Source of the DNA: Alphaproteobacteria bacterium
GTDB taxonomy: Bacteria > Pseudomonadota > Alphaproteobacteria > UBA2966
DNA: 64,000 nucleotides
NCBI GenBank assembly: GCA_964291395.2
Contig: OZ219856.1
Location: 192,001-256,000, forward strand
Direction of reading: 5' to 3'
This document shows positions 1 to 64,000 of the stretch, piece after piece (the first letter of the stretch is position 1; each line of letters opens with the position of its first letter). The notes beneath the pieces are model-generated. The model saw only the letters and a program-made list of their open reading frames with translations. It made no database searches and was not told the origin of the DNA. The translations under genes were made by a program, and so were the position numbers.

Positions 1-142
1 TGTCCCGCTCGTCGTGAAGGAACTCGGCAATCGCGCCGTGAACCCCCAGGCCCCACCCCGTTTCGGGATGCCGCAGGAGATCCGCCAGGGTCGCCTGAAC
101 GTCCGGCGCATCGTTCGGCGATCCGTGGCCCGAACCAGTCAA
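1..142 (-). CDS. hypothetical protein, 5' part only (runs off window start)
   Basis: Manual translation from TTG 142: MTGSGHGSPNDAPDVQATLADLLRHPETGWGLGVHGAIAEFLHDERD; protein-like, co-oriented downstream of def. Confidence 0.45.
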   Translation of the reverse strand, partial: MTGSGHGSPNDAPDVQATLADLLRHPETGWGLGVHGAIAEFLHDERD

Positions 143-236
143 ACCGTCGCCCGCAGATTCGACGTTGCGATCAACGCCTTGCGTACCTGTTCTTCATCGC
201 CGTGCTCGGCCTTGCGCCCCATCCGGAGACACCCGA

Positions 237-812
237 TCAGCCGTCCGGGGTTCCGTCGAACTCCTCGACGGAGTAGTCGAAGTGCACGACGTCGTCGCCA
301 AATTCCGAGGCGAAGCTGAACTCCGTCTTCATGTCCTCGATGCGCATCGGGTAAAGGACGCCGTCCAGGTGGTCGCACTCGTGTTGCAGGAGCATGGCGT
401 GGAACCCGTGGGCGACGCGCTCTTCCTTCGTTCCATCCAGCGTCGAATAAGTGATCCGAATGTCCCGGTGCCGTCTCACCCTGCCGAACAGGCCGGGCAG
501 CGAGAGGCAGCGTTCCCAGATCATCTGGCAATCGTCGCTCAACGGTTCGATGACCGGATTGATCATGGCGGTCCAGGGCACCGGTGCGGTCGCCGACCCC
601 TTCGGTATGTGTTCCGCGGGGAGGCGATAGACCACCAGCCTCCGACCGACCGAGACCTGCGGCGCGGCGATCCCCCGGGCGTCGATATCGACCAGGGTAT
701 CCTTCATGTCCTCCGCGAGACGCGCCACGGCCTCGGCCCTGGCATTTTCCACCGGCGCCGCCGCTTCCCTGAGAATGGGATTGCCCATCAGAACGATCTT
801 GCGAATTGCCAT
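237..812 (-). CDS. def: peptide deformylase
   Basis: GIAAPQV, ERCLS and QHECDHLDG motifs; start taken at MAIRKIV. Confidence 0.93.
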   Translation of the reverse strand: MAIRKIVLMGNPILREAAAPVENARAEAVARLAEDMKDTLVDIDARGIAAPQVSVGRRLVVYRLPAEHIPKGSATAPVPWTAMINPVIEPLSDDCQMIWERCLSLPGLFGRVRRHRDIRITYSTLDGTKEERVAHGFHAMLLQHECDHLDGVLYPMRIEDMKTEFSFASEFGDDVVHFDYSVEEFDGTPDG

Positions 813-909
813 CTCTGCGTCTCCTCCGTCCGCCGGGCGACTCCCGTCCACCGGCACCATACACTGCCGCGGTCCTTCTCGGCACGCCTCATGACGGAAG
901 CGTCGGCCG

Positions 910-2163
910 TCAGCCCTGCGCGGCCTGAGACTCGAGGGACGAAGATATGCCGCTCAACTGACGCCACGCCCAGATCAGGGACAACAGCACCAGGAAAGCT
1001 CCGGTAGCCAGCGGCCAGCGCAGCCCGACGCTCTCCGACGCCGCGCCCATGATGAGGGCGCCGAGGGCGGGCACGCCCCGAAACGTCAGGCCGAAGATAC
1101 TCAGGACCCGCCCCCTTACGGAGGCATCGACGGTCAGCTGCATCAGGGTCTGCACGCCGATGCCCGTCATCGTCATTCCCAAGCCCGCGGCCGTGACGGC
1201 GGGAACGGCCACCCAGAGGGAATCGGTGGCGACGAACGCGAACATCGACAAGGCCTGGATGACCGTCGCGATCAGGACGAGCTTCGTCAGGCCTGACGGT
1301 CCGCCGCGCTGCGCGAGCCACAGGCCGCCTACCACGGCGCCGACGCCCGTCGCGCAGGTCAGCACGGCGAGAATGTCCGCTCCTCCTCCGAACACGCGAT
1401 CCGCGAAACCCGGAAGAAGCTCCTGAAACGGTCGGATCCCGAGACAGACCACGATCAGGATCATCAGGATCGGGGCGACTCCGGCGTGGGATGCCACGTA
1501 GCGGACCCCGTCGCCGAACTCGCGGACGAGACCGGGGCGATCTTGCTGGCGCGGAGTCACCGTGTTTTCGATACGAACGCGGCCGAGCGCCCACAGGAAC
1601 ACGGCAAAGCTCAGCGCGTTGAGGCCGAAGGTCGCCCCCGTCCCGAAAGCGAGAATCACCACGCCGGCGAAGGCCGGACCGATGAAACGCGCCAAGTTGA
1701 AAGAGATGGAGCTCAAGGCCACTGCGGTGGGCAGGTATTCGCGGCGAACCAGGCTGGGCACGAGGGCCATCCGCACGGGCTGATGAAACGCAGTGACGAT
1801 GCCGAGAAACAGTGTCAATGCGAACAGGATCTCGATCGTGATCAATCCTGAAACCGTCAGCCCGAAGAGTGCGACGGCTTGCAGAAGAGACAGCATCTGG
1901 TTGATCTTGGTGAGCCTGAGGCGATCCCAGCGATCGGCCGCGGAGCCTCCGATGGGCGCTACCAGGACCGCCGGAAACAGGTCGGCGAAAGCGACCGCCC
2001 CCAGCCAGGCGGCGGATTCCGTCAGTTCCCAGGTCAGCCAACCCACGCCGACCCGCTGCATCCACAGGCCGATCATCGAGACCGACATGCCGGCCATGTA
2101 GACGCCGTAGTTCGGCTGTCCAAGCGCCTGAACGATCCGCGTGAGGCCCGAGAAGCGGATCAT
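910..2163 (-). CDS. MFS transporter (H+ antiporter-3 / MFS_3-like)
   Basis: About 12 hydrophobic segments, GGSAADRWDRLRL loop motif, VRGRVLS. Confidence 0.9.
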   Translation of the reverse strand: MIRFSGLTRIVQALGQPNYGVYMAGMSVSMIGLWMQRVGVGWLTWELTESAAWLGAVAFADLFPAVLVAPIGGSAADRWDRLRLTKINQMLSLLQAVALFGLTVSGLITIEILFALTLFLGIVTAFHQPVRMALVPSLVRREYLPTAVALSSISFNLARFIGPAFAGVVILAFGTGATFGLNALSFAVFLWALGRVRIENTVTPRQQDRPGLVREFGDGVRYVASHAGVAPILMILIVVCLGIRPFQELLPGFADRVFGGGADILAVLTCATGVGAVVGGLWLAQRGGPSGLTKLVLIATVIQALSMFAFVATDSLWVAVPAVTAAGLGMTMTGIGVQTLMQLTVDASVRGRVLSIFGLTFRGVPALGALIMGAASESVGLRWPLATGAFLVLLSLIWAWRQLSGISSSLESQAAQG

Positions 2164-2383
2164 CGGATGTCTTGCTCGGGCGAGATGGGTTCAACAACCA
2201 CAGATGTGCGATACGTTGCGGCCTGCCGGCCTTTCGAGAGGCGTCGACGTCGGCGAACGCCGAGGTCCGATTGCGCTCCGCTGGTCAGTAGGGAGCGTTT
2301 GTGCCACCATCGTACGAGCGACGCAAATCACGCCGCGTGCGGCGCGATGGCGGGCCCCTTCCAGGACAAGCAGGAACGAAGAC

Positions 2384-3178
2384 ATGAGCGACACCGTTTT
2401 GTATGAGACCGACGGCGCCATCGCGACCGTGACCCTGAACCGCCCGGAAAACATGAACACGATGAACAGCGAGCTGCTCGCGGCCGCGGTGGATATCTTC
2501 GAGCGGGTAGCGTCGGACGACACGATTCGGGCCGTCATATTCACGGGCAATGGTCGCGCGTTCTGTGCCGGCGGGGACCTCGGGGGCGGTGCCGGCGGCG
2601 GCGTCTTCGACGAGCGTCCCGTCCAACAGCAGGTCGAGAGCCTGCGCCGCTCGATGCGTACTTCCCAGCTTCTGCACGAGATGCCCAAGGTGACCATCGC
2701 CGCGATCAACGGCGCTTGCGCAGGCGCGGGCCTGTCCTGGGCCTGTGCCTGCGATCTTCGTTACGCTGCGGAATCGGCCAAATTCAACACCGCATTCCTG
2801 TCGGCGGGCGTTTCCGGCGACTTCGGGGGAACCTGGACCCTGCCGCGGATCGTCGGCCCGTCCAAAGCCCGAGAGCTGTACATGTTGTCCGAACGTTTCA
2901 CCGCTGCGGACGCGGAGCGTTTCGGACTCGTAGCGCGGGTTCTGCCCGACGGCGAGCTGGTGCCGACCGTCCGCCAGGTGGCGGAGAAGCTGTCCGGATC
3001 GGCCCCGCTCGCATTACAGCGGATCAAGGCCAATTTCAACGACTCCGAGCGCCTCAGTTTCAGCGAAGCTCTCGACCTGGAGGCAGACCGTCACACGCGA
3101 TGTGCGCTGACAGAGGACGCGACCGAGGCCGCCAGCGCCTTCATGGAGAAGCGAGAGCCCGTATTCAAGGGCCGTTGA
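2384..3178 (+). CDS. enoyl-CoA hydratase/isomerase family protein
   Basis: LNRPE, AFCAGGD, AAINGACAGAG, C-terminal FMEKREPVFKGR. Confidence 0.92.
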   Translation: MSDTVLYETDGAIATVTLNRPENMNTMNSELLAAAVDIFERVASDDTIRAVIFTGNGRAFCAGGDLGGGAGGGVFDERPVQQQVESLRRSMRTSQLLHEMPKVTIAAINGACAGAGLSWACACDLRYAAESAKFNTAFLSAGVSGDFGGTWTLPRIVGPSKARELYMLSERFTAADAERFGLVARVLPDGELVPTVRQVAEKLSGSAPLALQRIKANFNDSERLSFSEALDLEADRHTRCALTEDATEAASAFMEKREPVFKGR

Positions 3179-3215
3179 GGCCAGGACGGACGTTCACCCC
3201 ATCCATGAGGCTGCC

Positions 3216-4610
3216 GTGACCAGTGCCGCCGACACCCTCGAGAGGTCGCTCACCAACTCCATGATCGTGGCGGCCTATCGGGAGAAGACGCCGACGTCCG
3301 AACGCCTGGCTGCCGAGGCGCATGCGCTGTTTCCCAGCGGACTGACCCACGACAGCCGGCATCTGACGCCCTACGGCATCTACGTGGAGCGGGCGGAGGG
3401 GTCGCACAAATGGGACGTCGACGGGAACGACTACGTCGACTACTTCGGCGGCCACGGAGCCTTGATCCTGGGCCACGGCCATCCCGATATCCGTGCCGCC
3501 GCCCACGGGGCCCTCGACGACGGTACGCACTTCGGCAGCGGCCACGAGATGGAGATTCGCTGGGCCAAACTTATCACGCGGCTCCTGCCATCGGCGGAAA
3601 AGGTCCGCTTCACGGCTTCGGGTACGGAAGCCACGCACATGGCGCTGCGCATCGCGCGGGCGTTCACCGGCCGGCCAAGGATTCTAAGGTTCCTGGGGCA
3701 TTTTCACGGCTGGCACGACCACATGGCATCCGGTGTCCACGGCCATTTCGACGGATCGCCGACCCCGGGCGTGCTGGATGACGTCGCCAGCGCCGTTACC
3801 CTGTGCCCGCCCGGCAACATCGACGCGGTGAAGAACGCCTTCCAAACGCACGATGACATTGCCGCGGTGATACTCGAACCCATCGGCAGTCAAACGGGCC
3901 AAGTCCCGCATCCTCCAGGATTCCTGACCGAGTTGCGGGAGATCACGCGCGCGTACGACGCGCTCCTGATCTTCGACGAGGTGGTGACGGGGTTCCGCGT
4001 GTCACGCGGGGGTGCCCAGGCGCACTATGGAGTGATGCCGGACCTGACGACACTCGCGAAAATCGTCTCAGGGGGCGTCCCCGGTGGAGCCGTTGCCGGT
4101 CGAGAGGATCTGCTGGAGCTGTTGGACTTTGAAGCGGCCGCACGGAACGGCAGGGCGAAAATCGGCCACCAGGGAACCTACAACGCCAATCCCTTGACGG
4201 CGGCGGCGGGTGTCGCGGCGCTCACCATCATCGCGGAAACGGATGCCTGTGAGCGCGCGAGTCGTTCGGCCGCGTCCCTGAGAAGCTCGCTGAACGCGGT
4301 CATCGAAGATGCGGGCGTGCCGTGGGCGGCATACGGCGAGTTCTCCATGTTCCACATCTTCACGAATCCCAAAGGCCGAGCGATCAAGGCCGGCGAGTTC
4401 GATCCTCTGGACCACGATTTCGAGGAGCTCGCCCTGAAGCCGAAGGAAACGATCCACAAGCTTCGCCTCGCCCTGCTGATAAACGGAGTCGATGTCACCG
4501 GCTGGCCCGGCGGCACCGTGTCGGTCGCCCATGGCGAGGCAGACATGTCGCATACGGCAGAAGCGTTCGCCCGGGCTCTGCACCTGCTCAGGCAAGACGG
4601 CGAGCTCTGA
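3216..4610 (+). CDS. class III PLP aminotransferase (glutamate-1-semialdehyde aminomutase-like)
   Basis: WDVDGNDYVD, SGTEAT, LIFDEVVTGFR, TTLAK (PLP Lys), HQGTYN. Confidence 0.9.
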   Translation: MTSAADTLERSLTNSMIVAAYREKTPTSERLAAEAHALFPSGLTHDSRHLTPYGIYVERAEGSHKWDVDGNDYVDYFGGHGALILGHGHPDIRAAAHGALDDGTHFGSGHEMEIRWAKLITRLLPSAEKVRFTASGTEATHMALRIARAFTGRPRILRFLGHFHGWHDHMASGVHGHFDGSPTPGVLDDVASAVTLCPPGNIDAVKNAFQTHDDIAAVILEPIGSQTGQVPHPPGFLTELREITRAYDALLIFDEVVTGFRVSRGGAQAHYGVMPDLTTLAKIVSGGVPGGAVAGREDLLELLDFEAAARNGRAKIGHQGTYNANPLTAAAGVAALTIIAETDACERASRSAASLRSSLNAVIEDAGVPWAAYGEFSMFHIFTNPKGRAIKAGEFDPLDHDFEELALKPKETIHKLRLALLINGVDVTGWPGGTVSVAHGEADMSHTAEAFARALHLLRQDGEL

Positions 4611-4651
4611 AGCGGTTTCAGTCAAACCGGAACCGCCAAAGGACGGAGTTC

Positions 4652-5077
4652 TCACTTCCGCGACCTGCCCGCCGGAGCGATTCGTTTCCTCAGCTTGACG
4701 AGTTCGGTTCGCTCGAACCGGAGATGACGAAGTTGCTCCGCGCTTCCCTCCCTGGCGGCGATGGTTTTCGATAGCTGCGCGACCACTTCGTCGATAACCT
4801 GGCCGAGCTGGCCTTTCTGGTCTTCCGAGCACTGCAGGACGACGTCGTGGTCCATCATCAGGTCGGCGAAGGCGTCCGCATCGGACTCGCCGAGACGCGT
4901 CAGCGCCCGGTCTACCTCGTCCCAGGACGCACGCCACTCTCGATACAGCCTGTCACGCGGACCCCTTCCCCGGGTTTTGGCCGTTTCCTCGAGACGTACC
5001 ATGATGCGGACGAATTGCCAGACACGGAAAGCGTTCTTGACCGCGGACGCACGAGCGCCGCTCCGGCGGATCGCCAC
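4652..5077 (-). CDS. hypothetical protein
   Basis: 3' part of ORF 4652..5365 is helical and protein-like; GTG start at 5077 assumed. Confidence 0.6.
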   Translation of the reverse strand: MAIRRSGARASAVKNAFRVWQFVRIMVRLEETAKTRGRGPRDRLYREWRASWDEVDRALTRLGESDADAFADLMMDHDVVLQCSEDQKGQLGQVIDEVVAQLSKTIAAREGSAEQLRHLRFERTELVKLRKRIAPAGRSRK

Positions 5078-5118
5078 GCCGGACTCCCCGGGGCGGTTTC
5101 CCAGGCTATCGGTTGGAA

Positions 5119-5319
5119 CTAGCCGATGAGGAACGGAATGACGCGAATAAACAGAAAGCCGAAGATCAGGAAGGACAACAGGATCAGTCCGATTGCGCCG
5201 AAACCGTATATGGCCCAGGTGGTGGGCTCGTTCCAATCCAGCACGATCTTGCGGTCCTGATGGGTGCGGGCATCGAGTACCGCTTGCGCTTCGGTCGTCG
5301 TCGCGTCTTCTTGTGACAT
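5119..5319 (-). CDS. small single-pass membrane protein
   Basis: 66 aa, strongly hydrophobic C-terminal segment, purine-rich RBS. Confidence 0.6.
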   Translation of the reverse strand: MSQEDATTTEAQAVLDARTHQDRKIVLDWNEPTTWAIYGFGAIGLILLSFLIFGFLFIRVIPFLIG

Positions 5320-5552
5320 CCCTGCCTCCCGCCCGCGCACGCCCCGAGGACGTCGCGGGGTTCAAGCTCTTCGATGGTTTCCGGGGGTTCTCCCGGGTCT
5401 CCGAATCGGCGCTAGTTTACGTTTCTGGACGCGACGCGCAAGTAGGCGCCGGAAAGCGGTTCGGGAGTTTTCACGAGGCCGCGGGAGACTTGCGAAATAG
5501 CCGGGACACTATAGGGTGAGCGCAACTCCTCCATTCTAAGGGCGAGTCGGGC

Positions 5553-6119
5553 ATGGAACGACCCGTGCGCATCTACCTCATGCGCCACGCGAAGACCGCC
5601 GAACCTTGGCGTACGGCCCTGGATGCCCCGCTCGGCGAGGTCGGGCATCGACAGGCCAGGGAGGCCGCGCGCGTTTTGGCACCTCTCGGCCCGCTGCCGC
5701 TGTGGTCCAGTCCCTTGCGCCGGGCACGTCAGACGGCGAATCCTCTTGCCGCGCTCTGGCGTACGGAAATTCATATCGAGCCTCGGATTACCGAGATTCC
5801 CGCACCGGGCACGGATCCCAAGGCGCGGGGTGATTGGCTGATGCGGACGCTCACGTCCCGTTGGCGGGACATGGACGCGGACCTACGTGCGTGGCGCCGC
5901 GACGTGCTCGACACGATCGGTGCGGTCCGCGAAGACACCGTGATGGTGACCCACTACGTCGTCATCAATGCCATCGTGGGCGCGGCGACGAACGACGATC
6001 GCGTGATCTGTTTCCATCCGGACCATACCGACACGACCGTCGTCGAAAGGACCGGCGCCCGATTGACGGTCCTCGACTGCACGTTGAACGAGGTTTCCGA
6101 GGCGGCGCCCTCGACCTAG
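5553..6119 (+). CDS. histidine phosphatase (phosphoglycerate mutase) family protein
   Basis: IYLMRHA, SSPLRRARQT, MVTH. Confidence 0.88.
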   Translation: MERPVRIYLMRHAKTAEPWRTALDAPLGEVGHRQAREAARVLAPLGPLPLWSSPLRRARQTANPLAALWRTEIHIEPRITEIPAPGTDPKARGDWLMRTLTSRWRDMDADLRAWRRDVLDTIGAVREDTVMVTHYVVINAIVGAATNDDRVICFHPDHTDTTVVERTGARLTVLDCTLNEVSEAAPST

Positions 6120-6209
6120 AGGCCGGCCCGTTCGGCTGGAGCCGCTCCGGCGCCCCTCGTCGCCCGTGGCGACGGACCTCCCATCCGCGCCAAGGGAATT
6201 GGTGCGTCG

Positions 6210-6755
6210 TCAGACGAGGTCGGAAACGCCTCGATAATCTCCCTGGCTGTAGAGCAATGCGTGACCTTCCTCGTGGTCGTGCATCCTGACTTGCACGACG
6301 TCGCCGAAGAATATCGTGTGGGATCCCGATTTGACGGCCTCCCGAATCCGGCAGATCACGTTGGCGCGGGCATCATGGAGTATGGGGGCGCCCGCCGCCG
6401 AATCCGTCCACACGGCGCCACCGGCGGCAAAACGTTCATCCCAATCCGTAATCCCCGCCTGACCGGCGAACGCCTCGGCGATCAGGCGCTGATTCTCGTT
6501 GAGGATGTTGACCGAGAAGCATCGCGCGTCGGCGATCAGGTCGTGTGACGACGACGCCCGGTTCACGCAGATGAGCATCGTCGGCGGGTCGAGCGAAACG
6601 GAGCAGACCGCGGTCATGGTGAGACCGCCGCGCGCGCTTCCGGATCTTGCCGCGACGACCGATACGCTTGCCGCCAACTGACGCATCGCCATGCGGAGGC
6701 CGTCCGCCATCGCCTGGGCAGATTGCGATTCGAAGTCGATCGTGTCCTGGGTCAT
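6210..6755 (-). CDS. flavin reductase-like protein
   Basis: SVSLDPP, FSVNIL, GSHTIFFG, LLYSQGDY. Confidence 0.9.
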   Translation of the reverse strand: MTQDTIDFESQSAQAMADGLRMAMRQLAASVSVVAARSGSARGGLTMTAVCSVSLDPPTMLICVNRASSSHDLIADARCFSVNILNENQRLIAEAFAGQAGITDWDERFAAGGAVWTDSAAGAPILHDARANVICRIREAVKSGSHTIFFGDVVQVRMHDHEEGHALLYSQGDYRGVSDLV

Positions 6756-7211
6756 CGTCTCACGCGCATGTCCCCAAGTGTGGCATAGAGGCGGGCTTCG
6801 AACCAAACCCCGAGGAGGTATGGCAGCAACATGGACACGGATGTGATCATGATTGGCCTCGGCCTCGCAGCGCTTGTGGCTGGCCTGTCGGCTGGCTCAA
6901 GGCGGACATCTCCGGGCTGCGCGGAAATACAGCGGTTGGACGGCCGCTTGCGGCGCCCGCAGCGCGGCCCGATTAACCCAAAGGCCACCTCTCTTGGAGC
7001 GAGCACGCCCTCGAAGGGCGCGGAAATCCTTCGGGTCGTGAGCAATGAGGAGGATTTGAACCGACTAGAAGCCAGCCCGTCCTCGACAGCACGGCCTGGT
7101 GCCTGCTGCGCGGCAGCGAACGTGGACCTTAACCCTCATCAAGTGTCCCTTGGCGCGCGAGCGCTATGGTCGAGCCAGCCGAAACCGGCGATTGAATAAC
7201 GGCAGGGCGGG

Positions 7212-7391
7212 ATGGAGCTGCTCTATTTCACGGTCGTGGCGGTCGCGCTCTACTTCGTCTCCGACTGGATCGTCGATCGCATCGAGCATGCGGCGGGCCG
7301 TCGTTTCGAACACCGTACGCTGCTCTTCTTCGCCGTCATCCTCGCTCTCGGGACTGTCGCCTTCTGGCTGATCCGAACGCTATCGAGTTGA
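7212..7391 (+). CDS. small two-TM membrane protein (59 aa; below ORF track cutoff)
   Basis: MELLYFTVVAVALYFVSDWIVDRIEHAAGRRFEHRTLLFFAVILALGTVAFWLIRTLSS; host-like codons, two hydrophobic helices. Confidence 0.7.
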   Translation: MELLYFTVVAVALYFVSDWIVDRIEHAAGRRFEHRTLLFFAVILALGTVAFWLIRTLSS

Positions 7392-7401
7392 TCTAAATCA
7401 A
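7388..7401. promoter_or_regulatory. FNR/CRP-family (FnrL/FixK/NnrR/DNR) binding site
   Basis: Perfect TTGAT-CTAA-ATCAA, about 95 bp upstream of the oxidase operon. Confidence 0.85.
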
Positions 7402-7494
7402 TCAGGGCTTTCCACCGGCTTGCTAGGGTGCCCCGGTCGGGCGCCTCTCCCCGACTCGAGCGTGTCGCGGCGAGGCCGAGAGAGGGGACGAATC

Positions 7495-7671
7495 ATGACG
7501 GATACCGGTCAAGACACGAGAGCGTCGGATCAGCCGGCCGAGCGCGTGCCCTTCATGCAGCGCCTGCTGGACAATCCGTTCCTGCTGCTCTTCCTCGGGG
7601 TCGCCGTGCCGGCGGTCCTCTATCTCATGTGGGGGATCATGGAGGTCGCCCAGATCCCCATCGCGCCGTAG
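7495..7671 (+). CDS. small single-TM subunit of heme-copper oxidase operon (IIa-like)
   Basis: 58 aa, one TM helix, GAGGGG RBS, directly upstream of subunit II. Confidence 0.75.
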   Translation: MTDTGQDTRASDQPAERVPFMQRLLDNPFLLLFLGVAVPAVLYLMWGIMEVAQIPIAP

Positions 7672-7686
7672 GCCGGAGGGACCGAC

Positions 7687-8232
7687 ATGGCCATACATCC
7701 GCCCGAAAAACGCATTTGGTGGAACGAGCCCCTCGAAAGATCAGAAGTCACGTGGATCACCATCGCTTTCATCTGGGGCCTGGTGATGTTCTTCACCATG
7801 GTGTTCTGGCACTTCACCGGCGAACAGAACCTCTCCAACGAGGCCTACCGTATCCACCCCGAGACCTTCGCCGAGCGCACCGAGGCGATGGCCGACCAAT
7901 ATACGGTCCGCGAAGAGGGCGACACCGGTATCCCGGTGGTCCATCCGCCGCCGGGAAGCGACGTTTACATGTTGGCGCGCCTTTGGGAATGGTGGCCGAT
8001 CCTCGAACTGGAGGAGGGTAAGGACTATCGCCTGCACCTCTCCTCGATGGATTGGCAGCACGGTTTCTCGCTGCAGCCCGAAAACATCAACATCCAGGTC
8101 CATCCGGGCTACGAGCTCGTGTTGACGCTCACGCCCGAGGGCGTCGGGGAATACGGGGTCGTTTGCAACGAATTCTGCGGGATCGGCCACCACCAGATGG
8201 TGGGAAAGATCTACGTGGTGGAAGCGAAATAG
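7687..8232 (+). CDS. heme-copper oxidase subunit II (CuA)
   Basis: One TM helix; CuA ligands QHGF...CNEFCGIGHHQM. Confidence 0.92.
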   Translation: MAIHPPEKRIWWNEPLERSEVTWITIAFIWGLVMFFTMVFWHFTGEQNLSNEAYRIHPETFAERTEAMADQYTVREEGDTGIPVVHPPPGSDVYMLARLWEWWPILELEEGKDYRLHLSSMDWQHGFSLQPENINIQVHPGYELVLTLTPEGVGEYGVVCNEFCGIGHHQMVGKIYVVEAK

Positions 8233-8242
8233 GGGGCGCGTC

Positions 8243-9967
8243 ATGGCGAGCATCGCAGATACCGGTACCCTGCCGAGGGCCGCCGAGTTTCGAACGTGTC
8301 CCGACACCGGCCTCAAGATCGACCTCGCGGCCGAGAAGCTAATCCGCTGGAACGCGGTCGTTGCCGTGGTGTTCCTCGCCATCGGCGGTTTTTTCGGCCT
8401 GCTGGTGGCGCTGACCCGCTGGCCAGCGGTCCATCTGTTGCCGGCGGAGTGGTTCTACCTGGCGCTGACGGCGCACGGCGCCGACGTGCTGCTGTTCTGG
8501 GTCATCTTTTTCGAGATCGCCATCCTCTACTTCGCTTCGGCGGTTCTGCTCAACAGTCGCCTCGCGACCCCGCGGATCGCTTGGCTCGGGTTCTGGCTCA
8601 TGCTGGCCGGCGCCCTTCTCGCCAACGTGGCGGTGCTACAAGGCGAGTCGAGCGTCATGTTCACGTCCTATGTGCCCATGCAGGCGGCGCCCCACTTCTA
8701 TCTAGGCCTGATCCTCTTCGCCGTCGGGGCTTTGGTTGCCGTCGCCGTGTTCTTCGGCACGCTGGTCATCGCGAAGGATGAGGGCACCTACGAGGGATCG
8801 GTGCCATTGGTCACATTCGGTGCCATCGCCGCGGCGGTTATCGCGGTCTTCACCATCACCTCGGGTGCCATCATTCTCATTCCCACCTTCTTCTGGTCGA
8901 TCGGCATCATCAGTCACATCGATCCGGTGATGTACAAGGTCGTGTGGTGGGGCATGGGCCACTCCTCGCAGCAGATCAACGTCTCGGCCCACGTCGCGGT
9001 GTGGTATGCCATCGCCGCCATGGTGCTGGGCGCCAAGCCGCTATCGGAGAAGGTGAGCCGTTTCGCCTTCCTCATGTACATCCTGTTCCTGCAGATCGCC
9101 GCGGCGCACCACCTTCTGGTGGAACCGGGTATCAGTTCGGAATGGAAGATCTTCAATACGAGCTACGCGCTCTACCTTGCCGTGCTCGGCAGCCTCATCC
9201 ACGGCCTCAGCGTCCCCGGTGCCATCGAGGCGGCCCAGCGCCGCCGTGGCTTCACCAAGGGCGTGTTCGAATGGTTGCGCAAGGCGCCGTGGGGTAATCC
9301 GGCCTTCTCCGGGATGTTCCTGTCGCTCGTCATGTTCGGTTTCCTCGGCGGCATCTCCGGCGTGGTGCTCGGCTCGGAGCAGATCAACCTGATCCTGCAC
9401 AACACCATGTACGTGCCTGGTCATTTCCACGGCACCGTCGTTGCCGGAACGACGCTCGCCTTCATGGCCATCACCTATCTCGTGGTGCCGCTGATTTTCC
9501 GCCGCGAGATCATGTTCAAGAAAGTCGCCCAGTGGCAGCCGTACGTCTTCGGTCTCGGCGTCGCAGGCATATCGCTGTTCATGATGGGGGCGGGTACGCT
9601 CGGCGTCAGTCGGCGCCACTGGGACATCACCTTCTCCGATGCCCCCGTGACCTTCGACTATCCCGGCACGGCTTTCCTGATGATGGGGCTGAACGGCGTG
9701 TTCGGCGTCCTCGCGGCTTTGGGTGGCCTGATGTATGTCGTGGTCGTGGTCTGGTCCGTCTTCTTCGGGGAACGACGAACCGAGGAGAAAGCGCGGGCCG
9801 AGCCGTTGCTGCCCCAGGACGGCGCGGCGGCGGTTGCGACCTACGGCAGCGAGGGCACCCTCAAGCTGCCGGGCACGATCACGCTTGTCGCGGTCTTCTT
9901 CGTGGCTTTTGTCCTCTACTACTTCGTCAACTGGAAGTTCCTGTCGGAAGTCTGGCCCTTGAGTTGA
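8243..9967 (+). CDS. heme-copper oxidase subunit I, B-family-derived, eNOR-type (putative nitric oxide reductase)
   Basis: Six His ligands (TAHG, GHSSQQ, AHH, GHFHG); helix VI GHSSQQ has Q where O2 reductases have the cross-linked Y of HPxVY. Confidence 0.85.
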   Translation: MASIADTGTLPRAAEFRTCPDTGLKIDLAAEKLIRWNAVVAVVFLAIGGFFGLLVALTRWPAVHLLPAEWFYLALTAHGADVLLFWVIFFEIAILYFASAVLLNSRLATPRIAWLGFWLMLAGALLANVAVLQGESSVMFTSYVPMQAAPHFYLGLILFAVGALVAVAVFFGTLVIAKDEGTYEGSVPLVTFGAIAAAVIAVFTITSGAIILIPTFFWSIGIISHIDPVMYKVVWWGMGHSSQQINVSAHVAVWYAIAAMVLGAKPLSEKVSRFAFLMYILFLQIAAAHHLLVEPGISSEWKIFNTSYALYLAVLGSLIHGLSVPGAIEAAQRRRGFTKGVFEWLRKAPWGNPAFSGMFLSLVMFGFLGGISGVVLGSEQINLILHNTMYVPGHFHGTVVAGTTLAFMAITYLVVPLIFRREIMFKKVAQWQPYVFGLGVAGISLFMMGAGTLGVSRRHWDITFSDAPVTFDYPGTAFLMMGLNGVFGVLAALGGLMYVVVVVWSVFFGERRTEEKARAEPLLPQDGAAAVATYGSEGTLKLPGTITLVAVFFVAFVLYYFVNWKFLSEVWPLS

Positions 9968-9982
9968 GCGGAGGCGCTCGGC

Positions 9983-10849
9983 ATGGTAGCGGTTGTCAGG
10001 GAGCTTTACGGTGTCTTCAAGCTGCGTATCGGATTCGCGATCGCGCTGAGCGCGGCGGCAGGTCTCGCGGCGACGCCCGGACCATCCATCCCGTTCTGGA
10101 ACGCTACGGCTCTCGTCCTGGCCGTGTTGCTCGCAGCCGCGAGCGCCGGCGCTTTCAACCAATTCGCCGAGCGCGATCTCGATGCGCGCATGGTCCGCAC
10201 CCGCGGACGGCCCTTCGTCTCGGGCCGGTTTACCGCCGGGCCTTTCTGGCTTGCCATCATCGGTGGACTGCTTGTGTTTTCGGTGATGCTGGCCGCCTGG
10301 GCCACCAACGTAGTGGCCGCCACGCACGTGTTCCTCGGCGCCTTCGTGTACGGCGTCGTCTACACCGTGTGGCTCAAGCGCCGCACCTGGCTCAACATCG
10401 TCGTCGGAGGTCTGTCGGGAAGTTTCGCGGTGCTGGCCGGTGCAGCGGCCGTCGATGCGAATCTCTCCGCCGTGCCGGTCTGCCTCGCAATCGTTCTGTT
10501 CCTCTGGACGCCTCCGCATTTCTGGAGCTTGGCGATGGCGCTGCGCGAGGACTATGCCCGGGCCGAGGTGCCCATGCTGCCGATCGTTGTCGGCGATGTA
10601 CGGGCGGCCAAGGTCATTCTTGCCCATACGGTGGTGCTCGTCGCCTTGTCGTTGATGCCTTTCATCTACGGGCTTGGCCTCGTCTATCTCGCGTTGGCGG
10701 TGATCGGCGGCTGGGTTTTCGTCGAGAAGAGCATCGCCCTCGTACGCACACCCGGACCTGCGGCGGCGCGCGCGAACTTCAAAGCCTCGCTGCTGCAGCT
10801 CTCGTTGATTCTGGTCGGCGCCATGGCGGACGCATGGTTGCCCTTGTAA
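9983..10849 (+). CDS. cyoE: protoheme IX farnesyltransferase (heme O synthase)
   Basis: ERDLDARMVRTRGRP, YTVWLKRRT, LWTPPHFWSLA, EDYARAEVPMLP. Confidence 0.93.
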   Translation: MVAVVRELYGVFKLRIGFAIALSAAAGLAATPGPSIPFWNATALVLAVLLAAASAGAFNQFAERDLDARMVRTRGRPFVSGRFTAGPFWLAIIGGLLVFSVMLAAWATNVVAATHVFLGAFVYGVVYTVWLKRRTWLNIVVGGLSGSFAVLAGAAAVDANLSAVPVCLAIVLFLWTPPHFWSLAMALREDYARAEVPMLPIVVGDVRAAKVILAHTVVLVALSLMPFIYGLGLVYLALAVIGGWVFVEKSIALVRTPGPAAARANFKASLLQLSLILVGAMADAWLPL

Positions 10850-11661
10850 GTCGCTGCGCTTCGCGGGTCTTGACTGCGTTGTGCCTGTTCGCAGCCGTCC
10901 CGGGGCTGGCGGCACCGACAGCTCCCACCGCCTTCGATCCTGATCGGGCGCTCGCGGATAGCCAAGCGGCTCTGGGACGCACGCTCTCGGGCTACGAATT
11001 TCGTGACGCTTCGTTCCGACCGCTGACGCTTTCGGAGTTTCGCGGCCGACCGTTGCTGATCAACCTCGTCTATACGAGTTGTGCTTACGACTGTCCGCTT
11101 ATCATCGAGACGTTGGCCGAAGCCATCGATATCGCGCGCGAAGCAGTGGGCCCAGAGAGTTTCCAAGTGCTGACCGTTGGATTCGACACGCGCATGGATA
11201 CGCCGGAACGGATGCGCGAATTTGCCGCCAACCATGGCATTCGCGACGACGGCTGGCGTTTCGCCAGTGCCGAGCACGAGACCATTGCACGACTCTCGAA
11301 GGATGTGGGCTTCTTGTTCTTCCCTTCGGCAAAGGGCTTCGACCATATCGCTCAGACTACGCTCGTCGACGCCGACGGCGTCATCTACCGCCAGGTCTAC
11401 GGCGCTGGGTTCGATCCGCCCTTTCTGGTGGAGCCGCTGAAGGATCTGGTTTTCGGGCGCGAGAGCGTGCCGACGTCGCTCGAGGGGCTGATCAACCGCA
11501 TCCGCTTCTTTTGCACCATCTACGACCCGTCGAGCGGCCGCTACCGGTTCGACTACTCCCCCTTCATTGCCATCGCTGTCGGTATCGCCTCCCTCGGCGG
11601 GTTGGGCTTCGTCGTCGTGCGCGGTTGGCTCCGTCAGCGTCGCCCTCACGCGCGGTCCTGA
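10834..11661 (+). CDS. SCO family copper chaperone with C-terminal TM extension
   Basis: YTSCAYDCP (CxxxC), FDH copper His, signal peptide; start uncertain. Confidence 0.85.
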   Translation: MVALVSRCASRVLTALCLFAAVPGLAAPTAPTAFDPDRALADSQAALGRTLSGYEFRDASFRPLTLSEFRGRPLLINLVYTSCAYDCPLIIETLAEAIDIAREAVGPESFQVLTVGFDTRMDTPERMREFAANHGIRDDGWRFASAEHETIARLSKDVGFLFFPSAKGFDHIAQTTLVDADGVIYRQVYGAGFDPPFLVEPLKDLVFGRESVPTSLEGLINRIRFFCTIYDPSSGRYRFDYSPFIAIAVGIASLGGLGFVVVRGWLRQRRPHARS

Positions 11662-11679
11662 CGGGGCGAGGGCGGGCGT

Positions 11680-13269
11680 GTGACGGCGCTGCAGCATATC
11701 CTGCGGCCGGCCCTCTGGCGCTTCGACGATCTGTTGTCGCGTATTTTTGGGCCGGCCTGGAACCCCCTCTACAACCTCGGAGCGCTGGGTTTTTTCTTTT
11801 ACTGGATCGTCGCGATCAGCGGCATATACATCTACATCTTCTTCGATACCGGCGTTACCGAGGCTTACGACTCCGTCGCCTACATGACGGAGGACCAGTG
11901 GTACCTTGCCGGCGTGATGCGGAGCCTGCACCGCTACGCCTCGGACGCCCTGGTCGTCGTCATGGTGCTGCATCTGATCCGCGAGTTCACCTATGACCGC
12001 TACCGAGGCGCGCGTTGGTTCAGCTGGCTTACTGCCGTCCCGATAATTTTGTTCGTCCTCGCGGCCGGCATCACGGGCTACTGGCTGGTCTGGGACCAGC
12101 TTGCGCAGTACGTCGCCATTGCCACCACGGAATGGCTCGACTGGCTGCCCATCTTCGGTGAGCCCATCGCCCGCAACTTTCTGGCGCCCGACGCGCTCGA
12201 TGACCGTTTCTTCACTTTGCTCGTGTTCCTGCACATCGCCGTGCCGTTGCTGTTGCTGCTGGCATTGTGGATCCACCTGCAACGGGTGAGTCGGCCACGC
12301 GTCAACCCGCCGCGCGGTCTGGCCGCGGGTAGCTTCGCGGCGCTTCTCGCGCTCTCGTTCGCCATGCCGGCGACCAGTCACGCCCCCGCCGATCTGGCGA
12401 AGGTACCCACGGTCCTCGACCTCGACTGGTTCTACCTCGGGTTCCACCCGTTGATGGACGTGTGGTCCCGCGGCACGGCGTGGGCCACGGCCGCCGTGCT
12501 GACGCTGACGATTGCCGTCATGCCCTGGTTGCCTCCCTTTCGCCGCCCCGCGGCGGCGCGGGTCGATCTCGACAACTGCAACGGGTGTGCCCGCTGCGCC
12601 GAGGACTGCCCCTTCAACGCGATCTCGATGGAGCGCCGCAGTGACGGCAAACCGTTCGACCGGGAAGCGGTCGTCAAGAGCTCGCTGTGCGTGAGTTGCG
12701 GAATTTGCGCGGGGGCCTGTCCGACAGCGACTCCCTTCCGCCGCACCGGCGCCCTGGTCCCGGGGATCGAGCTGCCCCACGCCACGCTGGTGAGCCTGCG
12801 GGACGCACTCGATCGAAAGGCGGATACCGGTGGCCAACAGGTCTACCTCATCGCCTGCGAGCATGGGGCCAGGCGGGAGACGATCGGCCACCCGGACCTT
12901 GCCGTCGCCACGGTACCTTGCATCGGCGCCCTACCACCGTCGTTCATCGACTACCTGTTGAGCCGTTGCGGCGCGGCAGGCGTCTACCTGGCCGGATGCC
13001 CGCAGGGCAATTGCCACTTCCGCCTCGGCAACGCATGGACCGAGGCACGCCTCGAGGGACGGCGCGACCCGATCCTGCGCAAACGGGTTCCACGCGAACG
13101 GGTGTGCTGGGGCTGGTTCGCGCCCCATCAGTCGTCGGGGCTGTGGCGGTCCGTCGAGACGTTCCTCCGCGATGTTCGCGGTTTGCCTCCTCAGGAGGCT
13201 CCGTCCGTCCGACAGCTCAGCACCCGCTTCGACCGGTCGCGGGAAGAGGGAGGCGTTGGCGGTCCATGA
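11680..13269 (+). CDS. cytochrome b + 2x[4Fe-4S] + MvhD/FlpD-like fusion protein
   Basis: Cytochrome b His residues (SLHRY, VLHL, FLHI, WIHL) and GITGYWLVWDQ; CNGCARCAEDCP and CVSCGICAGACP; IACEH..VPCIG..AGCPQGNCHF. Confidence 0.88.
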   Translation: MTALQHILRPALWRFDDLLSRIFGPAWNPLYNLGALGFFFYWIVAISGIYIYIFFDTGVTEAYDSVAYMTEDQWYLAGVMRSLHRYASDALVVVMVLHLIREFTYDRYRGARWFSWLTAVPIILFVLAAGITGYWLVWDQLAQYVAIATTEWLDWLPIFGEPIARNFLAPDALDDRFFTLLVFLHIAVPLLLLLALWIHLQRVSRPRVNPPRGLAAGSFAALLALSFAMPATSHAPADLAKVPTVLDLDWFYLGFHPLMDVWSRGTAWATAAVLTLTIAVMPWLPPFRRPAAARVDLDNCNGCARCAEDCPFNAISMERRSDGKPFDREAVVKSSLCVSCGICAGACPTATPFRRTGALVPGIELPHATLVSLRDALDRKADTGGQQVYLIACEHGARRETIGHPDLAVATVPCIGALPPSFIDYLLSRCGAAGVYLAGCPQGNCHFRLGNAWTEARLEGRRDPILRKRVPRERVCWGWFAPHQSSGLWRSVETFLRDVRGLPPQEAPSVRQLSTRFDRSREEGGVGGP

Positions 13270-13766
13270 CCAGTGCTTTCCGATATGTGGGCCAGGCCGC
13301 CGTGCTCGTCGCCTTTGCCGGGGTGGTCGGGTTCTTTTCCGGCGCTCCTTCTTTTCGCCATTTTCCCGAGGGGCAGGCCCTACTCAAGGTGAGCTTCGCG
13401 CATGGTGGCGCCCGTAGGGCGGAATGCCGGAAACGGACGCGGCGGGAGCTTGCGGAGATGGCGGCGAACATGCGGAAGGAGATGGATTGTCCTCGTGGAC
13501 GGGTAGACCTGAGGCTCGAGATCGACCTCGATGGAGCACCGCTCTACCAGGCGACGCTGCCGCCGACGGGGCTTGCGGGGGACGGCCCATCGCGCGTCTA
13601 CGAACGGTTTATGCTCCCCGCGGGTCGCCACGTTCTCCATCTTCGCTTGCGCGATTCCCGTCGGAATCAGGGGTTCGATCACGTCACGCGGAAGGTCGTG
13701 GAGCTCGCTGCCGGACAAAGTGTCGCCGTCGATTTCCACGTCGGCGAGGGATTCATCGTCCGATGA
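13266..13766 (+). CDS. membrane-anchored hypothetical protein of the oxidase operon
   Basis: ATGA overlap with upstream gene, N-terminal TM helix, two Cys. Confidence 0.75.
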   Translation: MTSAFRYVGQAAVLVAFAGVVGFFSGAPSFRHFPEGQALLKVSFAHGGARRAECRKRTRRELAEMAANMRKEMDCPRGRVDLRLEIDLDGAPLYQATLPPTGLAGDGPSRVYERFMLPAGRHVLHLRLRDSRRNQGFDHVTRKVVELAAGQSVAVDFHVGEGFIVR

Positions 13767-13803
13767 CCGCTGGGCCAGGCAGGACTGTCGAGGGAGGTCC
13801 ATC

Positions 13804-14211
13804 ATGGCGCTGATCCCGTGGCGAGAGGCGTTCGAGATCGGGATCGAGTCGGTCGATCACGAGCACCGCGAGTTGATAGACCTTATCAACCAACTCCATG
13901 ACCGGCTCGATCATAGTGCCGCGCCGGAGATCGTCGCCGGTTTTCTCGGTGAGATCTATGCGCGCATCTCCGCGCATTTCGCCCTCGAGGAAAGAGTCAT
14001 GCGCGAGCTCGAGTACGACGACTACGCGGATCACAAGGATGACCATGAAGCCCTGCTGGACGATATCAGGGACATCATGGATGTCTTCGACGAGGGCGGC
14101 TATGTGGACTTGCAGGAGGATTTGGGAGACCAACTCGAAACGTGGTTCGGTGGACATTTCCGCACGAAAGACGCCCGCCTTCACACCTTCCTCGAAGACA
14201 GGGGCGCTTGA
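13804..14211 (+). CDS. bacteriohemerythrin
   Basis: W..F.IG..VDHEHRELI, HFALEE..M, HKDDH, W..HF...D. Confidence 0.92.
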   Translation: MALIPWREAFEIGIESVDHEHRELIDLINQLHDRLDHSAAPEIVAGFLGEIYARISAHFALEERVMRELEYDDYADHKDDHEALLDDIRDIMDVFDEGGYVDLQEDLGDQLETWFGGHFRTKDARLHTFLEDRGA

Positions 14212-14402
14212 TCGAAATCAAGGATGGCGGCGCGCCCCGCATCCATGAATGGAGCGTCGCCCGATGCTCCGGGTGCGCTGGATTGTAGTGGTGGAAGAAA
14301 CCGTCACGGGAGTGGCACAACATGTCGCAGCCGCCTCTTTGACACACCGGCGACGAACGGGATAATGCCGCTTCACCCTTCGTTCGCACGGGAGACAGTC
14401 AA

Positions 14403-15326
14403 ATGACGGACAAGGTTGCCATCGTTGTCGCACCGACCGGGGCGCTCAACACGCGCGAATCGGCGCCTTACATGGCCTATACCGTTGAGGAGCAGGCTGT
14501 AGAAGCGAGGAACTGTGAAGACGCCGGCGCGTCCATCTATCACGTCCACGTCAGGGACGAGCGGGGCGCGAATTCGGGTGATCCCGAGATCTACGGCCGA
14601 CTGGTCGAGCACGTGAGAACGAAGTCCGATTTGCTCATTCAAATCGGCGGGGCGCTCGGACCCGTCCGCGACCCCGACACCGGCATCATCGGCTATCCCT
14701 TCACCGAGGAAGACCGGCTGCACGCTCTCGAGACGAAGCCGGCGCCGGACATGTTCACGGTGAAAATCGGCGCGGTCGAGCTTCGGGTTCCGGCCAAGAA
14801 CTATGAAACCATCGGCCTGCGGAACTCGCCCAAATTCCTGCGCCAGGCGATTCCCTACGTCATGGAACGGGATATGTGCCTGGAGCTGGAAATCTTCGAT
14901 GTCGGCTGTCTGTACAACGCCAAGATCCTGGAGGAAGAGGGGCTTTTCGGACCTGCGGGACTGAGCTCTCCCGGGTGCTACCTGCACTTCGTGATGGGCC
15001 ATGGCGGCCAGCCGGCGACGATGAAGCAGCTGATGTATCTCCATGAAGAGTCGCTGAAACTGTTTCCCGATGCGGAAATCTGCGTAAGCGCCGCGGCGGA
15101 CGAATGCTATCGCATCATCACGACCGCGATGCTTCTGGGCTGCAACATGGTGCGGTGCGGCATAGAAGACAGCCGGCACCTGTCGAACGGCCGGCGCGCC
15201 GAAAGCAACGTTCAAATCGTCGAAAACGTCGTGAGGATCGCGCGGGAGATCGGACGGGACGTGGCCTCGGTCAGCGAAGCGCACGAGATGCTGATGCCGA
15301 GGACGTCGGCCCAGCGCGCCGCCTGA
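14403..15326 (+). CDS. beta-keto acid cleavage enzyme (DUF849/Kce family)
   Basis: VAPTGA, AGASIYHVHVRD, ELEIFD, RCGIED..SN.Q.V. Confidence 0.9.
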   Translation: MTDKVAIVVAPTGALNTRESAPYMAYTVEEQAVEARNCEDAGASIYHVHVRDERGANSGDPEIYGRLVEHVRTKSDLLIQIGGALGPVRDPDTGIIGYPFTEEDRLHALETKPAPDMFTVKIGAVELRVPAKNYETIGLRNSPKFLRQAIPYVMERDMCLELEIFDVGCLYNAKILEEEGLFGPAGLSSPGCYLHFVMGHGGQPATMKQLMYLHEESLKLFPDAEICVSAAADECYRIITTAMLLGCNMVRCGIEDSRHLSNGRRAESNVQIVENVVRIAREIGRDVASVSEAHEMLMPRTSAQRAA

Positions 15327-15552
15327 CCGCGCTCGATCCATTTGAGGTCTACCTGCTATCGGTAGCAGGGGACCCGGTCGCGACGGAGTACTCCATCGGG
15401 AGGCCGTTGAGGAGAACGACCGGACCTATCTTTCCCTCGGTGGCTTTGTATCGATAGGCCGTAAGCCGGGCCGGAAATGCCGGCGCGCCTCACGCGCCTC
15501 GCCGACAGGGCGGTTCGAACGGTATTCAACAACGGGGACGGGGAGACATGAC

Positions 15553-16341
15553 ATGGACATGGGCCTTGACGGCAAAGTGGCCCTGGTAACGGCGGCCAGC
15601 AGGGGCATCGGTCGCGCCGTCGCGCAAGAGCTCGCCGCCGAAGGCGCGAACGTCGCCATCGCATCGCGTAGCGACGATGCCCTGAAGGCGGCCGCGGAGA
15701 CCATCAAGCAGGAGACGGGCAAGGACGTCGCCGCCTATGTGACGGATTTGCTCAACGATGCCGAGGTCCGGAAACTGGCCGATGACGTCGAGAAGGATCT
15801 GGGCCCCATCGAGGTTCTGGTCAACAGCTCGGCAGGACCGCCCACCAAACCGTTCGAGGAGCTCTCCGACGAGGATTGGCGGGAGGCCCTCGACATCAAG
15901 TTTCTGGCGCAGATGCGGCCCTCGCGCGAGATCCTCCCGCGCATGAAGAAGCGCGACGGGGGGCGCATCATCAACATCATCGGCAGCCACGGCCGCTACC
16001 CGCACGCCTATGCCATCACCGCGGGTGTGGTGAACGCCGCGCTGCTCAACCTGACCAAGGCGCTGGCGGAGGAAGGCGCACCGCACAACGTCCTGGTGAA
16101 TGCCATCAATCCCGGGCTGACGGACACCGAACGGGTGACCTATCTCGCCAACCTCAAGGCTGAAACCCAGGGCATCACTTACGATGAAGCCGTCGCGGAG
16201 ATGTGCCAGGACACTCTCCTCAAGCGGCTCGCCGCGCCCACGGAGATCGCCTCGATGGCCGTTCTGATGGCGTCCTCTCGCGGCGGGTTCATCACGGGAT
16301 CGATGATCGACGTGGACGGCGGCATGACGCCGTGCATCTGA
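15553..16341 (+). CDS. SDR family oxidoreductase
   Basis: VALVTAASRGIG, NAINPG, ITGSMIDVDGG; lacks a canonical YxxxK. Confidence 0.88.
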   Translation: MDMGLDGKVALVTAASRGIGRAVAQELAAEGANVAIASRSDDALKAAAETIKQETGKDVAAYVTDLLNDAEVRKLADDVEKDLGPIEVLVNSSAGPPTKPFEELSDEDWREALDIKFLAQMRPSREILPRMKKRDGGRIINIIGSHGRYPHAYAITAGVVNAALLNLTKALAEEGAPHNVLVNAINPGLTDTERVTYLANLKAETQGITYDEAVAEMCQDTLLKRLAAPTEIASMAVLMASSRGGFITGSMIDVDGGMTPCI

Positions 16342-16367
16342 ACGCCGACGATTAGGGCGCCAAAACG

Positions 16368-18782
16368 CTAGTTGACGGCGGCGCCGCCGGGTTCGCCAAA
16401 TCGGCGCAGCCGCACCTCGGCAACGGCGTCGATCAGTGCGTCGGTATCGATGCCGTAGGTCCGATAGAGGTCCGCGACGCTCCCCGACTGCCCGAAATGA
16501 TCGACGCCCAGCGGTGCGATCGGGTGCCCGAGGACGGAGCCCAACCAGCTCAGCGTTGCGGGATGGGCATCGATGACCGTGACGATCGACGCTTCGGCCG
16601 ACAGGACGCCCAGCAACCGTTCCACGTGACTGAGGGCCCCGCGTGCCCCGGCATTGCGCTCCCGCATCGTGGTGCGCCAGTCCGTATGGAGCCGGTCGGC
16701 CGACGTGATCGCGAGCAGTCCCGCGTCAGGAATGTCGTCGATGAGGCTGGCGTGCGCCTCGACGGCTTCCGGCGCCACGGCGCCTGAGAACACGATCGCG
16801 AGATCGGCGTCCGGTCCGGGCTCCCGGTACCAGTAGCCGCCGGCCAGGATGTCCTTCTCCAATGCCGGCGTCATGGCCCGTTGGGGCTGTTCCAGCGGTC
16901 GCGTGGAGAGGCGCAGGTAGACCGAAGTCCCGTCGGGCTTCTGGATGTGCTCCATGGCCCAGCGCATGCTGACGGCGAGTTCGTCGACGAAGGCCGGCTC
17001 GAACGTGAGCAAGTTGTCCTGCGCCATGCCGACCAGCGTCGTGCCGACGGATTGGTGAGCTCCGCCTTCCGGCGCGAGCGTAACGCCCGAGGGCGTACCG
17101 ACCAGTATGAAACGGGCGTCCTGATAGCAAGCGTAATTGAGCGAGTCCAATCCCCGGCTGATGAAGGTGTCGTAGAGCGTCCCGATGGGAAGCAGGCGTG
17201 TTCCGAACATGTCCTCGGACAAGCCGAGCATGCAGAGCAGGAGGAACAGGTTGTTCTCCGCGATGCCCAGCTCGATATGCTGGCCGCCGGGGGACGCCTC
17301 CCACTTCTGGGCGGAGGTGATGTGCTCCAGACGGAACTGGTCCGAGCGCGTCTCGCGATCGAACAGGCCCCGTTGATTGACCCAGCCGCCCAGGTTGGTG
17401 GAGACCGTGACGTCCGGTGACGTCGTCACGATGCGGTTGGCCGCGTCGGAATCGCCCCGACCCAGATCGTTGAGGATGCGCCCGAACGATTCCTGAGTGG
17501 ACGTCCACTTGGCCTCGGGCACGGCGATCTCGGGAATGGCGATGACCGCGGGTTCCTGGCGGGTCCGGCGAACGTTGCGGTAGGGCACCGTGTTCAGAAA
17601 TTCGGTCATCTCTTCCGGACCCGGTCCCAGGCCCTCGAAGGGCTCCCACTCGCGGCCCTCCGCGACGTTGTTGGCCTCGCGGAAGCGCTGCATCTGTTCT
17701 CGGTTCATGAGACCGGCGTGGTTGTCCTTGTGGCCCGCAAACGGCAGACCGAGGCCTTTGATCGTGTAGGCGATGAAACACTGCGGCGTATCGTCGTCGA
17801 CCGCCTCGAATGCTCCCAGAACGCTCCTCATGTCATGGCCGGCGAGGTTGGTCATCAGGCGGTGGAGGCTGTCGTCGTCGTGGGAGTCGAGAAACTCCTT
17901 CGACCCCGACGTCCCTCTCAGATCACGCTTGAGATGGTCGCGCCAAGCCGCGCCCCCGGCGAACGTCAGCGCGGAGTACATCGGGTTGGGGCAATCGTCG
18001 ATCCAGCGCCGCAGCGCTTCTCCGGCCGGTCCCTCGAAGGCCTTTTGCAGGCGCGTGCCGTATTTCAGCGTGACGACGTTCCAGCCGACCGAGCGGAAGA
18101 AATCCTCGATCTTTTGGAAGAGGAACATGTTGATGACGCCGTCGAGACTCTGCCGGTTGTAGTCGATGATCCACCACAGGCTTCTGACGTCGTGCTTCCA
18201 ACCCTCCAGCAGCGCTTCGAAGACGTTGCCTTCATCGAGCTCGGCATCGCCCATCAGGGCGATCATGCGTCCCGCCGGCTGATTCGACTCCGCGAGTCCA
18301 TGCATGCGCAGATAGTCCCGAACCATCGACGCGAACAGGGTCGCTCCCACCCCGAGACCGACCGAACCCGTGGAGAAATCGACCGGGCAGGCGTCTTTCG
18401 TGCGCGACGGATACGACTGGGCGCCGCCGAACCCGCGGAACCGCTCGAGATTTTCGCGCGTCTGAAGGCCGAAGAGGTAGTGGATCGCGTGCATGACCGG
18501 CGATGCGTGCGGCTTGACCGCGATCCGGTCTTCCGGCTGCAGGATGCGCGCATAGAGCGCCGTCAACAGTGTGCTTGCGGAGGCACAGGAGGCCTGATGC
18601 CCGCCCACCTTCACGCCATCGTCGTTGGGCCGGATGTGATTGGCGTTGTGGATCATCCACGTGGCCAGCCACAGGACCTTGCGATCGAGCGCCTCAAGTC
18701 GCTGGAGGAGCACGCCGCGCTTCTGATCGGCGCCTCCATCGGACTGCTTCGGCGAGCGGGCCGCCGAACGTCGGGTTGCCAT
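16368..18782 (-). CDS. TPP-dependent 2-oxoacid dehydrogenase E1, AceE/transketolase-like
   Basis: VGGHQAS, STGSVGLG, GDAELDEG, DYNRQSLD, LGIAE, EGGAHQS. Confidence 0.9.
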   Translation of the reverse strand: MATRRSAARSPKQSDGGADQKRGVLLQRLEALDRKVLWLATWMIHNANHIRPNDDGVKVGGHQASCASASTLLTALYARILQPEDRIAVKPHASPVMHAIHYLFGLQTRENLERFRGFGGAQSYPSRTKDACPVDFSTGSVGLGVGATLFASMVRDYLRMHGLAESNQPAGRMIALMGDAELDEGNVFEALLEGWKHDVRSLWWIIDYNRQSLDGVINMFLFQKIEDFFRSVGWNVVTLKYGTRLQKAFEGPAGEALRRWIDDCPNPMYSALTFAGGAAWRDHLKRDLRGTSGSKEFLDSHDDDSLHRLMTNLAGHDMRSVLGAFEAVDDDTPQCFIAYTIKGLGLPFAGHKDNHAGLMNREQMQRFREANNVAEGREWEPFEGLGPGPEEMTEFLNTVPYRNVRRTRQEPAVIAIPEIAVPEAKWTSTQESFGRILNDLGRGDSDAANRIVTTSPDVTVSTNLGGWVNQRGLFDRETRSDQFRLEHITSAQKWEASPGGQHIELGIAENNLFLLLCMLGLSEDMFGTRLLPIGTLYDTFISRGLDSLNYACYQDARFILVGTPSGVTLAPEGGAHQSVGTTLVGMAQDNLLTFEPAFVDELAVSMRWAMEHIQKPDGTSVYLRLSTRPLEQPQRAMTPALEKDILAGGYWYREPGPDADLAIVFSGAVAPEAVEAHASLIDDIPDAGLLAITSADRLHTDWRTTMRERNAGARGALSHVERLLGVLSAEASIVTVIDAHPATLSWLGSVLGHPIAPLGVDHFGQSGSVADLYRTYGIDTDALIDAVAEVRLRRFGEPGGAAVN

Positions 18783-18788
18783 GGTCCT

Positions 18789-19184
18789 TCAATCCGGGAC
18801 TTGGAGGATCCTGTATTCGATGAGATCCCTGAGACTGATGATACCCTCGATCTTACGGTCCTCGATGACCGGCACGTGCCGGAAATGACGTTCCGTCATC
18901 ATCTTGATGACGTCGTTGATATCGTCTTCGAGACCGCAGCTCACGACCGTCGTCGTCATCACTTCCCCGACTTCCATGGAGAGCAGTTTCTCCCGATCCG
19001 AAGCCAGGCCGTGCACCACGTCGCGCTCGGAGAAGATGCCGATGATGACGCCCTCCCAGTTGCGCACCATGACGGCGCCGACTTCCTCCTTGGTCAGCAG
19101 ATCGGCGACTTCCTGCACGGTCTTTTCCGGAGTGGTCGCCACCACCCGAGGTTCGTGCATCGCGAGTACGTCTTTGACTTTCAC
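18789..19184 (-). CDS. CBS domain pair protein
   Basis: GIFSERD, RHVPV, GIISLRDL; GTG start assumed. Confidence 0.88.
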   Translation of the reverse strand: MKVKDVLAMHEPRVVATTPEKTVQEVADLLTKEEVGAVMVRNWEGVIIGIFSERDVVHGLASDREKLLSMEVGEVMTTTVVSCGLEDDINDVIKMMTERHFRHVPVIEDRKIEGIISLRDLIEYRILQVPD

Positions 19185-19369
19185 GTTCCCTTTCGCCCCC
19201 TGGCGTGCACGAGCGATCCAGGCGGTCCCGACCCTGCGCATGCACGGGCAAAACGCGAGCACGCCTTGCTCCGGCGGAATTCTGTCCTCCCTGCGCCCGG
19301 GGAACAAGCCGCCGGCTTCGCCTACTATCGAATACAATATACCATCGGGAACGCGGCCGTGGCCCGCCG

Positions 19370-20209
19370 TTACTCGAGCAGGAACCCCTGCCGGCGGACG
19401 AATGCCCCGAAATCGTCCCGCTCGGGTTTCGAAACCTGCCGGGCCTTGTCCTCGGACCAGCCGTAAAATTCGGCCGTTCCGTAATCTTCGACGTATTTCT
19501 GCTTTTCGTCCGGGATCGCGTAACGGGCATCGCGGCGGTGGTCATAGTCGTCGAGGCCCCGCTCCAGCGCTTCGTCGTCATAGGTATCGACGTGGACCGT
19601 CGCCGACAGGGGCAGGCGCATGCTGACGTGGGCCCGGGCCGACGGATAGCCGAGACACAGTCCCGCCACCGGGAACACCCAGTTCGGCAACTGCAGGGTC
19701 TCGGACACCCGGGTGGCATGATTCCTGATGACGCTGATGGGACAGCAACCGAGGCCCCTGGACTCGGCGGCCGTGATCAGATTCTGCATCACGATGGCCG
19801 CATCGATGGCGGCGTTGAAGAATGCATCGAGATGATCGTTGGCGAACGGGCGGCCCCGCCGCGCGCAAATTCGGCGAATGCGACGGGAGTCGCCGCAAAA
19901 CACCATGAATTCCGGTGCCGCGCCGATCCAGGGCATGCCGGGGATGAGCTCGGCGATGCTCTGCCGTTTATCCTCGTCGATCACCCGCACCACGGTCGCC
20001 TGCTGCAGGTCTGACTTCGAAGGTGCCGAGTACGCGCAAGCCAGCAGCACCTCCATCAGGGCGTCCGGCACGGGATCCGGAAGGAACCGCCGATGGGTGC
20101 GGTGCGAGAGCAATGTCGTGATGACTTCGTTCGCGTCGTCGTCGCCGGACGCGGCGTCCATGTCGTGCCCGAACCGTTGGGTGTATAGCTCCGCGATCGT
20201 CTGCGTCAT
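19370..20209 (-). CDS. nitroreductase, NfsA/FRP-like
   Basis: HRTHRRF, SAPSKSDLQ, AAESRGLGCCPI, GLCLGYP, RLP. Confidence 0.9.
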   Translation of the reverse strand: MTQTIAELYTQRFGHDMDAASGDDDANEVITTLLSHRTHRRFLPDPVPDALMEVLLACAYSAPSKSDLQQATVVRVIDEDKRQSIAELIPGMPWIGAAPEFMVFCGDSRRIRRICARRGRPFANDHLDAFFNAAIDAAIVMQNLITAAESRGLGCCPISVIRNHATRVSETLQLPNWVFPVAGLCLGYPSARAHVSMRLPLSATVHVDTYDDEALERGLDDYDHRRDARYAIPDEKQKYVEDYGTAEFYGWSEDKARQVSKPERDDFGAFVRRQGFLLE

Positions 20210-20322
20210 GCCTGATGGTGCTCCGCCGTAGTCGGCCGGCCGGTTCCGTGCGCCGGTTCATGTCTATTCGCAGGGAGTAAACGCGATGTCATAGTGGGAG
20301 TCACGCGGCAGCAAAGGAGGAC

Positions 20323-20817
20323 GTGATGCAGGACCTGGGATCGATGGCGCAATCCGTGGCCGCCAAGCTCAAGGAACGGGGAGAGACGGTTTCCGTCACC
20401 GAATCGTCCGGCGGAGGCCTGATCTCCGCCGCGCTCCTCTCCATCCCGGGAGCTTCCGCCTACTTCATGGGTGGCGGCGTGATTTACACGCACGAGGCGC
20501 GCCGGGGCTTGCTCGGGGTTCCGGAGGAGGCGATGAGTGGATTGCGTTCGAGCACCGAGCCTTACGCGCACCTGCTGGCGACCCGCATGAACGGGATTCT
20601 CGGCACGACGTGGACCGTGAGCGAGACGGGCGCGTCGGGACCTGCCGGCAATTCCTATGGCGACAAGCCGGGACACTCCTGTATCGCGGTGGTCGGACCG
20701 CTGAAACGGACGATGACGCTCGAGACCGGCGACGACGACCGGGTGGCCAACATGTGGGTCTTCGCGCGGACGGCCCTCGACTTCCTCGAACAGTGCATCG
20801 ACGACACGGCCGATTGA
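20323..20817 (+). CDS. CinA C-terminal/PncC-like family protein
   Basis: VSVTESSGGGLI, PGASAYF.GG, ETGASGP. Confidence 0.85.
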   Translation: MMQDLGSMAQSVAAKLKERGETVSVTESSGGGLISAALLSIPGASAYFMGGGVIYTHEARRGLLGVPEEAMSGLRSSTEPYAHLLATRMNGILGTTWTVSETGASGPAGNSYGDKPGHSCIAVVGPLKRTMTLETGDDDRVANMWVFARTALDFLEQCIDDTAD

Positions 20818-20832
20818 GGACTGAACGGTCCC

Positions 20833-21579
20833 GTGGACCCGTTCGCCGCCCTGTCCCTCGACCCCACGGCCTTCATGTTCGCGGCGGCCATGGCCGCCGC
20901 CGCCGGCTTGATACGCGGTTTCTCGGGATTTGGAGCCACGATGACCCTGGCGCCATCGCTCAGCCTGGTGATGCCGCCGCCGGAAGCCGTCGCGGTCGCG
21001 TTGACGATGGAGGTCGCGGGCGCCTCGCAGTTGTTTTCCCGCGCGGCACGTGAGGCCGACTGGCGGGAGTTCGCGCCGTTGACGCTCGCCGCCTGCGCCA
21101 TCGCTCCGTTCGGAAGCTATCTGCTCGTCACCTTGGACGCAGGCCTCACCAGACGGATGATCGGGGCAACGGTGCTCATCTTCGTTTTCGTCATGCTCTC
21201 CGGGTACCGCTTCAAAGGCCGGCCGAGCATGACCGCCTCCGTTTCCGTCGGCGGCCTCGGAGGCTTGCTGCTCGGCAGCACGGGTGTCGGCGGCCCGCCG
21301 GTCATCCTCTATCTGTTGTCCACGCCGTCGCCGGTCCAGGTCCAACGGGCCAACATCATCATCCACATCGGGCTCACGTCCGCCGCCTTGCTCGTGCTGC
21401 TGTGGCTGCATCAAGCGTTGGGCATCGTGTCCCTGTGGCGAAGCCTCGTGCTGTTTCCCGTCCTGCTCGCCGCGAACTGGGCAGGGGCGCGCCTGTTCGG
21501 GTTTGCCAGTGAAGCCCTGTTCCGGCGCTTCGCCCTGATCTTCCTTGCCTGCGTGGGATTTGTCGCGCTGACCGTATGA
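20833..21579 (+). CDS. sulfite exporter TauE/SafE family membrane protein
   Basis: GLIRGFSGFG and GSTGVGGPP repeats, about 8 TM helices. Confidence 0.88.
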   Translation: MDPFAALSLDPTAFMFAAAMAAAAGLIRGFSGFGATMTLAPSLSLVMPPPEAVAVALTMEVAGASQLFSRAAREADWREFAPLTLAACAIAPFGSYLLVTLDAGLTRRMIGATVLIFVFVMLSGYRFKGRPSMTASVSVGGLGGLLLGSTGVGGPPVILYLLSTPSPVQVQRANIIIHIGLTSAALLVLLWLHQALGIVSLWRSLVLFPVLLAANWAGARLFGFASEALFRRFALIFLACVGFVALTV

Positions 21580-21587
21580 GAGGCGGA

Positions 21588-22370
21588 TCAGAAAATGCCG
21601 TCTCGCACGCCCGTGGCGATGAAGCCACCGTCGACGTTGAGGACGTGCCCGGTGATCCACGCGGCATCGTCGCTCGCGAGCATGAAGGCGGCATTGGCGA
21701 TGTCTTCCGGCTGACCCAAGCGTCCCATGGGAATGTTGGTGAGATAGCCGGATTCGGCGGCTTCTTCATCGGGATTGGCCGCCAGCCACAGCTCCGTCTT
21801 CACGGGCCCCGGCGCGATCGAATTGATCGTGACACCATGCGGCGAAATCTCCCCGGACATGTGCTTGGTCAGCGCGATCACGGCCCCTTTCGTCGTGCCG
21901 TAGGACATGCGCCGGTCGCCGGAGCGCTGCCCCATGACGGAGGAGACGGTGATGATGCGGCCGGACTTCTGCTTGATCATCTGACGCGCCGCGATTTGGG
22001 CACAGAGGAAGGTGCCCGTCACGTTGACGTCGAGCTGGCGCTGCCAGACCTCGTCGGTGCAGTCCATCGCCGGTCCGAACAGCGCGACGCCGGCGAAGAT
22101 CGCCATGACGTCGATGCGACCGTGATCGTTGACCGTCGACGACACGAGATCCTCGACGTCCGGGCGCTTGGTAACATCCATGACGACCGCGGACGCCCGC
22201 CCTCCGGCGGCTTCGATCTTCCCGGCAACGCCCTCGGCGAGGTCCTTGTCCAGATCCGCCACGATGACGATGGCCCCTTCCCTGGCATAGCGATGGCATG
22301 TGGCCTTGCCCAGCCCGCGGCCGCCCCCGACCACGACGGTTACCCTGTCCAGAAGCCTTTGATCACTCAT
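21588..22370 (-). CDS. SDR family oxidoreductase
   Basis: GGGRGLG, YGTTK, NSIAPG, ITGHVLNVDGG. Confidence 0.9.
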   Translation of the reverse strand: MSDQRLLDRVTVVVGGGRGLGKATCHRYAREGAIVIVADLDKDLAEGVAGKIEAAGGRASAVVMDVTKRPDVEDLVSSTVNDHGRIDVMAIFAGVALFGPAMDCTDEVWQRQLDVNVTGTFLCAQIAARQMIKQKSGRIITVSSVMGQRSGDRRMSYGTTKGAVIALTKHMSGEISPHGVTINSIAPGPVKTELWLAANPDEEAAESGYLTNIPMGRLGQPEDIANAAFMLASDDAAWITGHVLNVDGGFIATGVRDGIF

Positions 22371-22576
22371 TTCGATTCTCCCCTTCGACATCGTGCTGCG
22401 GCCATCAACCACAACTGCGGGGGTGGCTTCAAGGTTCCGGGCCGAATCGGCCGGTCTCGAAGGTTTGACGCCGGGGCGGTTCCGGTGCAGCTTGCGGGTA
22501 CCCAAGCCGCGGGGTGGGGTGTCGCCGGACATCCCCGCCCGGTAGCTGATCGGATGGCGGAAATGGAGGCCGCGCC

Positions 22577-22882
22577 ATGAGCGGACGCGCACACGGCACT
22601 CTCCGCCTCACCGCCGAGCATGCCGCCTTTGAAGCCAGGGAGATCGAGCGCCTCGGCGAGGAGGCGGCGCGTGAGAAAAGGCGGCGGCAGTGGCGCAAGA
22701 TCTTCGAGGAGCGCGCCCCGCTGGTGGCCCGTCTGCTGGAGGGGCCGACGCCGGACGAGCGCGCCGAGATCTTGCGCCGGATCGGCGAGATCAACGCCGA
22801 AATCCACGCCGAGATCGACGCCGAGAAACGCGCCCAGGAAACGTGGGAGCGGGCGGGACGGCCGGCGCCGGCAGCGGTGTGA
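22577..22882 (+). CDS. hypothetical charged helical protein
   Basis: GGAGG RBS, 101 aa, host-like codon usage. Confidence 0.55.
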   Translation: MSGRAHGTLRLTAEHAAFEAREIERLGEEAAREKRRRQWRKIFEERAPLVARLLEGPTPDERAEILRRIGEINAEIHAEIDAEKRAQETWERAGRPAPAAV

Positions 22883-23012
22883 GGCCTGAAGGAACAGGTC
22901 GCCAGATCGAGCCTGGAGAACCTCCCGCTCAGAAAAACATACGCGGAACCGGGGACGGCGTGTCGAAGCTTCAGCCGCCTCTATGGTCCAATCCGCCCGA
23001 ACCGCCGGTGAG

Positions 23013-23699
23013 TCAGCCGGCGAGTCTCACGTTCTGCGGGAACATGTGACGCCGGGCCTCGTCATCCATCTCGGTCTTGAACGCATGGCGGTCCCTGAGG
23101 GCGTTCGCCCGCTCGGCCGCGGGGCGCGCACTGATTTCATCCACCAGCCGTTCGAGGTTGGGCATTTTCGGGAAGGCGTCCTCACCCAGGACGAACGGCA
23201 CCATGCGGGCCCAGCCCCACAGCGCCATGTCGACGATCGTGTACGTCTCGCCCAGCATGTAGGAATTCTCTCCGAGATGCCGGTCGAGAATTCCGTAGTG
23301 ACGCTCCGCTTCGAAGTCGTAGCGGTTGATGGCGTAGGGAAGTTCCTCCGGCGCATGATGCTTGAAATGAACGGCCTGTCCCGAATAGGGACCCACGCCC
23401 GTGGCTACGAACATCAGCCAGGACAGCAGCCGGGCCCGCATCTCCGGCGTGTCGTCCGGCAGGAATTTTCCCGTCTTCTCCGCCAGATACAGAAGGATGG
23501 CATTGCTGTCGAACACCGCAACGCCGTCATCGACGATAGCCGGCGCCTTCGCATTCGGGTTGATCGCAAGGTATTCGGGCCGGTGCTGATCGCCGAGGCG
23601 GGTATCGAGCGGCACCGGCTCGTACGCCAAACCCGCCTCTTCGAGGAACAAAGCCACCTTCATCGGATTGGGAGCGGCGTTGTAGTAGAACTTAAGCAT
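23013..23699 (-). CDS. glutathione S-transferase (YfcG/YghU-like)
   Basis: PNPMKV, INPNAKAPAI, FDSNAIL, YTIVD. Confidence 0.92.
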   Translation of the reverse strand: MLKFYYNAAPNPMKVALFLEEAGLAYEPVPLDTRLGDQHRPEYLAINPNAKAPAIVDDGVAVFDSNAILLYLAEKTGKFLPDDTPEMRARLLSWLMFVATGVGPYSGQAVHFKHHAPEELPYAINRYDFEAERHYGILDRHLGENSYMLGETYTIVDMALWGWARMVPFVLGEDAFPKMPNLERLVDEISARPAAERANALRDRHAFKTEMDDEARRHMFPQNVRLAG

Positions 23700-23885
23700 G
23701 TCTGACCTTTCATTTTGCCGGCCCATTTGGACGAAACCGGCGGGTCTCTCAGGATACGCTCGGTCCCTGGGCTCCCCTGGCGGCGCCCAGGCCGCCGGAG
23801 GTAACGGGCACACAACCCTCCAGCGGCTATCAACATCTCTGGACGCGATGTCCGACTTCGACCCCCAGGATCCGTACCGGTACGA

Positions 23886-26516
23886 CTACCAGTAGAGGCC
23901 GCCGCGCAGCATGACGCCACGGTCGGTCGCGCCGCGCGCCCGCCGGCTGTGCACGCCTTCCAGGCTCATGTGTACCGACGGCCCGATGTCGAGCCGCCCG
24001 CCAAGGCTCAGCCGCCGTGACCCTTCCCCCGACAGCGACGCGTCGGTGTAGGGCGTCAGCACGCCTCGACCGGCGTCGATGCCGTAGGCGATCCGCGCAT
24101 TCAGCCGCCCGGCCGCCTGGTTGTCCGGTGCCGCTCCTCCGGTCGCCCCGGCCTCCCACAACCGTTGCACGCCGCTCGCCGTCCGGCCCCACGCCGGCTG
24201 CACGCTGAGCGCAAGCCCCAGGCCCCCCGCGCCGGGATCGAGCCGCACAAGCCCGCTCACACCCCACTCCTCGTAATCGCCGCCATGGGACAGCAGCGTC
24301 CGGGCCCGGCCCTCGAGGGTCAGCCCCGACGCCGCGTCGGCATAACGCAGGCCGCCCCCGGTCTCGACACCGTTGCCGGTCTCGCCGTCTCCGCCGTCAT
24401 GCCGCATGCCGATCTCGAGCGACGGCGTGAACGTTGCCCCTGAGGCGAGTTCCTGGACATGGGACCCTTCCAATGTCAGACGCTGCCGGCTGGCATTCAA
24501 CGTCATGCTCCGGAGGGTCCCCGAGCCATCGATGTCGGCCCGCGTGAACGCCGTCTCGCCTTTCAGCCGCAAGCTCGTGGTGCCGCCCTCGATCACCTGA
24601 TCGCTGGCCATCAGCGGCCCGCTCACGCCCGCCGCCACCATCTGCTGCGTCAGGTCGCTCGCTTCCCTGCCCGTCGAGCCGTCGATTTCAACCTCGCCCG
24701 AGCCAAAGCCGGCCGTGGCCCACAGGTTCATGCCCCCCGGCGACTGCCAGCCCACGTAGGGGTTGACGCTCGTCAGGGTGGTCGTGAGCTCACCCGTCTG
24801 GGCGTCGGTGTCCGTGTAATCCACCGTCCCTTGCGCCCGCGCCACCGACATCCCCGCCAGCAGGTTCGCGCTCAGCCTGGTATCGATCCCGAGGTTGGCG
24901 CTCACCACGTTGCCGTCGTAGTCCACGCTCTGACGGCCGCCGCCGGAGAGGTTGCGGTAGTCCCCGCTTCCCCAGAGCGTCAGGTCTCCGAACGGGCCGT
25001 TCCCCCAGGAACCCGCCGCGTTGAGCGGCAGGGTGAAGGACGAGCCCGCCAGCAGCCGGCTGGGATCGAACGTGCCGATCTGCAGGGCCCGCCCGTGTGT
25101 CAGGAGGATATCGGAGAGGGTGGAGGCGCCGGCGAGTTTGAGCTCTTTGGCCGGCAGGCTGTCCGACGTCGCCTGCCGGATGCGGCCCGAGACGGCGTCG
25201 ACGGTGCTCGCCGTCATGGCCCGCATGACCTGCGGCAGCACAGACTCGATGACCGCGTTTCCGCCCTCCGCGACCGCCTCGGTTGAGCTCCCATAAAATC
25301 CCGACCCGATGATGTAATGGAGTGGGACTACACTTCCGTCCGGCCTCTGGAGTTGACCGGTGAACTCGCGGGCGTAGCCCACTTTGGGGATGTCGGCCCT
25401 GTCGCTGTCGTCGGCGGGGTCGTCCCAGAAATACTCCACGAAGCCGCCCTCGGGGCTGCTCCGTGCCGCCGCGATGACCTGCGGCAGAACGAGTTCTCCG
25501 GTCACGGCGTCTCGGACGGTCGGTATCAGAGGCCGATATTCGAATCTGTCCGGGAACGCTGCGTGAAACGAGATGACGTTGCTGACAGTATCCAGAACGT
25601 AGAGATACACGGAACCGTGCCTCCAGGGCCCGTTCGGATCCCGCAACGCAATCCTGGCTTTTGAGGCAGCGGCTGCATCGCCGGTCCTCACGATTTCAAG
25701 AAAGTAATTTCCTGCTTGCGCGACGAAGGCCTTCAGGGTTTCCCGGTCCACCACGTCCCTGGCGGTTACGGCCGGATCGCCGTAGTCGATCTCTTCTGGA
25801 GCCAGGTGAGATGCGTTGAGATCGAATCCCGCGAGCAACACGATCGGAGACCCAAGCTCAGACGAGACGTAGACGCTGGCGTAGCCGGAGGCACCGGTGA
25901 TGCCCGGCCGCACTCCCGGTATAGGGACGGTGGCGTCGAACGGAGCATCCGGTTCTTGCGACAATGTGGCGATGAGCGCAGCTACGGCGCTGTTGCGCAT
26001 GCCGGGATCGGGAGACGTCAGGTTGGCCAGATCCGTTGGGGAGACGCCCAGCGCAGAGAGAATCTCTGCATAAATCGCGGGGCTGAGTTGCCTGCCCGAC
26101 AGTGCCATGTCCTTCGCGTGAATGAACACCCTGCCGTCGAGCGTCAGGCTCACGAGGTAGGTAGAACCGGAACGCCAGGGCCCGCCCTCCTGCCTTACGA
26201 GACATGCAATATATGGCCCTTGCCCCACGGTCGTGGCCCCCTGGGCATGTTCTCTGGACCGCTCTCTCGCGTCCAGCGCGAAGTCCATCAGGCTGCCGGT
26301 GCCGTTTTCCACCTGTTGCGCCGTCACACGCGGGGCCTCGACAGGAGTCGCGCCGGCGGGGAGTGGGCAAGCTTCCTGCGTCTGCGCAAAGGCGGGGCGC
26401 GTATCGGAAAAGACGCCGGCCAGCACGAAAAGGCCGACAACAAGAACCATCGATGTCGGGGTGGGCAATGTCCCGGTTCTCATCCTGAAGGTCCCTTTGC
26501 TCCGAAAGGCAAACAT
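23886..26516 (-). CDS. autotransporter with Cache-like passenger domains
   Basis: Signal peptide; two repeats of GPWRxGSxYL...H; GGFVEYFWDDP..KVGY (single-Cache pattern); beta-barrel LWGSGDYR..., terminal W; start may be M11. Confidence 0.8.
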   Translation of the reverse strand: MFAFRSKGTFRMRTGTLPTPTSMVLVVGLFVLAGVFSDTRPAFAQTQEACPLPAGATPVEAPRVTAQQVENGTGSLMDFALDARERSREHAQGATTVGQGPYIACLVRQEGGPWRSGSTYLVSLTLDGRVFIHAKDMALSGRQLSPAIYAEILSALGVSPTDLANLTSPDPGMRNSAVAALIATLSQEPDAPFDATVPIPGVRPGITGASGYASVYVSSELGSPIVLLAGFDLNASHLAPEEIDYGDPAVTARDVVDRETLKAFVAQAGNYFLEIVRTGDAAAASKARIALRDPNGPWRHGSVYLYVLDTVSNVISFHAAFPDRFEYRPLIPTVRDAVTGELVLPQVIAAARSSPEGGFVEYFWDDPADDSDRADIPKVGYAREFTGQLQRPDGSVVPLHYIIGSGFYGSSTEAVAEGGNAVIESVLPQVMRAMTASTVDAVSGRIRQATSDSLPAKELKLAGASTLSDILLTHGRALQIGTFDPSRLLAGSSFTLPLNAAGSWGNGPFGDLTLWGSGDYRNLSGGGRQSVDYDGNVVSANLGIDTRLSANLLAGMSVARAQGTVDYTDTDAQTGELTTTLTSVNPYVGWQSPGGMNLWATAGFGSGEVEIDGSTGREASDLTQQMVAAGVSGPLMASDQVIEGGTTSLRLKGETAFTRADIDGSGTLRSMTLNASRQRLTLEGSHVQELASGATFTPSLEIGMRHDGGDGETGNGVETGGGLRYADAASGLTLEGRARTLLSHGGDYEEWGVSGLVRLDPGAGGLGLALSVQPAWGRTASGVQRLWEAGATGGAAPDNQAAGRLNARIAYGIDAGRGVLTPYTDASLSGEGSRRLSLGGRLDIGPSVHMSLEGVHSRRARGATDRGVMLRGGLYW

Positions 26517-26855
26517 GTGACTTGCCCCTGATCCGCCCCGACTAACCGGTCCGGTTTGAATGTTAGTGCATAAAACTGCTTCAGATGGGCAAGGCGTAAC
26601 ATCGGCGTCCCATCATCTCTGCCACCGACCAGTATGATGTAGCCTTCGGCCGATTGCACGCGCCAGCCGTCCGGCCGCCTCGCCCGGTATGGCATCATCG
26701 GGATGAGTGTATCGGTCGGTGGGAGTCTGTCGTCCGCGCCTCCGACCATCCGGTTCCCGGCGCGAGACTTGGCATAAATCCCGAAATTTGGCACACACCG
26801 CCTGCGACCCGACATTATGCCGTGCGCGCGGCATCGCAATCCGGAGACCGAACCC

Positions 26856-28556
26856 ATGAACGTCGCGGAAACCGATCTCGACGAGGGGCCACGCGACTTC
26901 ATCCGAGATATCGTGCGAAGCGATCTGGCCGCAGGGCGCGTGGAGACCGTCGTCACCCGGTTTCCGCCGGAGCCCAACGGATATCTCCATATCGGCCACG
27001 CCAAGTCCATCTGCCTGAATTTCGGCGTGGGGCAGGGCTTCGGTGGCCGCTGCCATATGCGATTCGACGACACCAACCCCACCAAGGAAGAGCACGAATA
27101 CATCGACAGCATCCAGGAAGACGTCCGCTGGCTGGGATTCGACTGGGGCGAACATCTCTATTTCGCGTCGGACCACTTCGAACGCCTGTACGAGTGGGGC
27201 CGGCACCTGATCCGCAACGGCGACGCCTACGTCGACGATCTCTCGGCGAACGAAATCCGCGAATACCGGGGAACGCTGACGGCACCCGGCACCGACAGTC
27301 CCTACCGCGATCGCCCCGTCGACGAGAGCCTGGATCTGTTTGCCCGCATGCGCGCGGGTGAATTCCCCGACGGTGCGCGCGTACTTCGCGCCAGGATCGA
27401 TATGGCGTCGGGAAACATCAACATGCGGGATCCCGTGCTCTACCGCATCCTTCACGCCGAACACCCGCGCACCGGCACGGACTGGTGCATCTACCCGACG
27501 TACGACTTCGCTCACGGGCAGTCGGACGCGATCGAGGGAGTCACCCATTCTCTGTGCACCCTCGAGTTCGAGGATCATCGCCCCCTCTACGATTGGCTGA
27601 TCGAGCGCCTGCCGGTGCCGTACGTGCCCAAGCAGTACGAGTTTGCCCGCCTCAACCTGACCTACACGGTCATGTCGAAACGTGCCCTGATCCGGTTGGT
27701 CCGGGAGGGCCATGTCAGGGGATGGGACGACCCGCGCATGCCCACGCTGAGCGGCATGCGGCGGCGCGGCATCCCTCCCGAGGCGATCCGGGACTTCATC
27801 GGGCGCATCGGCGTGGCCAAGGCGGACAACCTGGTTGACGTGGCCATGCTCGAACATTGCATCCGCGGCCAACTCAACAAGCGGGCGCCGCGGCGGATGG
27901 GCGTGCTCGATCCCCTCAAGGTGGTTATCGAGAACTACCCGGAGGGCGAGGGGGAAGTCCTGGAGGCGGTCAACAACCCGGAAGATCCGGAAGCCGGCAC
28001 CCGCACCGTGCCCTTCGGCCGGGAAATCTTCATCGAGCGCGCCGATTTCATGAAGGATCCGCCCAGGAAGTTCTTCCGGCTGGCGCCCGGCCGGGAGGTG
28101 CGGCTTCGCTACGCCTATTTCATCACCTGCACGGACGTGATCGAGGATGCCTCCGGCGAGGTCGTCGAACTCCGCTGCACGTACGATCCCGAAACCCGGG
28201 GCGGGAATTCGCCGGACGGCCGCAAGGTCAAGGGAACCCTGCACTGGGTCTCGGCGGCGCACGCCGTGGCCGCCGAAATCCGCCTCTACGACCGCCTGTT
28301 CACGCGGTCCGACATGAGCGCGAGCGGCGACTTCGTCGCCGATCTGAACCCGCAGTCCGTCACCGTCCTGGAAGGCTGCCGCGTCGAGCCCGAAGCCCGG
28401 AACACGGCGGAGGGTGCCGTCATTCAGTTCGAGCGCCAGGGCTACTTCTGCGTCGATCCCGATTCGACGGAAGACAACCTGGTTTTCAATCGCACGATCG
28501 GGCTGCGCGATACCTGGGCGAAAATCCAGAGCGCCGAAGGCGGGAGCGGTCCGTAG
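26856..28556 (+). CDS. glnS: glutamine--tRNA ligase
   Basis: [50 protein letters not shown]. Confidence 0.96.
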
Positions 28557-28704
28557 GCATCGCCGCGCGCTCCGCCGGTGCGCGATGCCCGACACACGTC
28601 GTGCCCGCCTTGTCGTCGGACCGGTATCCGATGCACCATGCCGCCGATGTCTACGGCCGGCACTCGGTGTGGCGGGCCATCGACAGGTTCCGACGGAGAG
28701 CCCC

Positions 28705-29568
28705 TTGGGCCTGAATTACGACGCACTGATGAACCACGAGTTCGAAGAGCTCGTACAGACCTATACGACCGCCGACACGGCGCTCTACGCGCTTGGTGTC
28801 GGTCTGGGTCATGATCCGCTGGACGAGGCCCAGCTGCGGTTCGTGTACGAGGAGAACATGTTGGCGCTGCCCACCATGGCCACGGTTTTGGCGGGCCATG
28901 GGTTCTGGCTCAAGGAGTCCTGGACCGGGGTGGATTGGGTTCAGGTCCTGCACGGAGAGCAGGGATTGCGCCTGCACGGCGTTCTGCCGGCGGCGGCGAC
29001 CGTCAAGGCCCGCATGCGGGTCACCGAGATCGTCGACAAGGGTCCCGACAAGGGCGCATTCATCCATTCCGAGCGCGAACTCAGGGACGAGACGACCGGA
29101 GATCTCCTGTGCACGTTGACCGCGACGGTCGTCGCCCGGGGTGACGGCGGCTTCGGCGGGCCGTCCCGGAGGAGCAGGCCCGTCCATGTCCCACCCGACC
29201 GCGACCCGGATGCGGTGTGCGATCTGCCCACGCTCTCTCAAGCCGCGCTCATCTACCGTCTGTCGGGCGATTTCAATCCCCTCCACGCGGTTCCGTCCGT
29301 AGCGCGAGAGGCGGGGTTCGAGGCGCCGATCCTGCACGGCCTGTGCACGCTCGGCGTCGCCGGCCATGCCGTTCTCAAGACCTGGTGCGGCTACGATCCC
29401 GCCCGATTCAAAAGTCTGGACCTGAGGTTCTCGGCGCCGGTGTACCCGGGCGAAACCATCCGCACGGAGATGTGGCGGGACGACGGGGTCGTATCGTTCC
29501 GGGCACGGGCCATCGAACGCGACGTCGTGGTGCTCGACAACGGCCGGGCCGAGGTGTCGGAGGCATGA
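28705..29568 (+). CDS. MaoC-like double hot-dog dehydratase
   Basis: LYALGVG, LHGEQ, YRLSGDFNPLH, ILHGLCT; TTG start after GGAGAG. Confidence 0.9.
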   Translation: MGLNYDALMNHEFEELVQTYTTADTALYALGVGLGHDPLDEAQLRFVYEENMLALPTMATVLAGHGFWLKESWTGVDWVQVLHGEQGLRLHGVLPAAATVKARMRVTEIVDKGPDKGAFIHSERELRDETTGDLLCTLTATVVARGDGGFGGPSRRSRPVHVPPDRDPDAVCDLPTLSQAALIYRLSGDFNPLHAVPSVAREAGFEAPILHGLCTLGVAGHAVLKTWCGYDPARFKSLDLRFSAPVYPGETIRTEMWRDDGVVSFRARAIERDVVVLDNGRAEVSEA

Positions 29569-29790
29569 GCGGGGATGGGGACCCGCACACCAGGATGCTA
29601 CGGGAATCGTTGCGGGCAGCCTCGACGAACCCACCCGTCTCGTGAGGATCGGTCAGGTCTTCACGGCGGAGAAGGCGGACTTCGTCGACCTCGCCGAAGA
29701 CGTGCCGACCTTCGCGGGGTCGTCGAAGGGCGCCTTCGACCATGACCATGTCTGACGTGCCCTGACGCCCTTGGACACCGTGGGCTGCCC

Positions 29791-30903
29791 ATGCGCGTAT
29801 TGATCTGCGGCGGCGGCGTCATCGGCGCCTCGATCGCCTGTTTCATGAGTGCGCGCGGCGTCGAAACCACCGTGATCGAGCGCACGGGGGTCGCCAACGC
29901 GGCGTCAGGCAAGTCGGGCGGCTTCCTGGCGCTCGACTGGTGCGACGGCTCTCCCGTGGAAGCGCTCGCGCGACGCAGCTTCGCGCTTCACGCGGAACTC
30001 GCCGACAAGACCGATGACGACTGGGGCTATCGGCGCCTCGATACCCTGTCCGTCGTTGCCAGCGCACGCCGCGATGTCGGCATCTATCGGCGGCTCGACT
30101 CTCCGGGCTGGCTGGATGGCGAAACGGCGGTGCGCGCTCGACTCGGCACGACGGAGTCCACCGCGCAGGTCGATCCCGCGGCCTTCACCAAGGGGATGAT
30201 GCGCGCCGCGATCGCGAACGGGGCGCAACTCGTGATGGGGAACGTCACGGGCCTTGCCTTCGCCGGTCCCGGCACGGCGGTGCGAGGGGTCGTGGTGGAC
30301 GACGAGGAGGTGGAGGGCGATGCCGTCGTCATCGCGATGGGACCCTGGTCGGTTCTCGCCTGCCGGTGGCTGCCGCTGCCGGCGGTGTACGGCCTGAAGG
30401 GCCACAGTCTGGTGTTTCGCTACGCACCGCCGGTACGCCCCCATGCGCTGTTCGTGGAGCTCGAGAGCGAAACCGGCGCGGTTGCGTCGCCCGAGGTGAT
30501 ACCCCGCCCCGACGGAACGACTTACGTCTGTGGCCTGTCCAGTGAGGCGCCGCTTCCCGTGGATCCGGGCCGGGTCGCGCCGGACGATGGAGGATGCGAG
30601 AAGCTGCGCGCGATGACCGCCCGATTCGCACCCGAATTGGGCGGCTCGGAAGTTCTCGCTGCCCAGGCGTGCTATCGCCCCGTCGCCCAGGACGGTCTGC
30701 CGCTCATCGGCCCCATATCCGGAGTCGACGGCGCGTTCGTGGCGACGGGCCATGGCGTTTGGGGCATGCTGAACGGCCCCGCTACGGGCGAAGCCGTCAC
30801 CGAATTGATCGTCGATGGGGCTGCCAGCACGGTGAATCTGGCGCCTTTCGACCCGTCGCGATTGGCGCCGCTGGAAGCGACCGCCGTGCGAGCGGAAGCC
30901 TGA
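29791..30903 (+). CDS. FAD-dependent oxidoreductase (DAO family)
   Basis: GGGVIG, ASGKSGG, GPWS, ATGHGVWG..NGPATG. Confidence 0.9.
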   Translation: MRVLICGGGVIGASIACFMSARGVETTVIERTGVANAASGKSGGFLALDWCDGSPVEALARRSFALHAELADKTDDDWGYRRLDTLSVVASARRDVGIYRRLDSPGWLDGETAVRARLGTTESTAQVDPAAFTKGMMRAAIANGAQLVMGNVTGLAFAGPGTAVRGVVVDDEEVEGDAVVIAMGPWSVLACRWLPLPAVYGLKGHSLVFRYAPPVRPHALFVELESETGAVASPEVIPRPDGTTYVCGLSSEAPLPVDPGRVAPDDGGCEKLRAMTARFAPELGGSEVLAAQACYRPVAQDGLPLIGPISGVDGAFVATGHGVWGMLNGPATGEAVTELIVDGAASTVNLAPFDPSRLAPLEATAVRAEA

Positions 30904-31018
30904 CGCACCGTCTCCGGAAACCCTGTGCGAGCAGCCGGGTATCTGCCCGCTCGGGGTTTCGGCGGTCGCGGGTTCGACGATGGAACCGTCGATCCTGCGG
31001 ATGTAGCCCCGTGGCCGT

Positions 31019-31741
31019 TCAACCTGGGCTTGGACCGCCGGAGAGTCCGCGAGCGGTGGGCTGTTGCGACAATTCCGAAATGTCGGTTCTCAGGACGATG
31101 GTGCTGCCGTCGTCCAGGCGAACCTCCTGAATGAACAGGCGCCGACCGTCACTGAGCACCTGGGAATGCGGGGGCCCGGGGTTGCGGTGCCGCTCGACCC
31201 GCTCGCGCACGAAATCCTCGATCTCCCGGTCCGTTCGATATAGATCGCTTGCCGCCGTGGCGCGGACCATGTCCTCGAACGTCGCGCCCGCAACCATCCG
31301 ATCGGCGACGGCGGGATAGAGACTTTTGTTGGCCGGATTGCACAGGGCCATCCGGTCGGCCCCGTCGTAGACGACCAGGCCCGCGGGAAGGGCTTCGAAG
31401 GTACGGCGCAGCAAATCGGCTTCCGCGCTCGTCGCGCCGCGGCGCCGGAGTGCTATCGCGACGGCCAGCCAGATGGCGACGACGGGACCGGCGCCGCCGA
31501 TCAATCCGCCTCCGGCCGCGCCTGAGCCCCCGACGAACGGGACCAGCACTCCGCCCGTGGCGACCAGACCGAGGACGATGGCGGGCCATCGGCCCGCCGA
31601 CCACAAGGCTCCGAGCACCGCAACGGGATACAGGCAAGCGAGTCCCGGTTGGCCGGGCACGACCGCCTGAAGCGTGAAGACGGCCGCAAGCGCCCCCAGA
31701 CCGACCACGACACCCCGAGTTTCGTGCTTTGTGTCCGACAT
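31019..31741 (-). CDS. membrane protein with PAS domain, no output domain
   Basis: 3-4 TM helices, then FEALPAGLVVYD..LCN..LSDGR..RTDISE. Confidence 0.75.
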   Translation of the reverse strand: MSDTKHETRGVVVGLGALAAVFTLQAVVPGQPGLACLYPVAVLGALWSAGRWPAIVLGLVATGGVLVPFVGGSGAAGGGLIGGAGPVVAIWLAVAIALRRRGATSAEADLLRRTFEALPAGLVVYDGADRMALCNPANKSLYPAVADRMVAGATFEDMVRATAASDLYRTDREIEDFVRERVERHRNPGPPHSQVLSDGRRLFIQEVRLDDGSTIVLRTDISELSQQPTARGLSGGPSPG

Positions 31742-31866
31742 TCGAAAACGTCCCTCGATGACGGCGGCGCCTTGTCATGTTTTGACGGCGTCGGGCATTC
31801 TCGCGCCGCAATCCCCAGCCCGACCTGCACCGGGGAGATGATGAGGCACGCGAGAGAGCCCGTGCA

Positions 31867-34800
31867 ATGAGCGGAAAAGCGGCCGGCGACGGGCGCTGGC
31901 ATTTCTGGATCGACCGTGGCGGCACGTTCACCGACGTCGTCGCCCGTTCGCCGGAAGGACGAATCACGACCCGCAAGCTCCTGTCGGAGAATCCGGAACA
32001 CTACGGGGACGCCGTCCTCCAGGGAATCCGGGATGTCCTCGGGCTCGAACCGGCCGCTCTCCTCCCCCACGGGCGGATCGCCGGTATCAAGATGGGCACC
32101 ACCGTGGCGACCAACGCGCTGCTCGAACGTCGCGGCGATCCCACCGTCTGGGTCACGACGCGTGGATTCGGAGACATGCTGCGGATCGGCTACCAGCAGC
32201 GTCCCGATCTCTTCGCCCTGAACATCGTCTTGCCCGAGCCCGTCCACGACCGGGTGATCGAAGTTGCCGAACGGGTCATGGCGGACGGCACGATCGACGT
32301 ACCGCTCGACGAGGACGGCGCCGAGCGTGAGCTCGAGGCCGCCTTCGAAGCGGGTTACGGATCCGTCGCCATCACGTTCATGCACGGATACCGCTATCCC
32401 GATCATGAACGGCGGATTGCCCGGATCGCCCGGCGCCTCGGCTTTTCCCAGGTTTCCGTGAGCCATGAAGTCAGTCCGCTGATCAAGTTCATCTCGCGGG
32501 GCGATACCACGGTGGTGGACGCCTATCTCTCGCCCATCCTGCGGCGTTACGTCGACACGGTCGCCGCGGACGTCCTGACCGACGGCAGCGGCATGCGGTT
32601 GATGTTCATGCAGTCGAACGGCGGGCTCACGGACAGCAGCATGTTCCAGGGCAAGGATTCGATCCTGTCGGGACCGGCCGGCGGAGTCGTGGGTGCCGCG
32701 CGCACGTCGCGCATGGCGGGCCTGGACAAAATCATCGCCTTCGACATGGGCGGCACGTCGACCGACGTGTCGCACTTCGCCGGCGAGTTCGAGCGCAGCC
32801 TCGAAACGGAGGTCGCGGGCGTCCGAATGCGAGCGCCCATGCTCTACATCCACACGGTCGCCGCGGGCGGTGGCTCGATCCTCCATTTCGACGGCGCGCG
32901 CTACCGGGTCGGCCCCGATTCCGCCGGTGCCGATCCCGGCCCGGCCTGCTACCGGCGGGGCGGTCCGCTGACGATCACCGACTGCAACGTCATGCTGGGG
33001 CGCATCGTGCCGCGGTTCTTCCCGGGCGTGTTCGGCTCGGGACAGGATGAGCCCCTGGACGATCGGGTGGTGGCCGAGAAGTTCACGATTCTCGCTTCCG
33101 AAATCACGGCCGCGACCGGCGACCGGCGCTCCCCCGAAGCGGTGGCGGAAGGATTCCTCACCATCGCCATCGAGAACATGGCGAATGCGATCAAGAAGAT
33201 TTCTCTGCAACGGGGATACGACGTTTCCGAATATGCGCTGTGCTGCTTCGGCGGCGCCGGAGGACAGCACGCCTGCCGCATCGCCGACTCGCTCGGCATG
33301 CGAACCGTGTTCATCCACCCGCACGCCGGCGTCTTGTCCGCTTACGGCATGGGTCTCGCCGATATCGTGGCGATGCGCGAGCGATCCATCGAGACGCGTC
33401 TCGACGAGACGGCGATGGAAAGCCTGACAGGCGTCATCGCTGCATTGGAGGCGGAAGCCGTCGGAGAGTTGCGGGAGCAGATCGGGACGGAGGCGGCGGT
33501 GACCGTCGAGCGCCGGGTCCTGATCCGCTATGACGGTACGGACTCGGCGCTGACCGTGGACTTTGGCGCCGCAACCGAGATGACGACCGCGTTCGAGGCG
33601 CTTCATCGCCAGCGCTATGGGTTCGTCACGCCCGACAAGCCCTTGATCCTCGAAGCCGCCGTCGTCGAGGCACTCGGAGGTGCCGCCGATATCGAGGACC
33701 CACAGATCGACCGGGAAGGGGAGGGTCGAACCGGCGCGTCCGTGCCGAGGATTGCCGAAACATCGGTGTTCATGGACGGCGGACGCCGCACCGTGCCCGT
33801 CGTCGACCGCGCCGGCATGCTTCCGGGCGACATCGTGGAAGGTCCGGCAATCATCGTCGAGCCGCATGGCACCAACGTGGTCGAGGACGGCTGGCAGGCC
33901 CGCCTGACGAACCGGGGTCACCTCATGCTGGACCGGGCGATGCCGGCCGAGGAGTCGGTCCGCCTGCGGACGGCGGCGGATCCGGTCATGCTCGAGGTGT
34001 TCAACAACCTGTTCATGTCGATCGCGGAGCAGATGGGAGCCGCGCTGACCAACACGGCCTATTCGGTCAACATCAAGGAGCGCCGCGACTTCTCGTGCGC
34101 CTTGTTCGATTCCGAGGGCCAACTGGTCGCCAACGCTCCGCACCAGCCGGTGCATCTGGGATCGATGAGCGAGAGCATCGCCGCGGTGATCCGCGGCCGC
34201 CGCGACACCATGCGGCCCGGCGAGGTCTACATGCTGAATGCGCCCTACAACGGCGGAACCCATCTTCCCGACGTCACGGTGGTGCGGCCGGTCTTCGACG
34301 ACGCGGGACAACAGGTGATCTTCTACGTGGGGGCCCGCGCTCACCACGCCGACATCGGCGGCCTGACGCCCGGTTCCGTGCCGCCCGACTCGCGCGTCGT
34401 CGAAGAGGAGGGCGTCCTGATCGACGACTTCCTGGTGGTGGAGAACGGCGTGTTGCGCGAGCGGGAGACGCGGGATCTGTTCGCTTCGGGCCGGTACCCG
34501 TCTCGGAACGTCGATCAGAACCTGGCCGATCTCACGGCGCAGATCGCCGCGTGCGAGACGGGTGTCCGGGAACTCGCGCGGATGGTCCGTCACTACGGTC
34601 TCGACGTCGTGCGGGCCTACATGGGGCACGTGCAGGACAACGCGGAAGAGCTGGTACGCCAGGTGCTGGGTGTGCTCGCCGGCGGCGAGTTCGCGTACCC
34701 GATGGACAACGGCGCCGAGATTCGCGTGCGCATCGACGTCGACCGCGGGGCGCGCCGGGCGACCGTCGATTTCACCGGCACGTCGCCGCAGCAGCCCAAC

Positions 34801-35526
34801 AACTTCAACGCGCCGACGGCCGTCTGCAAGGCTGCCGTGCTGTACGTGTTCCGCTCGCTGATCGATGACGACATCCCGCTGAACGCCGGGTGCCTCAAGC
34901 CGCTCGACATCATCGTGCCGGAGCGCTCGATGCTGGCCCCGGAATACCCTGCCGCGGTGGTCGCCGGGAACGTCGAGACCTCGCAATACGTCACCGACAC
35001 CTTGTTCGGCGCGCTCGGCACCTTGGCCGCGTCACAGGGGACCATGAACAACGTCACCTTCGGAGACGGCACCTGGCAGTATTACGAGACCAATGCCGGA
35101 GGCGCCGGGGCGGGCCCCGGCTTCGACGGCGCCTCGGTCGTCCAGACCCACATGACCAACGGCCGACTGGCGGATCCCGAAATGCTCGAATGGCGATTCC
35201 CGGTCCTCGTCGAATGCCTGCGCATCCGTAACGGCTCGGGCGGTCGCGGTCGCTACGTCGGCGGAGACGGGTCCCACCGAAGGTTACGCTTCCTGCGGGA
35301 CATGACGGGAGCCATCGTGTCGTGCCATCGAAAGGTTCCGCCTTACGGCATGGCGGGGGGCGAGCCCGGCGAAGTCGGCAGGACGTGGGTGGAGCGCACC
35401 GACGGGACCACCGTCGAGCTGGAGGGCTGCGACCAGGTCGAGATGACCGCGGGTGACGTCTTCGTGCTCGACACGCCGTCGGGCGGCGGCTATGGGCCGC
35501 CCGCGGAGCGCTCACCTCCGCAATAG
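31867..35526 (+). CDS. oplA: 5-oxoprolinase (fused hydantoinase A/B)
   Basis: [44 protein letters not shown]. Confidence 0.9.
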
Positions 35527-35563
35527 CCGCGGCCGGTCGGCGTGCCGAGCCGGTTCGCCGGGG

Positions 35564-36547
<984 letters not shown>

Positions 36548-36744
36548 TCGAAGCTCCTGTGGGTTGGGCGGCGGCGCAGGGTGTCACAGGGGCCGGGTTC
36601 CGCTCAAGCGGAGGCGAGTCGGAAGGTTCTCTCGACTCATGGACCGCAGGGACCGGTCCGGCCGGATGGACTCCATCGATTTGAGTCGCGGGCCTGCAAC
36701 TCCCGAGACCGACATGCGCTCGTTCGGGAAACCGTGCGATGCGT

Positions 36745-36774
36745 GACTAGGCGAGACTAGGCGAGACTAGCCGA
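36745..36774. repeat. 10-bp tandem repeat x3 (GACTAGSCGA)
   Basis: gactaggcga-gactaggcga-gactagccga. Confidence 0.8.
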
Positions 36775-37114
36775 GTCGGCGCCGTCGCTCCGCCTCATGC
36801 GAAATCTCCCATGGGTGAATGGGCGGACGCGAGAGGAAACGCCCGTCTCTTGGCGTTCCGCCCCCCGTTTCCGTGCCCCGCCCCGGCCTCTGCGCAGAGC
36901 GCAGGCGGTCGACGCGGCGCATGCGCGCGCATGTCATGTACTCGACGCGAAGACGTCGTTCGTAGCCGTAGTCGAGCCTAGGGCCGCACAGGGTGTGTCT
37001 CGGCGAGTGCCTGTTGCAGCCGGTCGAGATGGACCACACGTCGATCACCGTCGACCCGGTCCGGAAAGATGCGGCGCAGTCCGAAGCCGCTTTGAGCGGT
37101 GCTTCGCGCGCTCG

Positions 37115-37320
37115 ATCCGAGCAGTGGGTCGCGTCCTGCGGAACTGTCTCCAGCGTCCGGGTCACCACCTCGACAATCTTGTCGTCGCCGATCTTACGGG
37201 GAGCGCCGGGTCGTGGCTCGTCGTCGAGGCCCTCAAAGAAGCGGCGCCGCAGGTGCCGACGGTCAGCCGCGACACGCCCAGCTTCTCCGCAATCGCCGTG
37301 TTGCTTAGCCCCTCCGTCGC
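37115..37320 (-). mobile_element. IS630-family transposase remnant (N-terminal HTH region)
   Basis: Minus strand reads EGLSNTAIAEKLGVSRLTVGT.RRRFFEGLDDEPRPGAPRKIGDDKIVEVVTRTLETVPQDATH; no DDE domain follows. Confidence 0.8.
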
Positions 37321-37498
37321 CCGGGTGGGCGGCTTAGCCGCGGGTAGGTCTCTCCCGCCATATTGCCGTCATTTTTCTACGAAGAATAACGGCAATATGG
37401 CGGGCATCGGCGAGTCAATGACGCGACCCGGACGCCTCGGAGTGATGACAGGTGAACGGGTTCTGCGTTAGCGTTCCAGGGGCGGTGCGGAATCTCAA

Positions 37499-38284
37499 AT
37501 GAAGTTGTCTGACGCGCAGATCGAACGGTTCGAGAACGACGGGTTCCTCGTCCTGCCGTCCGTGTTCACGCATGACGAGGTCGACGCGCTGAAATCGGAC
37601 CTGCCGCGACTGTTCGCCGAACGCCGGCCGGAAAACTTCAGGGAGAAGGAGAGCGACGCCGTGCGCACGGCGATGGCCCTGCACCAGCGCAGCGACGTCT
37701 ACGCGCGTCTGGTGCGCCACCCGCGCCTCGTGGAGCCTGCGAAACAAATCCTCGGCGATGACCTCTACATCCAGCAGGTCAAGGTGAACGCCAAGGAGGC
37801 CTTCTCCGGCGACGTCTGGCAATGGCACTACGACTTCGCCACCCATCACGAGGAGGACGGCGTGCCGGAGCCGCTGGCGCTCAATCTCCATATCCTTCTC
37901 GACGAGGTAACCGAGTTCAACGGACCCCTCGTGTTCATTCGCGGCTCGCACCGGCGTGGTCCCGTGCCCGCGGCCTTGGACACCGAGACGACCAGCTACC
38001 CGCTCTGGGTCGTCGATCGCGAGGCCGTGGCCGAGCTGGTGGCGGAGGGCGGCCTGGTCTCGGCCAAGGGGCCGCCCGGCACGGTGCTCATTTTCGGCGA
38101 CACGCTGGTGCACGGCTCGTCGATCAACATGTCACCCTGGCCGCGCACGATCTTCTCCCTGATTCTCAATCCCGTGTCCAACGCCTTGACCCGCTACCGA
38201 CGACCGGAGCACCAGCACCATCGGGACCTCGGCGCGGTGGTGCCGCTCGCCGACGACTGCCTGATCGCGGGGGCGGCCGCGTGA
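37499..38284 (+). CDS. Fe(II)/2-oxoglutarate dioxygenase, PhyH family (EctD/proline hydroxylase-related)
   Basis: WQWHYDF (HxD), NGPL, VHGS..N.SP.PR. Confidence 0.9.
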
Positions 38285-39564
38285 GCGAGCCCCACGCCGG
38301 CTACTTCAGCGCATCGTTGGCGGAGGCGGATTCGGAGGTGGCCGCGGCCATCGCCGGCGAGGCGGCCCGCCAGAACGACCAGATCGAGCTGATCGCCTCC
38401 GAGAACATCGTCAGCCGGGCGGTGCTGGAAGCCCAGGGTTCGATACTCGCCAACAGGACCGTCGAGGGGTACCCGGACGGGCGCTATCACGGCGGGGCGG
38501 CGAACGTCGATGTCATCGAAAAGCTGGCGGTGGACCGCGCGCGCCGGTTGTTCGGCTGCGCGTTCGCCAACGTGCAGCCCCACTCGGGGAGCCAGGCCAA
38601 TCACGCCGTCCTCCTGGCCCTCGTCAAGCCCGGCGAGGCCCTTCTCGGCATGGATCTGGCGGCGGGCGGACACCTGAGTCACGGGGCGGGGGCCAACCTT
38701 TCCGGCAAATGGTTCGACGCCCGGCACTACGGCGTGCGGCGCCAGGACGGGCTGATCGACTACGACGAGGTGGAGCGCCTGGCCGCCGAGCACCAGCCCA
38801 AGCTGATCATTGCCGGCGGTTCGGCCTACCCGCGCGTCATCGATTTCGGACGGTTCCGCGCGATCGCCGACGACTGCGGTGCTTCCCTTCTCGTCGACAT
38901 GGCGCACTTCGCCGGGCTCGTGGCCGGCGGCGTGCACCCGAACCCCGTGCCCTACGCCGACGTGGTGACCACGACGACTTACAAGAGTCTGCGCGGCGCC
39001 CGGGGTGGACTGATCCTGACCGACGACCCAGCGCTTGCGCGGAAGCTCGATTCCGCGATGTTCCCCGGACTCCAAGGCAGCCCGCTGTTGCATGCCGTCG
39101 CCGCGAAGGCGGTGTGTCTCGGCGAGGCGTTGCGGCCGGAATTCAAGGACTACGCGAAACGCGTGCTGGAGAACGCCCGCGCCCTGGCGGACGCGCTCAT
39201 CGCGGGCGGTCTCTCCCTGGTGAGCGGCGGCACGGACACGCCGCTCATGCTGGTCGACTTGCGGCCCCTCGAGCTTACGGGAGATGCGGCGAGCGCCAGT
39301 CTGGAGCGGGCCGGCCTCACCGCCAACAAGAACGCGATCCCGTTCGATCCGAAGCCGCCGACGGTGACGTCGGGCCTGCGCCTCGGCTCCTCGGCCGGTA
39401 CGACGCGGGGTTTCGGGACGGCGGAGTTCAAGCTGATCGGGGAGACCATCGTCGAGGTCTTGAAGGGTTTGCGGACGTCGCCGGACGACAACGGTGCCGT
39501 CGAAGCCGCCGCGCTCTCCCGCATCGGCGCCTTGAGCCGATCCTTCCCGATCTATACGGCGTGA
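38281..39564 (+). CDS. glyA: serine hydroxymethyltransferase paralogue (alpha-methylserine hydroxymethyltransferase-like)
   Basis: ELIASEN, NVQPHSG, GGHLSHG, DMAH, GLRLG; variant motifs RTVEGY..RYHGG and TTTTYKS; GTGA overlap with upstream gene. Confidence 0.88.
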
Positions 39565-39653
39565 CGGCGCGAGGCCCGTGAAATTCGCCGGGGATCGCGG
39601 TCCTGCCGCTCCGCTCGCAGCTCGGACACTTCATGCTCGGCATCACCCGGAGG

Positions 39654-40238
39654 TCAGTCCTGCGAAGGCCTTCCCAGGATGTCCGTGACGGAAACGACCT
39701 TCGCGAATCGCGTGCCCATCGTGCGCAGCGAAGGTTCGTGCATGTCGCCCATGCGGGCACCCGTGGCCTCGCGCGGGATCACGACGCGGTAGTCGAGGCT
39801 GTCGGCGTCGCGCACCGTCGACTCGACGGCCCAGTTGGTCGACGTGCCGACGACGATCAGGCGCTCCACACCCAGGCCGCGCAGCACCCAGTCGAGATCC
39901 GTGCCGAAGAACGCGCTCGGACGTTTCTTCGTGATGACGATGTCGTGGTCCCGCCGCCCCACGTCATCGCAGATGTCGGCGCCCCAGCTTCCGTCGACGA
40001 GACGGCCGGCCATCTCGTCCGCCGACTCGCGGACCGACAGGGGGGCGTCGATGTAGCCCGGCCGGAAGGCCATGCGGATCCAGATCACCGGGATGTCCCG
40101 ACCGTGCGCCCAATCGACCATGGTACGAACGGCGGCGAGGAGCCCCTCGGCCACCTTGGGCAGATCACCGCCGAGCGTGCCCTTCGGATCGAGCACTTCC
40201 TTCTGGACGTCGACGACGAGAAGAGCGTCTTGCGGCAT
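39654..40238 (-). CDS. isochorismatase/cysteine hydrolase family protein
   Basis: ALLVVDVQ, KKRPSAF.GTDL, STNWAVESTVRDA (Ala at the usual catalytic Cys position). Confidence 0.88.
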   Translation of the reverse strand: MPQDALLVVDVQKEVLDPKGTLGGDLPKVAEGLLAAVRTMVDWAHGRDIPVIWIRMAFRPGYIDAPLSVRESADEMAGRLVDGSWGADICDDVGRRDHDIVITKKRPSAFFGTDLDWVLRGLGVERLIVVGTSTNWAVESTVRDADSLDYRVVIPREATGARMGDMHEPSLRTMGTRFAKVVSVTDILGRPSQD

Positions 40239-40279
40239 CTGATTTCCTTCACAATCCGGCGCGGGCATGAGGCCCCACG

Positions 40280-41377
40280 CTACAGGACCTGCTCGGAGCG
40301 GGCCGGCCGAGTTTGCGCCTGTCCGGATGCGTCCCTCGGCATTTCTTCGAGAACCGCCCGCACCGCATCCGCGGCTTCCTCTACGTCGGCGCTGGACACG
40401 TCGAGATGCGTCACGGCCCTGAGCCGGCGCTGCGAGACGGCGGTGATGCGTACGCCCCGTTCCTCCAGTCCCGTCTGCATGGCCGGTGCGGAGATGCCGC
40501 TTCGGGATACGTCGAAGAAGATCATGTTGGTCTGCACGGTGTCGAGGTCGACGGAGATTCCCGGCAAGTTGGCCACTCGTTCCGCGAACACGCGCGCGTT
40601 CGCGTGATCCTCCGCCATGCGGTCCACATGGTTCTCCAGGGCGTACAGGCCGGCGGCGGCGATGACGCCTGACTGGCGCATCGCACCGCCGAGACGCTGT
40701 TTCCACCGCCAGATTTCGTGGATAAATTCAGTCGACCCTGCGAGAACCCCGCCGATGGGACAGCCGAGGCCCTTGCTGAGGTCGATCCACACCGAATCGA
40801 ACGGCGCGGCTTGATGCCCGGCCGGCACGCCCGTCGCGACCACGGCGTTCATCAGCCTGGCGCCGTCCATGTGAAGGGCGAGATCGTGTTTCCTGGCCAC
40901 TTCGGCCACGGCCCGAATCGTCCCGAGCGGCCACACCGTCCCCCCGCCCGCGTTCGACGTTTGCTCCACTTCGACCAGTCGGCTGCTCGGCGCGTGACGT
41001 CTGGACGGTCGGATGGCCTCCTCAAGTTGGTCTGGGCCGTAGATGCCGTTCCGGCCGTCGAGCGGCCGGACCATCGCCCCGAACATGGCGAGCGCGCCGG
41101 ACTCGGCGTTGATGATGTGCGACGTGCGATCGCAGATGATTTCGTCACCGGTGCGGCAGTGGACGGCGATCGCGGCGATGTTGCACATGGTGCCCGAGGG
41201 CATGAGGACGGCCGCTTCCTTGCCGAGCAGCTCCGCCACCGTTTCACCGAGTCTGATGGTCGTGGGGTCCGTCATCGACTGCTCGTCACCCAACTCCGCG
41301 GCCATCATGGCTTCCTTCATGCCCGGCGTCGGCCGGGACTGGGTATCGCTGTGCATGTTGATGTGAATGTCAGCCAT
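40280..41377 (-). CDS. low-specificity L-threonine aldolase family protein
   Basis: SDT, PSGTMCN, HMDGAR, LSKGLGCPIG, GGAMRQSG. Confidence 0.92.
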   Translation of the reverse strand: MADIHINMHSDTQSRPTPGMKEAMMAAELGDEQSMTDPTTIRLGETVAELLGKEAAVLMPSGTMCNIAAIAVHCRTGDEIICDRTSHIINAESGALAMFGAMVRPLDGRNGIYGPDQLEEAIRPSRRHAPSSRLVEVEQTSNAGGGTVWPLGTIRAVAEVARKHDLALHMDGARLMNAVVATGVPAGHQAAPFDSVWIDLSKGLGCPIGGVLAGSTEFIHEIWRWKQRLGGAMRQSGVIAAAGLYALENHVDRMAEDHANARVFAERVANLPGISVDLDTVQTNMIFFDVSRSGISAPAMQTGLEERGVRITAVSQRRLRAVTHLDVSSADVEEAADAVRAVLEEMPRDASGQAQTRPARSEQVL

Positions 41378-41676
41378 CGTCAGATCCCTTCGGCTTCCGC
41401 CTCCGCCGGTCTTCGTAAGTCTGTCGGCGAGAAGGTACAAACGTAAGCGATCGACGTATTTTGGCAAACAGTGCGGCGGGGTTGGGGTGGGATCGGTCTC
41501 CTCGTACATCGGCTCGAGGCTGCGCGAATGATCTTCTGGGCTGGCTGGTCGTCATCCCTCCGTCAACTGCACCGACTTGTCCAACGGCGTCCAACGGCGC
41601 GGCAGCAATGGCGATCCCTGCCACGATCAACACCCTGCGATGACGGGCGTCCTTAAGCGGGAATCTCGCCCTCCGT

Positions 41677-42225
41677 CTACTCAGATAGGAAGTCCTTCAC
41701 CTCGGAGATCGCCTTCTCGACTTCCATTTCGGAATACTTGGGCTTCAGAGCCATCACATGCTTGGCAAGTTTCCTGTCGTCTTCAAATTCGTCCTGCGGC
41801 GCGTGTCGGCGCAGATAGGTGATCGTAGAAACGAGCTCCAGGCCTTTCGCCGTTCTATTCCCGAAAGCCGCCAATACTTCGTCGATGGCTGCCCGGTTTT
41901 GCTTCAAAAACTCTCGCCCCTTCCCGATCATTCGTTCAGTGTGCTTGCCGGGTTCGATCAGGTAATGGTTGTCCCGACTGTCATAACGAATCGTCGCGCC
42001 ACTGCTGTTTGCAATTACATCCAAATCACCGGCGAGACTGATCGAATACGGCCCATAGGTATAGAAGGAAAAACGATAGCCCGTATCGACGCCTCCCAAT
42101 TCCTGGATGAGATGCACTTTCTTCTGAAGCGCCTTCTTTCCGAGCTGCTGGCGGTGCCGCTTGGCTTGGTCGATCAGAAATGCGACCAGAGCATATTGAT
42201 CGATCTTTCCCGTTATTCCTGTCAT
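41677..42225 (-). CDS. YwgA/Panacea (DUF4065)-like protein
   Basis: GKKALQKKVHLIQ..YRFSFYTYGPYS..L..DL..LELVSTI; lower GC. Confidence 0.7.
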   Translation of the reverse strand: MTGITGKIDQYALVAFLIDQAKRHRQQLGKKALQKKVHLIQELGGVDTGYRFSFYTYGPYSISLAGDLDVIANSSGATIRYDSRDNHYLIEPGKHTERMIGKGREFLKQNRAAIDEVLAAFGNRTAKGLELVSTITYLRRHAPQDEFEDDRKLAKHVMALKPKYSEMEVEKAISEVKDFLSE

Positions 42226-42321
42226 GATGAGTCCCCTAAATTCTCCGTCCATGTCGGACGGTCGCCTCGGCATCCCGGCGATTTCCCTCTGGCACGTAGA
42301 GTCGGCGCTGGTTGACTCTGA

Positions 42322-43515
42322 TCAGTCCGGCAACGACGGGAGACAGCGTCTGTAGAGGTACTGAACGCTGGCGCCGCCCGAAGTGCGCCATACCTTGATC
42401 TCCTCCGATCCCGACTTGTACCAGGACTTCTCGGCGTCGCGGACGACACAGCCGTGCGGTTCGAGTTTATCTGCGAGCTCCTCTACGTCGCTTATCTCAT
42501 CGTCGGTGACGATTTCGGGAGTTGCGAAGACCATCCGGTAGTGTTTTCTGGACGTGAGGATTTCACCGTGATCGCCTGCCTTTCCTTCGGCAATTAGACC
42601 GAGCACCTTCCAGTCATCCCATTTGAGATAATCGGCGACCGCGGCAGGAGACGGAAATACGCCGCCCGTGCTCGCAAGCAGGTCCTTCAAACACTCGATC
42701 AGGTGATAGTCGTAGATGGTCCGCGTCTTGTGGAAATAGAGCTGCGTAAACATCATAAAGCGAGCGATCAGCAGTCCTTCGACAGCATGGACGCCGTCCT
42801 CCTCGACGCCGATGTGGTGACCTTCCGTTTCAGGGTCTGGGCAGAGGCGCAAGGTATGGACCACTCTGTCTAGGTCGTATCGCCCGTACTGCACGCCGGC
42901 GTGATAGGCATCGCGCAGTAGGTAATCCATCCGATCGGCATCCATCTGTCCGGAGACGAGGTCCTTCCAAACCAACACACCTGCCGAGTGAGCCGGTGTC
43001 TCAAAGATTTCGAGAATGTCCTTGACGTGAATCCCGTTTGCTCTCGACTCCGGGTGGTTCTCGATTAGATCGTTCAGACACAGTCTCAACGCTGCGGCCG
43101 AGTAGTCCTCGTGCTCGTATCGGTTGGAACTGCCGGGCTTGAGGGGCAGGAGTTCCTCGGCCGCATGTGAGAACGGACCGTGACCAAGATCGTGCAGCAA
43201 GGCTGCTAGGCGCATAATTCTCCTCTGGCGCCCCAAGCTGGCGTCGTCAAATCCGTAATCTCCGCTGCAAAGGACGTTCCGGCTTCGGCGCAGCAACGCG
43301 TCGAACATTCGTGATGCGACGTGCATGACGCCGAGCGAATGCCCGAATCGGGCATGTGTCGCGCCAGGATAGACCATGTCGGTCCAGCCGAGTTGACGAA
43401 TCCTGCGGAGTCGCTGAAAAACCGGTTGGTTGATCACGTCCCATTCGAGTTGATTCAGGCGAATGAATCCGTGAACGGGATCCCGGATCTCATACGGCTC
43501 TAACGGGTCGCTCAC
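42322..43515 (-). CDS. HD-domain phosphohydrolase (YwfO/SAMHD1-like dNTPase fold), probable frameshift near 3' end
   Basis: RDPVHG, FQRLRRIRQLG, HARFGHSLG, LLHDLGHGPFSH, DADRMDYLLRD, YFHK. Confidence 0.9.
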   Translation of the reverse strand: MSDPLEPYEIRDPVHGFIRLNQLEWDVINQPVFQRLRRIRQLGWTDMVYPGATHARFGHSLGVMHVASRMFDALLRRSRNVLCSGDYGFDDASLGRQRRIMRLAALLHDLGHGPFSHAAEELLPLKPGSSNRYEHEDYSAAALRLCLNDLIENHPESRANGIHVKDILEIFETPAHSAGVLVWKDLVSGQMDADRMDYLLRDAYHAGVQYGRYDLDRVVHTLRLCPDPETEGHHIGVEEDGVHAVEGLLIARFMMFTQLYFHKTRTIYDYHLIECLKDLLASTGGVFPSPAAVADYLKWDDWKVLGLIAEGKAGDHGEILTSRKHYRMVFATPEIVTDDEISDVEELADKLEPHGCVVRDAEKSWYKSGSEEIKVWRTSGGASVQYLYRRCLPSLPD

Positions 43516-43545
43516 GCTACTTCCCAGGGAAACACCTAGCAACCA

Positions 43546-43574
43546 AATTTGTTCACGATTTGTACCAATGTCAA
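43546..43574 (-). promoter_or_regulatory. candidate sigma70 promoter for HD gene
   Basis: TTGACA-17 bp-CAAATT, about 30 bp before the GTG start. Confidence 0.4.
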
Positions 43575-43689
43575 GATACAAGATGTTGAGGTCACAGCTA
43601 TCACGACTGCCAATTTGTAGCAATCCGCGTCAAGTGACCGACACGGAAACGGTTGATGCCGTTCTCGATGTTTTCGGACCGGCCGATCA

Positions 43690-45006
43690 TCAACCGAACA
43701 GCACTTCCGGCAGCCACAAGGCCAGTTGCGGAAACATCAGGAGGCAGCTCAGGCCGATGAGCTGGATCACCATGAACTGGACCATTCCGGCGTAAATGTC
43801 GCTGAGCTCCCAGCTCGGAACGACGCCCTTGATGTAGTACGCGGAGAGGGCGACCGGGGGTGACAGCCAGGCGGTCTGCAGACACACGGCAACCAGGGTG
43901 CAGAACCACAGAATGTCGATTCCGAGCGCTTTCACGAGGGGCAGCACGATCGGCACGATGATGATGACGATCGGCACCCACTCCAACGGCCAGCCCAGCA
44001 CGAAGATGAAGCCGAGCAGGGTCAGCAGGATGACCATCGGATTGAACTCCAGGCCCAGCAGGGACTCGGCGATCATCGTGGCGGTGCCGAGTCGCGAGAA
44101 CACCGCGCTGTAGAGGTTCGATCCCACCACCAGGATGGAGACCATGCTGGACGTGAGGATGGTCCGGTAGGCCGCCTGTTTCAGACCCTCGAGCGTGAAG
44201 CGCCGATAGAGGACGGTCAGCACGAAGGCGCCGAAGGCGCCCATCGCCGCGGCGTCGGTCGGGGTCGCGAGACCCCCCAGGATGCTGCCGAGCACGGCCA
44301 GAATCAGTACCGCGAGGGGAATGATCCCGAAGAACAGCTCCCGGACCATCTCGAGGGCCGACTTCGCCCGCTCTTCGACCGGCAGGGCCGGGCCCAGGGC
44401 GGGATTGACGTAGCTGCGAATCAGGGCGTAGGCGGTATACAGCCCGGCCAGGACCAACCCCGGCATGACGGCGGCGGCAAACAAGTCCGTGATCGGGACA
44501 CCGACGATGGGCCCCATCACGACCAGCATGACGCTCGGCGGGATAAGCATGCCGAGCGTCCCGCCCGCGGCGATCGCGCCCGCGCTCAGGCGGATGCTGT
44601 AGCCGCTTCTCTCCATTACCGGGCCGGCCATCACGCCGAGGATCGTCACCGATGCGCCCACGACGCCCGTGGCGGCGGCGAACAGCGTGGCCGTCGCCAG
44701 GACGGCGATGTAGAGAGAGCCCTGGATCCCCGCGAGCAGCAGCCGGAAGCCGTTGAACAACCGGTTCATCAGCCCCGCCTGTTCCAGGAGATAGCCCATG
44801 AAGAGGAACAGCGGCACGGCGGCGAACAGCGGCTCGCTCATTACCTGAAAGGCGTGCAGGACCATCAGATAGAACACCGGGGCGCCGAACCCGATGACGC
44901 CGAAGACGATCCCGAGGAAGATCAACGTGAACGAAATCGGAAAACCGACGCAGATGCCGATGAATAGAGCGGCGAGCGAGACGAGTCCGAGGGTCTCGGA
45001 ACTCAT
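43690..45006 (-). CDS. dctM: TRAP transporter large permease
   Basis: AVPLFLFMG, GGTLGMLIPPS, ATPT, LSPPV. Confidence 0.93.
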   Translation of the reverse strand: MSSETLGLVSLAALFIGICVGFPISFTLIFLGIVFGVIGFGAPVFYLMVLHAFQVMSEPLFAAVPLFLFMGYLLEQAGLMNRLFNGFRLLLAGIQGSLYIAVLATATLFAAATGVVGASVTILGVMAGPVMERSGYSIRLSAGAIAAGGTLGMLIPPSVMLVVMGPIVGVPITDLFAAAVMPGLVLAGLYTAYALIRSYVNPALGPALPVEERAKSALEMVRELFFGIIPLAVLILAVLGSILGGLATPTDAAAMGAFGAFVLTVLYRRFTLEGLKQAAYRTILTSSMVSILVVGSNLYSAVFSRLGTATMIAESLLGLEFNPMVILLTLLGFIFVLGWPLEWVPIVIIIVPIVLPLVKALGIDILWFCTLVAVCLQTAWLSPPVALSAYYIKGVVPSWELSDIYAGMVQFMVIQLIGLSCLLMFPQLALWLPEVLFG

Positions 45007-45542
45007 GACGGCCACTCCCCCTTGATGGCGGCGTACATGCTTTTGATGAACTCCGAGACGCCTTGCATTATCAGCATGGCCCCGGTCACCGGAATGACCG
45101 TCTTGAAGGGATAGAGCGGCGGCGCCCAGGGGCCGGTGATGCCGACCTCTCTCTGCTCCCACGAGACCGAGGCGAAATCGTAGCCGGCCCAGGTGAACAA
45201 GCCGATCGCGGGAAAATACAGGCAGGCGTAGAGCGTCGCATCCACGATTCCCTGCCACCGCGGCGACCAATTTTGGTACAGGAAGTCGGTACGGACGTGC
45301 GCCTGGCGCACCGACGTGAAGGCGGCGCCCAGCATGAAGTGGGAGCCGTAGATCATGTAGGTCGCGTCGTAGGCCCAGACGGTCGGCGCATCGAAGAGAT
45401 AGCGGGCGAAGACCTCGTAGACCAGGCAGAGGACCATCGGGACGATGAGCCAGCAAAAGAGCTTCCCCGACCAGACGCTGATCGTGTCGATGGCCAGGAC
45501 GACGAGGCGGATCGTCGGCGGCAGGGATTGGTAAGAGGTCAT
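45003..45542 (-). CDS. dctQ: TRAP transporter small permease
   Basis: EVFARY, HVRTD, 4 TM helices. Confidence 0.92.
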   Translation of the reverse strand: MTSYQSLPPTIRLVVLAIDTISVWSGKLFCWLIVPMVLCLVYEVFARYLFDAPTVWAYDATYMIYGSHFMLGAAFTSVRQAHVRTDFLYQNWSPRWQGIVDATLYACLYFPAIGLFTWAGYDFASVSWEQREVGITGPWAPPLYPFKTVIPVTGAMLIMQGVSEFIKSMYAAIKGEWPS

Positions 45543-45656
45543 GTCGAACCCGCCCGCAGCACCTTACCCATGCGCGCCGCTTTCCTGATCAAACGGGACT
45601 GAAACACTCGAACGGGCGAGAACAAAGTGCGTGGCTACAATCCGTATCCGGCGTAT

Positions 45657-45698
45657 CGGGTGCGGGCGGCGGACCGGCCGGTCCCCCACCCGCACCCG
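45657..45698. other. intercistronic stem-loop between dctP and dctQ
   Basis: CGGGTGCGGG ... CCCGCACCCG perfect 10-bp stem with inner GGACC/GGTCC pairing. Confidence 0.55.
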
Positions 45699-45741
45699 GA
45701 TCCTACGGGATCACGCCAAAGCACGCTTCATCACGCTTCCG

Positions 45742-46851
45742 CTAGTTCTTCGCAAGCGCGGCTTCGCCCATGGACGCGTAAAGCGCAAGCAGTTTCGTCC
45801 AGTACGGTACGACCACCTTGGCGAACTCTTCCTGCGATTCCGCAACCTTCTTGAAGAAGGGGTCCGCCGCCTTGTGTTTGGCCATCACTTCCTCCGACGC
45901 CGCGGCGAACGCGGCGAACAGATCCGGCGGCGTGTCGTACACCTTGACCCCATGCTTTTCCTGCAGTTCGTTCAAGGCGACCGCGTTCCGGTAGATGTTG
46001 CCGGTCAGCGTCGTCGTGATCGTCGCCAATGTCGCGGTCTCGATGATGGCCTGGAGATCGTCCGGAAGCTTGTTCCAGAAGTCCTTGTTGATGATCAGCT
46101 CGGTGATGTCCGTCGCCTGGTGAAAACCCTGCAGATAGTAGTTCTTCCAGATGTCCTGCAGCCCGAGATTGATGTCCTCGCCGGGATTGATCCACTCGGC
46201 CGCGTCGATGACGCCGCGTTCCGCCGATGGAACGATCTCGCCGCCGGGCAGCGCCACCGCGGTTATTCCCATCGTCGTAAACAGCTCACCGGTGATGCCC
46301 GGCGGAGACCGGTACTTGAGCTTCTGGAAATCCTCCAGGTTCTCGATCGGGTTCTTGAACCAGCCGAGCGGTTGTCCACCCGACAGCAAGGTGATGAACG
46401 GAACGATGTTGACCTTCAAATGATCGTCGTGCATCTCCCTGTAGAGCTCGTTTCCGTCACCTTCCAGAAACCATGCGACGGCGCCCAACTGGTCCAGTCC
46501 GCCGACCGCCGGCTGGTCGGCGAACAGGTAGGCGGCCGACACCTTGCCCGAGTGGAAATGCGCTCCCGTGACGCCGGCTTCGACGATACCCTGATGCACT
46601 GCGGTCAAGGTCTCGGTAAAGCCGACCACGGCGCCCACGGGCAGCATCTCGACGTCCAGTCTTCCGCCGGACATCCTGTTGATACGCTTTTCCATGTCCT
46701 GCAGCATGCCGAAATACATGCTGGCCGACGGAAAGATGGTTTGGACACGCATCTTGATGGCATCGGCAGCCTGGGCGGTGCCGACCGCGCCTACCACAAT
46801 AGGTAAAGCCAGCGCCGCCGCGAGGGCTGACGCCAATAATTGCCTTTTCAT
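45742..46851 (-). CDS. dctP: TRAP substrate-binding protein (TakP-like)
   Basis: Signal peptide, MSGGRL, GWF, LKYR, ERGVIDAAEW. Confidence 0.92.
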   Translation of the reverse strand: MKRQLLASALAAALALPIVVGAVGTAQAADAIKMRVQTIFPSASMYFGMLQDMEKRINRMSGGRLDVEMLPVGAVVGFTETLTAVHQGIVEAGVTGAHFHSGKVSAAYLFADQPAVGGLDQLGAVAWFLEGDGNELYREMHDDHLKVNIVPFITLLSGGQPLGWFKNPIENLEDFQKLKYRSPPGITGELFTTMGITAVALPGGEIVPSAERGVIDAAEWINPGEDINLGLQDIWKNYYLQGFHQATDITELIINKDFWNKLPDDLQAIIETATLATITTTLTGNIYRNAVALNELQEKHGVKVYDTPPDLFAAFAAASEEVMAKHKAADPFFKKVAESQEEFAKVVVPYWTKLLALYASMGEAALAKN

Positions 46852-47143
46852 GATTTCATCCTCCCCATGGCAAGGTTCTTTCCACTTGCCAAATCATTGG
46901 TACTCGCCAACTACCAGAGGACTGAAATAGTAGCGGAAGCGGGTGTCCGTCCCAACCGCTATTTGCGGGATCCCATCTCGAGTGCCGTGGGGTTGGCCTT
47001 CGGAGGCTCGATTTTGCTTTCGAGGGTTTCCGACCGATCGAACCGGATCACGTCCGCCGAGCACCACACCCGAAACCGAGCTGCGTCAGGTCCGGCAACG
47101 GCCTTGGACGGCGAGCCGCGCGGTCGTCCGTAGGCGCCCCGAT

Positions 47144-48868
47144 TCAATCCGCGCGCTTCGAAGCGTTGTACCCGTAGTCCCGCTTGGCGCCCTCCTCGGT
47201 GATGAAACCGTCCGCAAGATCTTCCTCGATCTTCGCGGGGTCCCGCTCTCCCGGATCGCCGTAACCGCCGGCGCCGCTGAGACGCCAGCTCACGACGTCG
47301 CCCTTCTTGAGCATGCGGGTCTCCTTGGAACCGAGCGCAATCGCGCCGTCGTCGGAATTGAGGATGGTTTCGGCCAAACGCCCGGGCTTGCCGCCGAACA
47401 GACCGTAGGGTTGGTGCACATGGCGATCGCCGAGATTGCAAAGGCTGGCACCGGAATTGAGAAGTTCGACGTCCTTGCGCACGCCGCAGCCCCCTCGGAA
47501 TTTGCCCGCACCGGCGGAATCGGCGATGAATCCGAGATGACGAATGCGAATTGGATTGCGTGCCTCCAGTATCTCCACGGGAATGTTCGTGCAATTCATC
47601 ACCGGAGAGAGGCCTTCGACGCCGTCCCTCCTTGATTGGGCGCCCAACCCGCCGAAAATCATGTCGTAATAGAGGAAATTCTCCCCCGTGCGGTCGTCCA
47701 TCCCGCCGACATTCGGGTTGGAAAAATGGGAGAACGCGGCGATCGCCTTTTCCGGTACGATCGGCGCGAGGGCGCCTACGACCACCTCGAAGATGCGCTG
47801 CGGGTTGGCTGACCTTCCGCCGCTCGGCGCGGGATAAACGGCATTGAAATAGGAGCCCTCGCGCGCGATGGCCTGGAGCGGTTTCGCCGAGCCGTGGTTC
47901 TGAGGCACCAGCGCTTCGGACATGATCTTGGCGGCAAAGGTCGAGTAGGCACGGGTGTAGTTGATGTAGCAGTTGATCCCTGCGGGGACCTGATCGCTGC
48001 TGCCGGAAAAATCGATCAACAGGTCGTCGCCCTTGATCGTCACCTCCACGTGGAACCGGATGGGGTCGGAACCCGGTCCGTGATCGTCCATGAAGTCCTC
48101 GAACGTGTAGGTCCCGTCGGGCAGTTCGCGGATGCGGTCCCGCATGCGCTTCTCGGAGTGCTCCAAAATCTCCTCGATAACGCCTTCGATCAGGTCCGTG
48201 CCGTATTCTCGATAGAGACCGGCGAGGCGCCGCCCGCCAACGTGGTTGGCGTTGCGTTGTGCCTGCAAATCGCCGCGCACCTTGTCGGGGAAGCGCACAT
48301 TGCCGAGGATCAAGCGCAAGAGGTCCGGCTCGAACTCGCCTTCGCGGATCAGTTTTATGGGCCGGATGCGCAGGCCCTCCTGAACCGCCTCGCTGACACC
48401 ACGAACCTCCTGCGAGCCGGGATGGGGGCCGCCGACGTCCACGTGGTGTGCCGTATTGCACGCAAAACCGATGAGCCGCCCGTCGTCGAATGCCGGCGTC
48501 ACCATGAAGCAGTCGGGGAAATGCCCCGAACCGATGCGGGAGTCATTGACGAAGATCGAATCCCCCGGACGCAGCGTCTCGGGCGGAAAGAAGTCGAGAA
48601 CCGTCATCACGACGTAGGGCATGGCGCCCGTATGGCCGGGAGTGAAGTTGCCCTGGGCGACGAGCCGGCCGTGGCGGTCGAACAGGCCCGTCGAAAAATC
48701 ATCGCCTTCGCGCACCGCTTCGGAAAACGCGGTTCGCCTCAGGGTGCTCCCCATTTCCTCGGCGACGGAGAGAAGCCGGCCCCACAAAACCGACAGCGTG
48801 ACCGGGTCGACCGCCGGGCGATTTGATCCCCGGCTTTTCGAAGATTGGGGCGCGTCGTTCATCGTCAA
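47144..48868 (-). CDS. hydantoinase B/oxoprolinase family protein
   Basis: DPVTL, RTAFS..REGDDFS, HHVDVGG, GAGKFRGG, GAGGYGDP. Confidence 0.92.
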   Translation of the reverse strand: MTMNDAPQSSKSRGSNRPAVDPVTLSVLWGRLLSVAEEMGSTLRRTAFSEAVREGDDFSTGLFDRHGRLVAQGNFTPGHTGAMPYVVMTVLDFFPPETLRPGDSIFVNDSRIGSGHFPDCFMVTPAFDDGRLIGFACNTAHHVDVGGPHPGSQEVRGVSEAVQEGLRIRPIKLIREGEFEPDLLRLILGNVRFPDKVRGDLQAQRNANHVGGRRLAGLYREYGTDLIEGVIEEILEHSEKRMRDRIRELPDGTYTFEDFMDDHGPGSDPIRFHVEVTIKGDDLLIDFSGSSDQVPAGINCYINYTRAYSTFAAKIMSEALVPQNHGSAKPLQAIAREGSYFNAVYPAPSGGRSANPQRIFEVVVGALAPIVPEKAIAAFSHFSNPNVGGMDDRTGENFLYYDMIFGGLGAQSRRDGVEGLSPVMNCTNIPVEILEARNPIRIRHLGFIADSAGAGKFRGGCGVRKDVELLNSGASLCNLGDRHVHQPYGLFGGKPGRLAETILNSDDGAIALGSKETRMLKKGDVVSWRLSGAGGYGDPGERDPAKIEEDLADGFITEEGAKRDYGYNASKRAD

Positions 48869-50946
48869 CTCTCCAGGGAAACCGTGATGATCAAATGACC
48901 TCGCGGCGATATGCGGGCATTGTCCCCCGGCAGCACGACCGTCGTCGAATCGCGCTCCTCGATGATCGCCGGTCCGGCCACCTCATCGCCCGGCGCCAGG
49001 CGAAAACGGTTGACCACACGGCACGGAACGAATCCCCCGGCTTCTTCGAAGTAAGCTTGCCGTTCGCCGTCGTCGGGCGCCGCCGACATCTCGCCATCGT
49101 CACCGAGAACCGTGGGTTCCCCGTCGACCGAGGCCGGTATGACGGCCGCCAGGCACCAGTCCACGGCTTCGATGCCCGCCTCCTCGTCGCGATAATCGAA
49201 ATTACGTTCGTAGGCTTCGTGGAACGCGCATGCAACGCGGTCCGCATAGCCTTCCGCAATCGGCCCGTCCGGCAGATCGACCTTGATCTCGAACCCTTGT
49301 CCCAAGTAGCGCAAGTAGGCGTATCGGGACCAGACGAGCGGTCGGTCGCTGCGCAGCCGGGCCACGTCCTCGGCGGCGCGGGCCTCCAGTTCCCGGTAGA
49401 TATCGGCGATGCGGCGATCGCTCTCGCCGTCGAGAGCAAAGATCCTCGATACCGATACGTCGATACGCGAATCGGCGTTCAGCAACCCGATGGCCGAACC
49501 GACGCCCGCGCCCTGCGGCACCACGACTGTCGGAATGTTCAGGGAACGGGCCAGGCGCGCGGCGTGCAGCGGGCCCGCGCCACCGAAGGCGACCAGGGCG
49601 TAGTTGCGGGGATCTCGGCCACGCTCCACCGAGATGACCCGCATGGCCCGTTCCATGTTGCCGTTGGCGACGGCGTGGATGCCCCACGCGGCTTCCCCCG
49701 CTGACAGACCGAGAGGCTTGGCCACGGCGGTTTCGATGCCCGTGGCGGCCGCGGCGGCGTCGATCCGCATGGCGCCGCCGTTGAAGTAATCCGCGTTGAG
49801 GTATCCCATGACCAAGTTGGCATCGGTCACCGTCGGCCGGGTGCCGCCGGCGCCGTAACACATGGGCCCGGGGTCGGCGCCGGCGCTTTGCGGACCCACC
49901 TCGATAAGGCCACCGTCGGCGCGGGCGATGCTGCCGCCGCCGGCGCCTATTTCCAGAAGCTCGACCGCCGCGATGTTGAGAGGAAGACCGCTGAACTTGC
50001 GATAGTGTATCGCGCCGACCTCGAATTCCGACGTGATGGCGGGTTCGCCGTCGTCGATCGCTCCCATCTTCGCGGTGGTGCCCCCCATGTCGAGGGTCAG
50101 CACGTGATCGAAACCTTCTTCGCGGCCGACGACGCCGCACATCAGCACACCTGCGGCCGGTCCCGATTCCACGATGCGCACGGGGTATTCCTTGGCCAGA
50201 TCCGTCGACACCAGACCGCCGTTGGACTGCATGACGAGGAGGTCCGGTTCGATGTCGGCGGCGTGGAGAGAATTCTCGAGATCGGTCAGATAGCGTTCGA
50301 CGATAGGCTTGACATAAGCATTGGCGACCGTTGTGCTGACTCGCTCGTATTCGCGAATCCTCGCCGAGACCTTGGAAGACAAGGAAATACTCACCCCGGG
50401 CGCTCGCTCCAGCACCCGCGCGGCCACGGCTTCCTCATGCGCGGAGTTGGCGTAGGCGTGCAGCAAACACACGGCAATGGATTCGACTCCCGCCGCCAAC
50501 AGGCCCTGCGCGGACTCGTCCACGCTTTCCAATGCCAGCGGCTCGACGACCGTCCCGTCGAAGGCGATGCGTTCATTCACCTCGGCGATGTAGCGCCGTT
50601 TGGTCAACGGTTCCGGCTTGCCCATGTACATGTCATAGGTGTCGTAACGCTTTTGCCGACCGAGCAGCAGCACGTCGCGGAAGCCTTTCGTGGTGAGGAC
50701 GCCCGTGCGGCTGCCCTTGTTCTCGAGAATTGCGTTGGTCGCGATGGTCGTGGCGTGGAACACCGAATCCACGTCTGGCGCCTCGGTACCGCAGCGCCGC
50801 AACAACACCGACAAGCCGTCCATGACGGCGCGCGACAATTCAGCCGGAGTGCTGGGAATCTTGTGCGCGACCATGCGCCCGGTCCGCGTGTCCTGCAGCA
50901 CCAGGTCGGTGAACGTTCCGCCGATGTCGAAGGCGACGCGGATCAT
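48865..50946 (-). CDS. hydantoinase A/oxoprolinase family protein
   Basis: DIGGTFTD, ESGPAAG, DMGGTT, GAGGGS, FGGAGPLHA. Confidence 0.93.
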   Translation of the reverse strand: MIRVAFDIGGTFTDLVLQDTRTGRMVAHKIPSTPAELSRAVMDGLSVLLRRCGTEAPDVDSVFHATTIATNAILENKGSRTGVLTTKGFRDVLLLGRQKRYDTYDMYMGKPEPLTKRRYIAEVNERIAFDGTVVEPLALESVDESAQGLLAAGVESIAVCLLHAYANSAHEEAVAARVLERAPGVSISLSSKVSARIREYERVSTTVANAYVKPIVERYLTDLENSLHAADIEPDLLVMQSNGGLVSTDLAKEYPVRIVESGPAAGVLMCGVVGREEGFDHVLTLDMGGTTAKMGAIDDGEPAITSEFEVGAIHYRKFSGLPLNIAAVELLEIGAGGGSIARADGGLIEVGPQSAGADPGPMCYGAGGTRPTVTDANLVMGYLNADYFNGGAMRIDAAAAATGIETAVAKPLGLSAGEAAWGIHAVANGNMERAMRVISVERGRDPRNYALVAFGGAGPLHAARLARSLNIPTVVVPQGAGVGSAIGLLNADSRIDVSVSRIFALDGESDRRIADIYRELEARAAEDVARLRSDRPLVWSRYAYLRYLGQGFEIKVDLPDGPIAEGYADRVACAFHEAYERNFDYRDEEAGIEAVDWCLAAVIPASVDGEPTVLGDDGEMSAAPDDGERQAYFEEAGGFVPCRVVNRFRLAPGDEVAGPAIIEERDSTTVVLPGDNARISPRGHLIITVSLES

Positions 50947-51207
50947 GCGCCTTCCTTCCCCGGGAGAGTCGCCTGCGCGGGAGATACGGTAGCGAGGACG
51001 GTTTTACCCCGCAAGAACTCCACGGGACGCTCCACCGTTCGCCCGACTTCGGCCGAAAGCAGCCTGCCCGCCCAGGCGAACCGTGCCGAGAATGACCGGA
51101 TGTATCGGCTACGAAACCGGATGCCTGTATTCGACGCGGCGAGCATCGCCCCCAGCCGACGGACACCGCAGCGTCGACGGCGGAAACATGAAGGGAAATT
51201 GATTGGC

Positions 51208-51305
51208 GTCCCCGAACTGCCGGGTTGCATCGCGCATGGGGACGATCAGGAAGCGGCGATGGGGCATATCAAGGCGCCATGCGATCCTGGATCGAAGTCT
51301 CGTGA
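51208..51305 (+). pseudogene. HicB antitoxin fragment
   Basis: VPELPGCIAHGDDQEAAMGHIK, then shifted frame AMRSWIEVS*; N-terminus missing. Confidence 0.7.
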
Positions 51306-52839
51306 CGCGCCCAAGAGCGAGATAGGATTCGCACCCCCGGAAGCCGATTGGGAGGCGGCCCGGGGTGAACGACTCCGACAACAGCGTCGTCCGGGCGACG
51401 CGGGGTAGCGAGCTCGGAACAGCCATCCTTCCGAATCGGCTGGGATGGCTCAAGGTGAAGGGTGATCAAGCACGCGTGCGGGAACAGCGGGGGATGGCCC
51501 TCGGAGCGGTCATGACCTCGGCTTCATGCCCTGTCTCGATTGTCGCGCAGGGGGGAATCGCGCTGAAGTCCCGACGGCTCGCAAGTGGCGGCGGAATATT
51601 GGGGAAGAGAGGCGAATCGCCGTGAAAGACGGCGGAGCGTCAAGAGCCTATGGGGGCGAGCGTTGCCACGGATTGACCGATGACGGCAGGCCTCGAGGGC
51701 GATCACCCCAGCGGTGCGAGCTCGTAGGCCGCCGTAACCAGGCAGTGTCGAGATCGCGCGTATCGGTCGGCGAACGGTTGATCGATGGTGGGACGTAGAC
51801 GGTTCCTATCGCCGGGAGTTGGAGTAACAGATACCTTCGCCGGAGACGAGCACACGGCGGGGTGCCGAGCGCGTCGTTCATGTTCGCTAAGCCACCACGC
51901 TGACCGAACCTTGGCGGGGTGTCTTCCGGCTCATGACCGCGTCACGTCCGATCCCATGGGCCATGCTCGAGTTCACGGATGTCTCCGGCTGCGGGTCCGC
52001 CTTCGTGTCCCTACCGAGGGAGGAAGCCGATCCTTTTCGCCGCGAAGGGCCGCGCGGTCCTCGTGCATGGAGTGAAGTGGATCTGAGGTCCGACTAGCAC
52101 CTCGGACTGACCGGACGGTCTGGATGCTTCCTTGCCGTTCCAACACGGCACGTATCAAGTGGCGTCCCCATTCGTAGACGTCAGGGGGCGAAGCCTTCAG
52201 CGCCGGCAGCGGCCCTGGTACGACGTAGCTCCGTGACTGGAGCTTGATACTCCCGGACGCGGGCACGGACTCTTTGCCGCCCAGACGAGGGCGTGGAGGT
52301 CCTTGGCTGGACAGAGGCCGCGTTGGACCCACAGACCGCCGCCCCGGCGGATTGTCAGACGATCGACGACGCTGCGCTCGATCGTGATGAGGCGGCAGTT
52401 GCGATGCGGGAGCTACACGGGCCGAAGCCGAGGTGGCCCATCTCGGGGATCTCAGAATGCGGACGTCGCGCACAATAAACCCGGTCAGCAAGAAAGCAAT
52501 CTGCCATAGCGGCAATAGAATGCCAGATAGTGTCCTAGGTTCCGCCGAGGAGCTTTTCCGCTCGTATGTGGGCGTGTCTCTCGAAGTGGTACAGTTGGAC
52601 CGCGAAACACAATAGCGGCATGATTTCGCGCAACAGGGCTTTATCCCGAATGCGTAGAACCGCGCTGAACGCGAAAAGGGCCTCGTGCCGTCCCCGTCCG
52701 TCAGGAAGGTCTTTCCTTACAATTCCATGGTTTGGCGACGGGTCCGAACCCATGGGCGGTCCGATCCGCCGACGGCGCCGCGTCAAGTAGTGGGAACGGA
52801 AGTGGGCACTCTATTTCAATGACGAAAGTTTTTATTTAT

Positions 52840-52852
52840 AATCAAATGGTTA
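52840..52852 (+). promoter_or_regulatory. IHF consensus site in attL-like region
   Basis: AATCAAATGGTTA matches WATCAANNNNTTR, with an upstream AT tract. Confidence 0.6.
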
Positions 52853-52865
52853 AGTATTGCATATA

Positions 52866-52941
52866 TGGCGTCCCCTAGGGGACTCGAACCCCTGTTTTCG
52901 GCGTGAGAGGCCGATGTCCTAGGCCACTAGACGAAGGGGAC
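52866..52941 (-). tRNA. tRNA-Glu (anticodon CUC)
   Basis: GTCCCCT acceptor, anticodon arm TCGGC-CTCTCAC-GCCGA, GTTCGAGT, encoded CCA. Confidence 0.95.
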
Positions 52942-53083
52942 GCCGTAACGCATAGAGATAACCGGCGATTCGCATTCGATCAAGCCTCCGGACGAACCCG
53001 GGGTGGAGGAGTGACGTCTCCCGGTCCACATCGGCGGCCATCCTGCGCCGCGACTACCGGGACGGATTGTCCGGCAGGCCGTT

Positions 53084-53662
53084 CTACGCAAGCCCGAGGC
53101 CCTGCTCGATGGCCGCACACATCAGATGGCCGACCAGGATATGCATTTCCTGGACGCGCGGGGTCTCGGAGCTGGGAACGACCAGCACGGGGTCCGTCAG
53201 ATCCTTCAACGCACCGCCGTCTCCGCCCGTGAGTCCGGCGGCCGTCATGCCCATGGTCCGCGCCGCCGTCAGCGCGCGAATGACGTTTGGGCTATTGCCG
53301 GACGTGCTGATTCCGATGGCGACGTCACCCGCCTTCCCCAGACCGAGCAGCTGACGCTCGAACACGCGATCATAGCCGTAGTCATTGGCGATTGCGGTCA
53401 ACGCCGCCGTGTCCGAGGTGAGCGCGATGGCCGGCACCGGCTTCCGGTCGGAAGCGAAGCGTCCCACGAGTTCGGCCGCGATGTGTTGCGCATCCGCGGC
53501 GCTTCCACCGTTGCCGAACAGGATGAGTTTGTGTCCGCCGGCAATCGCCTTCACGCATGCCTCGACCAGCCGGGGGAACGGTTCCGCCACCGCGTGCCGC
53601 GTGGCCTCCAGAAGCTTCCCGTGTTCTTCGAAACCGGCAACCAACAGAGCCTCGACGTTCAC
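53084..53662 (-). CDS. gmhA: D-sedoheptulose 7-phosphate isomerase
   Basis: GNGGSAADAQH, AIANDYGY, ISTSGNSPN, VQEMH; GTG start assumed. Confidence 0.93.
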   Translation of the reverse strand: MNVEALLVAGFEEHGKLLEATRHAVAEPFPRLVEACVKAIAGGHKLILFGNGGSAADAQHIAAELVGRFASDRKPVPAIALTSDTAALTAIANDYGYDRVFERQLLGLGKAGDVAIGISTSGNSPNVIRALTAARTMGMTAAGLTGGDGGALKDLTDPVLVVPSSETPRVQEMHILVGHLMCAAIEQGLGLA

Positions 53663-53877
53663 GGGAGTGTTCTGCACGTGCGCGAGCCTATCAAACCATT
53701 GCCCGATTTCCATTGCGTCATACTCCCAACGAGGCTGGAAAGACAAGCGCTCCGGCGGGTATTGCGAACGATCCTGCCCGGTAAGTCCGTCCTTCTGGAC
53801 GACAGTCCTTCAGACGGCCGTGCATGCCGGGAGGTTTGCCCGCGGCTCCCGATGCGCCTATCTTCGGGGCCGGTCGC

Positions 53878-53952
53878 TGGGGCGTAGCCAAGCGGTAAGG
53901 CACCGGTTTTTGGTACCGGCATGCGCAGGTTCGAATCCTGCCGCCCCAGCCA
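53878..53952 (+). tRNA. tRNA-Gln (anticodon UUG)
   Basis: TGGGGCG acceptor, CCGGT-TTTTGGT-ACCGG, GGTTCGAATCC, CCA. Confidence 0.95.
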
Positions 53953-53983
53953 ACTCCTAGTCGACCAGCCAACTCCTAGTCGA
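53946..53983. repeat. 19-bp perfect tandem duplication at tRNA-Gln 3' end
   Basis: CCAGCCAACTCCTAGTCGA x2. Confidence 0.9.
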
Positions 53984-55436
53984 AATGCGGCGTCACGCCC
54001 GGTGGCACGGAGAATCCGAGATCGCCACGGGCGATGACCGCCTCCCGGCCGCCGTTCGCCGCGAGCTGCTCCGCCTGCCGCTTCTTCGCCCGGGCATCCA
54101 CCTCCTCCGGGTCGCAGATGGATCGGAGCTTTGCCTCGCACTCTGCGATCACCGCGTCGTAGGCCGGATCGCCGGCGAGGTCGGTCAGTTCCTCCGGATC
54201 CGCCTCGAGGTCGAAGAGCTGCGGCTCGTACTTCACGTAGTAGACGAACTTGTACTTCCCGTCGCGGATCATGAACGCGCCGGTCGTCGAGCCCATGGCG
54301 TGATACTCCGACAGGATCGTGCGCTCCGGCGTCGCCCCGTCGGCCAGGTCGAACAGCGAGACGCCGGGATGGTCCTCGTCGTACATCTCCCCGCCCGTTT
54401 CGCCGACGCATTCCATGATGAAGGGGTAGACGTCGACGTGCGACGCCGGCGCGTCGCGGACGATGCCTTGAGGAATGCCGTCGCCCATGACGATCAGGGG
54501 CACGGCGGCCGACTCCTCATACATCGTCGACTTGCCCCACAGCCCCCGCGCGCCGAGGTTGTCGCCGTGGTCGGACGTGTACATGACCCGCGTCTCGTCG
54601 GTGAGGCCGCAGGCCTCCAGGGTTCGCATGATCTTGCCGATCTGCTCGTCGACGAAGGTGCAGAGTCCGAAATAGCCGGCTCGGGCCTTGCGCACCAGAT
54701 CCTCGCTCGTGAAGTGATCGTCGTAGCACGACGATTCGGCGTAGTCCCTGACGTAAGGATGCTCCGGTCGCTCGTCCTCCGCGTAGAGCTTCGGCCAGGG
54801 CAGGTCGGGATTTCGGTAGTACTCGTAGAAGTACTCCGACGGGGCGGTGAGCGGAAAATGCGGGCTCGCGATCGAGACGAACAGCACCCACGGCTTGTCC
54901 GTGTGCCGCGGCGCCACTTCCTGGAGCCAGATCTGAGCGCGCGCGGCGGTGTCCCGGTCGTAGCGCGTATAGCTGGACTCTCCGGGCCCCGCCATGCCGG
55001 CGACCTTGTAAGCCCCCTTTCGTTTGGGCAGATCCTCCCGGATCAGGCCCATGGTGTCCCCTTTGCCCTCGATGACGTGCATGGGGATGACCTCTTCGTT
55101 GAAGCCGTTGTCGTCTTCCCCCGACCGGAAATGCAGCTTGCCGATCGAATCGACCCGGTGCCCTTTGCCGCGCAGGCGGTGATGCCAGCTCGGAACGGAG
55201 CCCTCGTAGGGATCGGCGTTGTCCCAGTAGCCGATCTGGTGGATGTACTTGCCCACGGCGAAGGACGCCCGCGCCGGAATGCAGATCGGCGAACAGGTGT
55301 AGGCGTTGGTGAACGTGGTTCCGCGGGACGCCAGCGCGTCCATGTGGGGGGTCCGGACCATGCCGTGCCCGTAGCACCCGGCGAGCGCCTTCTGGTGCTC
55401 GTCCGAAAACAGGATGAGGAGGTTCTTCGGCTCCAT
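53976..55436 (-). CDS. sulfatase (choline-sulfatase-like)
   Basis: SDEH, CIPAR (CxPxR), GKLH, PHFP, TSDHG, GK. Confidence 0.92.
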   Translation of the reverse strand: MEPKNLLILFSDEHQKALAGCYGHGMVRTPHMDALASRGTTFTNAYTCSPICIPARASFAVGKYIHQIGYWDNADPYEGSVPSWHHRLRGKGHRVDSIGKLHFRSGEDDNGFNEEVIPMHVIEGKGDTMGLIREDLPKRKGAYKVAGMAGPGESSYTRYDRDTAARAQIWLQEVAPRHTDKPWVLFVSIASPHFPLTAPSEYFYEYYRNPDLPWPKLYAEDERPEHPYVRDYAESSCYDDHFTSEDLVRKARAGYFGLCTFVDEQIGKIMRTLEACGLTDETRVMYTSDHGDNLGARGLWGKSTMYEESAAVPLIVMGDGIPQGIVRDAPASHVDVYPFIMECVGETGGEMYDEDHPGVSLFDLADGATPERTILSEYHAMGSTTGAFMIRDGKYKFVYYVKYEPQLFDLEADPEELTDLAGDPAYDAVIAECEAKLRSICDPEEVDARAKKRQAEQLAANGGREAVIARGDLGFSVPPGVTPHFD

Positions 55437-55588
55437 CGGATCCTCGCTGTTCAATGCCTTCGCGGCGTGGATATATCACATCTCTTCGGCGCGGGCAGGG
55501 CCGCGGGCGCCGGCTTTTGCGCCGGCCCTGCCCGAACGGCTAGTCTCCGGCCGAGTCCGGCGAAGGAAACACCGAGAGGAGGATCGAG

Positions 55589-56470
55589 ATGGCGAAGAGG
55601 GTCGTGGTCACGGGAGCGAGCGGAAAGGTCGGACGCCCCACGGTGTACGAGTTGCTGGAGCACGGCTACGACGTGCTGGCGGTCGACAGGATTCCGTTCC
55701 CCGACCCGCGAGTCCCGTCGACGATCGTCGATCTGGACGACTTCGGCGCCACCTGGGATCTGATGAACGGCGTGTTGCGCCGGATGGAGAGCGGACCCGA
55801 AGCGGTGGTTCACATGGCGGCGGGACTGCCCGGCAAGCAGACCAACGCCTACACCTTCCACACGAACATCCTCGCCAAATACAACGTCTTCGAGGCATGC
55901 GCCCGGGCGGGCATCGAGCGCGTCGTCTGGGCGTCGAGCGAGACCATCCTCGGGCAGCCGTTCGACCAGGCGCCGCCCCCGTATGCGCCGCTCGACGAGA
56001 TCCCGCCGGCGCGCACCCAGGCGTTCTTCACCGGCTACGCGCTCTCCAAGCTCCTCGGAGAGCTCATGGCCCGCCAGTTCGCGGAGTGGCATCCGGCCAT
56101 GACGTTCGTCGGGCTGAGAATCGCCAACGTGCGCGACGCGGAGGCGGGGGAGTACGAGGAGTTCAAGGAGTGGCACAAGGATCCCCTGGCCCGGAGATGG
56201 AACCTGTGGGGCTACGTCGACAGCCGCGACGTGGCGCAGGCCTGCCGTCTCGGACTCGAGGCCGACGTGACCGGGGCGGACGTCTTCATCGTGGCCGCCG
56301 CGGAGACCGTCATGACAACGCCCAACGGCGAGCTGATGAAGACGGCCTTCCCCGGCGTCGAGCTCAAGGAGGGCACGGGCGAGTTTCAGACGCTGCTGTG
56401 CATCGACAAGGCGCGCCGCGTGCTGGGCTACGAGCCCAGGCACAAGTGGCGCGACCACATCGACGCCTGA
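55589..56470 (+). CDS. NAD-dependent epimerase/dehydratase
   Basis: VTGASGKVG, WASS, YALSK. Confidence 0.9.
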   Translation: MAKRVVVTGASGKVGRPTVYELLEHGYDVLAVDRIPFPDPRVPSTIVDLDDFGATWDLMNGVLRRMESGPEAVVHMAAGLPGKQTNAYTFHTNILAKYNVFEACARAGIERVVWASSETILGQPFDQAPPPYAPLDEIPPARTQAFFTGYALSKLLGELMARQFAEWHPAMTFVGLRIANVRDAEAGEYEEFKEWHKDPLARRWNLWGYVDSRDVAQACRLGLEADVTGADVFIVAAAETVMTTPNGELMKTAFPGVELKEGTGEFQTLLCIDKARRVLGYEPRHKWRDHIDA

Positions 56471-56551
56471 GCGCCGATCCCGCATAGGGGCCGCGGCACG
56501 GTCCGCCGGCCCGCTGCCGCCGGCGACACCGAATGCCGGGGCGGTGCCGGG

Positions 56552-57571
56552 TCAGACCGGAACGGCTTCGGCCTCGACGCCGTCCGCTCCCGGACGTCCC
56601 GCCGCCGCCGTCGGCAGGCGGTTTCGGTCATGCGGGCGCGTGAAGTCGAGCATGGGTCCCTTCGAGACGATGCGGAACGGATTGATGCTCTCGTGGCTCG
56701 CGTAATAGTGCCGCTTGATGTGCTCCATGTTCACCGTGTCGGCAACGCCCGGATATTGATAGAGCTCGCGAAGGTAGTTGCTGAGATTGGCGTACTCCTC
56801 GATCCGCCGCTTGTTGCACTTGAAGTGTCCGACATAAACGGCGTCGAACCTCACCAGGGTGGGGAATGCCCGCCAGTCCGCTTCCGTCATGCGATCGCCC
56901 GCGAGATAGCGCCGCGTTTCCAGCCGGGCTTCCAGCATTTCGAGGGTATCGAACAGGGCGTCGAAGGCTTCCTCGTAGGCCTCCTGGGTTTGGGCGAATC
57001 CCGTCTTGTAGACTCCGTTGTTGAGGTTCTCGTACACCGGTTCGTTGATCGCGTCGATCTCGTCCCGCAGGTCGGGGGGATAGAAGTCGGGCTCGCCGTC
57101 GCCCCATTCGTTGAACTCGGCGTTGAGCATACGGACGATCTCGGGCGACTCGTTGTTGACGATGGTCTGCTCCCGCTTGTCCCAGAGCACCGGCACGGAT
57201 ACCCGTCCGGTGTAATCGTCCAGGGCCTTCTTGTAGATCTCCCGCAAATAGCGGGTGCCGTTGACCGTATCCGGAATGCAGCCGGGACCGTCGCTGAAAT
57301 GCCAGCCCTCGTCGCTCATGAGCGGATCGACGATGGATACCGAGATCACGTCCTCGAGCTTCCGCAACGCCCGGAAGACCATCGTACGATGGGCCCACGG
57401 GCAGGCGTGCGAGACGTACAGGTGATAGCGGCCGGGTTCGGCCCTGAAACCGGATGAGCCGTCCGCGGTGACGAAGTTCCTGAACGTGGTGGTGGCGCGC
57501 TGATAGCGTCCGCTCGTCTTCCCGTTGTCGTGCCAGCCCTTGATCCACTCGCCGTCGACCATCCTGCCCAT
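56552..57571 (-). CDS. glutathionyl-hydroquinone reductase (Xi/omega-like GST, YqjG family)
   Basis: CPWAHR, VPVLWD, VNNES, NNGVYK, HIKRHYY. Confidence 0.93.
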   Translation of the reverse strand: MGRMVDGEWIKGWHDNGKTSGRYQRATTTFRNFVTADGSSGFRAEPGRYHLYVSHACPWAHRTMVFRALRKLEDVISVSIVDPLMSDEGWHFSDGPGCIPDTVNGTRYLREIYKKALDDYTGRVSVPVLWDKREQTIVNNESPEIVRMLNAEFNEWGDGEPDFYPPDLRDEIDAINEPVYENLNNGVYKTGFAQTQEAYEEAFDALFDTLEMLEARLETRRYLAGDRMTEADWRAFPTLVRFDAVYVGHFKCNKRRIEEYANLSNYLRELYQYPGVADTVNMEHIKRHYYASHESINPFRIVSKGPMLDFTRPHDRNRLPTAAAGRPGADGVEAEAVPV

Positions 57572-58036
57572 GATTTCTCCCTACCCCTCGCGGCTTGCAT
57601 CGGCCCAAGGGCGCGTGGCCCGTCGGCAATGCTCGTCGACGCCGGTTCGTATCACCGAATTCGAGTGTTTCAAAACTCGGGGTTGTCCCGGATGACTCGG
57701 TCGGGGATATCATGGGCACGAAGCGCTCGGCGAAGCGCGCGCCGAACGAAGGTTGCGGGACCTCGGATGACGCTGGTTTCGCGGTGCCGGCTATGGTATT
57801 CAGACGCCCCCGGCGAGAGGGTTCCGCGATGTTGAGCCTCCGACATCGAAATACGTGGCGACCGAAAGCGCGCGGCGTGCGGCGAACGCCGCCGATCCGG
57901 CGCTAGCCCATTTTCGTCCCGCGCTGCCGTTCGACCGGTGGCGCACCCCCGAGCCCTCCAACCAGATGCATCCCGGCACCCGTTTCACGTCGCAGACGTA
58001 CCTTTCTCATGGATGGCTTCCGTCGGAGCACCGAAG

Positions 58037-58570
58037 ATGATCGACATCAAGGCCGAACAACCGCACCACGCCGAGGACATCGAGCGCCTTTTGGACACGG
58101 TGTTCGGCGGGGACCGTCGGTCGAAAGCCGTCTACGCTCTTCGCGAGGGTGTCGCTCCCATCGACGAGTTGTGCCACGTTGCCCTGGTCGATGGAGAGCT
58201 CCACGGGGCGATCCGATACTGGCCGGTACGGGCTCTCGACGCCGAGCGCGACCGTCACACCGATCTGCTCCTGCTCGGCCCATTGGCGGTCGATCCCGTT
58301 TTCCAGAACGCGGGCATCGGCCGGGCGCTGGTCGAGTATTCGCTCGTCCTCGCGGGACGCCGTGGGCACCGTGCCACGGTACTGGTTGGCGATCCCGCCT
58401 ACTACAGCCGATTCCGCTTCGAACGGTCGGGCGCGCGTGGCCTTCACCTCCCCGGCGAGGCGGATCAGGAGCGCGTACTGTTGCGCGAGATCGTTGGTGG
58501 GGCCGCCGCGGATTGCGTCGGAACGCTGGTCCGCGCGTCGGCCGGCGTCCCCGAACTCTGTCCCGGCTGA
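58037..58570 (+). CDS. GNAT N-acetyltransferase (YhbS-like)
   Basis: LLLGPLAVDP..Q..GIG, LVGDPAYY.RF.F. Confidence 0.9.
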   Translation: MIDIKAEQPHHAEDIERLLDTVFGGDRRSKAVYALREGVAPIDELCHVALVDGELHGAIRYWPVRALDAERDRHTDLLLLGPLAVDPVFQNAGIGRALVEYSLVLAGRRGHRATVLVGDPAYYSRFRFERSGARGLHLPGEADQERVLLREIVGGAAADCVGTLVRASAGVPELCPG

Positions 58571-58578
58571 ATCCGCGT

Positions 58579-60702
58579 TCAGCGTCCCTCCCGATGCCAC
58601 GCCATCATCAGGGCGCCGAGCGCCAGAAGGAGTACGGCGAGCGCCGGGAAAAGGGACGTTTGCTCAACGCCCGTGACGATGTAGCTCCCGTTGGCGATGA
58701 GCCCCAGCCAATCGCTTCCCGAGGTATCCCGCCCGGGTCGGACGAGGCGCATATTCGGTACGCCATCTTCCGCGATCCAGTAGATGCCCCCGGATGTGGC
58801 TTGAACGACGGGCATCAACGTGTCGGGGGACGTTCTCACATCGGCGTATTCCTGGGCGTTCAGCGCCCCTACCACCGTCACCGCCTCGAGGTCCCCGTCG
58901 CTCACCGTGTAGAGCCCGGTCTCGCTGACCGTGGCGCTGCCAATCGCGCGTCCGCCGCCTTGATCCTCCAGCTTGACCGGTAACCGATCGCCCGACGGCG
59001 TGCTGACGGTGACCTGCTCCGGGGCGGCGCCGAGGCTGCGGCGGGTGATATCGAGCCGACTGCCCCGCGTCGAGAGCCTCAGGTCCTCCTCTTCCAGGTC
59101 GGGCTCTTTCATCAGCCAGTGCGCGAGTCTGCGGAGCAGCTCGGCCTGTGGGCCGCCACCCTCCGCGCCCCGCGCCCAGAGCCAGGCGTGGTCGGAAAGC
59201 AGCAGTGCCACGCGGCCGTCCCCGATCCGATCGAGTTGTAACAGGGGGCGGTTGTTGACGCCCTGCATGACGGTGGTGCCGCTCTCGACGACCGCGTCGA
59301 TCATCCTGAACCACCGTCCCCACTCGGGCGTTTCGGCTGCCGTACCGGCCAGATCCGCCGTCACCGGGTGCCGCTCCCCGAGGGTCGTGAGCATCGGCCT
59401 GAAGCCTTGTTCGATGACCTCTCCCGTGGGACGGCCGGGCATCACCGCCTTGAGCGGCGTCTGGTAGACGGAGAGCGGCGTGGCGAAGGCCGGGCCTACG
59501 GCGCCGAGCAGCGCGCCACCTTCCGTGATGTATCGGACAATGTTGATGAAGTAGCTCTGAGGCAGGACCCCACGCCGCCGGTAGCGGTCGAAGATGATGA
59601 GATCGAAGTCCGTCAGCTTGGTTTCGAAGAGTTCCCGGATCGGGAAGGCGATGAGGGAAAGCTCGCGGACCGGCGTGCCGTCCTGCTTTTCGGGCGGGCG
59701 CAGGATCGTAAAGTGTACGAGATCGACCGACGGATCCGCCTTCAGGAGGTTTCGCCAAGTGCGCTCGCCCGCATGAGGTTCACCTGAGACGAGCAAAACG
59801 CGGAGACGCTCGCGCACGCCGTTCACGGTGAGCGCGGCGCGATTGTTCCGTTGCGTCAGTTCGCCGCCGGCGTCTGCGACCTCGATCTCGATGATCGTCT
59901 GGCCGCCGTGGTCCAGCTTGAAGGGCACGCGCTGGTCCTTGCCCACCTCCAGCGTGTGAATCTCCTCGCGTCCGCCATCACGCCGCAAGGTGACTTGCGC
60001 CGTTCCTGGCCGCTCGCTGCCGCCGGCGTCTTCCACGCGCAGCGTGAGCTGGAGCTCCGAGTTCACCATGCCGTAGCTCGGGGCCTCGGCGACGACGAGT
60101 CGGCGGTCCGACTCGCCCCGCTCTCCGGTGAGCAGGACATGAAGGGGCTTCAGGTTCCCGACCCGGGGTGCGCGCGTCGGATCGCGGGGAGTGTCGTGCA
60201 CTTGCCCGTCCGTGATGAAAACGGCACCGGCGATGCGGTCCAGCGGAATGTCCGCCAGCGCCAGATCGAGGGCGCTGAACAATCTCGTCCCTTCCGGTGC
60301 CGCGCCGATAGCGTCGGCCTGGTCTGACGATCCGACGCCGGTCGTGCCCGCATCGATCATCCGGACTTCCACGTTCGACAACCGCTGAAGCCGTTCCCGC
60401 ACCACGCGGAGGGTCTGGTCCGTCTGTTCCCGTCTGGTGCCAATGCGCTGGCTAGGGGAGCGGTCGACGACCACGGCGACCACGTCGGTCAGTAGATCAC
60501 GGTTTTCGGTGTTGAGAGTCGGGTTGGCCAGCGCTCCGATGGCAATCGCCAGTGCCGCTCCGCGCCAGCCCGCCCCCGTGGCGCGCTTCCTGAAGGCGAT
60601 GGCCGTCAGCAGGGCGGCGAAAGCCGAAAACGCGCCGATGACCGCCCACGGCAAAAGGGGCGCGAAGGACACCGATGTCATGGCGGCCGCGCTGCTCGTC
60701 AC
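58579..60702 (-). CDS. membrane protein with vWA-like and class I GATase-like domains
   Basis: VVDRSPS, ITDG, LRVLLVSG..ERTWRNLLKADP; GTGA overlap start (alternative ATG 60681). Confidence 0.82.
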   Translation of the reverse strand: MTSSAAAMTSVSFAPLLPWAVIGAFSAFAALLTAIAFRKRATGAGWRGAALAIAIGALANPTLNTENRDLLTDVVAVVVDRSPSQRIGTRREQTDQTLRVVRERLQRLSNVEVRMIDAGTTGVGSSDQADAIGAAPEGTRLFSALDLALADIPLDRIAGAVFITDGQVHDTPRDPTRAPRVGNLKPLHVLLTGERGESDRRLVVAEAPSYGMVNSELQLTLRVEDAGGSERPGTAQVTLRRDGGREEIHTLEVGKDQRVPFKLDHGGQTIIEIEVADAGGELTQRNNRAALTVNGVRERLRVLLVSGEPHAGERTWRNLLKADPSVDLVHFTILRPPEKQDGTPVRELSLIAFPIRELFETKLTDFDLIIFDRYRRRGVLPQSYFINIVRYITEGGALLGAVGPAFATPLSVYQTPLKAVMPGRPTGEVIEQGFRPMLTTLGERHPVTADLAGTAAETPEWGRWFRMIDAVVESGTTVMQGVNNRPLLQLDRIGDGRVALLLSDHAWLWARGAEGGGPQAELLRRLAHWLMKEPDLEEEDLRLSTRGSRLDITRRSLGAAPEQVTVSTPSGDRLPVKLEDQGGGRAIGSATVSETGLYTVSDGDLEAVTVVGALNAQEYADVRTSPDTLMPVVQATSGGIYWIAEDGVPNMRLVRPGRDTSGSDWLGLIANGSYIVTGVEQTSLFPALAVLLLALGALMMAWHREGR

Positions 60703-63452
60703 TGACCCAACCGTTCGAGGATGGCGGGGACGTGGACCTGATCCGCCTTGTAGTTGCCGGTCAACGTGTACATCACCAGGTTGACGCCGAAGCGCAGGGC
60801 CATTTCCCGCTGATGCTCGCCCCCCGGGATCACGGCGGCGATGGGCTGACCCAGGTCGTCGGTCGCCCAAGCCGCCGCCCAGTCGTGGTCACCGATGATA
60901 TATCCGGACACGCCGTCGTTGACGCCGCCGGCGTGGCGTTCCACCCAAACCCGTCCCCCGGTCCAGCGCCCGGGAAACTCCTGGATCAGGTAGAAGGCCT
61001 TGGTCAGGATATGCTGCTGCGGCACGGGTGTGAGCGGCGGGACGTCCAGCCGGTTCAACAGTCGCCGAAGGCGTCGGGTTGCCGGGCCCGGGTTGCCGCT
61101 CAGGCCGGGCGTGGCGCTGATCAACTGCCGTTCCCGAGTGTCGAACACCATCGTTCCGCCGTTCTTGGTGAAGCTGTCCACCTTGGCGATGGCGTCTTCC
61201 GACAGCATTGCCAGCTCGGGAACGACGGGCCAATAAATCATCGGGAAGTACACGAACTCATCACCTTCGGGATCGAGGCCGATGGGTTCCGCACCCTCGA
61301 ACGCGGTTCGGCGCGCCAGGATCTGGGTCAGTCCTCTCATGCCCGCGCGGCTCATCTCGTCCACTTCCGGATCGCCGGTGATCACGTAGGCGAGTCTCGT
61401 GTCCAGCGTGGCGGTCAGCGCAAAGCTGTCGTCGGCTTCCGCAGGGTTCGGAGACAGGAGCGCGCCCAGGACCAGTATGGAAAGTGACGTGGCCCCGGCG
61501 GCTGCCCGCCGGTCTCCGCCCAGCAAGCCGCGGAGCCGGAGACTGATGGCCATCTCGATCAGGATCAGCGCGACGGCGATGGCGAGCAGCAGGGGCTTGA
61601 GATCGGTCTCGCCGCTCTCCGCGAATTCCCGATAGCTCACCCCTTGCGGCAGACTCTCGATCGGATCCAGTGCCGCGATGGCGGGCCCCAAGTTGAGGGC
61701 ATGGCGGGCGCCGGGATCGCCGTAGTAACCGGGCGGCGTGCCCGGAGAGGGCACCGCCCGTCTGAACATTCCATCCGCGATGGGTTTGGCCGTTGCCGGC
61801 GGGTCGACGAGTCGTCCGAAACCGTCGAGGACCTGGAGCGGCGGAAGCGTGATGCTGTGGACATTGCTCGAAACACCTTCTGCCAGCTCGACGATTCGGC
61901 GCAGCATGTTCACGAATAACCCGGAGATCGCCAGGTTCGACCATTCGGTGTTTGCCGTGGTGTGGAACAGGACCGCCCAGCCGCGGCCCCGCCGCTCGGC
62001 CGTCACCAGCGGCGTCCCGTCGGTGAGGCGAGCCCACGTCTTGCTGCTCAGGTCCAGCGAGGGTTCGGCCAGAACCTGGCGGGCCACCAACACGTCCTCC
62101 GGAACATCCAGCCCGAAGAAGGGGCTGTTCTCCTCGAACGCGTCGAGACGCGCCGGCTGGGTCCACGTCAGGGCACCGCCCAGGATTCGGCCGCCTGTCC
62201 GCAAGGTGACGGGGATCAACGAATCGGTCTTCTCCGCCATCTTCTGGCCGGCAAACCGGACCAGGACCCCGCCTTTCTCCACCCAGTCTTCGATGGCTTT
62301 GCCGTCGGGCCCGACGACGACGCCGATGTCGGCCAGAAACATCACCGCGAGCTCGCGCTCGAGGAGTTGCGCAACGGTGCCGCTGCGCACCTCGCTGAAC
62401 GGGCTCAAGGCCCGGTCCAGGTAGAAGATGCTGGACAAGAGGGGTTGCGCGGTTTCCAGAGTGTCGCCGGAATACAGGCCAACGGGCCGCCGCCGCCAGC
62501 GCTCGTCGAGAAGTGCGACGGCACCGGCGGATTGCTCGCCCTCGATCTCGAGTCGGGCCAGCCGGTTTCGAACCTCCAGGGGGACATCGATTTCGGCGTG
62601 TGCGGTGAGTTCTCCATCGCTGAAGGTAGCGGGCAAACGCGCGAGCAACCGTCCACGCTCTCCGATACCCCGAATCCACACGCTGGCGCCGCCCAGGGAG
62701 TCCGACCTCATGACCGCGACGCCGAGGGCCTTTCGATTCTCCACCGGAGGAAGCAGGACACGCACCCGCGACGCGGTCGGCTCTCCGAGCAACTCAACCG
62801 GCCCCATGTACTGAAGGTGTTCGGTCAAGTCGTAGACTGCTTGCGCCTCGTCTGGCGTAGCCAGGATGTCATCCGTGAACCAGACGGTTTGCAGCGGCGA
62901 GGACACCTCGAGACCGTGAACCACGTCGGCGGCGGCCAGCCGATCGACCGGCCAGGGCTTTGGGCGCAAGGCCTGGACCAGGCGGCGTGCGTCGACGGCG
63001 GAGAGAACGTCGCTCGCCCGAAGCGGTCCCTCGTCCTCGGGAGGAGCCGTGGTCACGACGACGACGGGCCGTTCCAGCCGTTCCGCTTCGTCCAGGACGT
63101 CGGAAATCGCCTGCATGCGACGCTGCCAGCGGGGCGCTGACGCCCATCCGTCATCGACGATCAGCAACAAGGTACCTCGGTCGGCAAGCCGGGTGCCCGG
63201 ATTCAGAATGGGATGCGCGAGAGCCAGGATCACCAGCGCCGCGATGAGCAGTCGCAGCAACAGCAGCCACCAGGGCGTTCGGGCGGGCGTCTCCTCGCGC
63301 GCGCGCAATCCCGACAACAGGCTGACCGCGGGAAAGTTCACGTAGCGGGGCGCCGGCGGCGTCACCCGCAGCAACCACCACAGCAATGGCAGAGCGAGCA
63401 GAGCCATGAGCAGCCACGGCGATGCGAATGCAAGAGAACCGAGTGTCAGCAT
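60699..63452 (-). CDS. BatA N-terminal double-TM + DUF4159 domain protein
   Basis: FASPWLL..PWWLLLLRL..LALAHP; C-terminal GVNLVMYTLTGNYKADQVH. Confidence 0.88.
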   Translation of the reverse strand: MLTLGSLAFASPWLLMALLALPLLWWLLRVTPPAPRYVNFPAVSLLSGLRAREETPARTPWWLLLLRLLIAALVILALAHPILNPGTRLADRGTLLLIVDDGWASAPRWQRRMQAISDVLDEAERLERPVVVVTTAPPEDEGPLRASDVLSAVDARRLVQALRPKPWPVDRLAAADVVHGLEVSSPLQTVWFTDDILATPDEAQAVYDLTEHLQYMGPVELLGEPTASRVRVLLPPVENRKALGVAVMRSDSLGGASVWIRGIGERGRLLARLPATFSDGELTAHAEIDVPLEVRNRLARLEIEGEQSAGAVALLDERWRRRPVGLYSGDTLETAQPLLSSIFYLDRALSPFSEVRSGTVAQLLERELAVMFLADIGVVVGPDGKAIEDWVEKGGVLVRFAGQKMAEKTDSLIPVTLRTGGRILGGALTWTQPARLDAFEENSPFFGLDVPEDVLVARQVLAEPSLDLSSKTWARLTDGTPLVTAERRGRGWAVLFHTTANTEWSNLAISGLFVNMLRRIVELAEGVSSNVHSITLPPLQVLDGFGRLVDPPATAKPIADGMFRRAVPSPGTPPGYYGDPGARHALNLGPAIAALDPIESLPQGVSYREFAESGETDLKPLLLAIAVALILIEMAISLRLRGLLGGDRRAAAGATSLSILVLGALLSPNPAEADDSFALTATLDTRLAYVITGDPEVDEMSRAGMRGLTQILARRTAFEGAEPIGLDPEGDEFVYFPMIYWPVVPELAMLSEDAIAKVDSFTKNGGTMVFDTRERQLISATPGLSGNPGPATRRLRRLLNRLDVPPLTPVPQQHILTKAFYLIQEFPGRWTGGRVWVERHAGGVNDGVSGYIIGDHDWAAAWATDDLGQPIAAVIPGGEHQREMALRFGVNLVMYTLTGNYKADQVHVPAILERLGQ

Positions 63453-63470
63453 TCCGCGATCGTGCCCCGG

Positions 63471-64000
63471 CTACCCGAGCTCATCCGAGAGGGCTTGGTA
63501 CAGGGCCAGCAAGGATGTTTGCGGCGGACGGTCCGTGCGGTGGCTCGCGAAGGTCCATCCGATGGAACGCGAGAGATCGACGAGCGCGGCCTGTCGCGCG
63601 GCAAAACGCTCATCGTAGGCGAGCTTCACGCTCTCGACACGGCTGATGGTGCAGGCTTCCTCGCCTTCCAGCCCATGAAATCGAGTGCGTCCCTTGAAGG
63701 GCAGATCCTCTTCCGCCGGGTCCACGATTTGCAGCAGATGGCCTTTGACGCCGCGGCTCGCGTAGAGCTTGAGCAGGGTTTCCAGCTCTTCGATGGGCGA
63801 GAGGAAATCCCCGATCAGGACGAGTTGGGCGTATCGCGGCAGCAGTTCGCTCGGTGGCAGGCTGGAGTCGTGCGCATGATCCGTCGCGTCCTGGTGGAGA
63901 GCGGCGGCGAGGCGGTCGAGCGTGCCGCGGCCGGTCGTTGGCGTCCGGTCGAAACCCAGCAGTGCCGTGAACTCTCCGGCCCGGACCAGCAAAGCCGCAG
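63471..64000 (-). CDS. DUF58 family protein, 3' part (runs off window end)
   Basis: LIGDFL, QIVDPAEE.LPF.GR; typical position upstream of BatA/DUF4159 in MoxR operons. Confidence 0.8.
   Translation of the reverse strand, partial: AALLVRAGEFTALLGFDRTPTTGRGTLDRLAAALHQDATDHAHDSSLPPSELLPRYAQLVLIGDFLSPIEELETLLKLYASRGVKGHLLQIVDPAEEDLPFKGRTRFHGLEGEEACTISRVESVKLAYDERFAARQAALVDLSRSIGWTFASHRTDRPPQTSLLALYQALSDELG

Follow-up and report, generated by a model that had tools for sequence, protein, structure and literature searches.

Enzymes of EC 2.1.2.7, the α-methylserine hydroxymethyltransferases (mSHMTs), have reportedly been described by Nozaki et al. from Paracoccus, Aminobacter and Ensifer. The Teo1 mSHMT of the TRIS pathway of Pseudomonas hunanensis (glyA2 of CP131128.1) is encoded in the company of dsdA, folD and purU; folD/purU and a D-amino-acid dehydratase accompany the Ensifer gene, and a D-serine ammonia-lyase alone accompanies that of Paracoccus. 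Association with folD/purU and a D-amino-acid dehydratase is a habit of this family, not its definition. Hydroxylases are also paired with PLP-dependent aldolases elsewhere, as trimethyllysine hydroxylase is with HTML aldolase/SHMT and GntD is with GntG in guanitoxin biosynthesis. In these pairs, an Fe(II)/2-oxoglutarate (Fe/2OG) enzyme makes a β-hydroxy amino acid, and PLP-dependent cleavage between Cα and Cβ yields glycine and a large aldehyde from amino acids with an α-hydrogen. The 2-aminoisobutyrate (Aib) pathway of Rhodococcus wratislaviensis (AibH1H2GF, AibD/E, AibC) follows the idea considered here, i.e., hydroxylation of Aib to α-methylserine and subsequent action of an SHMT-family PLP enzyme, but its AibC is a decarboxylase that acts after two dehydrogenase steps, and its hydroxylase, which has ferredoxin partners, is a dinuclear-metal, amidohydrolase-fold enzyme, as the first-pass annotation had held (PMC7782822). 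The sole Fe/2OG link to Aib found in full-text searches of the literature is fungal Aib biosynthesis by TqaL, and we found no description there of a dioxygenase-SHMT pair or a 2OG-dependent Aib hydroxylase.

The stretch analyzed here (64,000 nucleotides; the window) derives from a sponge-associated bacterium and couples a PhyH-family Fe/2OG dioxygenase gene to that of an SHMT paralogue (Table 1). Partner genes of the Rhodococcus type were not seen at this pair. The dioxygenase takes the place of the usual mSHMT company; a profile scan of the neighbors revealed no folD, purU or D-amino-acid dehydratase gene beside the pair. Unlike the trimethyllysine and GntD/GntG pairs, the active-site pattern of the window SHMT points to α-substituted donors. 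We tentatively read the two genes as a coupled catabolic module of hydroxylation followed by SHMT-type one-carbon cleavage.

The gene pair

Table 1. Features of the window at and around the dioxygenase-SHMT pair.
Feature	Coordinates	Strand	Basis and remarks
FAD-dependent oxidoreductase, DAO family (glycine oxidase/D-amino-acid dehydrogenase-like)	29791..30903	+	Pfam DAO, 171 bits; context only
Aldo/keto reductase (AKR)	35564..36547	-	Pfam Aldo_ket_red, 259 bits; divergent from the pair; context only
Fe(II)/2-oxoglutarate dioxygenase, PhyH family, 261 aa	37499..38284	+	ATG 37499, TGA 38282-38284; Pfam PhyH
GTGA start/stop overlap of dioxygenase and SHMT genes	38281..38284	+	Direct sequence reading
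Accessory SHMT paralogue, 427 aa	38281..39564	+	GTG start 38281; Pfam SHMT, 491 bits; NF000586, 548 bits
Isochorismatase-family hydrolase	39654..40250, start approximate	-	Pfam Isochorismatase, 135 bits, residues 161-341 of a long ORF; convergent with SHMT; context only
GntG-family/low-specificity threonine aldolase (PLP)	40280..41380, start approximate	-	NF041359, 352 bits (cut-off 230); context only

The overlap first noticed at the junction is real, with the GTG start of the SHMT gene and the TGA stop of the dioxygenase gene sharing four nucleotides, and suggests translational coupling. Homologues match both window proteins in length. The junction lies at zero offset in 11 of 21 metagenome loci having an SHMT after the dioxygenase, and the start/stop overlap is retained among pairs that are 62 to 85% identical. 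A scan of positions 35400-41700 returned no promoter-like sites and one terminator-like site (2.8 expected). Contigs from an RNA library (run X19) cover both genes and their neighbors partially and at low depth; such contigs do not show transcription. An extra 737-nt segment separating the AKR and dioxygenase genes was considered as a multicopy mobile element, which was ruled out in the source genome.

The dioxygenase and the accessory SHMT

The dioxygenase is nearest to the free-amino-acid hydroxylases GriE (L-leucine 5-hydroxylase), H11 (trans-3/4-proline hydroxylase) and EctD. Its AF2 model (pLDDT 81.6) matches their folds with Z scores of 28.6, 27.5 and 25, respectively, over approximately 245 to 250 residues, the identity of 7e01 and related structures being taken from fold-search entry titles; PDB sequence matches score 186 bits for H11, 170 for GriE and 150 for EctD. 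Common to all four proteins are a length of approximately 260 aa, the HxD...H iron triad and a W-x-W-H-x-D-[FY]-x-[TF]-x-H-x-ED-G-x-P signature region. The diverged EctD-like signature pointed out earlier is indeed present at residues 107-123, aligning with WEWHQDYTFWHHEDGMP of H11. The protein is placed among the PhyH-family Fe(II)/2OG enzymes by its Pfam PhyH (PF05721) score (111 bits; cut-off 22), the iron triad, its jelly-roll fold and an Arg predicted to bind 2OG. H110, D112, H205 and R216 are invariant among 34 homologues and, by analogy with the family, would be the iron and 2OG ligands.

Structural alignments give only 32 to 38% identity to GriE, H11 and EctD. The window dioxygenase falls into a separate, large set of orthologues, which comprises >120 clusters at ≥69% identity and whose members bear the automatic source names "proline hydroxylase" and "ectoine hydroxylase." Identification as EctD was rejected on the score of 164.8 bits with the TIGR02408 equivalog model (cut-off 336.5). 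In agreement with the initial reading, no ect genes occur among the neighbors scanned from 29.8 to 46.9 kb; a whole-genome search with Pfam Ectoine_synth, run without a positive control, gave no match.

In its own numbering, the SHMT has T60, H70 and Y234, the last preceding the PLP lysine K235, at the Tyr55, Tyr65 and His228 positions of canonical enzymes (Y55T/Y65H/H228Y). These three changes were confirmed by alignment with the solved SHMTs 3ecd, 4j5u and 6ymd, which read LTNKYAEGYPGKRYYGG and T(S/T)TTHKTLRGPRGG where the window SHMT differs. RYYGG or RYYAG and T/STTHKT, the canonical forms, are found in 30 of 30 best-scoring SHMT loci, one each from 30 related genomes, and KYAEG in 26, the other four having no pattern match. 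Alignment reading indicates that the catalytic motifs are kept, namely, the Glu of VEGYP, SGSQAN, DMAH, K235, NKN and RLG; their roles are assumed to be those known from the E. coli and B. stearothermophilus SHMTs, and we take H228 to be the E. coli number for the position of Y234. Tyr55 and Tyr65 (E. coli numbering) correspond to the donor-specificity residues Thr60 and His70 of MSHMT, and the Y55T change makes SHMT able to use D-Ala and D-Ser (PMC6411801). The window SHMT has Thr and His at these positions.

The view that the substitutions typify mSHMTs stands for Y55T and Y65H, on the evidence of the same source (PMC6411801), of the mSHMT from the TRIS pathway and of three homologues on plasmids (NKT[VL]EGYP..RFHGG). 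It fails for H228Y, since the four mSHMT-type sequences have Thr (TCTTTK) where the window protein reads TTTTYK, and Tyr marks a separate clade. The Teo1 enzyme is 57% identical to the window SHMT and, together with its homologues from Paracoccus aminophilus, Ensifer adhaerens and Ruegeria, all of which read T..H, shares with it the derived GGHLSHG and QGS motifs. Apart from the Tyr before the lysine, the window protein differs from mSHMTs in having RYH rather than RFH and in belonging to its own clade.

T55 and Y228 occur together in 67 of the best 120 database matches to the window SHMT, and these proteins form one clade (SH-aLRT 100); the residue changes are thus not due to chance. A quick tree placed the mSHMT group outside. 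In a careful maximum-likelihood tree of 57 rows, 22 canonical SHMTs made up one clade (100/98) and every T55 protein, mSHMTs included, fell on the opposite side, the root being unsure because of a long-branched outgroup. A single clade of T55/Y228 proteins and mSHMTs was not rejected by the AU test (p-AU 0.96). The "known" mSHMTs of the tree are the Teo1 enzyme, which is genetically implicated, and its homologues, i.e., a set exclusive of purified EC 2.1.2.7 enzymes. A plasmid search with the window SHMT returned matches of at most 65% identity, and 77 of 80 loci in a scan of genome contigs with the same protein encoded canonical enzymes, only L060 and L061 being informative.

Like mSHMTs, which also have the SHMT fold, the window protein is accessory to a housekeeping SHMT. 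The only other SHMT in the source genome is a GcvT-SHMT fusion, which is the sole SHMT of four of the five other genomes of the genus, where the window type is missing. The window gene as a housekeeping glyA with odd residues was therefore rejected, as congeners live without it; moreover, a canonical copy is clearly present in at least 8 of the 10 other genomes of the class bearing the TTTYK variant. The separate canonical glyA expected in the source genome does not exist, the second copy being the divergent fusion. The window SHMT accordingly departs from canonical GlyA, defined by Tyr55, Tyr65, His228 and by being a genome's only or principal SHMT. Among dioxygenase-linked SHMTs with a readable residue, His65 occurs in 14 of 19 and Tyr65 is retained in 5, vs. 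His65 in one of nine unlinked copies, these being counts from kindred sequences and hence not a statistical test.

Candidate reactions and the neighboring genes

In the proposed module, the PhyH-family enzyme would hydroxylate a small free amino acid at the carbon adjoining Cα, giving a serine-like product with a second substituent on Cα; the simplest case would be conversion of Aib to α-methylserine. The SHMT paralogue would then pass the hydroxymethyl carbon to tetrahydrofolate and free a D-amino acid, e.g., D-alanine, as its active site suggests by the Thr/His pair with which mSHMTs take D-alanine or D-serine instead of glycine. Aib is one candidate substrate that the sequence does not single out. 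To judge from gene context, conversion of the product to a 2-oxo acid and ammonia might conceivably be aided by a DAO-type flavoenzyme in the window and L163 and by RidA at four other loci. Consumption of a D-amino acid by the DAO-family oxidoreductase of the window is possible; it falls below the cut-offs of two NCBIfam models, scoring 67 bits for D-amino acid dehydrogenase and 96 for ThiO, and a homologue (75% identity) adjoins the AKR gene in L163. The module is favored by T60/H70 and the T..H of mSHMTs, the placement in the careful tree, the accessory status, recurrence of the pair, the link of His65 to the dioxygenase, kinship with free-amino-acid hydroxylases and the kept catalytic residues.

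Other neighbors lend themselves to the main rival reading, which we consider unlikely, in which β-hydroxylation precedes a folate-free retro-aldol split of an α-hydrogen amino acid into glycine and an aldehyde reduced by the adjacent AKR. The split would resemble that made by the trimethyllysine and GntD/GntG pairs. Entry titles and known chemistry have the carbon adjoining Cα hydroxylated by EctD and, when acting as a 3-hydroxylase, by H11. The AKR gene diverges from the pair in the window, L012 and L163, a GntG-family aldolase gene lies 0.7 kb off, and a homologue of threonine dehydratase, which also acts on β-hydroxy amino acids, adjoins the dioxygenase in the SHMT-less loci L158 and L184. 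The last association also speaks against the proposed module, since such an enzyme requires the α-hydrogen that α-methylserine lacks. The Tyr65 kept by some linked SHMTs also suits a retro-aldol reaction. However, conservation of the AKR and aldolase genes does not extend beyond close kin: the AKR gene is syntenic (74% identity) only in the close relatives L012 and L163, and tblastn detected the aldolase in none of the related loci. The isochorismatase-family hydrolase is 87% identical in L163. Retention of the VEGYP Glu and the NKN motif, which take part in the folate reaction, further argues against a retro-aldol split, and the Thr/His pair is documented for α-substituted donors, not for bigger β-substituents (PMC6411801).

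Recurrence of the pair and its meaning

Of 52 metagenome loci with at least 60% dioxygenase identity, 16 have an SHMT gene directly after the dioxygenase, as against none of 14 below 60%. The same gene order is present in the genome G003 (L012). Two further families also have the pair (L147, L149), as does one MAG, in which it occurs twice between transposase genes (L060, L061). Dioxygenase and SHMT are the only gene families common to all 17 linked loci. Since ORF picking by length and GC3 mis-called some genes in this high-GC DNA, neighbor calls rest on tblastn and Pfam matches. Conservation of the pair, proposed earlier as a check, thus holds in that it recurs beyond close kin, but the association is facultative: 10 of the 11 loci with the closest dioxygenases (≥80% identity) have no SHMT in the locus sequence covered. 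The genes seen nearby in these SHMT-less loci encode either a threonine-dehydratase homologue and AlaX or a transporter of the BCCT or TRAP type. Conversely, of 10 genomes having the SHMT type with no adjacent dioxygenase, 4 (G185, G008, G011, G050) lack any dioxygenase match at E ≤ 1e-50 and 3 have only paralogues of 47 to 51%.

Such independence would be expected if the two proteins shared no pathway, a proline/ectoine hydroxylase-like enzyme acting alone and a spare serine/glycine SHMT isozyme lying downstream by chance. The absence of the SHMT from 36 of the 52 loci at ≥60% identity, the frequent occurrence of the SHMT type without the dioxygenase and the automatic names of the latter would agree with this reading. 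We hold it to be quite improbable, since the start/stop overlap persists across diverged pairs, the two genes travel together between transposases and are all that the linked loci have in common, His65 is enriched among linked copies, and the dioxygenase falls below the EctD equivalog cut-off.

A still slimmer chance is given to a variant with the same substrates as the proposed module, in which the SHMT paralogue would be a folate-independent α-methylserine aldolase of the Ralstonia, Variovorax and Bosea type, freeing formaldehyde. No folD or purU gene adjoins 15 variant loci in a Pfam scan or belongs to the families common to the 17 linked loci, and the Tyr234 clade is separate from the folate-dependent mSHMT group in a tree sampled outside the characterized aldolases. 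SHMT-like aldolases of this type do exist (PMC7918591), but the folate-binding residues of SHMTs are conserved in the window protein. Least probable is a biosynthetic use, in which the SHMT would build α-methylserine from D-alanine and methylene-THF, and the dioxygenase would tailor this or a related amino acid toward a secondary metabolite, or, alternatively, the SHMT homologue would be an AibC-like decarboxylase: mSHMT reactions are reversible and exploited for synthesis (PMC7918591) and AibC exemplifies an SHMT homologue turned 2-amino-2-methylmalonate decarboxylase (PMC7782822), but NRPS, PKS and other biosynthetic genes are absent from the neighborhoods scanned, transporter and regulator genes accompany the pair at other loci (TRAP and LysR in L149, MatE and RidA in L165-L172), and no conserved dehydrogenase pair could make the malonate intermediate.

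Against the catabolic module itself count the facultative pairing, the genomes with this SHMT and no dioxygenase, the lack of folD/purU, the Tyr before the lysine and the conservation of the flanking DAO and AKR genes in close relatives only. Likewise, hydroxylation of a methyl substituent at a quaternary carbon is not known to us from any enzyme of this dioxygenase subgroup. A bolder proposal, which we regard as rather doubtful, is that the pair forms the core of a widespread, undescribed Fe/2OG route for α,α-dialkyl amino acids (Aib, isovaline), e.g., from fungal peptaibols. Its dioxygenase would be without precedent among 2OG-dependent enzymes in hydroxylating a methyl substituent of a quaternary α-carbon, and the Tyr234 clade of sponge symbionts, soils and marine sediments would make up a second, much larger family of D-alanine-yielding methylserine hydroxymethyltransferases.

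To conclude, our analysis defines a large uncharacterized clade of SHMT paralogues with T55, mostly H65, and Y228, which annotation pipelines label glyA and which is never clearly the sole SHMT. It also links this clade to an uncharacterized orthologue group of free-amino-acid hydroxylases that pipelines mislabel as ectoine or proline hydroxylases. The clade bears the residues by which the specificity for the donor changes from glycine to D-alanine/D-serine, and enzymes of this kind are sought for making α,α-dialkyl amino acids. Should Aib or a related compound prove to be the substrate, the pair would represent a second, mechanistically different way for bacteria to degrade amino acids without an α-hydrogen.

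Identity of the two proteins

The dioxygenase stop and the SHMT start have the four bases GTGA in common, and the window SHMT is altered at two motifs where solved SHMTs have LTNKYAEGYPGKRYYGG and TTTHKTLRGPRGG; the first-pass annotation had described this overlap and the active-site changes correctly in every detail. Database homologues are 261 aa (dioxygenase) and 427 aa (SHMT) long, and a long ORF from 37822 is merely an upstream extension of the SHMT frame. GC content is high throughout the window (0.57-0.69 in 2-kb windows). Sponge-metagenome runs contain the window DNA, and contigs from one metatranscriptomic library span parts of both genes and their neighbors, which is not proof of transcription.

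Features of the window and one related gene outside it
Feature	Position	Strand	Remarks
Fused hydantoinase A/B (oxoprolinase-like)	31867-35526	+	1219 aa; between DAO-type oxidoreductase and aldo/keto reductase (AKR) genes
Extra segment between AKR and dioxygenase genes	36694-37430		~737 nt
Repeated motif	36733-36784		~50 nt; about 8 genome copies
ORF inside the extra segment	36797-37471		224 aa; no Pfam or NCBIfam match
Dioxygenase ORF	ATG 37499 to TGA 38284	+	261 aa
SHMT ORF	GTG 38281 to 39564	+	427 aa
GntG-family PLP aldolase	40280-41509	-	NF041359 352 bits (cut-off 230); also matches low-specificity L-threonine aldolase
198-aa ORF and adjoining 433-aa HD-domain protein	41677-43623	-	
GcvT-SHMT fusion	G000:C1:1772934-1775612 (L002:151-2829), outside the window	+	892 aa; Pfam GCV_T 263, SHMT 106 bits

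The product of the upstream gene is a Fe(II)/2OG dioxygenase, belonging to the PhyH family and of the free-amino-acid hydroxylase type. This assignment rests on its Pfam score (111 bits), its closest solved relatives by sequence (trans-3/4-proline hydroxylase H11, 186 bits; leucine 5-hydroxylase GriE, 170; EctD, 150), the invariance of H110, D112, H205 and R216 among homologues and the fold matches of an AlphaFold model built from 34 homologues (pLDDT 81.6), namely GriE (Z 28.6), H11 (Z 27.5), EctD (Z 25) and human PhyH (Z 21). Identity with EctD itself was rejected, as the equivalog model scores 164.8 bits, far under its 336.5-bit cut-off. The PhyH family is markedly expanded in the source genome, G000, with 16 matches above the Pfam cut-off versus none in 14/14 control genomes.

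The downstream gene encodes a complete SHMT of bacterial type (Pfam 491 bits, NF000586 548 bits). A separate canonical glyA had been expected; instead, the only other SHMT-family match in G000 (4.16 Mb, three contigs, 98% complete) is an unusual GcvT-SHMT fusion, whose SHMT domain is divergent yet canonical at THK. This fusion is the sole SHMT-family match in four of the five other genomes of the genus (98-100% complete), and in the fifth, G003, the fusion is accompanied by both a canonical SHMT and the dioxygenase-SHMT pair. Canonical RYYGG/RYYAG and T/STTHKT occur in the best-scoring SHMT loci of all 30 related genomes (30/30). The window SHMT is therefore an accessory gene and not the housekeeping enzyme, a role that the fusion may fill in these bacteria. 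Comparable long frames (895-932 aa) occur in three more of the genomes compared (G185, G263 and G320).

A Tyr-bearing SHMT clade and its proposed relation to alpha-methylserine hydroxymethyltransferase

Thr55 and Tyr228 (E. coli numbering) occur together in 67 of the 120 best database matches to the window SHMT, most of these 67 also having His65, and these proteins, the window SHMT and five loci form a single clade (73 rows, SH-aLRT 100). Among 400 other genomes sampled across the class, 10 matched a degenerate TTTYKxLRG pattern for this type, against 0 matches for the reversed pattern used as a control. A higher-scoring canonical SHMT is clearly also present in 8/10 of these genomes; one of the remaining two holds fragments of a canonical SHMT at the edges of contigs, and in the other (82% complete) the variant alone was found. 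The settings of variants unlinked to a dioxygenase gene are unrelated (EF-P, gyrB, hemB, Cas9, RidA with an aminotransferase, alanine racemase with RidA). At one such locus (L151:156-6189), the SHMT gene immediately adjoins a Cas9-like gene (RuvC_III and HNH), cas1 and cas2, so this SHMT type is also found in contexts that have nothing to do with the dioxygenase.

According to a passage of a review, SHMT Tyr55/Tyr65 correspond to Thr60/His70 in alpha-methylserine hydroxymethyltransferases (mSHMTs), these residues determining donor specificity, and Y55T makes D-Ala and D-Ser usable by SHMT (PMC6411801). The window SHMT has, in its own numbering, precisely T60 and H70. A plasmid gene named mSHMT is described, in a paper on TRIS degradation, as converting 2-hydroxymethylserine to D-serine (PMC10848231). 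It lies on CP131128.1 beside dsdA, folD, purU and dsdX, and its product, 57% identical to the window SHMT, has NKTVEGYPGKRFHGG and TCTTTK. The same T/H/T pattern recurs in plasmid homologues of Paracoccus aminophilus, Ensifer adhaerens and Ruegeria; a D-serine ammonia-lyase gene is near the first two, and folD and purU follow in Ensifer. Neither folD nor purU adjoins any SHMT variant locus examined.

The window clade shares GGHLSHG and QGS with mSHMT-type proteins, whereas a canonical match has GGHLTHG and QGG; it differs from mSHMTs in the residue preceding the PLP lysine, which is Tyr in the clade and Thr in mSHMTs. The claim that all three substitutions typify EC 2.1.2.7 thus holds for Thr and His, given the review passage, the TRIS enzyme and the plasmid homologues, but not for Tyr. 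In a quick tree, which came from a poor search, the mSHMT group lay outside all other sequences; a tree constrained to unite it with the window clade had a higher likelihood (p-AU 0.96). In a careful tree, the mSHMT group falls among T55 proteins, opposite a canonical clade (22 SHMTs, 100/98), with an unsure root because the long-branch outgroup attaches to the longest T55 branch. Our reading of these sequences is that the window SHMT would belong to a wider T55 family including known mSHMTs, as a sub-clade distinguished by the Tyr that precedes the lysine.

Conservation of the gene pair

The pair is conserved but facultative. With the SHMT as query, the variant type appeared in just 2 of 80 species-genome loci, both with the dioxygenase directly upstream. 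These two loci are copies of the pair on two contigs of a single MAG, with identical SHMT proteins (L060:3-1855 and L061:9219-11275). DDE/Mutator-type transposase genes border each copy, from which it follows that the two genes can be mobilized together. The class sample adds two families, represented by L147 and L149, in which a 64-66% identical dioxygenase lies ahead of the SHMT; L149 also has a LysR gene, divergently oriented, and a TRAP transporter in its vicinity. Among metagenome loci with at least 450 nt downstream of the dioxygenase (14 others being too short to judge), the SHMT follows directly in 1/11 at ≥80% dioxygenase identity, 7/13 at 70-79%, 8/28 at 60-69% (three further loci holding one in another position) and 0/14 below 60%. 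The suggested gene-pair conservation is thus borne out by recurrence in other families, a MAG and metagenomes, but linkage is rare among the closest dioxygenases, those 81-85% identical being mostly without an SHMT. Conversely, the SHMT type lacks an adjacent dioxygenase in ten genomes: in three a 63-74% identical dioxygenase is encoded elsewhere, another three have just 47-51% paralogues, and four have no dioxygenase match at E <= 1e-50.

The junction offset is zero (a GTGA-like overlap) in 11 of 21 linked loci, and the pair genes alone are common to the 17 linked loci compared. Readable residue 65 is His in 14/19 linked versus 1/9 unlinked SHMTs, a tendency and not a test, since the sequences are related. 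RidA upstream and DUF4743 with MatE downstream flank the pair in four loci, and L163 has the gene order of the window (DAO, AKR, dioxygenase, SHMT, isochorismatase). The hydantoinase fusion, which scores far under the caprolactamase and acetophenone carboxylase cut-offs, is not at the corresponding position in L163. The AKR-dioxygenase spacer is 223 nt in L163 and in the G003 locus (L012); the extra segment of the window is missing from relatives, and one contig of DNA run X2 omits it (joint 36693 to 37431).

The SHMT-less dioxygenases of this 81-85% group neighbor a BCCT transporter (L156), a TRAP transporter (L164) or convergent AlaX, threonine-dehydratase-homologue and EamA genes (L158 and L184). 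In the last two (L158:6824-8582, L184:6900-8598), the dioxygenase is 82% identical, and an AlaX-M-type alanyl-tRNA editing protein on the opposite strand is followed by a member of the threonine-dehydratase family (PRK06110, 493-496 bits, above cut-off), which may stand in for the SHMT as the enzyme partnered with the hydroxylated product. Downstream of the window pair, the GntG-family aldolase gene lies beyond an isochorismatase-family hydrolase gene convergent with the SHMT gene; this aldolase was not found with the pair at any other locus. The lowest GC of the window (0.566) is at 42001-44000, in or beside which lie the 198-aa ORF, which weakly matches the C-terminal portion of the antitoxin DarG (34.7 bits, cut-off 250), and the HD-domain protein; this stretch may be a small foreign island.

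A candidate route for small amino acids

We propose that the dioxygenase would hydroxylate a small free amino acid at the position adjoining C-alpha, and that the SHMT paralogue, whose donor pocket is of the D-Ala/D-Ser kind, would take off the new hydroxymethyl carbon, passing it most likely to tetrahydrofolate and releasing a D-amino acid. The Glu of VEGYP and NKN, which we take to be the residues serving the folate reaction, are retained in the window SHMT. Its main competitor is a route in which an alpha-H amino acid would be hydroxylated at the beta carbon and then split, without folate, into glycine and an aldehyde by retro-aldol cleavage. The AKR, the GntG-family aldolase close by and the dehydratase neighbors would suit this second route better than they do the folate-dependent one.

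Both mSHMTs and PhyH-type amino-acid hydroxylases are already known. Full-text literature covering few subscription journals yielded no account of a 2OG-dependent hydroxylase acting together with an mSHMT-type enzyme, and none of the Tyr-bearing SHMT clade. In the Rhodococcus pathway for 2-aminoisobutyrate (Aib), the hydroxylase is an unrelated, dinuclear-metal enzyme, in line with the first-pass annotation, and the SHMT-like enzyme is a decarboxylase (PMC7782822). For the folate-dependent route proposed here, the simplest instance would be Aib to alpha-methylserine to D-alanine, with Aib as a candidate substrate. Disposal of the D-amino acid via an imine would fit the DAO-type flavoprotein in the window and L163 and the RidA in four loci.
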